Assembly (NCBI GenBank): GCA_964567575.1
Contig: CAZMMZ010000009.1
Span: 1 to 49,384 of the forward strand
Reading direction: 5' to 3'
DNA length: 49,384 nt
Source: Candidatus Undinarchaeota archaeon
GTDB taxonomy: Archaea; Undinarchaeota; Undinarchaeia; Undinarchaeales; UBA543
The number at the start of each line of letters is the position of its first letter. The stretch's first letter is position 1. This document shows, piece by piece, positions 1 through 49,384 of this stretch. A program made the position numbers and the translations under genes. The notes beneath the pieces were generated by a model. The model saw nothing but the letters and a program-made list of their open reading frames with translations. It was not told the origin of the DNA and ran no database searches.

Positions 1-2
1 AA

Positions 3-737
3 TGGTCTGTTGACGAGGCTCTCAGTAATTCATCAACTCCAATAACAAACCGAAGGCCAGTTCTTGTCTGGAACAACTCCACTGATACTAATGGAGATGC
101 ACTAACTTACGAGCTTGTTATTGATAATGATATGGATTTCAGCAGTCCTGAAATAAATGTTAGTGGTCTTGAAAACACAACCCTTGACAACAGTACTAAT
201 TACACATCTTCGCTAGAAGCAGATGTTGATGATGTCCATGCATGGAAAGTTCGGGCATGGGATGGGACAGCTTGGGGTCAATACGGTCCTATCTGGTGGT
301 ACGAAGTTCAATCCTCTGTCTCAATATCAATGGCTGCTGACGGAGATACAGCAGCATTCGGAGACATGTATGCTCCATTGACTAATAGTACATTGCTGTA
401 TCCTGTTGTAGGATTCCCAGTTGTATCAAATGATGGAAATTGTGATGTTAATATAACTGTCACTGGAACTGACGTATGGGATTCTGATGCAAATCCTACT
501 GCTAATTTTGTTTTCCAGACTCGTGAAAATGAAACAGATTCTATTGAAGATGGCGAACTAACAACTTGGACTCAAGTCCCTGCAACATCTGCTGTTGATC
601 ATATAGGTAAACTCCTGCACCGCAATTACACTAATACTGTTGGTAATGTGAGTATTCACATAAATATCACAGTTCCATATACAGAACTTGCTGGTTCAAA
701 ATCATCAACACTAACATTCACTGCGGAGAAATCATGA
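3..737 (+). CDS. 5'-truncated secreted/surface protein: Fn3/Ig-like module plus C-terminal beta-sandwich related to the downstream small subunits
   Basis: The frame is open from base 3 (WSVDEALSNSSTPITNRRPVLVWNNSTDTNGDALTYEL...), so the true start lies upstream of the window. It has a Fn3-like 'WKVRAWDG..W' motif, many N-x-S/T sequons, and the C-terminus AGSKSSTLTFTA matches AGSYNSTLTISA of ORF 1588. Confidence 0.7.
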   Translation, partial: WSVDEALSNSSTPITNRRPVLVWNNSTDTNGDALTYELVIDNDMDFSSPEINVSGLENTTLDNSTNYTSSLEADVDDVHAWKVRAWDGTAWGQYGPIWWYEVQSSVSISMAADGDTAAFGDMYAPLTNSTLLYPVVGFPVVSNDGNCDVNITVTGTDVWDSDANPTANFVFQTRENETDSIEDGELTTWTQVPATSAVDHIGKLLHRNYTNTVGNVSIHINITVPYTELAGSKSSTLTFTAEKS

Positions 738-1546
738 AAAAAATAATTATACTTGTAATACTAGCGCTCTTGATCGCGCTTCCAGCCCAGGCATTCGCAC
801 TTGGGATTTCACCTGGAGAAAGATTTGTTCCAAATGAATCTGCAAAAACGTTCGAATTTAGAGGATTAATATTTAACAATGAAGCCAAGGATATGGTTGT
901 CGAGCTTGAAGTTGGTGGAGATTTGAAAGCTTTTGTTAGCGTTGATCCAAAAGTTTTAGAATTTACAAACGAAGACAAGCAGAAACAATACACTTACCAA
1001 GTTCTTGTTCCATTTACAATTGATCCTGAAAAAACAACTGGTTATATTATAGCAAAAGAGCAATTTTCACAAGAAGGAAAAGGAGTAAGCATAGGATCTA
1101 CTCTTGCAGTTAAGAGCCGAATCACTTTAGGTGATCGTCCTCCATCTCCAATAAGAGAAACTGTTCTTGAAAAAATTGATTCAGATAATATTCTAGAGGC
1201 TGATGGTACAAAAACAACTGGTCTTGTTGTAGGGAAAGAAAGTCAAGCTGGAATTTTCAAAAATAAAATTGTTGGAGCAATTCTTTTAATTGCAGGACTT
1301 CTCATAATGGGTGGTCTTGTTTTAATGGGAGCACATTTCCAGAAAGAATCTAGTAAAGATAATAAGAAAAAACGTGACACAATTAAAAAGCAGAAGCAAG
1401 AGACAGCACAAGAAACTCTCTTAGAGCTTGAAGATTATATTAAAAAATGTAAAGCCAAGGGATTTAGTTCTGAAAAAATAAAATCAGAGCTTATTAAAAA
1501 AGAATGGAGTGAAAAAGTAGTAACAAAATTGCTTAAAAGGAATTGA
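734..1546 (+). CDS. Membrane-anchored surface protein (signal peptide, DUF916-like Ig domain, C-terminal TM, basic cytoplasmic helical tail)
   Basis: Signal peptide MKKIIILVILALLIALPAQAFA followed by LGISP; TM IVGAILLIAGLLIMGGLVLMG; ATGA overlap with the upstream gene. Confidence 0.65.
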   Translation: MKKIIILVILALLIALPAQAFALGISPGERFVPNESAKTFEFRGLIFNNEAKDMVVELEVGGDLKAFVSVDPKVLEFTNEDKQKQYTYQVLVPFTIDPEKTTGYIIAKEQFSQEGKGVSIGSTLAVKSRITLGDRPPSPIRETVLEKIDSDNILEADGTKTTGLVVGKESQAGIFKNKIVGAILLIAGLLIMGGLVLMGAHFQKESSKDNKKKRDTIKKQKQETAQETLLELEDYIKKCKAKGFSSEKIKSELIKKEWSEKVVTKLLKRN

Positions 1547-1587
1547 AAAAAAGTATTTATACTTAAAATTCAATAAAAAGGTGACAA

Positions 1588-2268
1588 ATGACACAAAAAA
1601 TTGAAACAAAAAAAGTTATACTGATCCTTAGTGGTCTTATACTACTTTCTGTTTTAGGCACATCTGCATATTATACTTCATCTAATAAATTCCCATTTGG
1701 TCTATCTCCAACTGGTTATGCAACATCTGGTGCCAGTTATGCAACTGTAGATATTTCTGGTTCTCTTGCAATTACTATTCCTGATAATCATGTTAATCTT
1801 TCTGGTCATGTTGACGCTGCAGCTAATCCTGGTGCTTATGTAAATACCAATGCTTCATCTGCGATTATTAACAGTTTTGATAATAGTACTAATGAGAATT
1901 GGTTGAATGTTTCTGATGGTGCTGCTCGTAAAATAAAACCAGATAATATCACTGTTAATAATACTGGTTCTGTTGTTGCGAATATCACATTGTCTTCAGC
2001 TGCTACACCTGCTGCTTTCTTTGGAGCTGCTGGTGATTTCTGGGTTAAGATAACTAATGCTTCTGAAGGTGATGGTACTGGATGTCAACACATTCAAGCA
2101 GTAAGTTTGATACAATACTCTGATAATACATCTGATCTATGCGGACGTTTAGCTGCAAGTGATGGTACTGATGAAATCGATCTTTGGATTCAGTGGCAAG
2201 TTCCTTCAGCTGCATCGGCAGGTTCATATAATAGCACATTAACAATAAGTGCAGCACAAGCTGGATAG
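1588..2268 (+). CDS. Secreted beta-rich surface/fibre subunit candidate, paralog 1
   Basis: N-terminal hydrophobic helix, SPTGYA motif, Cys pair (GCQ...LC), C-terminal GSYNSTLTISAA; AGGTG SD upstream. Confidence 0.65.
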   Translation: MTQKIETKKVILILSGLILLSVLGTSAYYTSSNKFPFGLSPTGYATSGASYATVDISGSLAITIPDNHVNLSGHVDAAANPGAYVNTNASSAIINSFDNSTNENWLNVSDGAARKIKPDNITVNNTGSVVANITLSSAATPAAFFGAAGDFWVKITNASEGDGTGCQHIQAVSLIQYSDNTSDLCGRLAASDGTDEIDLWIQWQVPSAASAGSYNSTLTISAAQAG

Positions 2269-2278
2269 TAATGTAATA

Positions 2279-2938
2279 ATGGCAAATCGTTCAAAAACTT
2301 CACTAATCATAATATCGCTTTTGATTATAGCGGTATTAGGTATCAGTATTGGATTTAGAATTTCTCCTACTGGTTTTGTAGTTGGTTATGCAACTGTTGA
2401 TGTTGCAGGAACTGTGGGAATTACTATTCCTGATAATGCTGTTAATTTATCTCTTGGTAATGATTCTGCTGAGATTCCTGGTGCTTATGTGAATACTAAT
2501 ACTTCTTCTGCGATTATTAATAGTGCTGGCACTGGGGATGGTAATGGTTCGTATTCTACTCAGAATTGGTTGAATGTTTCTGATAGTGCTGCTCGTGCTA
2601 TTGAGCCAGATAATATTACTGTTAATAACAGTGGAACTGTTATTGCTACTATTACTATGTCTTCTGGCGGTACTCCAGCTACGCTTTTTGGAACTTCTGG
2701 TGGTGATTTCTGGGTTAAGGTTACTAATTCTTCTGAAGGAGATGGTGTTGGATGTCAGGGAACTCAAACAGTTACATTTACACAGTACGGTACTAATTCA
2801 ACTACCTTGTGCACACAATTAGGTACTCTTGATGGCGAGGATGGATTAGATATTTGGATTCAGTGGCAAATTCCATCTGCAGCAATAGAAAGTATCTATA
2901 ATAGTACATTAACAATATCTGCCGCAGAAGCAAGTTAG
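2279..2938 (+). CDS. Secreted beta-rich surface/fibre subunit candidate, paralog 2
   Basis: Start re-assigned to ATG 2279 (MANRSK). Co-linear with 1588-2268: YATVD, ITIPDNxVNLS, PGAYVNTN, NWLNVSD, DFWVK, WIQWQ, YNSTLTISA. Confidence 0.65.
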   Translation: MANRSKTSLIIISLLIIAVLGISIGFRISPTGFVVGYATVDVAGTVGITIPDNAVNLSLGNDSAEIPGAYVNTNTSSAIINSAGTGDGNGSYSTQNWLNVSDSAARAIEPDNITVNNSGTVIATITMSSGGTPATLFGTSGGDFWVKVTNSSEGDGVGCQGTQTVTFTQYGTNSTTLCTQLGTLDGEDGLDIWIQWQIPSAAIESIYNSTLTISAAEAS

Positions 2939-2978
2939 AACTGTAATCTTTATAAAGCACAAAGCAATATCTAGCAAT

Positions 2979-4121
2979 ATGCGTAAATTTGTTCTTTTAA
3001 TTTCAGCAGCGCTTTTTTTTGTAGCTTTAGTAAGCTCTGTTTCAGCAATTTCTATTGTACCAGCAAGAACAAATGTCGAATTTGTACCAGGTAAAACAAT
3101 TCAACTCTCTTTTGGTGTTGGTGCTTTTGGTTCAGGAATGGGCTATGAAGTTCAATTTGATGGGGAATATACTGAAAATGCTAAAATTATTCGAGAAGAT
3201 GTTGCAAGTATGGTTGTGGAATTTACAATGCCTGAAAATCCAAACCCTGGACTACATGAATTAAAAGTTGGGATTATCCAAGCTCCAAAAGAAGGTTTTG
3301 GTGAAGGTGCTGTTGCTGCCAAAGCTGCAGTTTTTTCACAAGTTCGATTCTTTGTTCCATATCCTGCAAGGTATGCAGTAATAAGTATTGATTCTGCTGA
3401 TGTGTCTTTAGGTGAAATGGCTTACTTTACTGTTTATTTACAGAATTATGGAAAAGAAACTCTTGAAAATATTAAAGGAAATGTTAGCATAATTAATCCA
3501 GACAACGAATCAATCTCTACAGTTTCTTTGTCAGAACGAAGCAACCTATATTCTTTACAAACAACTGAATTGTTTGGTCAATGGAATACTGAAAATCAAT
3601 CTGCTGGTATCTATTCTATTTTTGCTAATGTTGATTATGATGATCTTGAAGCAACAGCAGACGGAATACTTCGTGTTGGTACATCAACTGTTATGATTAA
3701 TAGTATTCGTGCTGTTGGTAATGTCAGAAGTGGAGTTGTTAAAATTAATGTAGATATCTCCAGTTTATGGAATGAACCATTAGCTAATGTTTATGCAAAA
3801 GGACAAATCACAAAAAATTCAACTACTCTTGCTAATATGAAATCAGCATCACTTGATTTAAATCCATGGGGAAGCGGAACACTTGTGTTATACTGGGATG
3901 TTCTTGGACTTGATGTTGGAGTTTATGATATCAAAGTAGATCTTTTCTACGGTAATAAAACAAAAACAGCAACAACTCAAATTTATCTTATGGAAGAGGA
4001 AACTGTAGAAAAAAAAGCAGAAGTTAATACAATGCTTTACGGATCAATTTTATTACTAGTGCTTGCTGTTGTTTTCTTTGCAATTGTTATATTAAAATTG
4101 AGGCATCATCGTGAAGACTAA
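2979..4121 (+). CDS. Membrane-anchored multi-Ig surface protein (DUF916/DUF3324-like architecture)
   Basis: Signal peptide then AISIVPA (compare ALGISPG in ORF 734), three beta-rich modules, C-terminal TM LYGSILLLVLAVVFFAIVIL plus a basic tail. Confidence 0.6.
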   Translation: MRKFVLLISAALFFVALVSSVSAISIVPARTNVEFVPGKTIQLSFGVGAFGSGMGYEVQFDGEYTENAKIIREDVASMVVEFTMPENPNPGLHELKVGIIQAPKEGFGEGAVAAKAAVFSQVRFFVPYPARYAVISIDSADVSLGEMAYFTVYLQNYGKETLENIKGNVSIINPDNESISTVSLSERSNLYSLQTTELFGQWNTENQSAGIYSIFANVDYDDLEATADGILRVGTSTVMINSIRAVGNVRSGVVKINVDISSLWNEPLANVYAKGQITKNSTTLANMKSASLDLNPWGSGTLVLYWDVLGLDVGVYDIKVDLFYGNKTKTATTQIYLMEEETVEKKAEVNTMLYGSILLLVLAVVFFAIVILKLRHHRED

Positions 4122-4512
4122 AATTATCATTGCAACACTGATTATTATAATAGCGAGTTTAGTTGCGCTTCTTTTCTTACCATATCAAATTGTTGAGTAT
4201 CCAACACATCTTACAGTAACAGCAGAAAATGTTGGTGTAAATGTTGATACTGATGCATTGTGGTTTGGTCATGTTCCTGTTGGTGGAAGTAGTGCTCGTC
4301 CAATAGTTGTAGCTTCTTCACAAAAATCATTTGTGAAAATCAAAGCAGAAGGAGAGCTTGCAAAATGGCTAATTGTTTCTGAAAACAATTTTAAATTGAT
4401 GCCTGATAATAAAAAAGAAGTAATGATAAAATTAGACGTTCCTTCTAATGCAGAGATTACTTCCTATGAAGGAACTCTTTCTGTTTACTTCTATAGACCG
4501 CTCTTTCGTTAA
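4111..4512 (+). CDS. Small membrane-anchored Ig-like protein
   Basis: N-terminal TM; 'VGVNVDTDALWFG' and C-terminal 'YEGTLSVYF' echo the subunit pattern; overlaps the upstream stop. Confidence 0.6.
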   Translation: MKTKIIIATLIIIIASLVALLFLPYQIVEYPTHLTVTAENVGVNVDTDALWFGHVPVGGSSARPIVVASSQKSFVKIKAEGELAKWLIVSENNFKLMPDNKKEVMIKLDVPSNAEITSYEGTLSVYFYRPLFR

Positions 4513-4561
4513 AGAATAGTATTTATAATTGCAAAAACACAGAATATTAGGAAAAATATAG

Positions 4562-6124
4562 ATGAAACTTCCAGAAAAAATTGATCTGAGAACCGCAATA
4601 ATCTTATTCATACTTGCGATTGTTTTAACTATTAGTGGCGCGTCTATTCTTTTTGAAAAAGTTTCTATAGAAAAAACAACAGGTCTTGCATCTGCATCTA
4701 TTGGATTAAGTCTTCAAAAGCCTTCTGCTGAACCCGAAGAACCTGAAGAAGAAGATGACTCTGGTGGTGGAGGCGGTGCTGGTGGTGGAGGTGGACCATC
4801 TGATGCTAAAATAATTAGTTATGAAAAGTATCTTCCTGCATTTTCTGAAGGGAGTTACAAGTCAATTATTGTTCCTGATGAAGTATACACTCACATTCGA
4901 ATGGTTTCTATTGATAATACTGAAATGCAAAAGAATCTTACATTCCGAACACGAAACTATCTGACAAAGCCATTCCGGCTCGATGCAGCTCCTGGTTTTG
5001 TTTATGGTTATTGTAATCTTGAAATCGAAAATCTTAATGAATCTCTTGTTGGCGATATCTGGGTTCACTTTAGAGTAAGTCGTAGTTGGTTTAGCAAAAA
5101 CAGAATTGGTGAAAACACAATAACTCTACATAGATATTCAGATGCTTGGCAAACATTTGAAACTGAACAAGTACGTTCCACACCTGAGTATTTTTATTAT
5201 AAAGCATTAACTCCTGGATTTTCAACATTTGCTATTTCTGGAACTGAATCAAAAACCGGTATGCATCTTGTCTATGATTCAAATATAACTATTTACGTTG
5301 GAGGAAAAGCAACTCATACAGTTGTTGTTGAAAACATCGGAGAGATGTTCTTAAGCGACGTTACAGTTAGTGCAGAACATCAATCATTTAATTTTAATGT
5401 CTCTCCAAGTTCAATTCCTGAACTTATTGTTGGTTCTAAAGGAACATATGTTATGACAATAGAAGTTCCAGATAAAATTGTGCCTGGAACATATGATGTT
5501 CTTCTAAGAGCAAACTCTAAGGAATCATTCAAAGAAGCAACATTCCAATTAATTGTTCCTGCTGTTCCAAAACCTGCTGTTGCAGCTCTTCTTTCAAATC
5601 AAATTGACAACTTAAAGAGCACTGCAACCAAAATCTGGGTTGAAGCGCAGTGGATTGGTTTACGTGGTGGAAATGTAAGTCTTGTATTTAATTTAATTGA
5701 TATTGCCAAGAACAGTTTGGATCAAGCAACACAAACTTTTGGTATGATCGATTTCGCTGATACAACAAAATTTGTTGAAGAAGCTCGAACTAATTTAGAA
5801 AAAGCTGTTATCAAACTTGCAGAGCAACAACCATATCTCAAATTCTTCTCACTATCTCCTATGACAGTTATTGTTATACTTGTATTCTTGCTTGTTGCCG
5901 GATTTGGTGGTTACAAACTTGTTGGACGGTATGAACATGCTGCTAAGGCATATTCAGGTAAACAAATAAAGCTTGTAAAGAAAGAAGTTATTATTAAAGA
6001 AACAAAGAAGACAAAACTCGTAAAACAGTTATCCCTTGCCGAGTCAGCATATCAACAAGGTCACATTTCAAAGAAGATTTATAATGCAGAGAAAGCACGC
6101 ATTAAGAAGGAAATGAAAAAATGA
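4562..6124 (+). CDS. PGF-pre-PGF domain surface protein with NEW3/NPCBM-associated Ig domain and C-terminal TM
   Basis: Gly-rich linker, WF..NRI...L.RY...W and PGFSTFAI signature of PGF-pre-PGF, V.N.G...L.DV Ig module, TM helix near the C-terminus. Confidence 0.7.
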   Translation: MKLPEKIDLRTAIILFILAIVLTISGASILFEKVSIEKTTGLASASIGLSLQKPSAEPEEPEEEDDSGGGGGAGGGGGPSDAKIISYEKYLPAFSEGSYKSIIVPDEVYTHIRMVSIDNTEMQKNLTFRTRNYLTKPFRLDAAPGFVYGYCNLEIENLNESLVGDIWVHFRVSRSWFSKNRIGENTITLHRYSDAWQTFETEQVRSTPEYFYYKALTPGFSTFAISGTESKTGMHLVYDSNITIYVGGKATHTVVVENIGEMFLSDVTVSAEHQSFNFNVSPSSIPELIVGSKGTYVMTIEVPDKIVPGTYDVLLRANSKESFKEATFQLIVPAVPKPAVAALLSNQIDNLKSTATKIWVEAQWIGLRGGNVSLVFNLIDIAKNSLDQATQTFGMIDFADTTKFVEEARTNLEKAVIKLAEQQPYLKFFSLSPMTVIVILVFLLVAGFGGYKLVGRYEHAAKAYSGKQIKLVKKEVIIKETKKTKLVKQLSLAESAYQQGHISKKIYNAEKARIKKEMKK

Positions 6125-6182
6125 TATTCCCAGTTAAACTTATAAAGAGTTAAAGCTTACTATCGAAATAAGGTGATTTATA

Positions 6183-6518
6183 ATGCCAGAAGAAACAAAT
6201 TCAAATACAAACACTGCTTCAAACCCTGATAAAGCAGATGAGCGCAACTTGGTTATGGTTGGGCTAGAACAGCAAAGACAGAAACTCAAGAACAAACTTT
6301 CCTACACAGAAGGAAAAGAAACCCATCTTGAGAAAGATATGTCAGAAGCACATAAGATTCTTGGTGATCTCGGACAGAAAATGAAAGATATTCAGGATCG
6401 TATATACAATGATGAAATTAAGATCGATGAAGTCAGAGATGCAGAGAAAGAACTCAAATCACAACTAGTATCTGTTGGGAAGCTTATGGTCGAATCTAAA
6501 AGCGTTCTAGAAAAGTAA
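6183..6518 (+). CDS. Hypothetical coiled-coil protein
   Basis: AGGTGA SD and a TTATAAA box upstream; heptad-like charged sequence. Confidence 0.6.
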   Translation: MPEETNSNTNTASNPDKADERNLVMVGLEQQRQKLKNKLSYTEGKETHLEKDMSEAHKILGDLGQKMKDIQDRIYNDEIKIDEVRDAEKELKSQLVSVGKLMVESKSVLEK

Positions 6519-6567
6519 TCGTCACTATTTCTAAGGATTTAAATAGTTTCTACTGTGAAGGATAGTT

Positions 6568-8076
6568 GTGACTAAACAACTTTGCAAAGAAATATTGAAA
6601 CAATTAATGGCGGAGAAGCCAGATAAAAAGAAGTTTCGTTTAATTAAACGTGAAATTACAAAAAAATATCATGTTTCAATCCCTCGTAATTATGATTTGT
6701 TTAAAAACGCTACGAAGCGACAGCAAAAAGAATTAAAATATCTGCTTTTGAAGAAACCAACGCGTTCTATTTCAGGAGTTTCTGTTGTTGCTGTTATGTG
6801 CAAGCCACACAAATGTCCTCACGGAACTTGCATGTATTGTCCTAAAGGAAAGAACGCTCCTCAAAGTTATACTGGTGATGAACCTGCAGCTCGTCGAGGT
6901 CGGAGTAATAAATTTGATGCTCGTGCTCAAGTATTAAATCGCTTGGATCAAATTGAAAACTCTGGACATCCAACTGACAAACTTGAACTAATTGTAATGG
7001 GTGGAACTTTCCCAAGCTTACCTTGGTCATATCAGAAAAATTTTATTCGAGATTGTTTGAATGCAATTACTGGAAAAAACCATGAAACTCTAAAAGCTGC
7101 GCAAAAAGCAGCAGAAACTTCAAAGCAAAGACCAATTGGAATTACAATTGAAACACGTCCGGATTATTGCAAAGAAATTCACATAAAAAAAATGTTGGAA
7201 CTCGGTGCAACAAGAGTTGAGCTCGGGGTTCAAACAGTGTATGATTCTGTATTCAAAAAGATACACCGCGGGCACACGGTTAAGGATGTTATTGAAGCTA
7301 CAAAACTTTTGAAAAATTCTGGATTAAAAGTTTGCTATCACATGATGCCTGGATTACCTGGCTCAAATTTTGAAAAAGATCTTTCTGTTTTCAAAAAAAT
7401 ATTTACAGATTCTAAATTCATGCCAGATATGATAAAGATTTATCCAACTCTTGTAATAGCTGGAACAGAATTATACGAGGAATGGAAAAAAGGAAAGTAC
7501 AAACCACTTGAATCAAAAGAAGCTGCAAAATTAATTTCAAAAATAAAAAAGTTTATTCCTAAATGGGTTCGCATAATGCGCGTGCAGCGTGATATTCCTT
7601 CAAATCTTATTGAAGCTGGTGTTAAAAAAAGTAATCTTCGCCAGCTTGTTAAAGCAAAGTGTAAATGTATTCGGTGTAGGGAATTTGGACATAAACTTCG
7701 CAGTGAACAAGATTTAGGAGAATTAAATATTCAAATTAAAACTAAAAAATATCTTGCATCTGGTGGCACTGAATATTTTATTTCTGCAGAAGATTTTGAG
7801 AAAGGTGTTTTAATTGGTTATTTGCGATTACGACAAACTTCAGACAAATGGATTATTCGCGAGCTTCATGTTTACGGTACTGAAGTTGCAATTGGTAAAC
7901 TTGCTGAGTCAAAGTTTTCAATGCAACATAAAGGATGGGGTAAACAACTTCTTTCAAAAGCTGAAACTCTTGCTCAAAATAAAATATATGTTATGAGTGG
8001 TATTGGTGCGCGTGAATATTATCGCAAATTTGGGTACGAATTCGAGGATCCGTACATGATGAAAACCTATAAATAA
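6568..8076 (+). CDS. elp3: tRNA uridine(34) acetyltransferase Elp3 (radical SAM + GNAT)
   Basis: CPHGTCMYCP cluster motif, QSYTGDEPA, GGTF, ETRPD, RVELGVQ, RELHVYG, QHKGWG. Confidence 0.97.
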   Translation: MTKQLCKEILKQLMAEKPDKKKFRLIKREITKKYHVSIPRNYDLFKNATKRQQKELKYLLLKKPTRSISGVSVVAVMCKPHKCPHGTCMYCPKGKNAPQSYTGDEPAARRGRSNKFDARAQVLNRLDQIENSGHPTDKLELIVMGGTFPSLPWSYQKNFIRDCLNAITGKNHETLKAAQKAAETSKQRPIGITIETRPDYCKEIHIKKMLELGATRVELGVQTVYDSVFKKIHRGHTVKDVIEATKLLKNSGLKVCYHMMPGLPGSNFEKDLSVFKKIFTDSKFMPDMIKIYPTLVIAGTELYEEWKKGKYKPLESKEAAKLISKIKKFIPKWVRIMRVQRDIPSNLIEAGVKKSNLRQLVKAKCKCIRCREFGHKLRSEQDLGELNIQIKTKKYLASGGTEYFISAEDFEKGVLIGYLRLRQTSDKWIIRELHVYGTEVAIGKLAESKFSMQHKGWGKQLLSKAETLAQNKIYVMSGIGAREYYRKFGYEFEDPYMMKTYK

Positions 8077-8101
8077 TTCCTAATTCTCATACGATACCTC
8101 A

Positions 8102-8485
8102 ATGAACACTCCAAAAAATGTTAAACACGTATTAAAGAAACTCAATAAGAGTTATTCTGAGATTGGGCAGGAATGTATTTCTGAAGTTGAAAAATCTCTT
8201 AGAGGGAATGGATATACAGACGCAAAACTTTGGGCAAAAACAGCTTTGCAGGCTTTAATTGGCGAACTTGGTGGTGTTGAAGATGAATTCGGCCTTGAGC
8301 AAATTGCAATGCAGCTTGACGGTTTTGAACGCGATGCAGTTGAAGCATTTTATGAAATTTTTACAGATCTTCAAGATGAGCTTCACGATGTGCATCCAGT
8401 TGATATTCGTGATACTCTTGTTTATTCAATTATGAATGCACTTGATAAAGAAGATCAAAAAAAGTACAAAGGACTTTACAACTAA
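8102..8485 (+). CDS. Hypothetical acidic helical protein
   Basis: 127-aa ORF filling the gap in the same direction as its neighbours. Confidence 0.6.
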   Translation: MNTPKNVKHVLKKLNKSYSEIGQECISEVEKSLRGNGYTDAKLWAKTALQALIGELGGVEDEFGLEQIAMQLDGFERDAVEAFYEIFTDLQDELHDVHPVDIRDTLVYSIMNALDKEDQKKYKGLYN

Positions 8486-8516
8486 TTTTATAAACATATA
8501 ATCCTTAACTGTTTTT

Positions 8517-9026
8517 ATGAGAAGTCAAACACATGCAGCAGCAGGAATATTATTTGCTTTAGCTTTGGCAAAAGCTGGTGTGTTTTCAGTTTTAGGTCAT
8601 GGTTATTTGGTCTTTGCTTTCTTTGGAGCGCTTTTACCTGATATTGATAATCATAATTCAAAAATTGGGAGGAAAGTTCCAGGACTTTCAAGAGTTGCAG
8701 AATTTTTAATGGGGCATCGCGGAATTTATCATAGTTTATTTGGTGGTGCAATTACTCTTGTGTTCTTTTTCTTTATCTTTCAATTATTTTCTTTAGCAGG
8801 ATGGAAATGTTATCTAACAGCAATTGGTGTTGGATTTTTTTCACATCTTATTATGGATTCTATTACAATTAAAGGAATTACTTGGCTTCGACCATTTCAT
8901 ACAATTCGAATAAAAGGTCCATTTAAAACAGGAGGATTGCTTGATACTAGCTTTTCAATAGCTTTTCTTGTTCTAACGGGGTTTGTGCTTAAAGGGATGG
9001 GCTGGAGCTTCCTGAAAATCATTTGA
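8517..9026 (+). CDS. Membrane metal-dependent hydrolase (YdjM/DUF457 family)
   Basis: TH, LLPDID, HRGIYHS and SHLIMD motifs with hydrophobic helices. Confidence 0.9.
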   Translation: MRSQTHAAAGILFALALAKAGVFSVLGHGYLVFAFFGALLPDIDNHNSKIGRKVPGLSRVAEFLMGHRGIYHSLFGGAITLVFFFFIFQLFSLAGWKCYLTAIGVGFFSHLIMDSITIKGITWLRPFHTIRIKGPFKTGGLLDTSFSIAFLVLTGFVLKGMGWSFLKII

Positions 9027-9072
9027 CCTAATCCCAACTCTTTTATATGAGATTACGCACGGATTTTCTGCT

Positions 9073-9516
9073 ATGCAATTTGAAGATGTAATGAAGCTTA
9101 TTCTTGGCAAATCCAAGAATAAAACAGGGGGAGAACCGGATAATTCAGAAAATAGCGAAGCTGTTACAGAGAAACAACCAAAATCAAAAGGCAACTGGAG
9201 AAAACACCTTGATTCATGTATGCATTGTGAAATTAATCGAATTGTTAAAGGAACTCATAACCACAAGTATGCGTATAAGCGGACATTGAATGTTAGAAAC
9301 GCTCAGCTATGGGTTGCTTTAGCTCAAATGAGTCAAAGAGTAAGTGAGTTAGAAATTCAGCTCGGTGTTAAATCTTCCGAAGAAGTTCCAGTCGAAGTTG
9401 AAGAACAAACAGTTGAAGAAAAAATTATTGAAGAACCACAAAAATCTTCTCAGATGATTATATCTGGCCAACCCGCGGCTTCAATCGAGCAACAAGTTCC
9501 TCTTGAGCAATCCTAA
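9073..9516 (+). CDS. Hypothetical protein
   Basis: 147-aa ORF with CxxC and His cluster, NAQLWVALAQM helix and acidic tail; 3' overlap with the convergent nfi-like gene. Confidence 0.6.
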   Translation: MQFEDVMKLILGKSKNKTGGEPDNSENSEAVTEKQPKSKGNWRKHLDSCMHCEINRIVKGTHNHKYAYKRTLNVRNAQLWVALAQMSQRVSELEIQLGVKSSEEVPVEVEEQTVEEKIIEEPQKSSQMIISGQPAASIEQQVPLEQS

Positions 9517-10117
9517 TTGGCTCAGGGATCTTAGAAATTAATAACTTTTCTACTATTCTGGCTGCTGAATCAATACTTATTTTGTTTCCAGGACTTACAA
9601 AAACAGATGGTGCTCCTAATTCTTTTTTAACTACTTTACCAACTTTTTCTTCATCCATGTAAATGTATTTCCCTTCATCTTCTTCTACAATATTTCCACA
9701 CATTAATTGAATTGATGCACCAATTGTTGGGAGATCAAGTGCAAGTCCAACGTGTGATGCAAGTCCAAGACGACGAGGATGAGTTATTCCATGACCATTT
9801 ATTAAATAAACATCAGCTTTTTCAAAATCTCTTATTGCATCAACAACTACTTTCCCTTCTCGAAATCCTTCGCATCCTGGAAGCGCTGGGAAATCGACGT
9901 GTTCGCTTTTTATTTCTTTTTTTGTAACTGTTCGTGTTTCAACATCATAAAGAGCAAGTCCAACAGTTACATTATTACCTCGAGAATAAATTGCAACGCC
10001 GCATACTGTTTTTGGGTCTGCTGATAAACTATCATCCAAACTAACATCTTCTGCAAGCTGTTTTTGAAGCTCTGCTGCTTCAGTTATTGGGATAGATTTA
10101 GGAAAGTATTTGCTCAT
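9458..10117 (-). CDS. nfi: Endonuclease V homolog, predicted catalytically inactive
   Basis: FREG, GHGITHPRRLGLASHVG, PVFVSPG-like and IPEPIR motifs; the catalytic Asp positions are substituted (see findings). Confidence 0.85.
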   Translation of the reverse strand: MSKYFPKSIPITEAAELQKQLAEDVSLDDSLSADPKTVCGVAIYSRGNNVTVGLALYDVETRTVTKKEIKSEHVDFPALPGCEGFREGKVVVDAIRDFEKADVYLINGHGITHPRRLGLASHVGLALDLPTIGASIQLMCGNIVEEDEGKYIYMDEEKVGKVVKKELGAPSVFVSPGNKISIDSAARIVEKLLISKIPEPIRIAQEELVARLKPRVGQI

Positions 10118-10128
10118 ATTAGAATTAA

Positions 10129-10749
10129 CTATTCTCCGCGGGGTATTTGAGGTTTTGTATGTCGTGCTGAAAGATTCCTAATGTTCAATAATTCAAGTTT
10201 TGCAGTATGACTCATATTTCGCACATGTGCAACGATTTTTGAAAGATCTATTATTACTTTTCGAGAATTTCTAGCTTTGTCAGATACTTTTTTTGGTGAG
10301 TAATTTGAAAGCATATGTTTTATCCAAAGATCTGCTTTTGTAATTCCTTTTTCAACCCTGGAATAAGCAGTTATTACAGAATCAATTTGTTTTATGCATC
10401 CGTCACTGTAACTAACTAATTTTGTATAAGAGTCTTCTTTGTTCTGATTAAAATCTCCAAGGAAACTCTTGAGCGTAGCATCGCGGTTATAACTGCTTTG
10501 CACTAAAAAGAATTTAGCAAGAATTTTTTGTAATTCTGTATCAAGAACTTCAAGATCAATTCCTATGTTTGAAACATTTGTAACTTCAGAACTGTAAACC
10601 TCTTTTTTTATTTTTTCTAACAAACCACTTGTACCACTTTGCATTGGCTTGACGGTTTTCATATTTTCAATAAAGTGAGAAGATTGTTTGACAAGACGAG
10701 ATACTTGATTTGTAAAATCCGCTTGAGTACTGTACATAGGTTGGTCCAT
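10129..10749 (-). CDS. Hypothetical helical protein
   Basis: 206-aa ORF, co-directional between the TrmB gene and nfi. Confidence 0.6.
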   Translation of the reverse strand: MDQPMYSTQADFTNQVSRLVKQSSHFIENMKTVKPMQSGTSGLLEKIKKEVYSSEVTNVSNIGIDLEVLDTELQKILAKFFLVQSSYNRDATLKSFLGDFNQNKEDSYTKLVSYSDGCIKQIDSVITAYSRVEKGITKADLWIKHMLSNYSPKKVSDKARNSRKVIIDLSKIVAHVRNMSHTAKLELLNIRNLSARHTKPQIPRGE

Positions 10750-10792
10750 TGGAATAGAGTAGTAATTGCTGGGATAAATATGTTATGTTTCG

Positions 10793-11554
10793 CTAGAAGC
10801 TGATACTATTTTGCCAACTGTGCTCAAACAATTGTTCAAGCGAATTTGCTAAGTATTGGCCTTTCACTAACACTCCTGTGTTTGGTGAAGTTATTAAGAA
10901 CGATTCTTTTCCATCTTTTACAAAGAATCTTCCTTTCATAGTCTTATTGTGCTTTGCTTCTGCGAATTTTTTGAATCCCTCTGGAAGTTTTGCTTTGTGA
11001 TTATTAGTTATAATTCGTGTTTTGACCCCACGGTTCTTTGCGGTTTTCAAGTGAACCCTGTGATTTTTATGCAAACGGTCAAGTCCATCTTCATTTGTAA
11101 TTTTAATTATGCTTTTGTTTGCAGAACTTATCATACTTTTTATGTGAGTGTTAATGTTATCTTCTCCGCGAATTATACTAACAGATTCATTTCCATCTTC
11201 TTTTTGTTTTGAAGATATTTTTCCTAGTTCTTTTTCAAGATCTGTTCCGATATTTTCAAAATGATTAACTTGTTTACTGAATTCTTTTTCTGCACCTTGT
11301 TTTAATTTTTCAATAACAAGATTTGGTTGTACAGATGCGTATTTTACTGGTCTGCCTAATTGAACAATTGCAAAACCCTTCTTCTCTAAGCTGTTTAGAA
11401 CATCATAAACTCGTGATCGAGGAACTCTGGATTGTTCTGCTATCTCTCCAACAGTTGAAACACCGTTAGAAACAAGTGATGTATAAACAGCAGATTCGTA
11501 TTGATTTAATCCAACACGTTTCAAAAGATTTTGAATATTATTTTCGACTCTCAT
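10793..11554 (-). CDS. TrmB family transcriptional regulator
   Basis: GLNQYESAVYTSL, SRVPRSRVYDVLNSLEKKGF, GRPVKY wHTH; C-terminal PLD-like effector domain. Confidence 0.92.
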   Translation of the reverse strand: MRVENNIQNLLKRVGLNQYESAVYTSLVSNGVSTVGEIAEQSRVPRSRVYDVLNSLEKKGFAIVQLGRPVKYASVQPNLVIEKLKQGAEKEFSKQVNHFENIGTDLEKELGKISSKQKEDGNESVSIIRGEDNINTHIKSMISSANKSIIKITNEDGLDRLHKNHRVHLKTAKNRGVKTRIITNNHKAKLPEGFKKFAEAKHNKTMKGRFFVKDGKESFLITSPNTGVLVKGQYLANSLEQLFEHSWQNSISF

Positions 11555-11621
11555 CCATTACCCTCACTATTTGACTTCAATAAAGTAGTATTTAATTATT
11601 ATTGTTCAGTGGTAACTACCA

Positions 11622-13292
11622 TTATTTTCGTTGTATATCGTAAATTCGTTCCACTTTATCCATTGTGTCTGCATCTGAAGCTCCTTTATCAGATCTTATT
11701 GTCTTAACTCTTGGAAATCGTAATGCATAGCCACTCTCATAAGTTGGTGATCTTTGTATTTCTTCATAAGAAATTTCTACAATTATCTTTGGTGTTATTT
11801 CAACTTCTTTAATGTGCTCTTTTGTAATGAGTGGTGTTAGGGTTTTTGTTAATTCTTCTAAATCTGTGTCAGTTAATCCTGTTGCAACTTTTCCGATTTC
11901 AACAAATTCTCCCTTATCTGGATCGCGGACACCAAGAATAAATGAGCCCATCCATTTCTTGCGTCGACCTTCTCCCCATAACGCTCCAATGATTGCAAGA
12001 TCAAGAGATTCAAGTTCTGGTTTGATTTTTTCCATGTGTTTGACTCTGGAACCAGGAGTATACGGTGATGTTAAGTTCTTTGCCATAACTCCTTCGTGTC
12101 CCATTTTCAAAGCTTTATTGTAAAGTTCTTCAGCTTCTTTTTCATCTTTTGTAATAAGTTGATCAGCAACTTGGAATTTTCCTTTTTCTGCTGTTATAAT
12201 TTCCTCAAGTTTTTTACGTCGTTCTTTAAATGGAGTATCTACGTAGCTTTTTCCATCAACCATCATAATATCAAATAAGTTAACCTCAATTGGAATTTCT
12301 TCCATTAAAATTTCAATATCGTATTTTCTTTTTATCCTGCGAGACAGTTTTTGGAACGGTTGCGGCCTCTTGGTTTTTGGATCAATTCCTACTGCTTCAC
12401 CTTCAATAATACAAGTATCTACATTAATTGCTTTTTTTGCATATTCAACAATTTCTGGAAATTGTTTTGTGACATTGTCAAGTCGTCTTGTGTAAACTGT
12501 TATTTCATTTCCTTTTTTGTGAATTTGAGTGCGCATTCCATCAAATTTTATTTCAAACGCAGCTTCTCCGCCCATGTCTTCAATTGCTTCTTTTATTCCT
12601 TTGGCTTTTTGAGCAAGCATAGGTTTGAGTGGTTTGCGTAGTTCTATTTTGAGTTTTGATAATCCTAGTTTCCCACTCTTCTTTGCAATTCGCGCAACTT
12701 CACCAAAATCATTTGTAACATTATTTGCTTTTTCAATAATATCTGCTGGAACATCAAATGCTTTTGCAATTGCATCGCGAACAATTCCTTCACCAACTCC
12801 AACGCGCATTTCCTGCATAACTGTGCGGACAATATACTTTGCTTCTTCTGGTTTTGCAGATGTTAATAATTCTGATAGCAAACCTACTTTTAATTCAATA
12901 GATCCCCCACCACTTTGATCAGGGATTTTAATTAAATTCGCATAAACTTTTTTTACAGTAAGTTTGTTGGAAGAAAGTGTTGATTGTGTTTTCTTTGCAA
13001 TAACTTCTTCAGCACCTTCTCCAATATCTCCATGGTTTCTAATTTCTTGTTTGATTTCTTTTTCTTCAAGTCCTGTTGTTTTTGCAAGGGTCTTCACCAT
13101 AATACTTTCAGCTACGCCAAGTTCAGTTTCAGACCACGCTGGAAAAATTCTTCCTTGCACAAGCAGTGCTACAATTGGTAGTTGTTCTTCAGGGCAAGAT
13201 GCGAAAAAATCCGCTATAATATCGCGCTTTTCTAATCGTTTTGTTGTCTTTTCCAAATCCTGATAAACAGACGCTAACTTTGAATAATCCAT
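11622..13292 (-). CDS. lig: ATP-dependent DNA ligase
   Basis: EIKFDGMRTQ (KxDG), EGVMAK, DLAIIGALWGEGRR, ALRFPRV..IRSDK; start set at MDYSKL. Confidence 0.98.
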   Translation of the reverse strand: MDYSKLASVYQDLEKTTKRLEKRDIIADFFASCPEEQLPIVALLVQGRIFPAWSETELGVAESIMVKTLAKTTGLEEKEIKQEIRNHGDIGEGAEEVIAKKTQSTLSSNKLTVKKVYANLIKIPDQSGGGSIELKVGLLSELLTSAKPEEAKYIVRTVMQEMRVGVGEGIVRDAIAKAFDVPADIIEKANNVTNDFGEVARIAKKSGKLGLSKLKIELRKPLKPMLAQKAKGIKEAIEDMGGEAAFEIKFDGMRTQIHKKGNEITVYTRRLDNVTKQFPEIVEYAKKAINVDTCIIEGEAVGIDPKTKRPQPFQKLSRRIKRKYDIEILMEEIPIEVNLFDIMMVDGKSYVDTPFKERRKKLEEIITAEKGKFQVADQLITKDEKEAEELYNKALKMGHEGVMAKNLTSPYTPGSRVKHMEKIKPELESLDLAIIGALWGEGRRKKWMGSFILGVRDPDKGEFVEIGKVATGLTDTDLEELTKTLTPLITKEHIKEVEITPKIIVEISYEEIQRSPTYESGYALRFPRVKTIRSDKGASDADTMDKVERIYDIQRK

Positions 13293-13395
13293 TAACAAGT
13301 CTTATTTTCGTTTATTTAATAACTTTTCCAGTACTCTGCTCCATCTGCGAAACATATTTAAATCATGATTACAGCGTTTTCTAACGGTGGTAACA

Positions 13396-13584
13396 ATGAT
13401 AGGTGATACATCTGTAGAAGACATGACTGTTCAAACTGAAGAACAACCTTCAAGCACAGTCTGTTTCAAGTGTGGGAAAACAGGGAAAAATCATTGCCGT
13501 GTGTGTGGAGAATTTTTTTGTGAATTACACGGTAATGCGGAAGATAGTCGCTGTGGAAAGTGCGACGAAGATTATAGCTTTTAG
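13396..13584 (+). CDS. Small double-zinc-finger protein
   Basis: CxxC-x6-CxxC-x4-CxxH-x7-CxxC; TATA-like ATATTTAAAT upstream. Confidence 0.6.
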   Translation: MIGDTSVEDMTVQTEEQPSSTVCFKCGKTGKNHCRVCGEFFCELHGNAEDSRCGKCDEDYSF

Positions 13585-14427
13585 TTATTTTTTTCTTCTA
13601 GCTTTTCTCCCGTCAATAATATACCTCCTTGGATAAGGTATTTCTATTCCGCGTTTGTCAAATTCTTTCTTAATATTGTAACGCATATCTGACGGTGTTT
13701 TGCGAACAAATTGTCCACCTGGAACCCAAGTTCTTAATTGAAGTGTTATTCCAGATTCTCCAAGATCATCAACTCGCACATCTGGTGCAGGATCGTTCAT
13801 AACATTCTTGTCTTTCTTTGCAATGTCTGTGAGTATCTTTATTGCTTTGTCAATATCAGATTCATAGCTTATGTCAACTTCTGTTTTCACTCTGATTTTT
13901 GGATCTTTCTTTGTATAGTTGATTATGTTTGACGCTGCAACGTAATTATTTGGAAGTACAATTAGGTTGTTATCAAAAGTTTTGATTTGTGTGCTTCTAA
14001 GTCCAATGTCGTAAAGACGGCCGTTCAAGTCTCCGATTTTAATAATATCTCCTATCTTGAATGGTTCATCCATGAATAATGAAATTCCTGCAAATACATT
14101 TGATAAACTATCACGCAATGCAAATCCTAGTACGATACCAATAATTCCTGCAGATGTAAGCATTGGTACAAGTATTCCTTCTATTCCTAAGCTGTTAAGA
14201 ATTATCAATAACGCAGCAATGTACACAACTGCTTTTGTTATAAGTTCAGTAAGCTCCAAGACAGTTGGTTCAATATGACCTTTCATATGCTTGCGCATTA
14301 ATCTTGAAATAAATTTGGTTAATATATTTGCTACAACCAAAATAACAATAACAATGCTGGCTTTTATTGTCCATTGTATCCACACTCTTGCGGTGGTACT
14401 CACTGTGCTTAGAAGATTTTCGAACAT
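13585..14427 (-). CDS. mscS: Small-conductance mechanosensitive channel
   Basis: GIIGIVLGFALRDSLSNVFAG, PFKIGDII, IGLRSTQI, NYT; start re-assigned to MFENLL after a GAGGA SD. Confidence 0.93.
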   Translation of the reverse strand: MFENLLSTVSTTARVWIQWTIKASIVIVILVVANILTKFISRLMRKHMKGHIEPTVLELTELITKAVVYIAALLIILNSLGIEGILVPMLTSAGIIGIVLGFALRDSLSNVFAGISLFMDEPFKIGDIIKIGDLNGRLYDIGLRSTQIKTFDNNLIVLPNNYVAASNIINYTKKDPKIRVKTEVDISYESDIDKAIKILTDIAKKDKNVMNDPAPDVRVDDLGESGITLQLRTWVPGGQFVRKTPSDMRYNIKKEFDKRGIEIPYPRRYIIDGRKARRKK

Positions 14428-14524
14428 TTTTTCCTCATTCTGGATTACTAATTTAGCATTTAAATAGTTAATCTTCTGTTGTTTTAACCCAAAGTCTAAA
14501 TAGTTCGTAATAAATATTATTCTC

Positions 14525-14896
14525 ATGGGTTCTCATAAGTCCAAACCAAAGAACTTTCCAGATATAAAAAAACAACTTTTAGCTCTGGAGAAACGGCTTG
14601 CTATTGAACGTAAGTTTATAGATCAGGATGATTATCCTTGGCATATCCACGAATACTTTTACAAGCTTTTGAAAATGGATTTAAAAATAGTAACTAGTAT
14701 GTTAAGCCTTGGGGATATTTCATTTAAGGGTGAGGTGAGGCTTATGGCTCAGTATATCCTTGATGAACATGGTTGGACGGATACATTCATAGATTTGATA
14801 AAAGATACAGAAGACAATATCATAAGTAAACGAGGCAAAGCTGAGATAATTCACATTTTCAGGGAGCTTGATAATTTGAGAAAAAATATGAAATAA
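14525..14896 (+). CDS. Hypothetical protein
   Basis: 123-aa ORF divergent from mscS; no recognisable motif. Confidence 0.55.
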   Translation: MGSHKSKPKNFPDIKKQLLALEKRLAIERKFIDQDDYPWHIHEYFYKLLKMDLKIVTSMLSLGDISFKGEVRLMAQYILDEHGWTDTFIDLIKDTEDNIISKRGKAEIIHIFRELDNLRKNMK

Positions 14897-14947
14897 TTAG
14901 TTGTTGATGCAAAACTACTATAAATCAGTGTAATCTTAATAATTCTC

Positions 14948-15775
14948 ATGGGTCTTGGTAATATTATTCACAAAATCGTCCACTATGATGGAGATCCAGT
15001 TGTCATTCATAAGAAAACAGATCTTCACGGTACTTTTTATTCTCCTAAAGAAGGGGAAGTAAATGATGTTGGTATTGTTCTTTGTCATGGCCTCACACTT
15101 TTCCGCAAATTATTTGAGCCAATGGCAAAAGTGATTCGGGATAGGGGTTTTGATGTTCTTACTATGACTTTCCGCGGTCATGGGTGGAGGCGCAAAGGCA
15201 AGCTTACACTTGAGCGTGCTCTTAAGGATGTGAAACATTGTGTTCGATTCATGCAAAATCCTGGGGAGGATTCTAATTGCCGTGCTCACAAAAAAATAAT
15301 TCTTGTTGGCCATAGCTTAGGGGCTTTAATGTCTCTTAGAGCATCACTTTGCAAGAGTGTTAAAGAAAACATTATTGGCCTTGTTCTTGTTGGGTGCCCA
15401 ATAAAACTTGCAGATTATAAACTGCGCTCAGCTTCTATATTCGGTGGTGCAAAGTTTCTTGCTAATGTTGATGTTTCTGAGATTCTCAAGCATCTGAAGG
15501 ATTTTGATGCACTGAAGGATATAAAAAAAGTAAAGATTCCAACAATAATGGTTTATGGAAAACTTGATGAAATCTTATTATTATACCAAAAAAATCCAAA
15601 GTTACTGGAGGCACAAATAAAAAAGAAGAATAAAGTTGTTGAGTTCAAATCAATTGGAGGGATGTTCCACACTCCTATTAATTTGTTGCATAGTATTGGT
15701 GTAAAAACTTCTGTGGAAACGTGTTATACGCTTATTGCTGATTGGATTGAGGGACACGCTAATTCTTCTGAATAA
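14948..15775 (+). CDS. Alpha/beta hydrolase
   Basis: CHG oxyanion motif, FRGHG, GHSLG nucleophile elbow, GKLDE Asp and GMFH His. Confidence 0.9.
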   Translation: MGLGNIIHKIVHYDGDPVVIHKKTDLHGTFYSPKEGEVNDVGIVLCHGLTLFRKLFEPMAKVIRDRGFDVLTMTFRGHGWRRKGKLTLERALKDVKHCVRFMQNPGEDSNCRAHKKIILVGHSLGALMSLRASLCKSVKENIIGLVLVGCPIKLADYKLRSASIFGGAKFLANVDVSEILKHLKDFDALKDIKKVKIPTIMVYGKLDEILLLYQKNPKLLEAQIKKKNKVVEFKSIGGMFHTPINLLHSIGVKTSVETCYTLIADWIEGHANSSE

Positions 15776-16106
15776 TTCCTTGCTTTTCTAAATTCAATAA
15801 AAGAGTATACAAATAAAGGTCATCTTCTGCTATTGATTTTTCCAATTTGTCTTTCTTTACAGCACCATTATTCTTTTCAAAAGTGTCAATAACTTTTTTC
15901 ATGTTTTCCAAAAAGTTTTCTTCTTTGTCGCAAGATTGTCCATTTGCTCTAAGATTGTCGCATTCTTTTTGATATGATTTAATTTGCTCATCAAAAAGAT
16001 TTTTGTAATTATCAGTAAGCTTGAATGTTTTTGTAAAATATTCTAAAGCTAGATTTGTCAATATCTTTTTGAGTTCATCTGTTCCAACTTCTTTTATTCC
16101 TGCCAT
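15759..16106 (-). CDS. Hypothetical protein
   Basis: 115-aa ORF directly downstream of rtcB on the same strand. Confidence 0.55.
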   Translation of the reverse strand: MAGIKEVGTDELKKILTNLALEYFTKTFKLTDNYKNLFDEQIKSYQKECDNLRANGQSCDKEENFLENMKKVIDTFEKNNGAVKKDKLEKSIAEDDLYLYTLLLNLEKQGIIQKN

Positions 16107-16111
16107 TTTGT

Positions 16112-17554
16112 TTAACCTTTGATTGAAATTAGTGGTTTTACTTTAACTACTTTCTTTGCAATGCCAGAATTGTGCATCACATCAACCACTTCTGTGACAT
16201 TCTTGTAAGCGCCTGGTGCTTCTTCAGCAACTCCAGCTTTTGAATGTCCTTTGATTACTATTCCTTTTCGTTCAAGTTCTTTAATTATGTTTTCCCCATT
16301 AAATTGTTTCTTTGCTTGCATTCTACTCATAATTCTTCCTGCGCCATGACAAGCAGATCCAAAAGTTTCATTCATTCCTTTTTGAGTGCCATGCAAAATG
16401 TAAGAACAAGTTCCCATTGTTCCTCCAACAAGAATTGGCTGTCCAATTTTCCTGTATTTTGTTGGAACTTCTTTGCATCCTGGACCAAAAGCTCGTGTTG
16501 CTCCTTTTCTGTGGATAATTAATTCTTTTCCATTATGTTTTTCTAATTTGCAAGTATTATGTCCGATTTCATAGAAAGTTTCAAGATCTTCATCAGCAGT
16601 TCCGAAAATTTGATGGAATCCTTTGCGTGTTAAATGCGCCAGTGCCTGTCGGTTTGCAAACGCACAATTAATACCTGCATTTACTGCACTAAAATATTTC
16701 TGTCCTTCTTCACTTTGGAATGGTGCGCAAACTAATTCCTTTTCTCGAATTGGAATTTTGTATTTGCGACTTGCCTTGTCAAGTTCTTTCAAATAATCAG
16801 TTCCAATTTGATGTCCAAGTGCGCGAGAACCGCAATGAATTGAAATTAGAATTTGATTTTTCTCAAGTCCGTATTCTTTTGCTGCGTTTTCATCAAAAAT
16901 CTCATCAACATATTGAACTTCTAAATAATGATTTCCTGAACCAAGAGTTCCGATTTGTTTGAATTGGCGTTGCTTTGCAGTATTAGAAACATTTTCTGGT
17001 TTTGCTCCTGCAATTTTTCCATTCTCTTCAATAAATTCTAAATCAGATTTAATTCCATATCCTTGTTCAAGTGAAAACTCAGCGCCTTTTACAAGAACTT
17101 CATCAATTTGTTCTTTTGTAAGTTTAATATCGCCAGTTGATCCAAGTCCAGCTGGAATTACTTTGTAAAGCGCATCTGCAAGTTCTTTTTTTTTTGATTC
17201 AATATCTTTTTTTGAAACAGTTGTTTTCAGAGTTCGAACTCCGCAGTTGATATCAAAACCAACACCAGCTACACTAATAACTCCTTCATTAATATTAAAT
17301 GCTCCTACACCGCCGATTGGGAATCCATATCCTGGATGAACATCTGGCATTGCCAAGCTGGCTTTTTGAATTCCTGGTAAGCAGGCAACATTGTAAACTT
17401 GTTTTAAAGCATTCCATTCTTTTCCTGCTTTAATATCATCATCTAAATGTTGAACAATTTGTTTGTCTCCATAAACTCGTCCTGGAACTACCATCTCCTC
17501 TTTCTTTGGGAGTTCCCAAACATAATCTGAAACTTGGTTAAGTGTTAGATCCAT
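16112..17554 (-). CDS. rtcB: RNA-splicing ligase RtcB
   Basis: MPDVHPGYGFPIGG, GFDINCG, GTLGSGNHYLE, HCGSR, HRKGAT, HGAGR, EEAPGAYK; start ATG 17554 overlaps the archease stop. Confidence 0.98.
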   Translation of the reverse strand: MDLTLNQVSDYVWELPKKEEMVVPGRVYGDKQIVQHLDDDIKAGKEWNALKQVYNVACLPGIQKASLAMPDVHPGYGFPIGGVGAFNINEGVISVAGVGFDINCGVRTLKTTVSKKDIESKKKELADALYKVIPAGLGSTGDIKLTKEQIDEVLVKGAEFSLEQGYGIKSDLEFIEENGKIAGAKPENVSNTAKQRQFKQIGTLGSGNHYLEVQYVDEIFDENAAKEYGLEKNQILISIHCGSRALGHQIGTDYLKELDKASRKYKIPIREKELVCAPFQSEEGQKYFSAVNAGINCAFANRQALAHLTRKGFHQIFGTADEDLETFYEIGHNTCKLEKHNGKELIIHRKGATRAFGPGCKEVPTKYRKIGQPILVGGTMGTCSYILHGTQKGMNETFGSACHGAGRIMSRMQAKKQFNGENIIKELERKGIVIKGHSKAGVAEEAPGAYKNVTEVVDVMHNSGIAKKVVKVKPLISIKG

Positions 17555-17976
17555 TATACATCCACCACGCATTGAACATAATGTTTGCCTTCTTTCTGTT
17601 CGTATTTCATTCCATGAAGTGTCGCTGCTTTGACTTCAGTTTTTGCTTTGTGTTTTTCTTGGTCAAGTTTTTCACCATAAGCTTTTGCTGTAAGTGAGTA
17701 GTGCTCACCTTCATTTTTAATTACAACTTCGAATTTTGAAAAAACCATGCTATGAATATCTGCTTCAGCAATAGCGTTGTTTAGAAATTCTACAAAAAGC
17801 ATTTCAATTGATTCAGCATCACAGCTGAATTCTGCATTATCAGTTGTTTCCACAGCGTCAAGATCAATCATAATACTAAACATTGCTCTCGCTCCTTCTT
17901 CAAATGCTTGCTCCACAGTGTCGCCGATACCGACAACACCCATGTCCGCGTCATGCTCTTTTAGCTCGTAAGTCAT
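17554..17976 (-). CDS. Archease
   Basis: EHDAD, EVKAATLH, VVDV C-terminus; translationally coupled to rtcB. Confidence 0.95.
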   Translation of the reverse strand: MTYELKEHDADMGVVGIGDTVEQAFEEGARAMFSIMIDLDAVETTDNAEFSCDAESIEMLFVEFLNNAIAEADIHSMVFSKFEVVIKNEGEHYSLTAKAYGEKLDQEKHKAKTEVKAATLHGMKYEQKEGKHYVQCVVDV

Positions 17977-18056
17977 ACTACAACTCACAATTCTGTTATA
18001 TTTAAATTCTCTTACTAATAGAAATTCAAATAAACCTCAAATTTCAATAGGTTTTC

Positions 18057-18863
18057 ATGTTTAAGGCATATGGTGTTGATAAAGAACTTTTTTGTCAAAG
18101 AGCCATGCTTCTTGTTGTACAACCTTTTACTTTTGTAAAAGATAAACCTAAATTCAATAAAGTCTACCAGCTTATGCAAAAATGCACATCTCGAAAAATA
18201 CCAATAATTCTTACTGAGTATGTTTTTGATCCTCTAACATTATGGACAAAAGGTGTGGAAGCTGAGCATAAGGCTTCGCGTTCTTTATCAAAATATGCAA
18301 CATACCTTTTAAAAATTCATATTAAACTTATCAAAAATACAGAAATTGCAGAGGAGATTGATCTAATTATTAACAATGAGTTAGTTGAGCGGTTTAAAGT
18401 TCCACCTGCTCAAACAATTTCTGGAAAGCAGACAAAATATTTTCAAACAGTTAGTCAAATCCTTGTTAAAATTTTTGAATTACAAAAAGAAAAAGATGAA
18501 TTATTTCTCCCTTTTGTAATTGAAGAGGAGCATGCTCTAACACGGGATTTTCTTATGGTCGTTGGTGGTTATGTAAATCATTGTCAAAGAAATTATATTA
18601 AATTCTTGCAAAAAGATATTCTTTATTCTCAAATTGATACTGTGTATTCTTTTCATGCTCACCGTAATAAAAGTATGACTCCGTTAAAAATTGTATATTT
18701 TCCTGGGTTAAGTGTGACTGAAGAAGAGATGCGTGGAAAACGCGTTACCTCTAGAGAAAAAATTAATTATCTAAAATTTGGTAAAGTTGGTAGGAGAAAA
18801 ATTGAGCAAGATTTAATTGTTATTAATACTCCAACTAATTTTATGAATTATTATCTCTCTTAA
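18057..18863 (+). CDS. Hypothetical protein (weak PIN-like pattern)
   Basis: 268-aa ORF; spaced acidic residues after beta-strands (see findings). Confidence 0.6.
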   Translation: MFKAYGVDKELFCQRAMLLVVQPFTFVKDKPKFNKVYQLMQKCTSRKIPIILTEYVFDPLTLWTKGVEAEHKASRSLSKYATYLLKIHIKLIKNTEIAEEIDLIINNELVERFKVPPAQTISGKQTKYFQTVSQILVKIFELQKEKDELFLPFVIEEEHALTRDFLMVVGGYVNHCQRNYIKFLQKDILYSQIDTVYSFHAHRNKSMTPLKIVYFPGLSVTEEEMRGKRVTSREKINYLKFGKVGRRKIEQDLIVINTPTNFMNYYLS

Positions 18864-18922
18864 TCCTAGTCTCAAAGTTTAAATACACTTATTATCTACT
18901 TTTATTCAGGATTGGTTCCAAT

Positions 18923-20158
18923 ATGAAATATGCAAACCAAAGTCATTACATTGATTTAAAATTTAACCCAGATCCAGACAATTATCTGGTTGCTGATTTT
19001 TACATGGATTGCGAGCAGAGCAAAATGTGCGCTGCAGGTCTTGCTGCAGAATCCTCAACAGGCACATGGACAAAACTTCATCACCATCAGAAATCTTTCA
19101 AAGATCTTGGTGCAAAAGTTTTCAAACTGCGTGGCAATCAAGTCAAAGTTGCATATCCTCTTGATCTTTTCGAAGCTGGTAGTGTTCCACAATTCCTCAG
19201 CGACGTTGCAGGAAATATTTTCGGAATGAAGATTGTGAAAAATCTTCGTCTTAATGATTTTACAATTCCAAAACAATATGCACAAGGTTTCAAAGGCCCT
19301 GCCTTTGGAATGGAAGGCGTTCGAAAGATTGTTGGCACTACTAAAACCAGAAGGCCGCACACTGGTACAATTGTCAAACCCAAAGTTGGTTTGAATCCAA
19401 AACAAACTGCGCAAGTTGCGTACGAAGCATGGGCAGGTGGATTGGATTTTGTAAAAGATGATGAGAATTTAACAGATCAAAAATTCTGTCCATTTGAAAC
19501 TCGTGTTCTCAAAGTTTTAGAAGCTCGTGATAAAGCACAAAGTGAAACTGGTGAGAAAAAAGTCTATGCTCCAAATATCACTGGAGTTGATATGGTGAAA
19601 CGTGCTCAATTTGTTAAAGATCATGGTGGAAAATGCATAATGATTGATATTCTCACAGTTGGTTACGGAGCATTGCAAACAATTCGCAATATGGATTGGG
19701 GGATGTTCATCCACGCGCATAGAGCAATGCACGCTGCAATAACCAGAAACAAGAAGCACGGTATCTCTATGCTGGCTCTTGCAAAACTCGCACGTCTTTC
19801 TGGAGTTGATCAATTGCATATGGGAACAGTCGTTGGGAAAATGGAAGGTCCTGCAAAAGAAATTCAAGAAATAAACACAGCACTTAATGAACCACTTCAC
19901 GGAATCAAACCAGTTTTCTCTGTTTGTTCAGGTGGAATTCATCCAGGACACATTCCTGCATTAATGCGATTATTCGGAAAAGATATTGTTGTACAAGCTG
20001 GTGGGGGAGTTCACGGACATCCAGGTGGTACGCGCGTTGGTGGAACCGCTATGCGTCAAGCAGTTGATGCAATAATGAAAAAGAAAACCCTTAAAGAATA
20101 TGCAAAGAACCACATTGAACTTGATACAGCAATTGGACAGTGGGGAGTGGTTAGATAA
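18923..20158 (+). CDS. rbcL: RuBisCO large subunit, form III-type
   Basis: AAESSTGTW, TIVKPKVG, GGLDFVKDDEN (carbamylated Lys motif), HAHRAMH, GKMEG, SGG and QAGGGVHGHP are all intact; 411 aa. Confidence 0.95.
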   Translation: MKYANQSHYIDLKFNPDPDNYLVADFYMDCEQSKMCAAGLAAESSTGTWTKLHHHQKSFKDLGAKVFKLRGNQVKVAYPLDLFEAGSVPQFLSDVAGNIFGMKIVKNLRLNDFTIPKQYAQGFKGPAFGMEGVRKIVGTTKTRRPHTGTIVKPKVGLNPKQTAQVAYEAWAGGLDFVKDDENLTDQKFCPFETRVLKVLEARDKAQSETGEKKVYAPNITGVDMVKRAQFVKDHGGKCIMIDILTVGYGALQTIRNMDWGMFIHAHRAMHAAITRNKKHGISMLALAKLARLSGVDQLHMGTVVGKMEGPAKEIQEINTALNEPLHGIKPVFSVCSGGIHPGHIPALMRLFGKDIVVQAGGGVHGHPGGTRVGGTAMRQAVDAIMKKKTLKEYAKNHIELDTAIGQWGVVR

Positions 20159-20192
20159 ACCTTTAAATACCTCAATCTCATAACTCATAATC

Positions 20193-20507
20193 ATGGCAAC
20201 AAAAGGTTCTAAAAGAGCTCCAATCAAGATCGTTGTACTTGACGTTCTAAAGCCGCACAATCCAAGCATTGTTGAATTCGGCAAGCTTGTGTGCAAACAC
20301 CCATCTGTTCTTAGTGTGAATAACAGTGTATATGCTGTTGACACAAAAACAGAATCTATAAAAATGACTTTGGAAGGAAGAGACATAAACTTTGAGGCAG
20401 TTAAGAAAATCATAACTGAAAATGGAGCTGCTATTCATAGTGTTGATCGCGTTGTTCTTGGTAAAGAAGATATCATTTCACTTGGTGAAGGTATATCTAA
20501 CAAGTAG
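20193..20507 (+). CDS. DUF211 family protein
   Basis: VVLDVLKPH.P, GAAIHSVDRVV.G motifs. Confidence 0.85.
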   Translation: MATKGSKRAPIKIVVLDVLKPHNPSIVEFGKLVCKHPSVLSVNNSVYAVDTKTESIKMTLEGRDINFEAVKKIITENGAAIHSVDRVVLGKEDIISLGEGISNK

Positions 20508-20513
20508 GTAAAA

Positions 20514-21086
20514 ATGGGATTTGTAAAACGTATTCTTGGGAATGAAATAGTCCGTCGTTATGTTATAATGAATTCATTTGACGGAGCCTTAACAATGCTC
20601 GGTATAATTCTTGCTAATTTCTTTGCAGGAACTAATAATGTACAACTTGTTATTCTCCCAAGCGTCGGTGCTGCAATTGCATTGTGTATTTCTGGAATCT
20701 GGGGTGCGTATACTGCAGAATTCGCTGAAGTGAAACGATCAATCAAAGAATTAGAGAATCATATGCTGCGTAAAATGCATAATACTCATTATGCGCAGAA
20801 AGAACGAATTATGGCCTATACAATATCTGTTGTGAACGGTCTTGTACCTCTGTTCGTTGCCTTCATACTTATAACTCCGTTCTTTTTTGTGAAATTTAAT
20901 ATTCTCACAATAAAACTCGGGTATTATACCTCACTTACAGCTGTAAGTGTGGCTCTTTTTGGTTTCGGAATGTTTGCAGGCAAGACTGCAAAGGAGAATC
21001 TATACATACATGGTGTGAAAATGCTGTTTGCAGGTATTATTATTGGTGTTATTTTCTACTTATTAACACTTGTTGGAGTAATTTAA
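20514..21086 (+). CDS. VIT1/CCC1-like membrane protein (TIGR00267 type)
   Basis: RRYVIMNSFDG.LT.LG, SGIWGAY.AE.AE; usual partner of DUF211. Confidence 0.85.
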   Translation: MGFVKRILGNEIVRRYVIMNSFDGALTMLGIILANFFAGTNNVQLVILPSVGAAIALCISGIWGAYTAEFAEVKRSIKELENHMLRKMHNTHYAQKERIMAYTISVVNGLVPLFVAFILITPFFFVKFNILTIKLGYYTSLTAVSVALFGFGMFAGKTAKENLYIHGVKMLFAGIIIGVIFYLLTLVGVI

Positions 21087-21147
21087 GCTTTTGTTAACCT
21101 TTAAATACTTCTGTAACCTATAGATTTGAAGGGGAGAATGAATATTA

Positions 21148-21996
21148 ATGAAACATATTATTCGTAAAATTAGAGGATTATTTAGCGGTCTCTTTGGTGG
21201 AAAGAGACAAATCAAGCTTGGAATATACGGTGAACCAAACACTGGTAAAACAACACTTGCTAATAAAATATCTATGGACTGGCTCGGAGAGCCTGTTGGT
21301 ATCGCTTCAGAAATGCCACATACTACACGTATGATCCAGAAGAAAGAAAAAGTTGAGGTTAAAGTCGGTAACAAAACTCTTTCAATGAATCTTCTTGACA
21401 TGCCTGGTCTGGCAACGCAAGTCGATTATAAACAATTTTTGAAATTTAAACGTCTTCCTTCTGAACCGTCAACTTCAATTTCTTTTTCTGATATTTCTCT
21501 TGCTGCTCTTAAAAAAATAGCAAAAAGCAAACAACTTTCTTACACAACCAAAACAAAGAAGCCAGCGCTTCTTAAAAAAGTCAAAGTAGTTGTTAAAGAA
21601 TCTGAACTCTCTGGACTTGCAAAGGAACTTAAATTTAAAGTCAAAAAGAAAAAGAAATCCAAGAGCAAATATTCAAAAAATGAAGCGAAAACTCTTGCTG
21701 AAGAAGCCACTAAAGCAATTATCGAAGCAATAAAATGGCTTGATAATGTTGACAATGTTATAGTCATGATGGATTCTACAAAAGATCCGTTAACTCAAGT
21801 TAACATCATGCTTTTGGGAAACCTGGAAGCAAAGGGCATTCCTGTAGTAATTTGCGCCAATAAAACTGACCTGCCTACTGCGAATCCATCTGGAATTCGA
21901 GATGCATTTCCACAGCATCCCGTTGTAGAAATTTCAGCTCTAAAAGGGATAAATCTTGATGAGCTCTACAACACTATTGCAAAGCAGGCGGTGTAA
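21148..21996 (+). CDS. arvA: Small GTPase ArvA/OapA with internal insertion
   Basis: N-terminal amphipathic helix, GEPNTGKTT, PHTTR, DMPG, EAIKWLD, NKTD, SAL; followed by DUF2073 and Zn-ribbon genes. Confidence 0.85.
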   Translation: MKHIIRKIRGLFSGLFGGKRQIKLGIYGEPNTGKTTLANKISMDWLGEPVGIASEMPHTTRMIQKKEKVEVKVGNKTLSMNLLDMPGLATQVDYKQFLKFKRLPSEPSTSISFSDISLAALKKIAKSKQLSYTTKTKKPALLKKVKVVVKESELSGLAKELKFKVKKKKKSKSKYSKNEAKTLAEEATKAIIEAIKWLDNVDNVIVMMDSTKDPLTQVNIMLLGNLEAKGIPVVICANKTDLPTANPSGIRDAFPQHPVVEISALKGINLDELYNTIAKQAV

Positions 21997-21998
21997 AA

Positions 21999-22427
21999 AT
22001 GGCAGCAAAAAAATCAAAAAAACAAATTAAAACAAAGACAAGGAAATCAAGAAGTGGCGGACTTGATATGGATTTCATATCTATGAAGACGCTTTCATCT
22101 TTGTCTGTAGAAAAAAGGATAAACACTATTCTTAGTAAAGTAAAAGAAGGTCACATGGTTGTTCTTGACCAAGCTCTTGATGCTGATGAAGAAGCAAAAC
22201 TCGTAACAGCAACAATGAAAGGAATTAAAGGTGAATTCACTGGTATTGAATTCTGCACTCTCCCTTCAACAAATAATACACTTTACAATTTTTTTGCTAA
22301 AATCGCGGAGATAGTATTAAAGAAAGATGTTGCAAAGCCCGGTCTTACTTTCGTCGGTCCTTCATATCTTATTGAAAAAATAAAAAAAGATCCTAATGCG
22401 TTCTACGTATCAACTAAGGGGAAATAG
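21999..22427 (+). CDS. arvB: DUF2073 family protein (ArvB/OapB)
   Basis: IL..VKEG..VVL...L..DEEAKLV..TM, F.GIE, GLTFVGP. Confidence 0.85.
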   Translation: MAAKKSKKQIKTKTRKSRSGGLDMDFISMKTLSSLSVEKRINTILSKVKEGHMVVLDQALDADEEAKLVTATMKGIKGEFTGIEFCTLPSTNNTLYNFFAKIAEIVLKKDVAKPGLTFVGPSYLIEKIKKDPNAFYVSTKGK

Positions 22428-22429
22428 TA

Positions 22430-22891
22430 ATGCACCAGTGTTTAAAATGTAAAAAATATTTTGAGGATGATGAAGTACCTATCTTAGATGGTTGTGAATG
22501 TGGAGCTCGTATCTTTTTGTTTGTTAAACAACCCGAGGATGTGAATCGTGCAGAGAAAATGTATTCTCAAATCGAATCAAAAATTAAAGAACTTGAACAA
22601 GAACAAGTTGAAATTGAGAAGGAAGAAGGACAGCAAGAACTTACAACACCGCCAGAAGAGTATGAAAAAGAAAAGCCAAACAAATACACTGCTGCGCGTA
22701 CTGCTGTTAAAACAGAAAAATCAAAATTCGGAATCGAAACAATTCGTGTAAATGATATGGGTGTATACGAAATAAACATTGACGCTCTTATGAAGGGAAA
22801 ACCTGTAGTAGTATTGTCAAAAGGCGGATCTTACATTATAAGTTTGCCGTCCGTATTTGGAAAAGAAAGCGGGGTTATGATAACAGAGTAA
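22430..22891 (+). CDS. arvC: Zn-ribbon protein (ArvC/OapC)
   Basis: HQCLKC..F......IL.GC.ECG...F; IETIRV...G.YEIN...L, G.Y.I.L. Confidence 0.85.
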   Translation: MHQCLKCKKYFEDDEVPILDGCECGARIFLFVKQPEDVNRAEKMYSQIESKIKELEQEQVEIEKEEGQQELTTPPEEYEKEKPNKYTAARTAVKTEKSKFGIETIRVNDMGVYEINIDALMKGKPVVVLSKGGSYIISLPSVFGKESGVMITE

Positions 22892-23388
22892 TGGAATTAG
22901 TTGTACCAACAAAAAAAGAGTTTATACTGCTTTTAGAAAAATTTGAAAAAGATGGTAAACATTTACATAATGGTTTATGGACTGAGAAAGTTGTTTTAAT
23001 TGATCAACATTCTACGTTTATGCGACTTCAGCATACGCCACTTAGTGAAAGCACACATCTCCTTCTTGAAAGTCAAATAAGTTATCCAATGGTTCTAACT
23101 GCGGAGACTCCAAAAGATTATTTAACTCTTGATATTAAAATCACAAAGACGAGAGACGGTTTTTTTGTTATTGGTTTTGAACCAACACCGATGCGGCCGG
23201 TCAAAGATTTTCTTATACGTGAATATGAAGTACATCTACAAACTTTTGTTGATAATATTCGAAAAGTTCTTGGTGCCAAAGTTCCTGTGAAGAAAAAACG
23301 AAAGAAATCAAGCACAAAGAAGAAAGTAGTAAAGAAAAAAGTGTTTGAGAAAAAAGCTAAAGTTGGTTCTTACAGAAAAAGGTATTGA
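22891..23388 (+). CDS. Hypothetical protein with Lys-rich C-terminus
   Basis: TAATG coupling to arvC; 165 aa. Confidence 0.6.
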   Translation: MELVVPTKKEFILLLEKFEKDGKHLHNGLWTEKVVLIDQHSTFMRLQHTPLSESTHLLLESQISYPMVLTAETPKDYLTLDIKITKTRDGFFVIGFEPTPMRPVKDFLIREYEVHLQTFVDNIRKVLGAKVPVKKKRKKSSTKKKVVKKKVFEKKAKVGSYRKRY

Positions 23389-23437
23389 GTTTGAAATTAG
23401 GTACTGCTTATTGTTTAAATTAAAGTTATATGTTAAT

Positions 23438-23586
23438 GAGTGCCCAAGCGGCAAAGGACACGAGTGCCCTGAGGGAGGTGGGAGAATGGCATTTTAGAAC
23501 ATAGAGTTCTTTATGCCGCTTCAGGCAATTTATGTTTTTATTGAAGCAAGGTACGACCGCGGTTGCTTTTACCCAACCGCGACGCA
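23438..23586 (+). ncRNA. Candidate structured non-coding RNA, family unassigned
   Basis: GC-rich intergenic tract after a TTTAAAT box (23414-23420). AAGCGGCA (23446-53) pairs with TGCCGCTT (23514-21); terminal hairpin CGCGGTTG/CAACCGCG precedes a T-rich tract. Confidence 0.4.
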
Positions 23587-23600
23587 TATTTTTTATTTTA
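23558..23600. terminator. 8-bp perfect hairpin with T-rich tract between convergent units
   Basis: CGCGGTTG (23558-65) and CAACCGCG (23574-81), then ATATTTTTTATTTT. Confidence 0.45.
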
Positions 23601-24269
23601 TTTTCGTTTTCGTGTAGTCTCAGCTTTGCGAATTTCCTTGTCTACATCAAGTAAATATCTTTTACTAATGCTTCCTACTGTCTCTTTTGCACCAAGACCA
23701 ACTGCAATAGCGCCGCCGAGGCCGGCTGCTCCAACTATGATCAACAGAACACTGTTGACAAGTGTCGCGTTTATGCCGACGTTAGGCAATGCAAGTGCAA
23801 TGGCAAGGTACAGGATAAAGAAGAAAAACACCTTACTTGATATACCGGAGTATGCAACTTCTGATTCTCTGACCAGTCCCTCTATGTACCTAGCAAGCGC
23901 ATAACCAACCCCAACAATGAGGATAGCTTGTATCACACCAGGCAAGAAACTAATAATTTCACCTAAAAAGGTTGAAATAATTGGTATCGCCAATGTGGAT
24001 GCCGCTTGTTGAAGGAACACAAGGTAAATGACCCATTTAAGTATCACTGCAAATATGTGACTTAATTTAATCTCTGTCTTTTTGGATCTGACGTACTGGT
24101 CAACCCTTGCTTTTAGCAATATTTCCTCTATTGCAGCTCCAATAAGCTTACCAACAACAAAACCTACAATCATTATTATGATTGCAGCCACTGCTTTTGG
24201 TACAAGCGAAATTGTTGCTTGCGCCAGGGGGGCCATTGCATAATACAGGGACTGAGCGAATCCAGCCAT
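23598..24269 (-). CDS. Conserved TM-helix repeat membrane protein (CmpX / MscS-associated TM_helix type)
   Basis: Two repeats of 'P..i.AiiI..vG..v', with the ALAIAVGLG-like ending AIAVGLGAKE. Confidence 0.75.
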   Translation of the reverse strand: MAGFAQSLYYAMAPLAQATISLVPKAVAAIIIMIVGFVVGKLIGAAIEEILLKARVDQYVRSKKTEIKLSHIFAVILKWVIYLVFLQQAASTLAIPIISTFLGEIISFLPGVIQAILIVGVGYALARYIEGLVRESEVAYSGISSKVFFFFILYLAIALALPNVGINATLVNSVLLIIVGAAGLGGAIAVGLGAKETVGSISKRYLLDVDKEIRKAETTRKRK

Positions 24270-24275
24270 TTTTAC

Positions 24276-24479
24276 TTACCTCCTCCAATAATGAACCTTT
24301 ACAGGTCCAATTTCTTTAACACCAACTTTTCCCGCTCCAACAAGCATACCTAAAATTCCGTTAGTCCGGTATCTAGATATGTTGAACTGCTTAGCTACAT
24401 CTTGAATTGAGACTTGCTCTTCTGTGTGGATATATTCTTCCACCTGTTTAACGAGGTCTGTTGATGTTTCATTTGACAT
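24276..24479 (-). CDS. Small winged-helix DNA-binding protein
   Basis: 67 aa from ATG 24479: VSIQDVAKQFNISRYRTNGILGMLVGAGKV plus a beta-wing KEIGPVKVHY. Confidence 0.75.
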   Translation of the reverse strand: MSNETSTDLVKQVEEYIHTEEQVSIQDVAKQFNISRYRTNGILGMLVGAGKVGVKEIGPVKVHYWRR

Positions 24480-24504
24480 TTCGTCACTTCTCCATAACAC
24501 CTTT

Positions 24505-24612
24505 GTATATATAAATGTAACTGTTTTGTTACACCTACACATTGTGTGGTGTTACTTATTTGTAACATATATATGACAGGTATATAAACCTTTCTGTAAC
24601 ACATCTGTTACA
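24505..24612. promoter_or_regulatory. Minus-strand TATA boxes with three 18-bp palindromic operator-like sites
   Basis: TGTAAC-N6-GTTACA at 24516-33 and 24595-612; TGTTAC-N6-GTAACA at 24550-67; TTTATATA (minus) near 24515 and 24588. Confidence 0.6.
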
Positions 24613-24676
24613 AAGCTGTAAAAGTGATAGCTACCGCTTAAGAATTAAATTTGTTAGTGGGTTATTACCCCACTAA

Positions 24677-25108
24677 TTATCGAACGATTTCGTTCTCGTT
24701 AAAGAAAATAGGGATTTCACGTTCTGCACTCTCAGGAGAATCAGAAGCATGTATCATATTCTTTGGGAGCTCTTGATCTTTTGCAAGATCGCCTCGAATA
24801 GTTCCTGGCTCAGCATTTGCTGGGTTTGTAGCGCCAATAACTTCTCGAAGTTTTGCAATTGCATTTTCACGTTGAAGAACCATTACAAAAGCAGGGCCCT
24901 CCATAGCGAAATCAACAAGACCTTGGTAAAATTCTTTTTCGTTGTGTTCTTTGTAAAGCTCTGCAGCTTGCTCTTCTTTTATATTAATGAGTTTTCCAGC
25001 TGTTAAGACAAATCCTTGGGTTTCAAGTCTTTTCAAAATCTCGCCAATGAGATTTTTTCCAGTTCCGTCCGGTTTAATTATGGAAAAAGTTTTTTGAATT
25101 TCTTCCAT
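24677..25108 (-). CDS. ndk: Nucleoside diphosphate kinase
   Basis: TFSIIKPDG, GATNP..AEPGTIRGD, NMIHASDS. Confidence 0.97.
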   Translation of the reverse strand: MEEIQKTFSIIKPDGTGKNLIGEILKRLETQGFVLTAGKLINIKEEQAAELYKEHNEKEFYQGLVDFAMEGPAFVMVLQRENAIAKLREVIGATNPANAEPGTIRGDLAKDQELPKNMIHASDSPESAEREIPIFFNENEIVR

Positions 25109-25401
25109 TACTTTTCACCGTCTTTGAATGTAGGAGTCTTTTTAGTTCCTTTATCTTTATCTTGTTCAGCTTTCTTCTCAGCTTCTGCTTGAGCTTCTTT
25201 TATTTCTTCTGCTTTTGTGATTTTACCTTTGAACTTTCTGTAGGTTTTTGTCCAGCGTGTTTTCAAAGGACTTCTTCCTAGTTTCTGATTTTTTTCGCAT
25301 TTGTTTGAACAGAACCAGTGAAGTGACCCATCTCGCTTTACAAGGAATTTTCCTCGTCCGCGTTCAATTGTTTCACCACAAAAGATACATTTTTCAGCCA
25401 T
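25108..25401 (-). CDS. rpl24e: 50S ribosomal protein L24e
   Basis: CIFCG..I..G.G...V..DG....FCSNKC, WT; charged tail. Confidence 0.96.
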   Translation of the reverse strand: MAEKCIFCGETIERGRGKFLVKRDGSLHWFCSNKCEKNQKLGRSPLKTRWTKTYRKFKGKITKAEEIKEAQAEAEKKAEQDKDKGTKKTPTFKDGEK

Positions 25402-25402
25402 T

Positions 25403-25681
25403 TTACACCTGTCTTATTTCTGCAGCTTCAACAGCAGTTTGCTTAAGCATTAAAATATCTCCAATTCTAATTGGACCTTTTATGTTTCTTCGCATAACAC
25501 GACCTTGTTCTCTTCCTTCAAGAAGTTCACAACGTATTTGTGTTATTTCTCCAGTTGCTCCAGTTCTTCGAATAATTTCAATAACTTTTGCCGGAGTTGA
25601 AGTATGCTTTGCTACTACTGCTTTAGGTTCATCTTTAGATGATCCAGTTGCTTCCTTTAGATTTTGTTTTGTCTTGGCCAT
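25403..25681 (-). CDS. rps28e: 30S ribosomal protein S28e with N-terminal extension
   Basis: [37 protein letters not shown]. Confidence 0.96.
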
Positions 25682-25705
25682 TTTATTAATTTTTAACTGT
25701 TAAGT

Positions 25706-26209
25706 TTAGGCCTTCTCTTCTTTCTTTTCTTTTTTGTCTTCAGCAGGAGCGTCTTCTTTTTTGTCTTCTTTCTTCTCAGCTTTTGGTTCTTCTTTTTTCT
25801 CAGGTTTTGATTCAGCTTTCTCAGCTTTTGGTTCTTCCTTTTTCTCTTCTTTCTTTGCTGGTTTTGAGTCTCCGCCTTTTACAAGTTCTTCAAGAATCTT
25901 TTTTGCTTCGCCTGCTTCAACAACAGCAACAGCGGTTGTTGGTACAGAAAGACCTGCAGCTTTTCCAAGTTCTTCTTTCTTAGGAACAGTGATGTAACTA
26001 ATTCCTTTTTCTTCGCAAAGACCTGGAATATGAGCTAGAATTTCTCTTGGGCTTGTGTCTTCCGCCATAGCGACAAGAACAGCCTGCTTTCGCTCAATAG
26101 CCTTTGTTGCTTCATTCGCGCCTTTTCGGATCTTTCCAGAGTCCTTAGCGCGGCTTATTACTTCATAAGCCTGGTTAGACTTATCTTTTGAAATTTCATG
26201 TTTTGCCAT
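25706..26209 (-). CDS. rpl7ae: 50S ribosomal protein L7Ae with K/E-rich C-terminal extension
   Basis: GKIRKGANEATKAIER, AED..P.EI..H.P.LC.EK, LGKAAG. Confidence 0.97.
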   Translation of the reverse strand: MAKHEISKDKSNQAYEVISRAKDSGKIRKGANEATKAIERKQAVLVAMAEDTSPREILAHIPGLCEEKGISYITVPKKEELGKAAGLSVPTTAVAVVEAGEAKKILEELVKGGDSKPAKKEEKKEEPKAEKAESKPEKKEEPKAEKKEDKKEDAPAEDKKEKKEEKA

Positions 26210-26230
26210 TTTAATTTACCTCTCAACTAA

Positions 26231-26263
26231 CCCCTTAAGGGGATCATTGTCTCATCAAGATCC
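26231..26263 (-). promoter_or_regulatory. C/D-like kink-turn/K-loop and CCCC-TTAA-GGGG hairpin in the rpl7ae leader
   Basis: Minus strand reads GGA-TCTT-GATGA-GACA-ATGA-TCC then CCTTAAGGGG; lies between TATA 26312-26305 and SD GAGGT 26222-26218. Confidence 0.45.
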
Positions 26264-26388
26264 ATAAATAGAATCTTTGAGTTAATCTAGGATAAAATTA
26301 AGCATATATAAATGTTGCGTGTGCGTGTTTAACCAAAACATATTTATAAGCCACATATTATACAAAGTGCCTGAGGGTTGAGAATATA

Positions 26389-26748
26389 ATGAGACGATCA
26401 AGAGGATTTAGATCCAGAACTAGACAAAAATTGAAAGGCGGACGCTTTTCCATAGCCGAAGCACTACAAACCTTTGCTATTGGAGCACGCGTAAGACTTC
26501 ATCTCAATCCAGCTGTACATTCAGGTATGCCGCATCCCCGCTACCAAGGTAGATTAGGGGAAGTTCTTGAATCCCGTGGACGTTCTTTTGTTGTTGGGGT
26601 CAAAGATGGTAGCTTATTGAAGCAATTCACTTGCCGACCAGAGCATTTAAAACCTGAAAAAACACAAAAGAAATCAGCTCCAGCTAAAAAAGTTGAAGCA
26701 AAAACTCCTGTTAAAAAAGCTGTAAAAGCTGTAAAAAAAGAAGAGTAA
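26389..26748 (+). CDS. rpl21e: 50S ribosomal protein L21e
   Basis: RSRGFRSRTR, GMPHPRYQG..G, RPEHLK; K/A-rich tail. Confidence 0.96.
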   Translation: MRRSRGFRSRTRQKLKGGRFSIAEALQTFAIGARVRLHLNPAVHSGMPHPRYQGRLGEVLESRGRSFVVGVKDGSLLKQFTCRPEHLKPEKTQKKSAPAKKVEAKTPVKKAVKAVKKEE

Positions 26749-26749
26749 G

Positions 26750-27088
26750 ATGATTGGAAAAAAAGTTATAAATCAAGAACCTGTGCCTTTGGCAGAGGTC
26801 AAAGAACTCATAGCTAAAAAAAAGAAAGCTGGCGAGCTTAGCTACGAGCAAAATCTCACTCTTGAATATTGTAAGAAATTTTCAAAACTTTCTATTAAAG
26901 ATGGTGCGACGCTTATTGAAGAGCTGGTCCAGCTCGACAAGCTCAGCAAAGAAAATGCAATAGAGCTTGCCGATTTGCTACCAAAAACTTCTGATGAAGT
27001 GAAATTAGTTTTTGCAAAGGAGCATTTCGTTCTAAGTGACGAAGATGTTACGTCAATTTTGGATATTCTAAGTAAATACCGGAAGTAA
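26750..27088 (+). CDS. rpo4: RNA polymerase subunit Rpo4 (RpoF)
   Basis: ELSYEQ..TLEY..KFSKL, LADLLP.T.DEVKLVF. Confidence 0.93.
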   Translation: MIGKKVINQEPVPLAEVKELIAKKKKAGELSYEQNLTLEYCKKFSKLSIKDGATLIEELVQLDKLSKENAIELADLLPKTSDEVKLVFAKEHFVLSDEDVTSILDILSKYRK

Positions 27089-27093
27089 ATACA

Positions 27094-27813
27094 ATGCCTT
27101 CTGAAGAAAATGCTATTGTTCTCGACTACTTGTCCGAAGGAAGAGTGGACAGTAATACCCCGGGGTATAAACGAGAGAAGCGAATAGCCCAAGTTCTTGG
27201 AACTGATTTCTTTTCACTTTTAGAAGTTTCACTTAGAGAGGAGCAGAACACCGCTGCTGGTGAAGAACTTTATATTGGAAAAAGCACTCGAGAAAAAGTT
27301 CATCATATTATCAGAAAGCTAAATTACAAGGATTTGACTTCAACTGCTAAAGTTGAACTTGATTTTACTCTTGACAAACTTGTTAATGACAAAGAATCTG
27401 CATTTGTGAAATGGTTTAATGAGTGCGGTTCATTAACTACTCGTTTGCACAGATTAGAACTTCTTCCAGGTGTTGGCAAAAAGCATATGTGGGAAATTAC
27501 TGAAACACGACAACAGAAACCATTTGCAAGCTATGCTGATATTGCTGAGCGAGTAAAATTATTGCCAGATCCTCAGAAATTAATTATTAAAAGAATTATT
27601 TGGGAACTGCAAGGTGAAGACGATAAGAAAAAACAGATTAAATACAAGATCTTTGTAGGTATTCCTCTTTCTTCAGCTGGTGAAGAAGTTTCTGAAACAG
27701 AGGGTGTCAAAACAATTGTTGAAGAACCAAAACTTGAGAAAAAGAAGAAGAAACAAACTGAAGATCAAGTTAAATCTGATGTTGATGCTTACAGAGCATT
27801 AATGGACGGATAA
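27094..27813 (+). CDS. DUF655 family putative nucleic-acid-binding protein
   Basis: VLDYL..G, AQ.LG..FF.LLE, RLHRLELLPGVGKK HhH, PF.S..DI..RV. Confidence 0.92.
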   Translation: MPSEENAIVLDYLSEGRVDSNTPGYKREKRIAQVLGTDFFSLLEVSLREEQNTAAGEELYIGKSTREKVHHIIRKLNYKDLTSTAKVELDFTLDKLVNDKESAFVKWFNECGSLTTRLHRLELLPGVGKKHMWEITETRQQKPFASYADIAERVKLLPDPQKLIIKRIIWELQGEDDKKKQIKYKIFVGIPLSSAGEEVSETEGVKTIVEEPKLEKKKKKQTEDQVKSDVDAYRALMDG

Positions 27814-27851
27814 AAGACTTTATATTGTTCGTCTTCTACTATTTTTATAAA

Positions 27852-29996
27852 ATGGCTGGAATTAAATCTCTCAAGAAAAAACTCAAAAAATTATACGAAA
27901 AAAAGCAAGAGGGAGATATTAGTCTCGAAATTAATAAAAATCATACAGATCTTCTTAATACTGTTCTTGAGTATGCTCAAACAAAGAATGCAAAAAACAT
28001 ATCTTCAAATCCAAATACTATTTTTGATTTTGCCCTTTTTTATTATTTATTGTTTTATTTTACCCAACCTAATATATTATCCATTAAAAAAAAGAAAAAG
28101 AAAACGATATTTCTTTCACATGAATTTCACAAGAATTCAATTAAAAATATAATTACTGTTAATAAATATCTCTGGAATAATTATTCTTTCACGTTTAGTT
28201 TTAATGAAAGTGATAAACTTGGATCATTTGATATGTCCTTTTTTACTAAACCAATTTTTGATAATTCTGTTGTTCCAAAAGATGAAATGGATGTTTCTAA
28301 TCTTGATTATAAAAATATTAAAGGTTATTTTTTAGGTAGAGTTTTTTTAGCAATTAGTGATTATTTCTGGGAAGAAACAAGTGGATATTCTGGAGATGCT
28401 CCTCTTTCTGTGCGTGATAATGCAGAGAGTAAACAATTGGGATTTCGTGAACATAAATACGCGCTCCAAGCTTTACTTAAACAATATTTTGAATCTTCTG
28501 TGAGTGATTTTACTTTATCTTCTTTAATCCAACAATTTAGAAACAGTGATGAACCTGTTTGGATTTATGTAAGGGATTTTGCAAAGCGTTACTCAAAACT
28601 CATTCATGGTATTACTTGTGCTTCAATATTAATGGATAACAAAGAAAATAAGAAGAATTATGCTATTGATTTTGCTTCATCTTCTATAGTTATTAATGCA
28701 ATAAAACTGTGTGAAAATCAAATTGCAAAACTCTTAAAAAATAAAAAAGAATCAAAGTTTGTTTCTCTTATTTCCAAAATAGGGACGGTCTGTCATCAAT
28801 TGGATAATTTGGGTGAAAAACATGAATCAATTTCTGAAGATATGCTATATTCAGAAGAAAATCAGAAGGAATTATCTCGATTATATTCTCAATTATTAAA
28901 TCAATTTAATAAAGCTAATACCCAAAAGAATAATTCTGAAATAAAAGCAAGAAACCAGAGACTTATTGAAGACCTTTTTGTTGAAGCAGAACAATATGGT
29001 CTTGACAAAAATTGGGTTGAAAAACTAGATACATTCAAAAAAGTAAATCTTTTAAAAGAGTTTTCTGTTTTGAATTTAAAAGAAGAGTTTGGAACTAAAA
29101 TCAATATAATAAAAGATATCCGATCAGATTCTAATGATCGTTATCTATTAATTAAAAATATTTACAAATTGAAAAAAACATCAGTTCTGAAAGATGAATT
29201 GAAAAGTAATGATAGGGCAGCTAAAGAAATTTTAATTAAAATCCAAGAAGAGGTCAATATAAAAAAATTGGAAAAGCTTCTTGATGAACTTAATTTGTTA
29301 CAGGAGCATCAAAGAACTATGATTTCTCTTCTAAAGACTGGTAAAACAATTTATTCTACTATTGAAAAGAAATTAAAAGTACGAAAGAGTGCTGTTCTTC
29401 TGTATAAGAAAAAACCAACTTTTTTTGAGATTCTTAAAAAATATTCTTCCAATATGAAAGATATTGAAAAAGCTAATCATTTTGTTCATTATCTTTACTT
29501 ACTTTTTATTGAATATCCTACTTTCTTTTCAAATGACGAATTAGAATCACTTATACTAAAATTAAAAGAAGGGAAGTATCTTTTTGTTGCAAATAAAATT
29601 AGTAAGAAACTCAAATCTTTGGACAAGAAAGATGATAATATGGAAAAATTAGAGCAGACAATGGAAAATCTTAAAATTGGGAGCATAAATATAGCCAAAA
29701 CCTATTTGAAAAAGCTTAATCATACTCTTGTTGTTATGGGTAGTTCTAGGGATGAGGGAATTGAAAATGCATGGACTTTAGTAAATGGACGCTCTATCAA
29801 AATTACTAATGAACATAAACGAGCTACCTCACTTATCCGCTTAACAAGAGTTGGGGTTAATTCTCCTTACAATGAGTCAAAATCTACAGGTACAACCTTG
29901 AGGTATCTCATTTCTGATTCTGATGATCGTGAACGCTTACATCAATTACTTCTGCTTATGTTTTATTACAAAAAAGTTTATGGTGAGGGCGTATAA
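27852..29996 (+). CDS. Large Lys/Glu-rich hypothetical protein, paralog family member A
   Basis: Start set at ATG 27852 (MAGIKS), about 25 nt after a CTTTATAT box; C-terminal ~270 aa align with 35790-37913 and 37917-40034. Confidence 0.75.
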   Translation: MAGIKSLKKKLKKLYEKKQEGDISLEINKNHTDLLNTVLEYAQTKNAKNISSNPNTIFDFALFYYLLFYFTQPNILSIKKKKKKTIFLSHEFHKNSIKNIITVNKYLWNNYSFTFSFNESDKLGSFDMSFFTKPIFDNSVVPKDEMDVSNLDYKNIKGYFLGRVFLAISDYFWEETSGYSGDAPLSVRDNAESKQLGFREHKYALQALLKQYFESSVSDFTLSSLIQQFRNSDEPVWIYVRDFAKRYSKLIHGITCASILMDNKENKKNYAIDFASSSIVINAIKLCENQIAKLLKNKKESKFVSLISKIGTVCHQLDNLGEKHESISEDMLYSEENQKELSRLYSQLLNQFNKANTQKNNSEIKARNQRLIEDLFVEAEQYGLDKNWVEKLDTFKKVNLLKEFSVLNLKEEFGTKINIIKDIRSDSNDRYLLIKNIYKLKKTSVLKDELKSNDRAAKEILIKIQEEVNIKKLEKLLDELNLLQEHQRTMISLLKTGKTIYSTIEKKLKVRKSAVLLYKKKPTFFEILKKYSSNMKDIEKANHFVHYLYLLFIEYPTFFSNDELESLILKLKEGKYLFVANKISKKLKSLDKKDDNMEKLEQTMENLKIGSINIAKTYLKKLNHTLVVMGSSRDEGIENAWTLVNGRSIKITNEHKRATSLIRLTRVGVNSPYNESKSTGTTLRYLISDSDDRERLHQLLLLMFYYKKVYGEGV

Positions 29997-30805
29997 TGAA
30001 TTTATTAGAGCTTAAACAAATCCTCAAAGAAAACAATTTAACTACTCGCAAGTCTCTTGATCAGCATTTTCTATATGACGATTCAATTCTTAATCGAGAA
30101 GTTGAATATGCTGAAGTAACTGAATTAGATAATGTTCTTGAAATCGGTCCAGGTATTGGTACATTAACTAAAGCAATAGTTGAGAAAGCAGGAAGTACTA
30201 CTGTTATTGAACTTGACCAAAGCTTTAGGAAAGTTCTTGAAATAATTCCTGGAGTTTCTATTATAATTGGTGATGCGCTTGAAGTTGATTGGAAAAATCT
30301 TTCAGAAAATTATGAAGCTCCGCATTTTAATAAAATAATTTCAAATGTTCCTTATTCAATTTCTTCACCATTAATTTTTAAGATTCTCGAATATGGTCCA
30401 GCGCTATCGGTTTTGTGCTTGCAAAAAGAATTCGCAGAGCGGATGGTTGCAAAACCAAAAACAAAAAATTATTCTCGACTTACAGTTAATTGTTCTGTTC
30501 GCGCTGATGTTGAATTATTAGAAACAATTTCAAAAGAAGAATATTATCCAATTCCAAAAGTTGATTCTGCAATCGTTAAATTAATTCCGAAAAAAGTTGA
30601 GCTTCCTGAAAAATTTGATTCAATTGTCAGAGCAGCGTTCCAGCATAAAAATCAGAAATTGAAAAAAGCATTAATGCATTCGCATCATGAAATCGGGGAA
30701 AAGGACGAAGTTCAAAAATTTGTTGATAATCTTGGCGAAATTGGCGAGATAAAAGTATTTGAAATTAGTCCAGAAGAGTTTGTGCGGATTAGTAAAAAGT
30801 ATTAA
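29996..30805 (+). CDS. rsmA: 16S rRNA m6,2A dimethyltransferase RsmA/KsgA
   Basis: LDQHFL, VLEIGPGIGTLT, NVPYSISSP, P.PKVDSAIV. Confidence 0.96.
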   Translation: MNLLELKQILKENNLTTRKSLDQHFLYDDSILNREVEYAEVTELDNVLEIGPGIGTLTKAIVEKAGSTTVIELDQSFRKVLEIIPGVSIIIGDALEVDWKNLSENYEAPHFNKIISNVPYSISSPLIFKILEYGPALSVLCLQKEFAERMVAKPKTKNYSRLTVNCSVRADVELLETISKEEYYPIPKVDSAIVKLIPKKVELPEKFDSIVRAAFQHKNQKLKKALMHSHHEIGEKDEVQKFVDNLGEIGEIKVFEISPEEFVRISKKY

Positions 30806-31623
30806 ACCGGTTTTGCTATGCCATACCCTCTAAAGTTTTTTAATTTCAAATATACTCCATATTTACTACCTATCAAATGTTTGTATTCAAATCTTATTCC
30901 AAAATAAATATCCTCATCACTAATATTTACTGCACCTTTTGTTTGTATGTATGTATCTATAGAACTCTGTAAACTTTGTTGTTCATCTTCCTTTAATTTC
31001 ATATACGGTGGATAAAGGTCTTCCTTTGTTTTTACAATCCATTGTTTTTTCCCTTCTAAGGTTTTTTCTAAAAATTTATCATTTTCCTTTAAATCAATCA
31101 ATTTAATAATTATTTTATCTTTCCTCTGTTTTTCTATTATATTAAACAAGTATTGTTCTGAGGTATTAATTCTTATTTTATAATTCTCATCTTTTTTATA
31201 CGGTCTGTACTTAATTTTATTTATTCTGTTTTTTGGTATTCCTGTTGTCCAGTCAATCAAAACTTCCGGTTGATTATACTTTATTTTTTCTCTCCAATCT
31301 TCTGTAAACTCTTGTATACTTTCAATATACTTTTTATATTTATCAGGTTTTTTCTCTGGTCTTAACACATACAAATCCATATCTGCAATCGCAATTTTTC
31401 TATCATCTTCAACATCAATTTCAATTATTCGCTCTGGACGTCCAAAATATGAAAATGCAATCGATGGAAAAGCAAAAAGTGCATTGTCTGGTTTTACATA
31501 AGCATCTTTATCCAGTTCATTGCTCCTGTTCTTTCTTTTCTCATTTACAAAGAACTCATCATCTTTTAATTTCTTTATTTTTTCCCAATCATCTTTTGAA
31601 AGATGGTGATAAACTTTTACCAT
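30802..31623 (-). CDS. Hypothetical protein with putative ADP-ribosyltransferase-like N-terminal fold
   Basis: VYH N-terminal strand, LFAFP, IIEIDV, YNQPEVLI...IP..RI. Confidence 0.55.
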   Translation of the reverse strand: MVKVYHHLSKDDWEKIKKLKDDEFFVNEKRKNRSNELDKDAYVKPDNALFAFPSIAFSYFGRPERIIEIDVEDDRKIAIADMDLYVLRPEKKPDKYKKYIESIQEFTEDWREKIKYNQPEVLIDWTTGIPKNRINKIKYRPYKKDENYKIRINTSEQYLFNIIEKQRKDKIIIKLIDLKENDKFLEKTLEGKKQWIVKTKEDLYPPYMKLKEDEQQSLQSSIDTYIQTKGAVNISDEDIYFGIRFEYKHLIGSKYGVYLKLKNFRGYGIAKPV

Positions 31624-31693
31624 TGATTTTTTTATGTTTTTCTTTCTCTATAAACCTTTTTAAACCCGTATTCCCTACTGTTTTCGGGAGAAA

Positions 31694-32410
31694 ATGACTG
31701 AGCATAAGAAAGTTTTATTTGAAACACGGGGCGTATGGAAATCGTATGGTCACGGGGATAGTGCTACTCACGCACTTCAAGGTGTTGATCTGAAAATCAA
31801 TGAAGGGGATTACACTGCTCTTTTTGGTCCTTCTGGTTCTGGGAAAAGCACGCTTATGCATCTTATTGGCTGTTTAGATTCGCCTACAAAAGGGCAAGTT
31901 TTGTTTGATGGGCAAGACATCTCAAAACTTTCAGATGATGAACTTGCATTAATTCGAAGAAACAAACTTGGTTTTATTTTTCAGGCGTACAATTTAATTC
32001 CAGGATTGAATGCTATTGAAAATGTTTCAATTCCTATGCGATTTGCTGGCAAATCAATTATGGAAGCTGAAACACGGGCAAAAAAACTGTTGCGGGTTGT
32101 TGGTCTTGGGGATAGGATGGATCACAAACCAAATGAACTTTCTGGAGGTCAGCAGCAGCGCGTTGCAATTGCCCGCGCTTTAGTAAACGATCCTGATGTT
32201 ATTCTTGCTGATGAACCAACTGGAAACTTAGATACAAAAACAGGCGATGAAATTGTAGACCTTTTGCATGATTTGAACAAGAAAGAGGGAAAAACAATTA
32301 TCGTTGTAACTCACGATCCTGGCCTTGCTAAAAAGGTCAAGAAACAAATCCTGATTAAGGATGGAAATATAGTAAATGCCAAATCCAAAAAGGAGTGGTA
32401 TACTGTTTAA
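31694..32410 (+). CDS. ABC transporter ATP-binding protein (LolD/MacB type)
   Basis: [49 protein letters not shown]. Confidence 0.97.
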
Positions 32411-32421
32411 GAGGTAAAAAA

Positions 32422-33567
32422 ATGAGAAAGCTGATATTAATTTCGTTGCTATTTGCAATAATACTTGCAGTTCCTGTAACTGCAAGCACAAGCCCTGAAC
32501 TAGTTATTGGTGGCGGGGTTGTTGAGAAAGTTGCTCAAGCTGGAGACACTATAAATTTACGTTTCACTGTTGAAAGCAAAGGATTGAGTTTATCAGATAT
32601 GTATTATGAATTAATTGCTGATTCTTCTGTATCTGGTTATTCAACTGGGAAAGTAAGTATGGGTGGTGTTACTGCTGGTGCAACTCGTTCTCTAAGACTT
32701 CCACTCCTTGTTTCAAGTACTGCAACAAATGGAGAGAAAGTAATTACTGTAAAGATATGGTATTCTGGTGGTTCACAATCTCCAGTTCAAAAAACTTTTA
32801 CTTTCAATGTTGGTAGTGATGTTTCTCTTTATCTTAGTAACATTCACTTCAACAAAGAACATATTGAACCAGGGAAAGATATTGAACTAAGGGCTGTTGT
32901 CACAAATGTTGGTGACAATCCTGCATATGATATCTTTGGAGATATTTTAGCTGATTCTGAATATATCAAACCAGTTCTTTCTGGTGGAGAGTTTTATGTA
33001 AGCGAACTTCTTCCTGGCGGATCTGCAGACTTTTTGTTTAATGTAAACATTGATGCTGATGCAGAAACGGAAACATACGATGCTTCAATTAATTTGACGT
33101 ACAAAGATGCTTTTGGAACAACAAATATAGAATCATTCAGTATTGGAATCCCAGTATCTGGAACTCCTCGCCTTGAAATTTTGAATACTGAAATTGATAA
33201 TTCAGATTTCAAAGTTGAAATGGAGAATCTAGGAACTGCAAAAGCCAAAGCAATTCGCATAACTTTAGAACAAAATGGAAAAGTTATTGGTGTTGAGATT
33301 GACAATGAACTCAAAGCAGACAAAGCATCTACTCTAAGGTTCAAAAACTTCAAACGTGGAACTGGACAAATTGTACTTCATTATCTTGACGCAAATAATA
33401 ACGAATATGATGAATCTATAGATGTTGAAGTTCCTGGAAGCAGTGGCAAAACCAGCAAATGGGCAGTTCTCTTCTTCTTTATAGCAGTTGGAGAGGGTTA
33501 CATCATATACCGAAATAAGAAAGGCAAGAAACCAATTCATGTCCCTTTCACAAAGAAATATTTGTAA
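32422..33567 (+). CDS. COG1361 S-layer-domain protein
   Basis: Start at MRKLIL after a GAGGT SD; signal peptide, repeated Ig modules (N.G...A..I), C-terminal TM. Confidence 0.8.
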   Translation: MRKLILISLLFAIILAVPVTASTSPELVIGGGVVEKVAQAGDTINLRFTVESKGLSLSDMYYELIADSSVSGYSTGKVSMGGVTAGATRSLRLPLLVSSTATNGEKVITVKIWYSGGSQSPVQKTFTFNVGSDVSLYLSNIHFNKEHIEPGKDIELRAVVTNVGDNPAYDIFGDILADSEYIKPVLSGGEFYVSELLPGGSADFLFNVNIDADAETETYDASINLTYKDAFGTTNIESFSIGIPVSGTPRLEILNTEIDNSDFKVEMENLGTAKAKAIRITLEQNGKVIGVEIDNELKADKASTLRFKNFKRGTGQIVLHYLDANNNEYDESIDVEVPGSSGKTSKWAVLFFFIAVGEGYIIYRNKKGKKPIHVPFTKKYL

Positions 33568-33581
33568 GGGGTATCAATTAA

Positions 33582-34682
33582 ATGATAGACCTAGTGCTGA
33601 AGGATATTCGCAGCCATAAGTTGCGCAGCTTTCTCACAGCGCTAGGTATAATCATTGCTATAACAACTATTGTTTCTTTAGGATCTATTTCTTCAGGAAT
33701 TAATAGTCTTGTTCAAGGACAATTGAATATTGTTTCTGGGAAAATTATTGTTACTGCAAGTGACGTGCAACCTGTTTCTGGTCCTCCATCTGGTGAAGTT
33801 GATCTTGAAATTGTTGAGGAGATAATGCAAATCTCTGGTGTTGAATCTGTTGCTGGTATGCGCCTTGAACAATGGGGTAGTTTTTTTATCAATGGTGCCG
33901 AGCTTGACAAACGAGAGTTTATTGGTCTTGGATCTGTCGAACTTGAGGAAGGGGATTGGCCTGAAGTTGGTACATATGATGTTACAATGGGTTATCATGC
34001 AAAAGAACAATATGGTCTAAATCTTGGTGATTCTATTACTGTTGAAGATGAGGATCTTAAAGTTGTTGGTCATCTTGAAGAAGTTGGTGGTTTCATTGAT
34101 TTTGGTCTTATAACTTCATGGACTACTCTCAATGAAATTTTTGGGGAAGAAGATTTCTTTACAATGGTTTTTGTTAAGCCACAAGATATTAGTAATCTTC
34201 AAGAAATTTCTGAACAAATAAAAGAAGAGTTTCCTGAATTATCAGTTGAGACATCTGATAGTGCTGCAGAGAGTGCGCAAGAAACAATAGGTCAATTTCG
34301 TTTGTTAACGCTTGGTATTGGTTTTATTGCAGCAATTGTTGCAATGTTTGGTATAATCAATACAATGGTTATGTCTGTTTCTGAGAAAAAGAAACAAATC
34401 GGAATTATGAAAGCAACTGGAGCAACACGCCGTCAGATAATGGTTCGCTTTTTTGAAGAAAGTCTTTTAATGGGTCTAAGTGGAAGTTTTGTTGGACTTT
34501 TATTAGGATTTCTTGGAACTTCAGGTCTCAATAATATACTTGGAATGAAAATGGCGCGAGTAACTCCTGGTCTTGCTTTTTTCAGTGTTTTATTCGCAAT
34601 GTCAATAACAATTATTGCAACAATCTATCCTGCTCGTAAAGCAGCCAGAATAGATCCAATATCTGCAATAAGGGGTAATTAA
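33582..34682 (+). CDS. ABC transporter permease (MacB/FtsX type)
   Basis: KLRSFLTALGIIIAI, INTMVMSVSEKKKQIGIMKATGA, YPARKAARIDPI.AIR. Confidence 0.94.
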   Translation: MIDLVLKDIRSHKLRSFLTALGIIIAITTIVSLGSISSGINSLVQGQLNIVSGKIIVTASDVQPVSGPPSGEVDLEIVEEIMQISGVESVAGMRLEQWGSFFINGAELDKREFIGLGSVELEEGDWPEVGTYDVTMGYHAKEQYGLNLGDSITVEDEDLKVVGHLEEVGGFIDFGLITSWTTLNEIFGEEDFFTMVFVKPQDISNLQEISEQIKEEFPELSVETSDSAAESAQETIGQFRLLTLGIGFIAAIVAMFGIINTMVMSVSEKKKQIGIMKATGATRRQIMVRFFEESLLMGLSGSFVGLLLGFLGTSGLNNILGMKMARVTPGLAFFSVLFAMSITIIATIYPARKAARIDPISAIRGN

Positions 34683-34683
34683 A

Positions 34684-35787
34684 ATGATGTGGGAAATGGT
34701 TCGCACACAACTTACACGGAATAAGCTAAGAACAGCTTTAACTATTGCAAGTATTTTTGTTGGAATTTTCTTACTCACTTCTATGGTTTCATTTTCAGAA
34801 GGTATGCGCGTTACTTTAGATGAAAACATGGGCGCGTTCTCTGGAGTTGTTACAATTATGGAAGAGGATTCTTCAATGATGGATCCATTTAGTAGTGAAC
34901 TTGATGATTCTTTAATTGCAGAAATCGAAGCTCTTGGTGATGTTGAAATGGCCAGGGGTATGACTATGGTGAGGGCGGATGCTGGGATGATTGGTGGTAT
35001 GGATGCTGATGCATGGGGTTTGTTTGGTCTAGATGTGGGTCTTAGTGATGGTGAATTTTATGATGATACTTCTGATAAAGAAATTGTTTTAGGTTCTACT
35101 TACGCAAAGAATAATAATTTAGTTGTTGGTGATGAAGTTACAATTTACAATAAGCGATATGAAGTTGTTGGAGTTCTGGAATCAATAGGTAGTTCAGGTG
35201 ATGATAGCAGTATCTACATGCCTCTAAAAGAGACTCAGAAAATCAGTGGGAAAGAAGATGTTGTTATGATGATTATGGCAAAGTCTGTAAATATTGATGA
35301 TACTGAAAATGTTGCTAATCAGATAATGGATGAGTTTGATGAGATTACTGCATTATCTGACAAGGAAATGATGCGTCAAATTCAGAGTCTTATGGGAACT
35401 ATTAATATTGCTATTTATGCCATTGGTTTAATTTCTTCAATTGTTGCTGGAATTGTTATTATGAATGTGATGTTCATGTCTGTTCAAGAGAGAACTACAG
35501 AAATTGGTGCAATGAAAGCACTTGGAGCAACAAACAAACAGGTTCTTTCTGAAATTATTACAGAATCTATAACTATGAGTGTTATTGGTGGGGTTCTTGC
35601 AATTCTGTTGAGTGTTATTATTGCGCAGAGTCTTAATTCTTATCTTGATACTCGATTAATGGCTGTTACTCTTCGTCTAATGATTATCTCATTATCATAC
35701 TCTATTTTCCTAGGTGTAATCGGTGGTTATATTCCTGCAAGACGCGCTGCGAAAATTAATCCAATAGAAGCTTTAAGGTACGAGTAA
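34684..35787 (+). CDS. ABC transporter permease (MacB/FtsX type)
   Basis: RNKLRTALT, MNVMFMSVQERTTEIGAMKALGA, PARRAAKINPIEALRYE. Confidence 0.94.
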   Translation: MMWEMVRTQLTRNKLRTALTIASIFVGIFLLTSMVSFSEGMRVTLDENMGAFSGVVTIMEEDSSMMDPFSSELDDSLIAEIEALGDVEMARGMTMVRADAGMIGGMDADAWGLFGLDVGLSDGEFYDDTSDKEIVLGSTYAKNNNLVVGDEVTIYNKRYEVVGVLESIGSSGDDSSIYMPLKETQKISGKEDVVMMIMAKSVNIDDTENVANQIMDEFDEITALSDKEMMRQIQSLMGTINIAIYAIGLISSIVAGIVIMNVMFMSVQERTTEIGAMKALGATNKQVLSEIITESITMSVIGGVLAILLSVIIAQSLNSYLDTRLMAVTLRLMIISLSYSIFLGVIGGYIPARRAAKINPIEALRYE

Positions 35788-35789
35788 GT

Positions 35790-37913
35790 TTACAAACCTT
35801 CTCCATAAACTTTAATATAATATTTTAAAAGATTAAGATATTTTGATAAAAGTTGCTGATCTTTTTGTTTGTTTAGTCGCAGAATACCAGCATGTACTCC
35901 ATCTTCATATGGTCCTTTTATATCCAACACAAGCATTCTCTGTATAGATGACGCCATATTATGATGATATGCTACTTTTATTGCTTTTTTATTTACCATC
36001 TTGTATGCATTCTCTAATCCTTCAGCATAATCAAGTCCAAGAACAGCTAAAAGATGGTTTAATTTTAGTATTGTTCTTTTTGCATCTTGTTTCTTACTTA
36101 GGCCAAGTTCTGTCATTATTTCACTAAGTTTTTCTTGATTTGGATCTTCCCCTTCTTCTATTTTATCAAGTCGTGTTTGGATGAGTACTTTGACACGCTT
36201 GTATTCTTCATCCTTGACTTTTTTTACAAGTTCTTGTATTTCTTCAAGTTCAAATGCATCATAATGTTTGATAAGTAATTTGAAAAGTAGGTTGTTTAAA
36301 TCTCTGAGTTTTTCTAATTCTCTTTTTTCTGCATACGTTTCAATTAATTCTAAATATCTTGGTTTGTTTACAAATAATATTTTTCCTATTTTTAGTTTAG
36401 GATTCTTCCTCTCGTGTTTCACAATTTCTTGTGCTCTTTCAACTATCTGCTTTGCATGTTTAATGCTACTAATGTATGTTCTCTGTACTTCTTGTTCATT
36501 CTTTAATTGATCTAACAGTTTTTCAAGTTTTTTTACATTTCGATCTTCTAAAAGCGCTTCAAGAATTTTTTCAAACTTCTCTTTATTCGTTTTAAATTGT
36601 TTAATTAGAAGCGCTCCTTTTAGATTTTTATACACATGTAAGAATCTAGAATGTCTGGCAATTGCTTCTCTTCGCATGTCTTTGGTATTTTCTATGATGT
36701 TTCGTATTTCGTTTATAATCTTAAATCGCTGTTCTTTGTGTGGTATGAGTTCTTCTATCGTTATTGTTTTCGCAATTTTTTTTATTCTTTCAATAAGTTC
36801 TTCACCACCTAATGTTTCTGCTTCTTCTGCAAGATTATCTAATCTACTAAAAAAAGCCTTTGTGATTCTTTCTCCTTTTTTTCTTTCTCGTACTTTTTCT
36901 GTTACCTCTCTTCCAATTCTATTTATTATTGTATGGCAAGTTTCTTTTATTTTTTTAAGAAGGAGTTTATCATCTTTTTCAGTTTTTAATAATAATAGCA
37001 AGGCTTTAGGTGTTTTAATATTTCTGTTTATTTTTTCATTTATCTCTTGTAAAATTTTCGAGTCTTCAACACCAAGGTTTTTTATATCTTTAATCAAATG
37101 TATTATGTCTTTTACTCTATCTGTTTTTTTTTCGTTTTCTATTTTTTCAATTTTTTTATCAATGCTTTCATTTTCTTTTGTTAAAGTTTCAAGAATTTTT
37201 AATGTTGTGTCCTTTTTTGTAGTAAGTTCTCTAACAAGTGCATTAAACGCACCTTCCAGTGCATTTTTCCAGTGATCTGGATAATACCTATCTATGTGTA
37301 TTGTCATCTTCTTCTTTAATTCGTCTGTTAGTTCAGTCTCGCCTCTGACATAGTTTTTAGTATAACTTCTTTTTTTTGAGTCTTTAGATCGTCTTGTTAT
37401 ATAATAGTCAGCCATTGCACGGTCATTTATGTCTTTTAGTTCTTCATCAGTCATTTCATTTTCAATTATGTCAAATAGAACATTTCCTGAATTTTCGTTT
37501 CTTGTTTGTATTCTTTTTAATATATTATGATAAAAATATTCAAGTGTAACTGTTTTAGGTTCTTTTTTCAGAAGTTGTAGGTCAATGTTTTTTATTTTTC
37601 TTAGCTTTCTTATAAGAATTGTATTAATTCCTGTTTTTTTCATTTCTTCTTGGATATATAAATCCGCAGTTTGTTTTATTATTTCATTAGATGCCTTTTC
37701 ACTTTTACCCCGTTTTCTTATTTTATGTTTTACCATTTTTTCAATTCTTTTCTCTCTGTTTAATGTCAAATCCATTTTTGGAAAAAAATCTTTTGTAAAA
37801 TATTGTTTAAGTGTAGTATTGTATTCAAGAAGAATATCTAACTTATCTAAAAAATCATGGTTTTTTTTAAGTTTCTTTATGATTTCTCTTTTTTCACTTT
37901 TTAATTTACTCAT
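35790..37913 (-). CDS. Large Lys/Glu-rich hypothetical protein, paralog family member B
   Basis: 707 aa; ends YIKVYGEGL (compare YKKVYGEGV in member A). Confidence 0.75.
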   Translation of the reverse strand: MSKLKSEKREIIKKLKKNHDFLDKLDILLEYNTTLKQYFTKDFFPKMDLTLNREKRIEKMVKHKIRKRGKSEKASNEIIKQTADLYIQEEMKKTGINTILIRKLRKIKNIDLQLLKKEPKTVTLEYFYHNILKRIQTRNENSGNVLFDIIENEMTDEELKDINDRAMADYYITRRSKDSKKRSYTKNYVRGETELTDELKKKMTIHIDRYYPDHWKNALEGAFNALVRELTTKKDTTLKILETLTKENESIDKKIEKIENEKKTDRVKDIIHLIKDIKNLGVEDSKILQEINEKINRNIKTPKALLLLLKTEKDDKLLLKKIKETCHTIINRIGREVTEKVRERKKGERITKAFFSRLDNLAEEAETLGGEELIERIKKIAKTITIEELIPHKEQRFKIINEIRNIIENTKDMRREAIARHSRFLHVYKNLKGALLIKQFKTNKEKFEKILEALLEDRNVKKLEKLLDQLKNEQEVQRTYISSIKHAKQIVERAQEIVKHERKNPKLKIGKILFVNKPRYLELIETYAEKRELEKLRDLNNLLFKLLIKHYDAFELEEIQELVKKVKDEEYKRVKVLIQTRLDKIEEGEDPNQEKLSEIMTELGLSKKQDAKRTILKLNHLLAVLGLDYAEGLENAYKMVNKKAIKVAYHHNMASSIQRMLVLDIKGPYEDGVHAGILRLNKQKDQQLLSKYLNLLKYYIKVYGEGL

Positions 37914-37916
37914 ATT

Positions 37917-40034
37917 TTAATTACCTCTGTAAATGTGGTTATAGCATTTTAGTAGTTCCATATTATCTTTGAGTGCGTTTCTTTCTTGTTTTTCTAATTT
38001 GAATGTGTATGCGCTCACTTGACGCTCTAATGGTCCGTATATGTGTATTTTTGCAAGTCGCATAAGCGAGGTTCCGAGTCGGTGATTATCTTTTATTGTT
38101 ACTGATTTTCCTGCTATTAATTTTGCTACATTTTCTTTACCGTCATTATACCCTCCTCCAAGTTCTGCTAACAGAGCGTCTATTCTTCTTATCCATAATC
38201 TGAGTGATGTTTCAGTTGTTAAATCAAATCGTTCTTTAAGTTCATTCAATTGAGTTTCAATTGGGTCTTCTTTTATATCCAGTTCTTTCAGATGATTTTT
38301 AATTGCAGTATCTATTTTCCTGTATCTCTCCTGCTTTATTTCTAATATATAATCTAGTATCGCATCTGGTGTGAAATGCTTGTAATTTTGTATAAGCAAA
38401 CTTCCTAAGAGTTTGTTTAATTGAATTGCGTCACTGAATGTTGGATCATTTTCTGAATCCCATTTTTTTGTATATTCTTTCAAAAGATTTGGATAAGTTG
38501 GATCTTTTGTGAAAAGGAATATTGCAATTTTCTTTTTCCCAGGGTCTTTAATTGCAGTTGGAGATGCAATTGCCATGTGTATTTTTGTGGCTGTTCCCAT
38601 TAGGTTCAGCATATTCATCTGCGCTTCATTTGCATTTGATATTTTTCCCAGAAGTTCTTCACTCTTTTTTATATCCAGTTCTTTTTTTATTTCTTTCAAC
38701 CAGTTCTTTGCTTGTTTCTTATTATCTTTTAGTTGTGAATCTAGTAATCCTTTCCCTTTGCCTTCTCTTTTCTTTTTTCTGTTATCATATTTTTTCTCAA
38801 AACGTTTGTATCGTATTTCTGCATCCTCTTGTATCTCTTTTATTTTTATTATCCGATCTTCAAAATCTTTTAAAGCAATTCTTATAAATTCCGGATTTTT
38901 GTCTTTATCCTCTATTACACTTCTATACTCCTCTAGTGTATCAAGATCACAGAATTGTATTGCCTCTGCCCATATACCATTTAGTTGTTTCTCCATCTTA
39001 GCTCTTTTTCTTTTTTCATCTGCACCTTCTCTTTTCTCTTTTTCTTCTTTTTTGTCAAATATGTTTTTTATTGTTAGAAGTTCTTTTTTTAGTCTGTTCA
39101 GTTGCTTTTTCTCACTTGTGTCTATTGCAGTTTTTATATTGTCTATTGTATTAACTTTAATTTGAAGAGATTCTTTTGTAATACGTATTATTTTCTTTTC
39201 TTCAGTTCCTTTCTCCAAAAGAGAATTAATAAGTTCTTTTAGAATTGTTTTCTTGATATTTTGTGAGTTTTCTTTTTGTTTTATAATATTTCCCTGCAGT
39301 TCCTCAATTTTTTTTGTGGTAGTTTCTATTTTTCTTTCTAGTTCTTTTTCTTTTTCGAGTATTTCCTGTTCAATTTCTTTGAATACTATAGTGCTTGCAT
39401 TGATCCATTTTTGTGGATAATAATCTTCTTCTTTTGGAAGTTCTTTATCTGGTACTATGGATTTTAGACTTCCTGTTTTAAAATACTTTCCAAGTTGTAT
39501 TGGAACTTTTTTAGTGCCTTGCATGGCGCCATAAGCGTTATCTTGTTGGATAGTTGGATTTTCATGTGGTTTGCGTATTTTTTTAATAATATTTTGGTAA
39601 AAATAGAAAAATGAAACACTTAATGGATCTTCTTTAAAATATTCGATGTCAATGTCTTTTAATTTTTTATTTTTTATTTGTAATAAGATTTTAATATCTA
39701 AGCCAAGTTCTTTTTTTATCTCTCGTTCTTCCTGTTTGAGCTCATCTCTCATTGATTGTACCATTCTTATTCCAAGTTTATCCATCATTCTTGATCCAAT
39801 TTTCAATTTCTCAATTTTAAGTTTCATTTTCATATAATCTGAAAATGTACTGTCAATTATTGGGAATAAGTCTCCCTCCTCAAAAATTTCTTGTATGTTA
39901 CTAATGTAGTTTATAATGGTCTTTATTTTTATTAGCTCGCTGCTATATGTTCGCCTTTCCTTGTTTTTATCCTTCTTTGCAGTTTCCAGTTTTTTTATAC
40001 CTTTTTTCACTGCTGAGCTGATTGTTTTTGCCAT
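37917..40034 (-). CDS. Large Lys/Glu-rich hypothetical protein, paralog family member C
   Basis: 705 aa, tandem with B (3-nt gap); DGKENV and NHRLGTSLMRL match the family motifs. Confidence 0.75.
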   Translation of the reverse strand: MAKTISSAVKKGIKKLETAKKDKNKERRTYSSELIKIKTIINYISNIQEIFEEGDLFPIIDSTFSDYMKMKLKIEKLKIGSRMMDKLGIRMVQSMRDELKQEEREIKKELGLDIKILLQIKNKKLKDIDIEYFKEDPLSVSFFYFYQNIIKKIRKPHENPTIQQDNAYGAMQGTKKVPIQLGKYFKTGSLKSIVPDKELPKEEDYYPQKWINASTIVFKEIEQEILEKEKELERKIETTTKKIEELQGNIIKQKENSQNIKKTILKELINSLLEKGTEEKKIIRITKESLQIKVNTIDNIKTAIDTSEKKQLNRLKKELLTIKNIFDKKEEKEKREGADEKRKRAKMEKQLNGIWAEAIQFCDLDTLEEYRSVIEDKDKNPEFIRIALKDFEDRIIKIKEIQEDAEIRYKRFEKKYDNRKKKREGKGKGLLDSQLKDNKKQAKNWLKEIKKELDIKKSEELLGKISNANEAQMNMLNLMGTATKIHMAIASPTAIKDPGKKKIAIFLFTKDPTYPNLLKEYTKKWDSENDPTFSDAIQLNKLLGSLLIQNYKHFTPDAILDYILEIKQERYRKIDTAIKNHLKELDIKEDPIETQLNELKERFDLTTETSLRLWIRRIDALLAELGGGYNDGKENVAKLIAGKSVTIKDNHRLGTSLMRLAKIHIYGPLERQVSAYTFKLEKQERNALKDNMELLKCYNHIYRGN

Positions 40035-40097
40035 AGTATAGTAAACTAAAAGTACTTCTTCTGTTTTATATTCTTTGCAATGGCTTCAGCCTCTAAT

Positions 40098-41279
40098 ATG
40101 TGCATTTTATGTAAGGGTTCGCGCGCATTGTGCGGACATACTAATTGTCCTAGGTTAGCTGCTGTTAAAATCGCTCCGAAAATTAATGAGAAAATCGATA
40201 AGGATTTCTTTGGACCATCGCCAAGTGTTTTTGTTGGACGTGTTGGATATCCTCAAGTTAATGTCGGTCCAATGGGAACTTTTGAAATGTCGCATCATCA
40301 AAATGATAATCCTTCTGAATGGATTGATTTGGATTATAATTCTATTATTGAACTTCGAACAACTCTTCTTCGTTCCAAAAAGAAACAAAATATTTTTTCA
40401 AAGAATTATTTTATTGAAGAAAATCAACAACTTGCAATGGCGTCGCAGCCTACTGATATTGAGATGAATTTCAATAAAAAACCAGAATACAAACTTTCTT
40501 TTTCTGAAAGCATTCATCCAATGGGTCCAACAGCTTCACTGCAAAAAATGCGAATTACTGAAAATCCGAAAATAAATAGTAAAGTCGATTACATTGTTGA
40601 AGATGATTTGAAAGCAGCGGATCAAGCAGTTTCACTTTTCAATACAAATATTGATGTTTACAAAATCACAAATATTCTTTCAATTGGTTCACTTGGATTA
40701 GATAAAAGAAAAAAACTTGTCCCAACGCGATGGAGTATTACTGCAACTGATGATATTATTGGAAAGAATCTTATTGAAAAAATAAAAGATTATCCAAGTG
40801 TTAATGAATTTCTGGTTTTTGAATCAGATAAATTAGATAATAAATTTTTAGTAATGTTAATGCCTGGTAATTGGGAATTTGAAAACTTTGAGGCATGGGC
40901 TCCTGGTGGAATTTGGACGCAGGGTTTAACAAATTCTTTTATTACCGAAGAGTTTGAACTTTGGAGCGGACGCAAGAAATACGCAGACAAGCAAGCAGGT
41001 GGTTATTATGCAAGTCGTCTTGGTGTTGTTGAAGCACTGAATGAATTTAGACGACAAGCAAGAGTTGTTGTGTTCAGAGAAATTAATGAAGGCTATGTTG
41101 TTCCACTTGGTGTTTGGCAAGTTCGTGAGAATGTTCGAAGTGCTCTCAGAGAAATGCCAATGAAATTTGATACAAGAGAATCAGCATTGAAACATATTGA
41201 ATCAAAACTTAAATTGCCTCTAAGTGATTATGTTGATAAAAGCAGATTACTGCGACAAAGCAGACTTAATGACTTCTAA
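40098..41279 (+). CDS. nreA: Archaeal DNA repair protein NreA
   Basis: C..CKG...LCG...CP, SP.SVFVGR.GYP.V..GP, VPTRWSITATD, GGYYASRL, PLGVWQVRE and C-terminal PIP box QSRLNDF. Confidence 0.93.
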   Translation: MCILCKGSRALCGHTNCPRLAAVKIAPKINEKIDKDFFGPSPSVFVGRVGYPQVNVGPMGTFEMSHHQNDNPSEWIDLDYNSIIELRTTLLRSKKKQNIFSKNYFIEENQQLAMASQPTDIEMNFNKKPEYKLSFSESIHPMGPTASLQKMRITENPKINSKVDYIVEDDLKAADQAVSLFNTNIDVYKITNILSIGSLGLDKRKKLVPTRWSITATDDIIGKNLIEKIKDYPSVNEFLVFESDKLDNKFLVMLMPGNWEFENFEAWAPGGIWTQGLTNSFITEEFELWSGRKKYADKQAGGYYASRLGVVEALNEFRRQARVVVFREINEGYVVPLGVWQVRENVRSALREMPMKFDTRESALKHIESKLKLPLSDYVDKSRLLRQSRLNDF

Positions 41280-42314
41280 TTCATTTGCTTTCAAAACACC
41301 TTTGTCTGTAATGTAACCTGTAATGTATTTCGCTGGTGTTACATCAAACGCAGGGTTGCGTGCTTTTGATTCTGGATTTGCAATTCTAATGTTTCCACCT
41401 TTACCCCACATATTTGTAACTTCCTCTTCATCTCGTTCTTCAATTGGTATATCATCTCCAGTTTTACATTCATAATCATAAGTGTTTGATGGAATTGCAA
41501 CATAAAATGGAATTCCATTTTCTTTTGCAACAACTGCTTTCTCATAAGTTCCAATCTTATTAGCAACATCTCCATTGCGTGCAACTCTATCGGCTCCTAC
41601 AATACAAAGATTAACTTCTCCTTTTCTCATGTAATGCCCTGCAGCATTATCAGCAATAACTGCATGATCAATTGCTTCATGGGACATTTCCCATGCTGTG
41701 AGGCGCGCGCCTTGACATCGTGGTCGAGTTTCATCAACCCAAACAAAATTCTTTTTACCTGCGCGTTTTGCCATGTAAATTGGTGCAGTTGCTGTTCCCC
41801 ATTCAACGCACGCTAGCCAGCCGGCATTACAATGAGTTAAAATTTTATCACCATCTTTGATTAGTTTATTTCCGTTTTCTCCAATTAATCTGCAACGTTC
41901 AATATAATTTCGAGAAATATTTTCTGCTTCTGCAACAGCGCGTTCTTTACTAGCTTCTGGATCCCAATTTGTTTGATTCAATACACTAAGAACTTGGTCA
42001 ACTCCGTGCGCTAAATCAATAGCAGTCGGCCTTGCTTTTTTGATATACTCAGCAGCTTTTTCCATATGCTCTTTGAAATCTCCATCTTTGTATTCAAGAA
42101 CTGCTTGTGCAGTTGCAAATGCTGCAGTTGCTCCAATTGCTGGAGCTCCTCGAACAATCATAGTTGTAATTGCATCTGTAGTTTCCTTGTAAGTTGAAAA
42201 TCTTTTCAGTGCAAATTCAAAAGGAAGCTTTGGCTGGTCAATCATAACAACTTCTGGCTGTTCGAACCAGACAGTTTTCATTTCCTGCTCTTCTCCTTTT
42301 ATTGTTACTCTCAT
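41247..42314 (-). CDS. mtnA: S-methyl-5-thioribose-1-phosphate isomerase (eIF2B-like family)
   Basis: MIVRGAPAIG, RPTA, LTHCNAGWLA, DETRP..QGARLT, GADR, NKIGTY, NPAFDVTP. Confidence 0.9.
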   Translation of the reverse strand: MRVTIKGEEQEMKTVWFEQPEVVMIDQPKLPFEFALKRFSTYKETTDAITTMIVRGAPAIGATAAFATAQAVLEYKDGDFKEHMEKAAEYIKKARPTAIDLAHGVDQVLSVLNQTNWDPEASKERAVAEAENISRNYIERCRLIGENGNKLIKDGDKILTHCNAGWLACVEWGTATAPIYMAKRAGKKNFVWVDETRPRCQGARLTAWEMSHEAIDHAVIADNAAGHYMRKGEVNLCIVGADRVARNGDVANKIGTYEKAVVAKENGIPFYVAIPSNTYDYECKTGDDIPIEERDEEEVTNMWGKGGNIRIANPESKARNPAFDVTPAKYITGYITDKGVLKANELEVIKSALSQ

Positions 42315-42352
42315 AGCAAATTCTTTTATATGATTGTATAAATTGTTTTCTA

Positions 42353-43276
42353 ATGAAGTTTAAATCAAAAGTATTCCTTGCGCCAATGGCTGGCTTCACA
42401 GATATTGCATATCGTGCACTGTGCAAGAAATACGGGGCCGGAATGGTTTTCTCAGAAATGGTTAATGCTACTGCAGTTTGTCGCAATAATCAATCAACAC
42501 TTCGACTTGCTTCAACGTGCAAAGAGGAAAAACCAGTTGCTGTGCAATTGTTTGGCTCACGCACAAAAGAAATTGCAGAAGCTGCAAAAATTCTAGAACC
42601 GCAAGTTGATGCATTTGACTTTAATTTCGGATGCCCGGATCAGCAGATTGTTAATCAAGGTGCTGGTGCAGCGCTTCTCAAACGTCCTTCAAAAATCAAA
42701 GAAATTATTTCAGCATTAACTGAAGCTGTCAAAGTTCCGGTATCTGGAAAAATTCGTATTGGTATTACTAATCAAATTCGTAATCCAGTTAAAACAGCGA
42801 AGATGATTGAAGCTGGTGGTGCATGGGCAGTTGGGGTGCATGGTCGAACATTAGGGCAAGGTTATGCTGGAAAAGCTGATTGGACTGCAATTAAAGAAGT
42901 AAAAGATAATGTTGGAATTTCTGTTATTGGAAACGGAGATATTGTAAGTGGTGAAACTGCACAGAAAATGTTTGATGAAACTGGGTGTGATTATGTAATG
43001 ATTGGACGCGCTGCAATGGGTGATCCAAGTATTTTCAAAAGAATTAATTCTTATTTGAAAACCGGAGTTGAACTTCCGGTTCCAGAAAAGAAAGACAAAA
43101 TCAAGATGCTGCAAGAGTATTTGAAGCTCACAAAGAAATACAAGTTAACTCGTTTCCAAGATATTAAACGACATTCACACGCGTTCCTAACAAATTTTGA
43201 AGGTGCAGTTAATATTCGCAGAGAAATAAATCAATGTGAGGATACTGATTCTCTTATTAACATAATTTCCCAGTAA
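42353..43276 (+). CDS. dusB: tRNA-dihydrouridine synthase (DusB-like)
   Basis: LAPMAG.TD..YR, VQLFG, NFGCP, GAGAALL, KIR.G, VHGRT, IGNGDI, VMIGRAA. Confidence 0.93.
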   Translation: MKFKSKVFLAPMAGFTDIAYRALCKKYGAGMVFSEMVNATAVCRNNQSTLRLASTCKEEKPVAVQLFGSRTKEIAEAAKILEPQVDAFDFNFGCPDQQIVNQGAGAALLKRPSKIKEIISALTEAVKVPVSGKIRIGITNQIRNPVKTAKMIEAGGAWAVGVHGRTLGQGYAGKADWTAIKEVKDNVGISVIGNGDIVSGETAQKMFDETGCDYVMIGRAAMGDPSIFKRINSYLKTGVELPVPEKKDKIKMLQEYLKLTKKYKLTRFQDIKRHSHAFLTNFEGAVNIRREINQCEDTDSLINIISQ

Positions 43277-43318
43277 CCACAAGTTTTATATTCAAACATT
43301 GTAATCAAAATCTCTTAT

Positions 43319-43394
43319 GCCTTGATAGCTCAGTCGGTAGAGCGCTACCTTGGTAAGGTAGAGGTCGGGAGTTCAATTCTCCCTCAAGGCTCCA
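43319..43394 (+). tRNA. tRNA-Thr(GGT), no intron, CCA encoded
   Basis: Acceptor GCCTTGA/TCAAGGC, D-arm GCTC/GAGC, anticodon arm CTACC-TTGGTAA-GGTAG, T-arm GGGAG-TTCAATT-CTCCC, U73 plus CCA. Confidence 0.97.
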
Positions 43395-43442
43395 TTCTTT
43401 CTCTTAGTTACACATAAATATCATTAAGTTGTTAATAAAAAT

Positions 43443-44300
43443 ATGACAGATGCAGGTTTATATTCAAAAAACAAACTCGCTTCTCCTTATACTATGATTG
43501 GTGCCAAACGTGAGCAGAGAAAAAAAGGAGCAGTTCTTCTTCATTGTCCTTCAATGGGTCAAATTGAAGAAGCTTGTTACAATATTGCTAAATATATTCT
43601 TAAAAGAAAAATAAAAATTCATACTATTATTGCTCCTGCCCGTGGTGGCTGGATTCCTGCTCGTATTGTCTGCGATTTTCTTGGTCAGTGCGAAGAAGTT
43701 GAAATAAAAGACCAAAAGCTCATGATATTCAACTCTCCTAATCTTGTTAATATTGGTGTTAAGAGATACGGTCCTCTTGAAGGAAATCAACTTAATATTT
43801 ATCAAGATATTTCTGAAGAAACACAAGAACGTGATATAATTGGGAAAAATGTTCTCATAGTTGATGATGTTTTTGATGCTGGAGAAACTCTTCGCAGACT
43901 TCATATCCATATAAAAAAGATGAAACCTTCAAAGTTAGTTGTTTCAGCTGTTTACAAAAAAGCGCGGCCATATGGTCATTTTAGTTTGGATCCAGACAAA
44001 CGTGATGAGATCAGGTCCGCCAGGAAACAGGCAGATGATTATTTTGGTAAAAGAATTCTTTTCGGATCCGTTCTCAAAGCTGATCAAGTCTGGACCATAT
44101 TCCCATGGGAAGCAAAGGAAGGAAGGTTAGCTTCATATGCTGTTTTAGATGGTGGTGGAGATAAAACAATCTTTCTTGATCAATCTTTACATAAAGTTAA
44201 GATTAATACTCATGCGTTTTCAAAGAAGTTAAATGATGATATTCTTGAAGAAGCAGCTAAGTTAAAAGCATATAACGAAAAAAAAATAAAGGATGATTAA
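43443..44300 (+). CDS. Type I phosphoribosyltransferase (purine PRT-like) with terminal extensions
   Basis: APARGGWIPA, PRPP-binding loop VLIVDDVFDAGETL, W..FPWE. Confidence 0.85.
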   Translation: MTDAGLYSKNKLASPYTMIGAKREQRKKGAVLLHCPSMGQIEEACYNIAKYILKRKIKIHTIIAPARGGWIPARIVCDFLGQCEEVEIKDQKLMIFNSPNLVNIGVKRYGPLEGNQLNIYQDISEETQERDIIGKNVLIVDDVFDAGETLRRLHIHIKKMKPSKLVVSAVYKKARPYGHFSLDPDKRDEIRSARKQADDYFGKRILFGSVLKADQVWTIFPWEAKEGRLASYAVLDGGGDKTIFLDQSLHKVKINTHAFSKKLNDDILEEAAKLKAYNEKKIKDD

Positions 44301-44302
44301 TA

Positions 44303-44869
44303 ATGAAAAAAATATTGTTTATAGTTGTCCCGAATTTTCGAGACGGGGAGCTGTTTGATACAAAAGCTGCTCTTGGTAAAGATATTCATGCCCAAATCGC
44401 TAGCAACACAATGAGTTCTATTAGTGGAAGTGAAGCTTCAGAAGTTGTTCCAAATCTGTTTATTGAAAATGCAATCCCTTCTGACTTTGATGGAATCATT
44501 TTAATTGGTGGAAGTGGGATGTCTGATGTTCTTTACAATGATGCAACTACAACTCAACAAATTACTGCTCAAGTTAAAGCATTTAATTCTGCTGGAAAAC
44601 TTGTTGCTGCAATTTGCGTTTCAACAGTTGCTCTTGCAAAAGCAGGAATAATCTCAGGAAAAAAAGTAACTGGTTGGAATGGTCAAGACAATGCACAGAA
44701 AACTGAAATCGAAGCTTCTGGTGCAACATTCACTAATGAACCTGTAACAGTTGATGGAAACATTATAACTGCAAATGGCCCTGCTTCAGCAAAAGCATTT
44801 GGTGAAGCTATTAAAAATTTCTTTTCAAAGGAGGTTGCTGAAGATGCCAAAGAAAAAGACAATAACTAA
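44303..44869 (+). CDS. DJ-1/PfpI family protein
   Basis: FRDGEL, ILIGGSG, AAICVS (nucleophilic Cys), VTVDGNIITANGP. Confidence 0.92.
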   Translation: MKKILFIVVPNFRDGELFDTKAALGKDIHAQIASNTMSSISGSEASEVVPNLFIENAIPSDFDGIILIGGSGMSDVLYNDATTTQQITAQVKAFNSAGKLVAAICVSTVALAKAGIISGKKVTGWNGQDNAQKTEIEASGATFTNEPVTVDGNIITANGPASAKAFGEAIKNFFSKEVAEDAKEKDNN

Positions 44870-45491
44870 GAAGAAATCTGAACCACAAGAAAATAATTGG
44901 TGGAGAAAATATACAACAGAATATCAAGATGAGAATTTGGAAAAGAATGTATCACAAAAGAGCACTGGTTCAAGTGTTCAGAAAATCGAGCAACCTAAAA
45001 AATCTATAGTTCATTTTAATGGGAGTGATAAGCTTCCTGATATGAGTGGCGTGGCAAAGGAAATGGAAGGTATGGTTCGTGGACTTTTAAAATCAAATTT
45101 ATTTGGAAAAAATATTTTCAAAGAATCTGCAAGACCACGGTTAATTAAAATGGAAGGTAATATGTTCCGCAAACCCATTTCTGAAGTTCAAATGAAAGGA
45201 AATAAACTTCTTGTAACTGTTGAGCTTCCTGGTGTTAAAAAAGAAAATATTAAAATTCACATTGAAGGGATGAATTTGATTATTGAAGCACAGTCCAAAA
45301 CTGGGAATGAAGACAAACAACATGGCTTCTTCAGTTTCTCTAGTAGTTATACTGGTTTCAGACATATTGTCAGACTTCCAGTTCCAGTTGACAAGAAAAG
45401 TTCCAAAGCTAATTATAATTCCGGGATTCTAAAAATAATTCTCACAAAGAAAAATCAATCAAATCAAGCAGGGGATATTGATATTGAATAA
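44844..45491 (+). CDS. Small heat-shock protein (Hsp20) with long N-terminus
   Basis: Start at MPKKK after a GGAGGT SD; VELPGVKKENI, LPVPV, ANYNSGILKI; C-terminal IDIE (IxI) motif. Confidence 0.88.
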   Translation: MPKKKTITKKKSEPQENNWWRKYTTEYQDENLEKNVSQKSTGSSVQKIEQPKKSIVHFNGSDKLPDMSGVAKEMEGMVRGLLKSNLFGKNIFKESARPRLIKMEGNMFRKPISEVQMKGNKLLVTVELPGVKKENIKIHIEGMNLIIEAQSKTGNEDKQHGFFSFSSSYTGFRHIVRLPVPVDKKSSKANYNSGILKIILTKKNQSNQAGDIDIE

Positions 45492-45910
45492 TGGTCAAAA
45501 ACAAAAAACAAAAAGGCACATATGCTGAGCGAGAATTAACTAAGATGCTATGGGAGCGCGGCTTTGCTTGTGTGCGTGCAGCAGGTTCTGGTTCAGGGCC
45601 TCTTCCAAGCCCAGATGTTGTTGCAAGCAATGGCAAAACTACTCTTGCATTTGAATGTAAATTTTTCGCTTCAGATTATTTACATCTCGATCATTCTCAA
45701 ATTGCTCAATTAGTTGAGTTCGCGCAAAAATTTAAAGCAGATCCTTGGATAGCAGTTCGATATGCAGGAAAGAAATGGGCATTTCTTGATATTGCGCGAA
45801 TTCGAAGAACTCCTGGAGAAAATTTCAAAGTTTCAAAAGATTTTGCGTATGATGATGGACATACCTTCGATGAATTGTTAGAGCGTTATGAAAAGTTAGC
45901 TGCGTTATAA
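45491..45910 (+). CDS. hjc: Holliday junction resolvase Hjc
   Basis: KG..AEREL...L...GFACVRAAGSG, PDVVA, FECK. Confidence 0.94.
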   Translation: MVKNKKQKGTYAERELTKMLWERGFACVRAAGSGSGPLPSPDVVASNGKTTLAFECKFFASDYLHLDHSQIAQLVEFAQKFKADPWIAVRYAGKKWAFLDIARIRRTPGENFKVSKDFAYDDGHTFDELLERYEKLAAL

Positions 45911-45915
45911 CGGTT

Positions 45916-47286
45916 TTACCATTCCCACGGATTCTTTTTACTCAAGTATCGTGTTAAAAATCTTGCAAATTCTTCTTTGTATTCCTTCAAAAGGTTTTTC
46001 TCATCAATTAATTTTTTTTCTTCCTTTAAACTTATTGTAACATATTTTGTAATTCCATTTTTATCTGGTTCTTTTAATATATTTTTCAAAAGATCTTCAA
46101 CTATAGTATATTTGCGAGGGACATTAACATACCAGCGTCTGTTTTTAATCCACGGATTTCGTTCTTTGTATTTTGCTTCAAATGCATCTTGATATTTTTT
46201 GTCAATTGAAATTGGTGGGCCTTCAAGTACTTTCAGTTCTGGAAGTTCTGTATTTTGCACTTCAACTAATAAGTAACTATATTTTTCACTTGAATAGTAA
46301 TCAGTTTGCATAACATCAAAATCAAAATAATCTAATTTTTTCTTAAAGGTTTTCAAACTTTTTCTTAGTTGTGAATATAAGATATCTTCTTGTATGTCCG
46401 GAGTTTTGAATTTTATTATGAAAATCTTTCCACGTTTTTTCAGTTGTTTTTGAAGTTTGTCTTGTGTAAATGGTTCAATGAGATTTGGGAAAAAGAATTC
46501 AACTGTTGGTTTTTGAAGGAAATATTGAAATGCTTGAATTAGTTTTTCAAAATTATCTTCATCAAGAGCCGCAGCTACATTTCGTAATCTGTCAGTTGGG
46601 TCAATTACAATAAGTGCGTTTTGGAATCTTTTGAAAATTTTCTTTTTGTTTTTGTGAAGTTTTTCAATATCTATCACTAGTCCATATTCCCATTTTGTTG
46701 CAGCTTGTTTTGCAAGTTTCTTGAATGTTCCGTATTGTAGAATTAATAATTCGCAAAGATATCCTGAGAATCCACGCACTTTTTCTTTTGCACTATAAAC
46801 GCCAATTCCTTTTGAAAATTGTTTTAGAATTCTGACTTCAGTTTTTTGTTTTTCTGTCATATTTTCAAGAACGTATTTCGTGTGGAATGGTGTGCGGTCA
46901 ACGGATGATGCTTTTTGTTCAGTATTTTCTAATTTGTAACATGGTACAATATCTAAATCAATATCATTAATTTTGGATCTTGTGTAAGGATGTTCGGAAT
47001 AAGCGAGCTCTGGGACGCCTCCTAGTTCTTTTATTGCTTTTTTCCCAACAGCGACTCCTTCTTTTTCTAAAACTTTTTTATTCAGTTCTCTATCAAAAAA
47101 TAAAAATACATCAATATCGTGATTACCAGAAATCCACGTGTCTTTGGCAAGAGATCCTTCAACTGAAGCAGCATATCCCTGTTTGTTTATTAGCTTAATA
47201 ACTTTCTTTGAAAACGATTTTAGTTTTTCTCGTTCTTTCTTGTTTGGGGTTATTGCATCTGCTACTTCTTCAAGTATTTTATCCAT
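45916..47286 (-). CDS. cca: CCA-adding enzyme (class I)
   Basis: GSLAKDTW....DIDVF, EHPY, DIVPCY, VDRTPFHT, GFSGYLCELL, VIDPTD..RNVAAAL. Confidence 0.97.
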   Translation of the reverse strand: MDKILEEVADAITPNKKEREKLKSFSKKVIKLINKQGYAASVEGSLAKDTWISGNHDIDVFLFFDRELNKKVLEKEGVAVGKKAIKELGGVPELAYSEHPYTRSKINDIDLDIVPCYKLENTEQKASSVDRTPFHTKYVLENMTEKQKTEVRILKQFSKGIGVYSAKEKVRGFSGYLCELLILQYGTFKKLAKQAATKWEYGLVIDIEKLHKNKKKIFKRFQNALIVIDPTDRLRNVAAALDEDNFEKLIQAFQYFLQKPTVEFFFPNLIEPFTQDKLQKQLKKRGKIFIIKFKTPDIQEDILYSQLRKSLKTFKKKLDYFDFDVMQTDYYSSEKYSYLLVEVQNTELPELKVLEGPPISIDKKYQDAFEAKYKERNPWIKNRRWYVNVPRKYTIVEDLLKNILKEPDKNGITKYVTISLKEEKKLIDEKNLLKEYKEEFARFLTRYLSKKNPWEW

Positions 47287-47321
47287 TGACACTCCTAGTG
47301 AACTAGAGTATAAAAATGTGT

Positions 47322-47385
47322 GGCTCGGCAGCTACCTTTCTCATCATCTATGGGGCTATCAGAGGGTGTTCACTACCTCATTGCC
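47322..47385 (-). ncRNA. Candidate box C/D guide sRNA
   Basis: GGC-AATGAGG(C-like)-13 nt-CTGA(D')-10 nt-GATGATGA(C')-12 nt-CCGA(D)-GCC; 64 nt with a terminal GGC/GCC stem. Confidence 0.65.
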
Positions 47386-47453
47386 TAGTATTTCTTAAAA
47401 AGGGTCATTAATAAGGCTTGCTATTGTATTTTTCTAGTTATTTTAGGGAACTT

Positions 47454-48311
47454 TTACTCTTCTTTGGAAGGTTTTTCGCTTTTTTCTTCCTTTTTCTCTT
47501 CTTTTTCGACCTTTTCTTCCTTTTTCTCAGGTTTTTCTTTTACTTTTTCTTCTTTCTCAGGTTTCTTTTCTTTCTTTTCAGGGGTTTTCTCTTCTTTTTC
47601 CTCTTTTTCTTCTACTTTTTCACCTGTTTTCTCTTCTTTTTCCTCTGTTTTCTCGTATTTTTTAGTTTTTTCCCATCTGTTTTGGTCGTTTCTGTCCCTT
47701 CTTTGCCTTACTCTTGCTACTGGCTCATCTGGAAGCTCAATGTTTTCAGAAATTTCTACTTTTTCAATAGTGATGTGCTTAACTGGATAAATGTTGTGTA
47801 GTTCTTTCTTTAGCTTTGATGAGATCCGATTGCCTAATAGATCTGAAATAAAATCACTGAATCTTGATCCTTTTGATTCATCAATAAGTGCTTCACGATA
47901 TTTTTTGTCAACTGCAGTTCTTGCAGATTTGCTTGCGCTTCTGCTAATCACAATGTTACTTTTTACTATGAATTCTTTGTCATCTTTTGTTTTGATTTTT
48001 TGATTCACATAAACTTTTGCAGTTTTTTTACGAGAAACATTTCTTCGCTGATCTTTTTGTATCATAAATCCAAGGAATTTTGTGTTTGCTTGATCTCCAA
48101 CAAGTTTCTCTATTTTGAATCTTAGGGTAATTCGTTGTCTTGAGTTGTGATCTCCTGTTAAATCTCCCATATTTACTTTAATAACACGATCAACTACTTT
48201 TCTTGGGTCTGTAGCTACTGTGTGGCCTATTGGTTTTGAGTTAAACATTTTTGGAGCAACTATTTCAATCCACTTTTTGCTTTTCCATTTATCTACGGTT
48301 CCTTTTGCCAT
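47454..48311 (-). CDS. rps3ae: 30S ribosomal protein S3Ae with K/E-rich C-terminal extension
   Basis: DKWKSKKWIEI.AP..F, R.....GDLTGD, IYPVK...IEK. Confidence 0.95.
   Translation of the reverse strand: MAKGTVDKWKSKKWIEIVAPKMFNSKPIGHTVATDPRKVVDRVIKVNMGDLTGDHNSRQRITLRFKIEKLVGDQANTKFLGFMIQKDQRRNVSRKKTAKVYVNQKIKTKDDKEFIVKSNIVISRSASKSARTAVDKKYREALIDESKGSRFSDFISDLLGNRISSKLKKELHNIYPVKHITIEKVEISENIELPDEPVARVRQRRDRNDQNRWEKTKKYEKTEEKEEKTGEKVEEKEEKEEKTPEKKEKKPEKEEKVKEKPEKKEEKVEKEEKKEEKSEKPSKEE
47460..47660. repeat. Low-complexity Lys/Glu codon repeats (KEEK, EKP) in the rps3ae tail
   Basis: Pyrimidine-rich plus-strand tract of TTTTC/TTCTC units. Confidence 0.7.
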
Positions 48312-48313
48312 CT

Positions 48314-48766
48314 TTACAACCTCACCGTGGATTTCTTACCACCATATTTCCATTCAGCAGGTAGTTTTCCTACACGCTTGTAATATTTCGCAAGTCTGCG
48401 AATTTTTGCTTCTGTGAGTTGAAGACCTCGTTTTGCATCCATGTCTTGTTTGTTTTCTTCAAAGTGTTTCTTGATTGTTCGAGCTCTTACAATTAAATCT
48501 TCTAAATCCTGTGGATGTTCGCCAAGGAATTTATTTTCTTTAAGAATTTGAGTAATGCTTTTGTTTGCTGCGAGTTTTACATTTGGAACTCCGTATTGAT
48601 CTCTTAGAATTGTTCCAATTTGTGTTGGTTTTGTGTTTCGCTCGCCTAGTCTGATGACTATCTTTTCAACTTCTGCAGGAACTAACTTAACCCACTCTGG
48701 GCTAGCCTTCCTTACCGGCCGCTTGCTGCCGGATTGTCCTCTCTTTCGTGAATACATTCTTGCCAT
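48314..48766 (-). CDS. rps15: 30S ribosomal protein S15 (uS15)
   Basis: MARMYSRKRGQSGS.RP, IG.ILRDQYG.P, RGLQLTEAKIRRL.KYY. Confidence 0.97.
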   Translation of the reverse strand: MARMYSRKRGQSGSKRPVRKASPEWVKLVPAEVEKIVIRLGERNTKPTQIGTILRDQYGVPNVKLAANKSITQILKENKFLGEHPQDLEDLIVRARTIKKHFEENKQDMDAKRGLQLTEAKIRRLAKYYKRVGKLPAEWKYGGKKSTVRL

Positions 48767-48784
48767 TTTTATTTATCCTTTAAT

Positions 48785-49333
48785 TTATTGAGTCTTTAGA
48801 TACTCAATTAATTTTTTCAATGCCTGCGCACGGTGAGACAGATTGGATTTAGTTTCGACATCTTCCGCGAAGGTCTTATCTTTGCCTTCGGGCAGGAAAA
48901 TAGGGTCGTAACCAAAGCCTTCCCTTCCTCGCGCTTGCGATGTAATATTGCCTGCGCATACGCCTTTAAATACTTTTTCCTCTTCGCCATTTTTGTAAGC
49001 GACTACTGCGCGGAATTCAGCATAACGATCATCAACACCTTCCATAAGTTTCAAAACACCAGGTAATCCTATTGTATAGCAAGTGTGTTTGCTGTAAACT
49101 CCTGGGAAATCTTTCAAAGCTCGGATGAATGTTCCAGCATCTTCAACAAAAACTGGCTTCTGTAGAATTTTGTAAGCTTGTCTAACAGAATGCAATGCTA
49201 GTTCCTCAACATTGTCTGTTTGAAGTTCCATTAACTCAACATCGTAATGCTCAAGCTCTACATCAGTTTTATCAAAAAGCATTTTTGCTTCTTTGAATTT
49301 TCCAGGGTTTGAAGTTGCGAAGTATGTTTTCAT
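48785..49333 (-). CDS. rdgB: Non-canonical purine NTP pyrophosphatase (RdgB/HAM1)
   Basis: FATSNPGKFKE, EDAG, FPGVYSK, GFGYDPIF, SHR. Confidence 0.97.
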   Translation of the reverse strand: MKTYFATSNPGKFKEAKMLFDKTDVELEHYDVELMELQTDNVEELALHSVRQAYKILQKPVFVEDAGTFIRALKDFPGVYSKHTCYTIGLPGVLKLMEGVDDRYAEFRAVVAYKNGEEEKVFKGVCAGNITSQARGREGFGYDPIFLPEGKDKTFAEDVETKSNLSHRAQALKKLIEYLKTQ

Positions 49334-49384
49334 GGCTCCAATAAACTTAATCCAGTTCCCTCATCCAATTTCCTTTCAATTGGC

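Follow-up and report, generated by a model that had tools for sequence, protein, structure and literature searches.

The window, that is, the whole stretch of 49,384 nucleotides that was analysed, contains four consecutive genes on its plus strand, the first of which encodes a small GTPase of 282 amino acids with an internal insert. The features to which we refer are as follows (aa positions are those of the 282-aa protein).

21148–21996, plus strand: arvA/oapA-type small GTPase gene with insert; 282 aa; Pfam MMR_HSR1 (1.5e-11) and GTP_EFTU (2.2e-8)
21151–21192, plus strand: N-terminal amphipathic helix, aa 2–15; helix in the AlphaFold2 (AF2) model at low confidence (pLDDT ~51), with I/L/F alternating with K/R
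aa 28–35 of ArvA: G1, GEPNTGKT
21397–21447, plus strand: G3 (DMPG, aa 84–87) and the switch II segment ahead of the insert, placed by motif position and by alignment with short homologues
21448–21483, plus strand: Ser/Pro-rich N-linker of the insert, aa 101–112; pLDDT ~59; poorly conserved in the alignment of 14 inserts
21484–21591, plus strand: divergent SAP-like helix-loop-helix, aa 113–148, with helices 118–127 and 138–148; AF2 pLDDT 87–92; SAP matches in orthologues
21598–21630, plus strand: third helix of the insert, conserved, aa 151–161; AF2 pLDDT ~86–91
21631–21672, plus strand: poly-Lys tail, or linker into helix α2, aa 162–175, placed from the sequence; pLDDT ~72
21676–21741, plus strand: helix α2, aa 177–198, where homology to short ArvA restarts (alignment, AF2)
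aa 238–241 of ArvA: G4, NKTD
aa 263–265 of ArvA: G5, SAL
21999–22427, plus strand: arvB/oapB; Pfam OapB PF09846 (DUF2073), 6.6e-19
22430–22891, plus strand: arvC/oapC, Zn-ribbon; Pfam OapC PF09845 (DUF2072), 7.8e-23
22891–23388, plus strand: fourth operon gene, conserved; its product ends in a poly-Lys stretch in this genome; belongs to no known family

The motifs G1, G3, G4 and G5 are all intact in the ArvA of the window, which points to a P-loop small GTPase, and the model of the whole protein resembles the G domains of Era, Arf, Ras and Rab (Foldseek, E 1e-8 to 1e-6). Pfam GTPase matches in the 282-aa protein are interrupted, covering aa 24–94 and then aa 193–279. The halves of the protein are 50–67% identical to DPANN homologues of ~207 aa that are either unnamed or annotated as 'Era-like'; its close relatives carry the labels Undinarchaeota, Undinarchaeales or Naiadarchaeales. 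Since OapB and OapC are encoded by the next two ORFs, the locus corresponds to the arvA/oapA-arvB-arvC operon as it occurs in Haloferax volcanii (PMC10927574). The order arvA-oapB was found in all six loci of relatives, and oapC comes next in five. The exception is L062, whose contig stops in a 50-aa unannotated ORF after arvA-oapB. Searches of Pfam and NCBIfam with the fourth operon gene gave no match, and its product is 43–50% identical to those of genes located immediately 3′ of oapC in L058 and L059. On motifs and gene order, the ORF at 21148–21996 is assigned as the gene of a predicted ArvA/OapA GTPase that opens an arvA/oapA-oapB-oapC operon.

The name OapA stands for 'origin-associated protein', and adjacency to a replication origin was looked for and discarded: the sole Cdc6_C (orc1/cdc6) match of the genome is on contig C1, and arvA is on C9. 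This negative result is weak evidence, because the 0.75-Mb assembly is 82% complete and split into 18 contigs.

Boundaries, fold and family of the ArvA insert

The insert was delimited by MAFFT alignment with nine homologues of ~207 aa, which belong to Altiarchaeota, Micrarchaeota or Aenigmarchaeota. In these short proteins a '..DY..FL.' motif is directly joined to 'GLS..EA..RAKEAT.G.IEAIKWL'. The ArvA of the window and 44 homologues of 265–295 aa have ~75 additional residues at this junction. In the window, the insert comprises aa 101–175 (75 aa, nt 21448–21672) and lies between switch II and helix α2, starting 13 residues past G3, at the C-terminal end of switch II, ahead of the helix formed by aa 177–198. 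An initial annotation of this DNA, made from its letters, had reported a basic insertion of ~75 aa just past switch II at 21448–21669. The alignment confirms the insertion and its place, and the interval differs from the one found here by a single codon. The basic character is equally clear: the insert contains 22 Lys and 1 Arg residues versus 5 Asp/Glu, for a net charge of +18, and a charge this high is reached by 0.35% of 75-aa stretches in the ORFs of this genome. Lys-rich tails as such are present in 36 of the 729 ORFs of this AT-rich proteome, i.e., they are not rare.

An AlphaFold2 model built with a 45-sequence alignment contains three helices within the insert (aa 118–127, 138–148 and 151–161), all modelled at pLDDT 87–92, higher than some parts of the G domain. 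The first two are separated by a 10-residue loop, and the linkers on either side of the helices are of lower confidence (~59 for aa 101–112 and ~72 for aa 162–176). The same three helices were obtained from a model of the insert only. Disorder of the insert had been considered in the initial annotation; the prediction is that of a folded domain. Comparison of the insert model with PDB by Foldseek returned nothing below E=1. In an exhaustive VIA search, the SAP domain 1zrj was matched with Z 4.4 and an rmsd of 2.6 Å over 46 residues, which is weak, as are all matches in this search (every Z is below 8). The VIA list is enriched in SAP domains, FAN1-SAP, SF3B2, PIAS1, the Rho N-domain, LEM domains and the reverse-gyrase latch, at Z values of 3–6.4 that can also mirror a common helical arrangement. 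Weak structural matches are expected here because the motif is only ~40 residues long. Domains of the SAP/LEM class can mediate protein-protein contacts as well, MANF-BiP and emerin-BAF being examples from the same match list.

Sequence comparisons were performed with orthologues of the insert. Among 45 full-length orthologues, 25 matched Pfam SAP (E<=0.01, best 3.8e-9), seven matched Rho_N (best 6.2e-5) and four matched HeH (best 1.4e-4). With isolated insert segments, SAP was matched by 8 of 14 (best 1.8e-9) and Rho_N by 5 of 14. Inside the arvA genes of three GTDB genomes (G014–G016) SAP scores are 34.6–36.4 bits, versus a curated cut-off of 23.9. When a profile of 14 inserts was compared with all PDB sequences, the best nine matches were mostly SAP or SAP-like domains. 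Seven of them are Hcc-1 (E=0.0019), the MANF C-domain (two matches), MKL1, Tho1 (two matches) and 2rno, a rice protein with a putative role in DNA binding. The nine also include hnRNPUL1/E1B-AP5 (1zrj) and ribosomal protein S20. Conservation of L121, A125 and K138 is 90% or more in 45 homologues and complete in the 14-sequence insert alignment, where two Leu residues of the third helix (L54 and L61 of the insert, aa 154 and 161) are nearly invariant.

The insert of the window itself, searched in three different cuts, has no match to SAP, Rho_N or HeH (Pfam, E<=10), and no SAP match was found anywhere in its own genome (E<=0.01). According to the 14-insert alignment, the loop between its first two helices has 2 extra residues and is without the canonical Gly. 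A profile built from the subclade of the window alone found no SAP structure in PDB. Comparison of this subclade with the SAP-scoring subclade by hhalign yielded a probability of 98.5% (E=3e-15, 67 columns, 43% identity). As the insert of the window has no direct Pfam match, it is assigned to the SAP class only through its orthologues. By the HMM criterion alone, the window's copy is not a SAP domain; judged by its relatives, it is a probable divergent SAP-like (HeH-clan) module, orthologous to bona fide Pfam-SAP inserts. That the insert family as a whole is a domain of the SAP/HeH clan is, in our view, very likely.

These results bear on the proposal of the initial annotation that the insert resembles a Rho-N/HeH module. 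The SAP/HeH-like pattern that it quoted is in the sequence as stated, and HeH-clan similarity is detected in the orthologues, so that the proposal stands at the level of the family and the clan. The choice of family does not, since SAP is matched by many more orthologues than Rho_N or HeH; and the likeness extends to the copy in the window by way of its SAP-scoring orthologues, not by a match of its own.

Distribution, selection and related fusions

Matches to ArvA were found in 15 of 17 species-level genomes of the phylum Undinarchaeota, and 13 of these 15 are full length and contain the insert. The ArvA of G003 is N-terminally incomplete (query residues 34–279), with the insert covered, and that of G007 is interrupted by a contig end. 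The insert is present in ~45 metagenomic homologues and in at least seven families across the phylum. It occurs in all close relatives, which answers the concern, raised in the initial annotation, that it could be an assembly artefact absent from them. When 1.84 billion representative proteins were searched, one 50%-identity cluster alone aligned through the insert. Other long ArvA homologues were inspected for inserts at the same site, and this was ruled out: their length is due to N-terminal additions or P-loop inteins.

A maximum-likelihood (ML) tree was computed from the GTPase core only, with the insert columns removed beforehand. All insert-bearing proteins fall on one side of a branch with 98/95 support. 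Two relatives, P0046 and P0047, which of the whole insert retain the poly-Lys tail alone, are nested separately within the insert-bearing clade. The simplest reading of this tree is a single gain of the insert followed by two deletions of its helices.

The dN/dS ratios (Nei-Gojobori) are 0.07–0.24 for the insert versus 0.034–0.044 for the core; the only unsaturated pair in the set has 0.20 for the insert and 0.034 for the core. The insert evolves faster than the core and yet is clearly constrained by purifying selection. No direct repeat flanks the insert. The only repeats found are A-rich and of low complexity, and hence nothing indicates that recombination or insertion of a mobile element took place here recently. 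A search of the own genome with the 14-insert profile revealed no further copy of the module besides the ArvA insert. Being in frame, phylum-wide and under purifying selection, the insert is neither a chance occurrence nor an artefact of assembly.

In other Undinarchaeota a SAP module is also fused to RNA polymerase subunit H, or RpoH (L060 and L057; hhalign 95.9%, E=6e-9). The RpoH of the genome studied here is without such a module, and BLASTP produced no alignment between the window's insert and the SAP part of SAP-RpoH, the two being linked by profile comparison only. Another group of ArvA-like proteins (P0147, P0153, P0163 and P0137) has an N-terminal helix-hairpin-helix (HhH), with HHH_5 matched in 4 of 4. 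Compared with PDB, a profile of the HhH region matches this domain in L32e, RadA/Rad51, Pol IV and Hef; when the N-terminal part of P0163, which holds the HhH, was used in a word-index search, two further relatives only were recovered. The HhH-fused genes have no adjoining OapB or OapC genes, and the proteins may therefore be functionally different paralogues. The HhH fusion is independent of the SAP insert and convergent with it, and it provides circumstantial support for a role in nucleic-acid handling.

Putative role of the insert and comparison with known systems

Domains of the SAP, Rho_N and HeH families are known classically for binding nucleic acid, and switch II of Ras-like GTPases moves with the nucleotide state. 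To our knowledge, no factor other than ArvA has been proven genetically to drive the formation of extracellular vesicles in Euryarchaeota. The simplest reading of a strongly basic module of the SAP class at the end of switch II, predicted to be folded and to sit on flexible linkers, is that of an appendage for nucleic-acid binding with an exposure coupled to GTP or GDP, and its retention throughout the phylum suggests that a GTPase with a putative role in membrane budding may bind DNA or RNA. From the charge of +18, the domain class and the HhH fusion, we infer nucleic-acid binding, serving either cargo uptake or tethering to the chromosome. In H. volcanii, to which the genetic evidence is confined, ArvA drives the formation of vesicles that carry RNA (PMC10927574). 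Because vesicles dependent on ArvA contain RNA in that organism, coupling to cargo suggests itself as a hypothesis; tethering to the chromosome is no less plausible.

The course of events that we propose begins with an ancestor of the phylum, which would have gained a SAP-type mini-domain, a third helix and a poly-lysine tail within the G domain. Nucleic acid, either dsDNA or structured RNA, would be bound non-sequence-specifically by the SAP module and the Lys tail acting together. The module is attached where switch II, which senses the nucleotide, passes into α2, so that the GTP/GDP state would govern how it is exposed or oriented. The ArvABC membrane-remodelling machine would thereby be physically coupled to DNA or RNA, and the coupling would amount to loading of nucleic acid into budding vesicles or to tethering of the budding site to the nucleoid. 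Taken whole, from the ancestral SAP-type insertion to the GTP-dependent nucleic-acid coupling of ArvABC, this account seems to us reasonably probable. A more elaborate version, which we consider doubtful, would make Undinarchaeota ArvA a GTP-gated nucleic-acid adaptor that, by way of the SAP module and Lys tail on switch II, captures DNA or RNA in one nucleotide state only and delivers it to budding vesicles or cell-cell bridges.

The SAP-like module may instead be a docking site for protein, be it ArvB, ArvC, the product of the fourth operon gene, a chaperone or a chromatin protein, which would be engaged in a nucleotide-state-dependent manner and without any binding of nucleic acid. Such contacts are represented in the match lists by the SAP domain of MANF/CDNF with the ATPase domain of BiP, the emerin LEM with BAF, the p53-binding domain of PIAS1 and SLX4-MUS81. 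The position of the insert also fits, as switch II is the classical surface to which effectors of Ras-like and other small GTPases bind, and the operon has a lineage-specific fourth gene that could supply a partner. We nevertheless regard docking as unlikely, since a charge of +18 and a poly-Lys tail are more typical of the binding of nucleic acid or anionic surfaces, RNA polymerase subunit H carries this module too, as a fusion, and the HhH domain that ArvA-like GTPases acquired independently is indicative of nucleic acid.

Polybasic regions are found in K-Ras and in Rho-family proteins, and by analogy with them the insert might be mainly an electrostatic membrane anchor that acts on anionic archaeal lipids beside the N-terminal amphipathic helix. 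The net charge of +18 with its run of Lys residues agrees with this, as does the retention of the Lys tail in P0046 and P0047, which are without the helices. ArvA has been proposed to act on membranes via its amphipathic helix (PMC10927574), and a histone-type domain on the GTPase regulator SOS binds lipids (PMC11390915). However, a plain polybasic anchor has no need of a conserved, confidently folded three-helix domain, the SAP-specific hydrophobic and Lys positions are under purifying selection, and the ~200-aa ArvA proteins of all other lineages work without an insert, which makes an anchor a decidedly unlikely main function. The insert could, finally, be a neutral passenger, a tolerated lineage-specific expansion of a loop with no specific function. 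Its evolution at 3–6 times the rate of the core agrees with such a passenger, most of it has apparently been deleted in two relatives, and the subclade of the window has lost both the canonical SAP Gly and its match to Pfam. On the other hand, the insert has been kept in at least seven families of the phylum, its dN/dS of 0.07–0.24 is well below 1, the hydrophobic core positions and the Lys of helix 2 are invariant, and the fold is predicted with confidence. In view of this constraint and conservation, a purely neutral insert is highly improbable.

An ArvA form that is shared by the phylum and contains a SAP-type module at its nucleotide switch would offer a simple handle on how cargo meets the budding machinery. 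It is also a rare example of a SAP domain in Archaea, of the insertion of a domain where switch II of a small GTPase meets α2, and of ArvA-type GTPases having been joined more than once to motifs that bind nucleic acid. If the adaptor version were true, genome-reduced symbionts would gain a dedicated protein route for nucleic-acid exchange with their hosts, and, given the independent HhH fusion, the handling of nucleic acids would be a general trait of the ArvA family that has so far gone unnoticed.

The description of ArvA, in which DPANN homologues were included, features an amphipathic helix and a proposed action on membranes (PMC10927574). H. volcanii ArvA/OapA (HVO_3014; PMC10927574) and the protein of the window have in common that they are small P-loop GTPases with G1–G5 and an N-terminal amphipathic helix, encoded by the first gene of an operon that continues with OapB (DUF2073) and OapC (DUF2072 Zn-ribbon). 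Compared with ArvA homologues of ~207 aa, the Undinarchaeota form adds a Lys-rich SAP-like insert of 75 aa. Neither an insertion, nor a SAP domain, nor Undinarchaeota are mentioned in the ArvA paper (PMC10927574). Full-text literature searches, including follow-ups of the ArvA work and Undinarchaeota SAP, found no description of this insert architecture in Undinarchaeota ArvA.

With SAP domains (PF02037; Hcc-1/SARNP 2do1, Tho1 1h1j, hnRNPUL1 1zrj and PIAS1 1v66) the module shares a predicted arrangement of helix, extended loop and helix over ~35 aa, and the orthologous inserts share the L..L..(I/L)A pattern and a Lys that opens helix 2. The ArvA module differs in that it is embedded in a GTPase domain instead of being terminal, and that a poly-Lys tail and an additional, conserved third helix are part of it. 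Two families of the same clan, the N-terminal domain of Rho (PF07498) and HeH/LEM (PF12949), have the helix-loop-helix geometry that is predicted for the insert; in the model, the insert superimposes on residues 4–48 of Rho 1a62 with Z 3.6 and an rmsd of 2.4 Å, and on emerin LEM with Z 3.2–3.5 (VIA). Fewer orthologues match Rho_N or HeH than SAP, and the best E-values are weaker. Unlike in Rho, no OB-fold RNA-binding domain follows the module, which is internal to a GTPase, and the inner-nuclear-membrane context of LEM domains is lacking. The likeness to HeH/LEM is confined to the level of the clan.

Two further systems are similar in design. In reverse gyrase, the latch is a Rho-N-like module that is inserted in a P-loop domain and modulates nucleotide and DNA binding (PMC3061058). 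The latch (H3, within the RecA-like H2 domain) and the ArvA insert are both small helical modules placed inside a P-loop NTPase domain, and the latch is the top match of the VIA search (4ddt_A residues 393–469, Z 6.4, 64 aligned residues), although at a poor rmsd of 5.7 Å. No sequence similarity between them was detected, and the host of the latch is an SF2 helicase, whereas ArvA is a TRAFAC GTPase; the resemblance is one of design and not of homology. In the Rab-GTPase histones of Lokiarchaeota, a small GTPase of the membrane-trafficking type is joined to a fold of the DNA-binding type (PMC11390915). There, a histone fold is located at the C terminus of a Rab-like GTPase, whereas in ArvA the SAP-like module is an internal insert; the lineages and the domains are unrelated, but the concept is similar.

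Neighbourhood of the arv operon

The arvA gene lies in the window downstream of three open reading frames, and another follows oapC directly:

18923-20158, forward strand: ORF for the large subunit of a form III-type RuBisCO, a short distance 5' of the arv operon
20193-20507: DUF211, between the RuBisCO ORF and the arv operon
20514-21086: VIT1-like membrane protein, between the RuBisCO ORF and the arv operon
22891-23388, forward strand: 165-aa ORF directly 3' of oapC, in the same position as genes in loci L058 and L059 of relatives

Since the Pfam family RuBisCO_large is also annotated beside arvA in L058 and L059, the RuBisCO-arvA neighbourhood is conserved. The 165-aa ORF has no match in Pfam or NCBIfam. 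It is 43-50% identical to the same-position genes of L058 and L059, and on the strength of this identity it may be a fourth, lineage-specific member of the arv operon. The window copy carries an extra poly-lysine C-terminal tail of ~35 aa.

Inteins and loss of the insert helices in ArvA homologues

Inteins (Intein_splicing matches) were found near the P-loop of several ArvA homologues of 334-679 aa (P0123, P0128, P0130, P0135 and P0136), that of P0130 with an additional LAGLIDADG match. Their placement indicates that the P-loop site of ArvA is strongly conserved.

Two homologues nested within the insert clade, P0046 (231 aa) and P0047 (228 aa), retain only the lysine-rich tail of the insert and lack its three helices. 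These are apparent independent secondary deletions, with assembly error a possible alternative, as both proteins are encoded on contigs shorter than 2 kb.

SAP modules outside ArvA

In some Undinarchaeota the RNA polymerase subunit H (RpoH) bears an N-terminal SAP domain that is a homologue of the insert in ArvA (hhalign 95.9%). The relevant genes are:

L060:3435-3842 and L057:3874-4278: RpoH, N-terminal SAP followed by Rpb5_C
L063:1309-1716: RpoH ORF of the window's own genome, Rpb5_C match at ~1501-1710

The SAP domain is absent from the latter, which has a short lysine-rich N-terminus in its place. Further SAP matches, sub-threshold to threshold, were found in non-ArvA proteins of 137-407 aa in Undinarchaeota genomes G005, G006, G001, G002 and G004, a pattern suggesting that SAP modules have spread to a modest, lineage-specific extent within an archaeal phylum.

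ArvA-like GTPases with a helix-hairpin-helix domain

A group of ArvA-like GTPases distinct from the insert-bearers has an N-terminal helix-hairpin-helix (HhH) domain of ~55 aa:

L065:581-1420: P0147
L066:1012-1845: P0153
L067:1246-2097: P0163
L068:85-906: P0137

Neither OapB nor OapC is encoded directly 3' of these genes in L065-L067 (the L068 sequence is too short to show this). HHH_5 was matched in all four proteins (best 2.8e-6). When compared with the PDB, the profile matched HhH domains, namely those of L32e, RadA/Rad51, Pol IV and Hef. GTPases of this type have thus been joined independently to a motif that binds nucleic acid.
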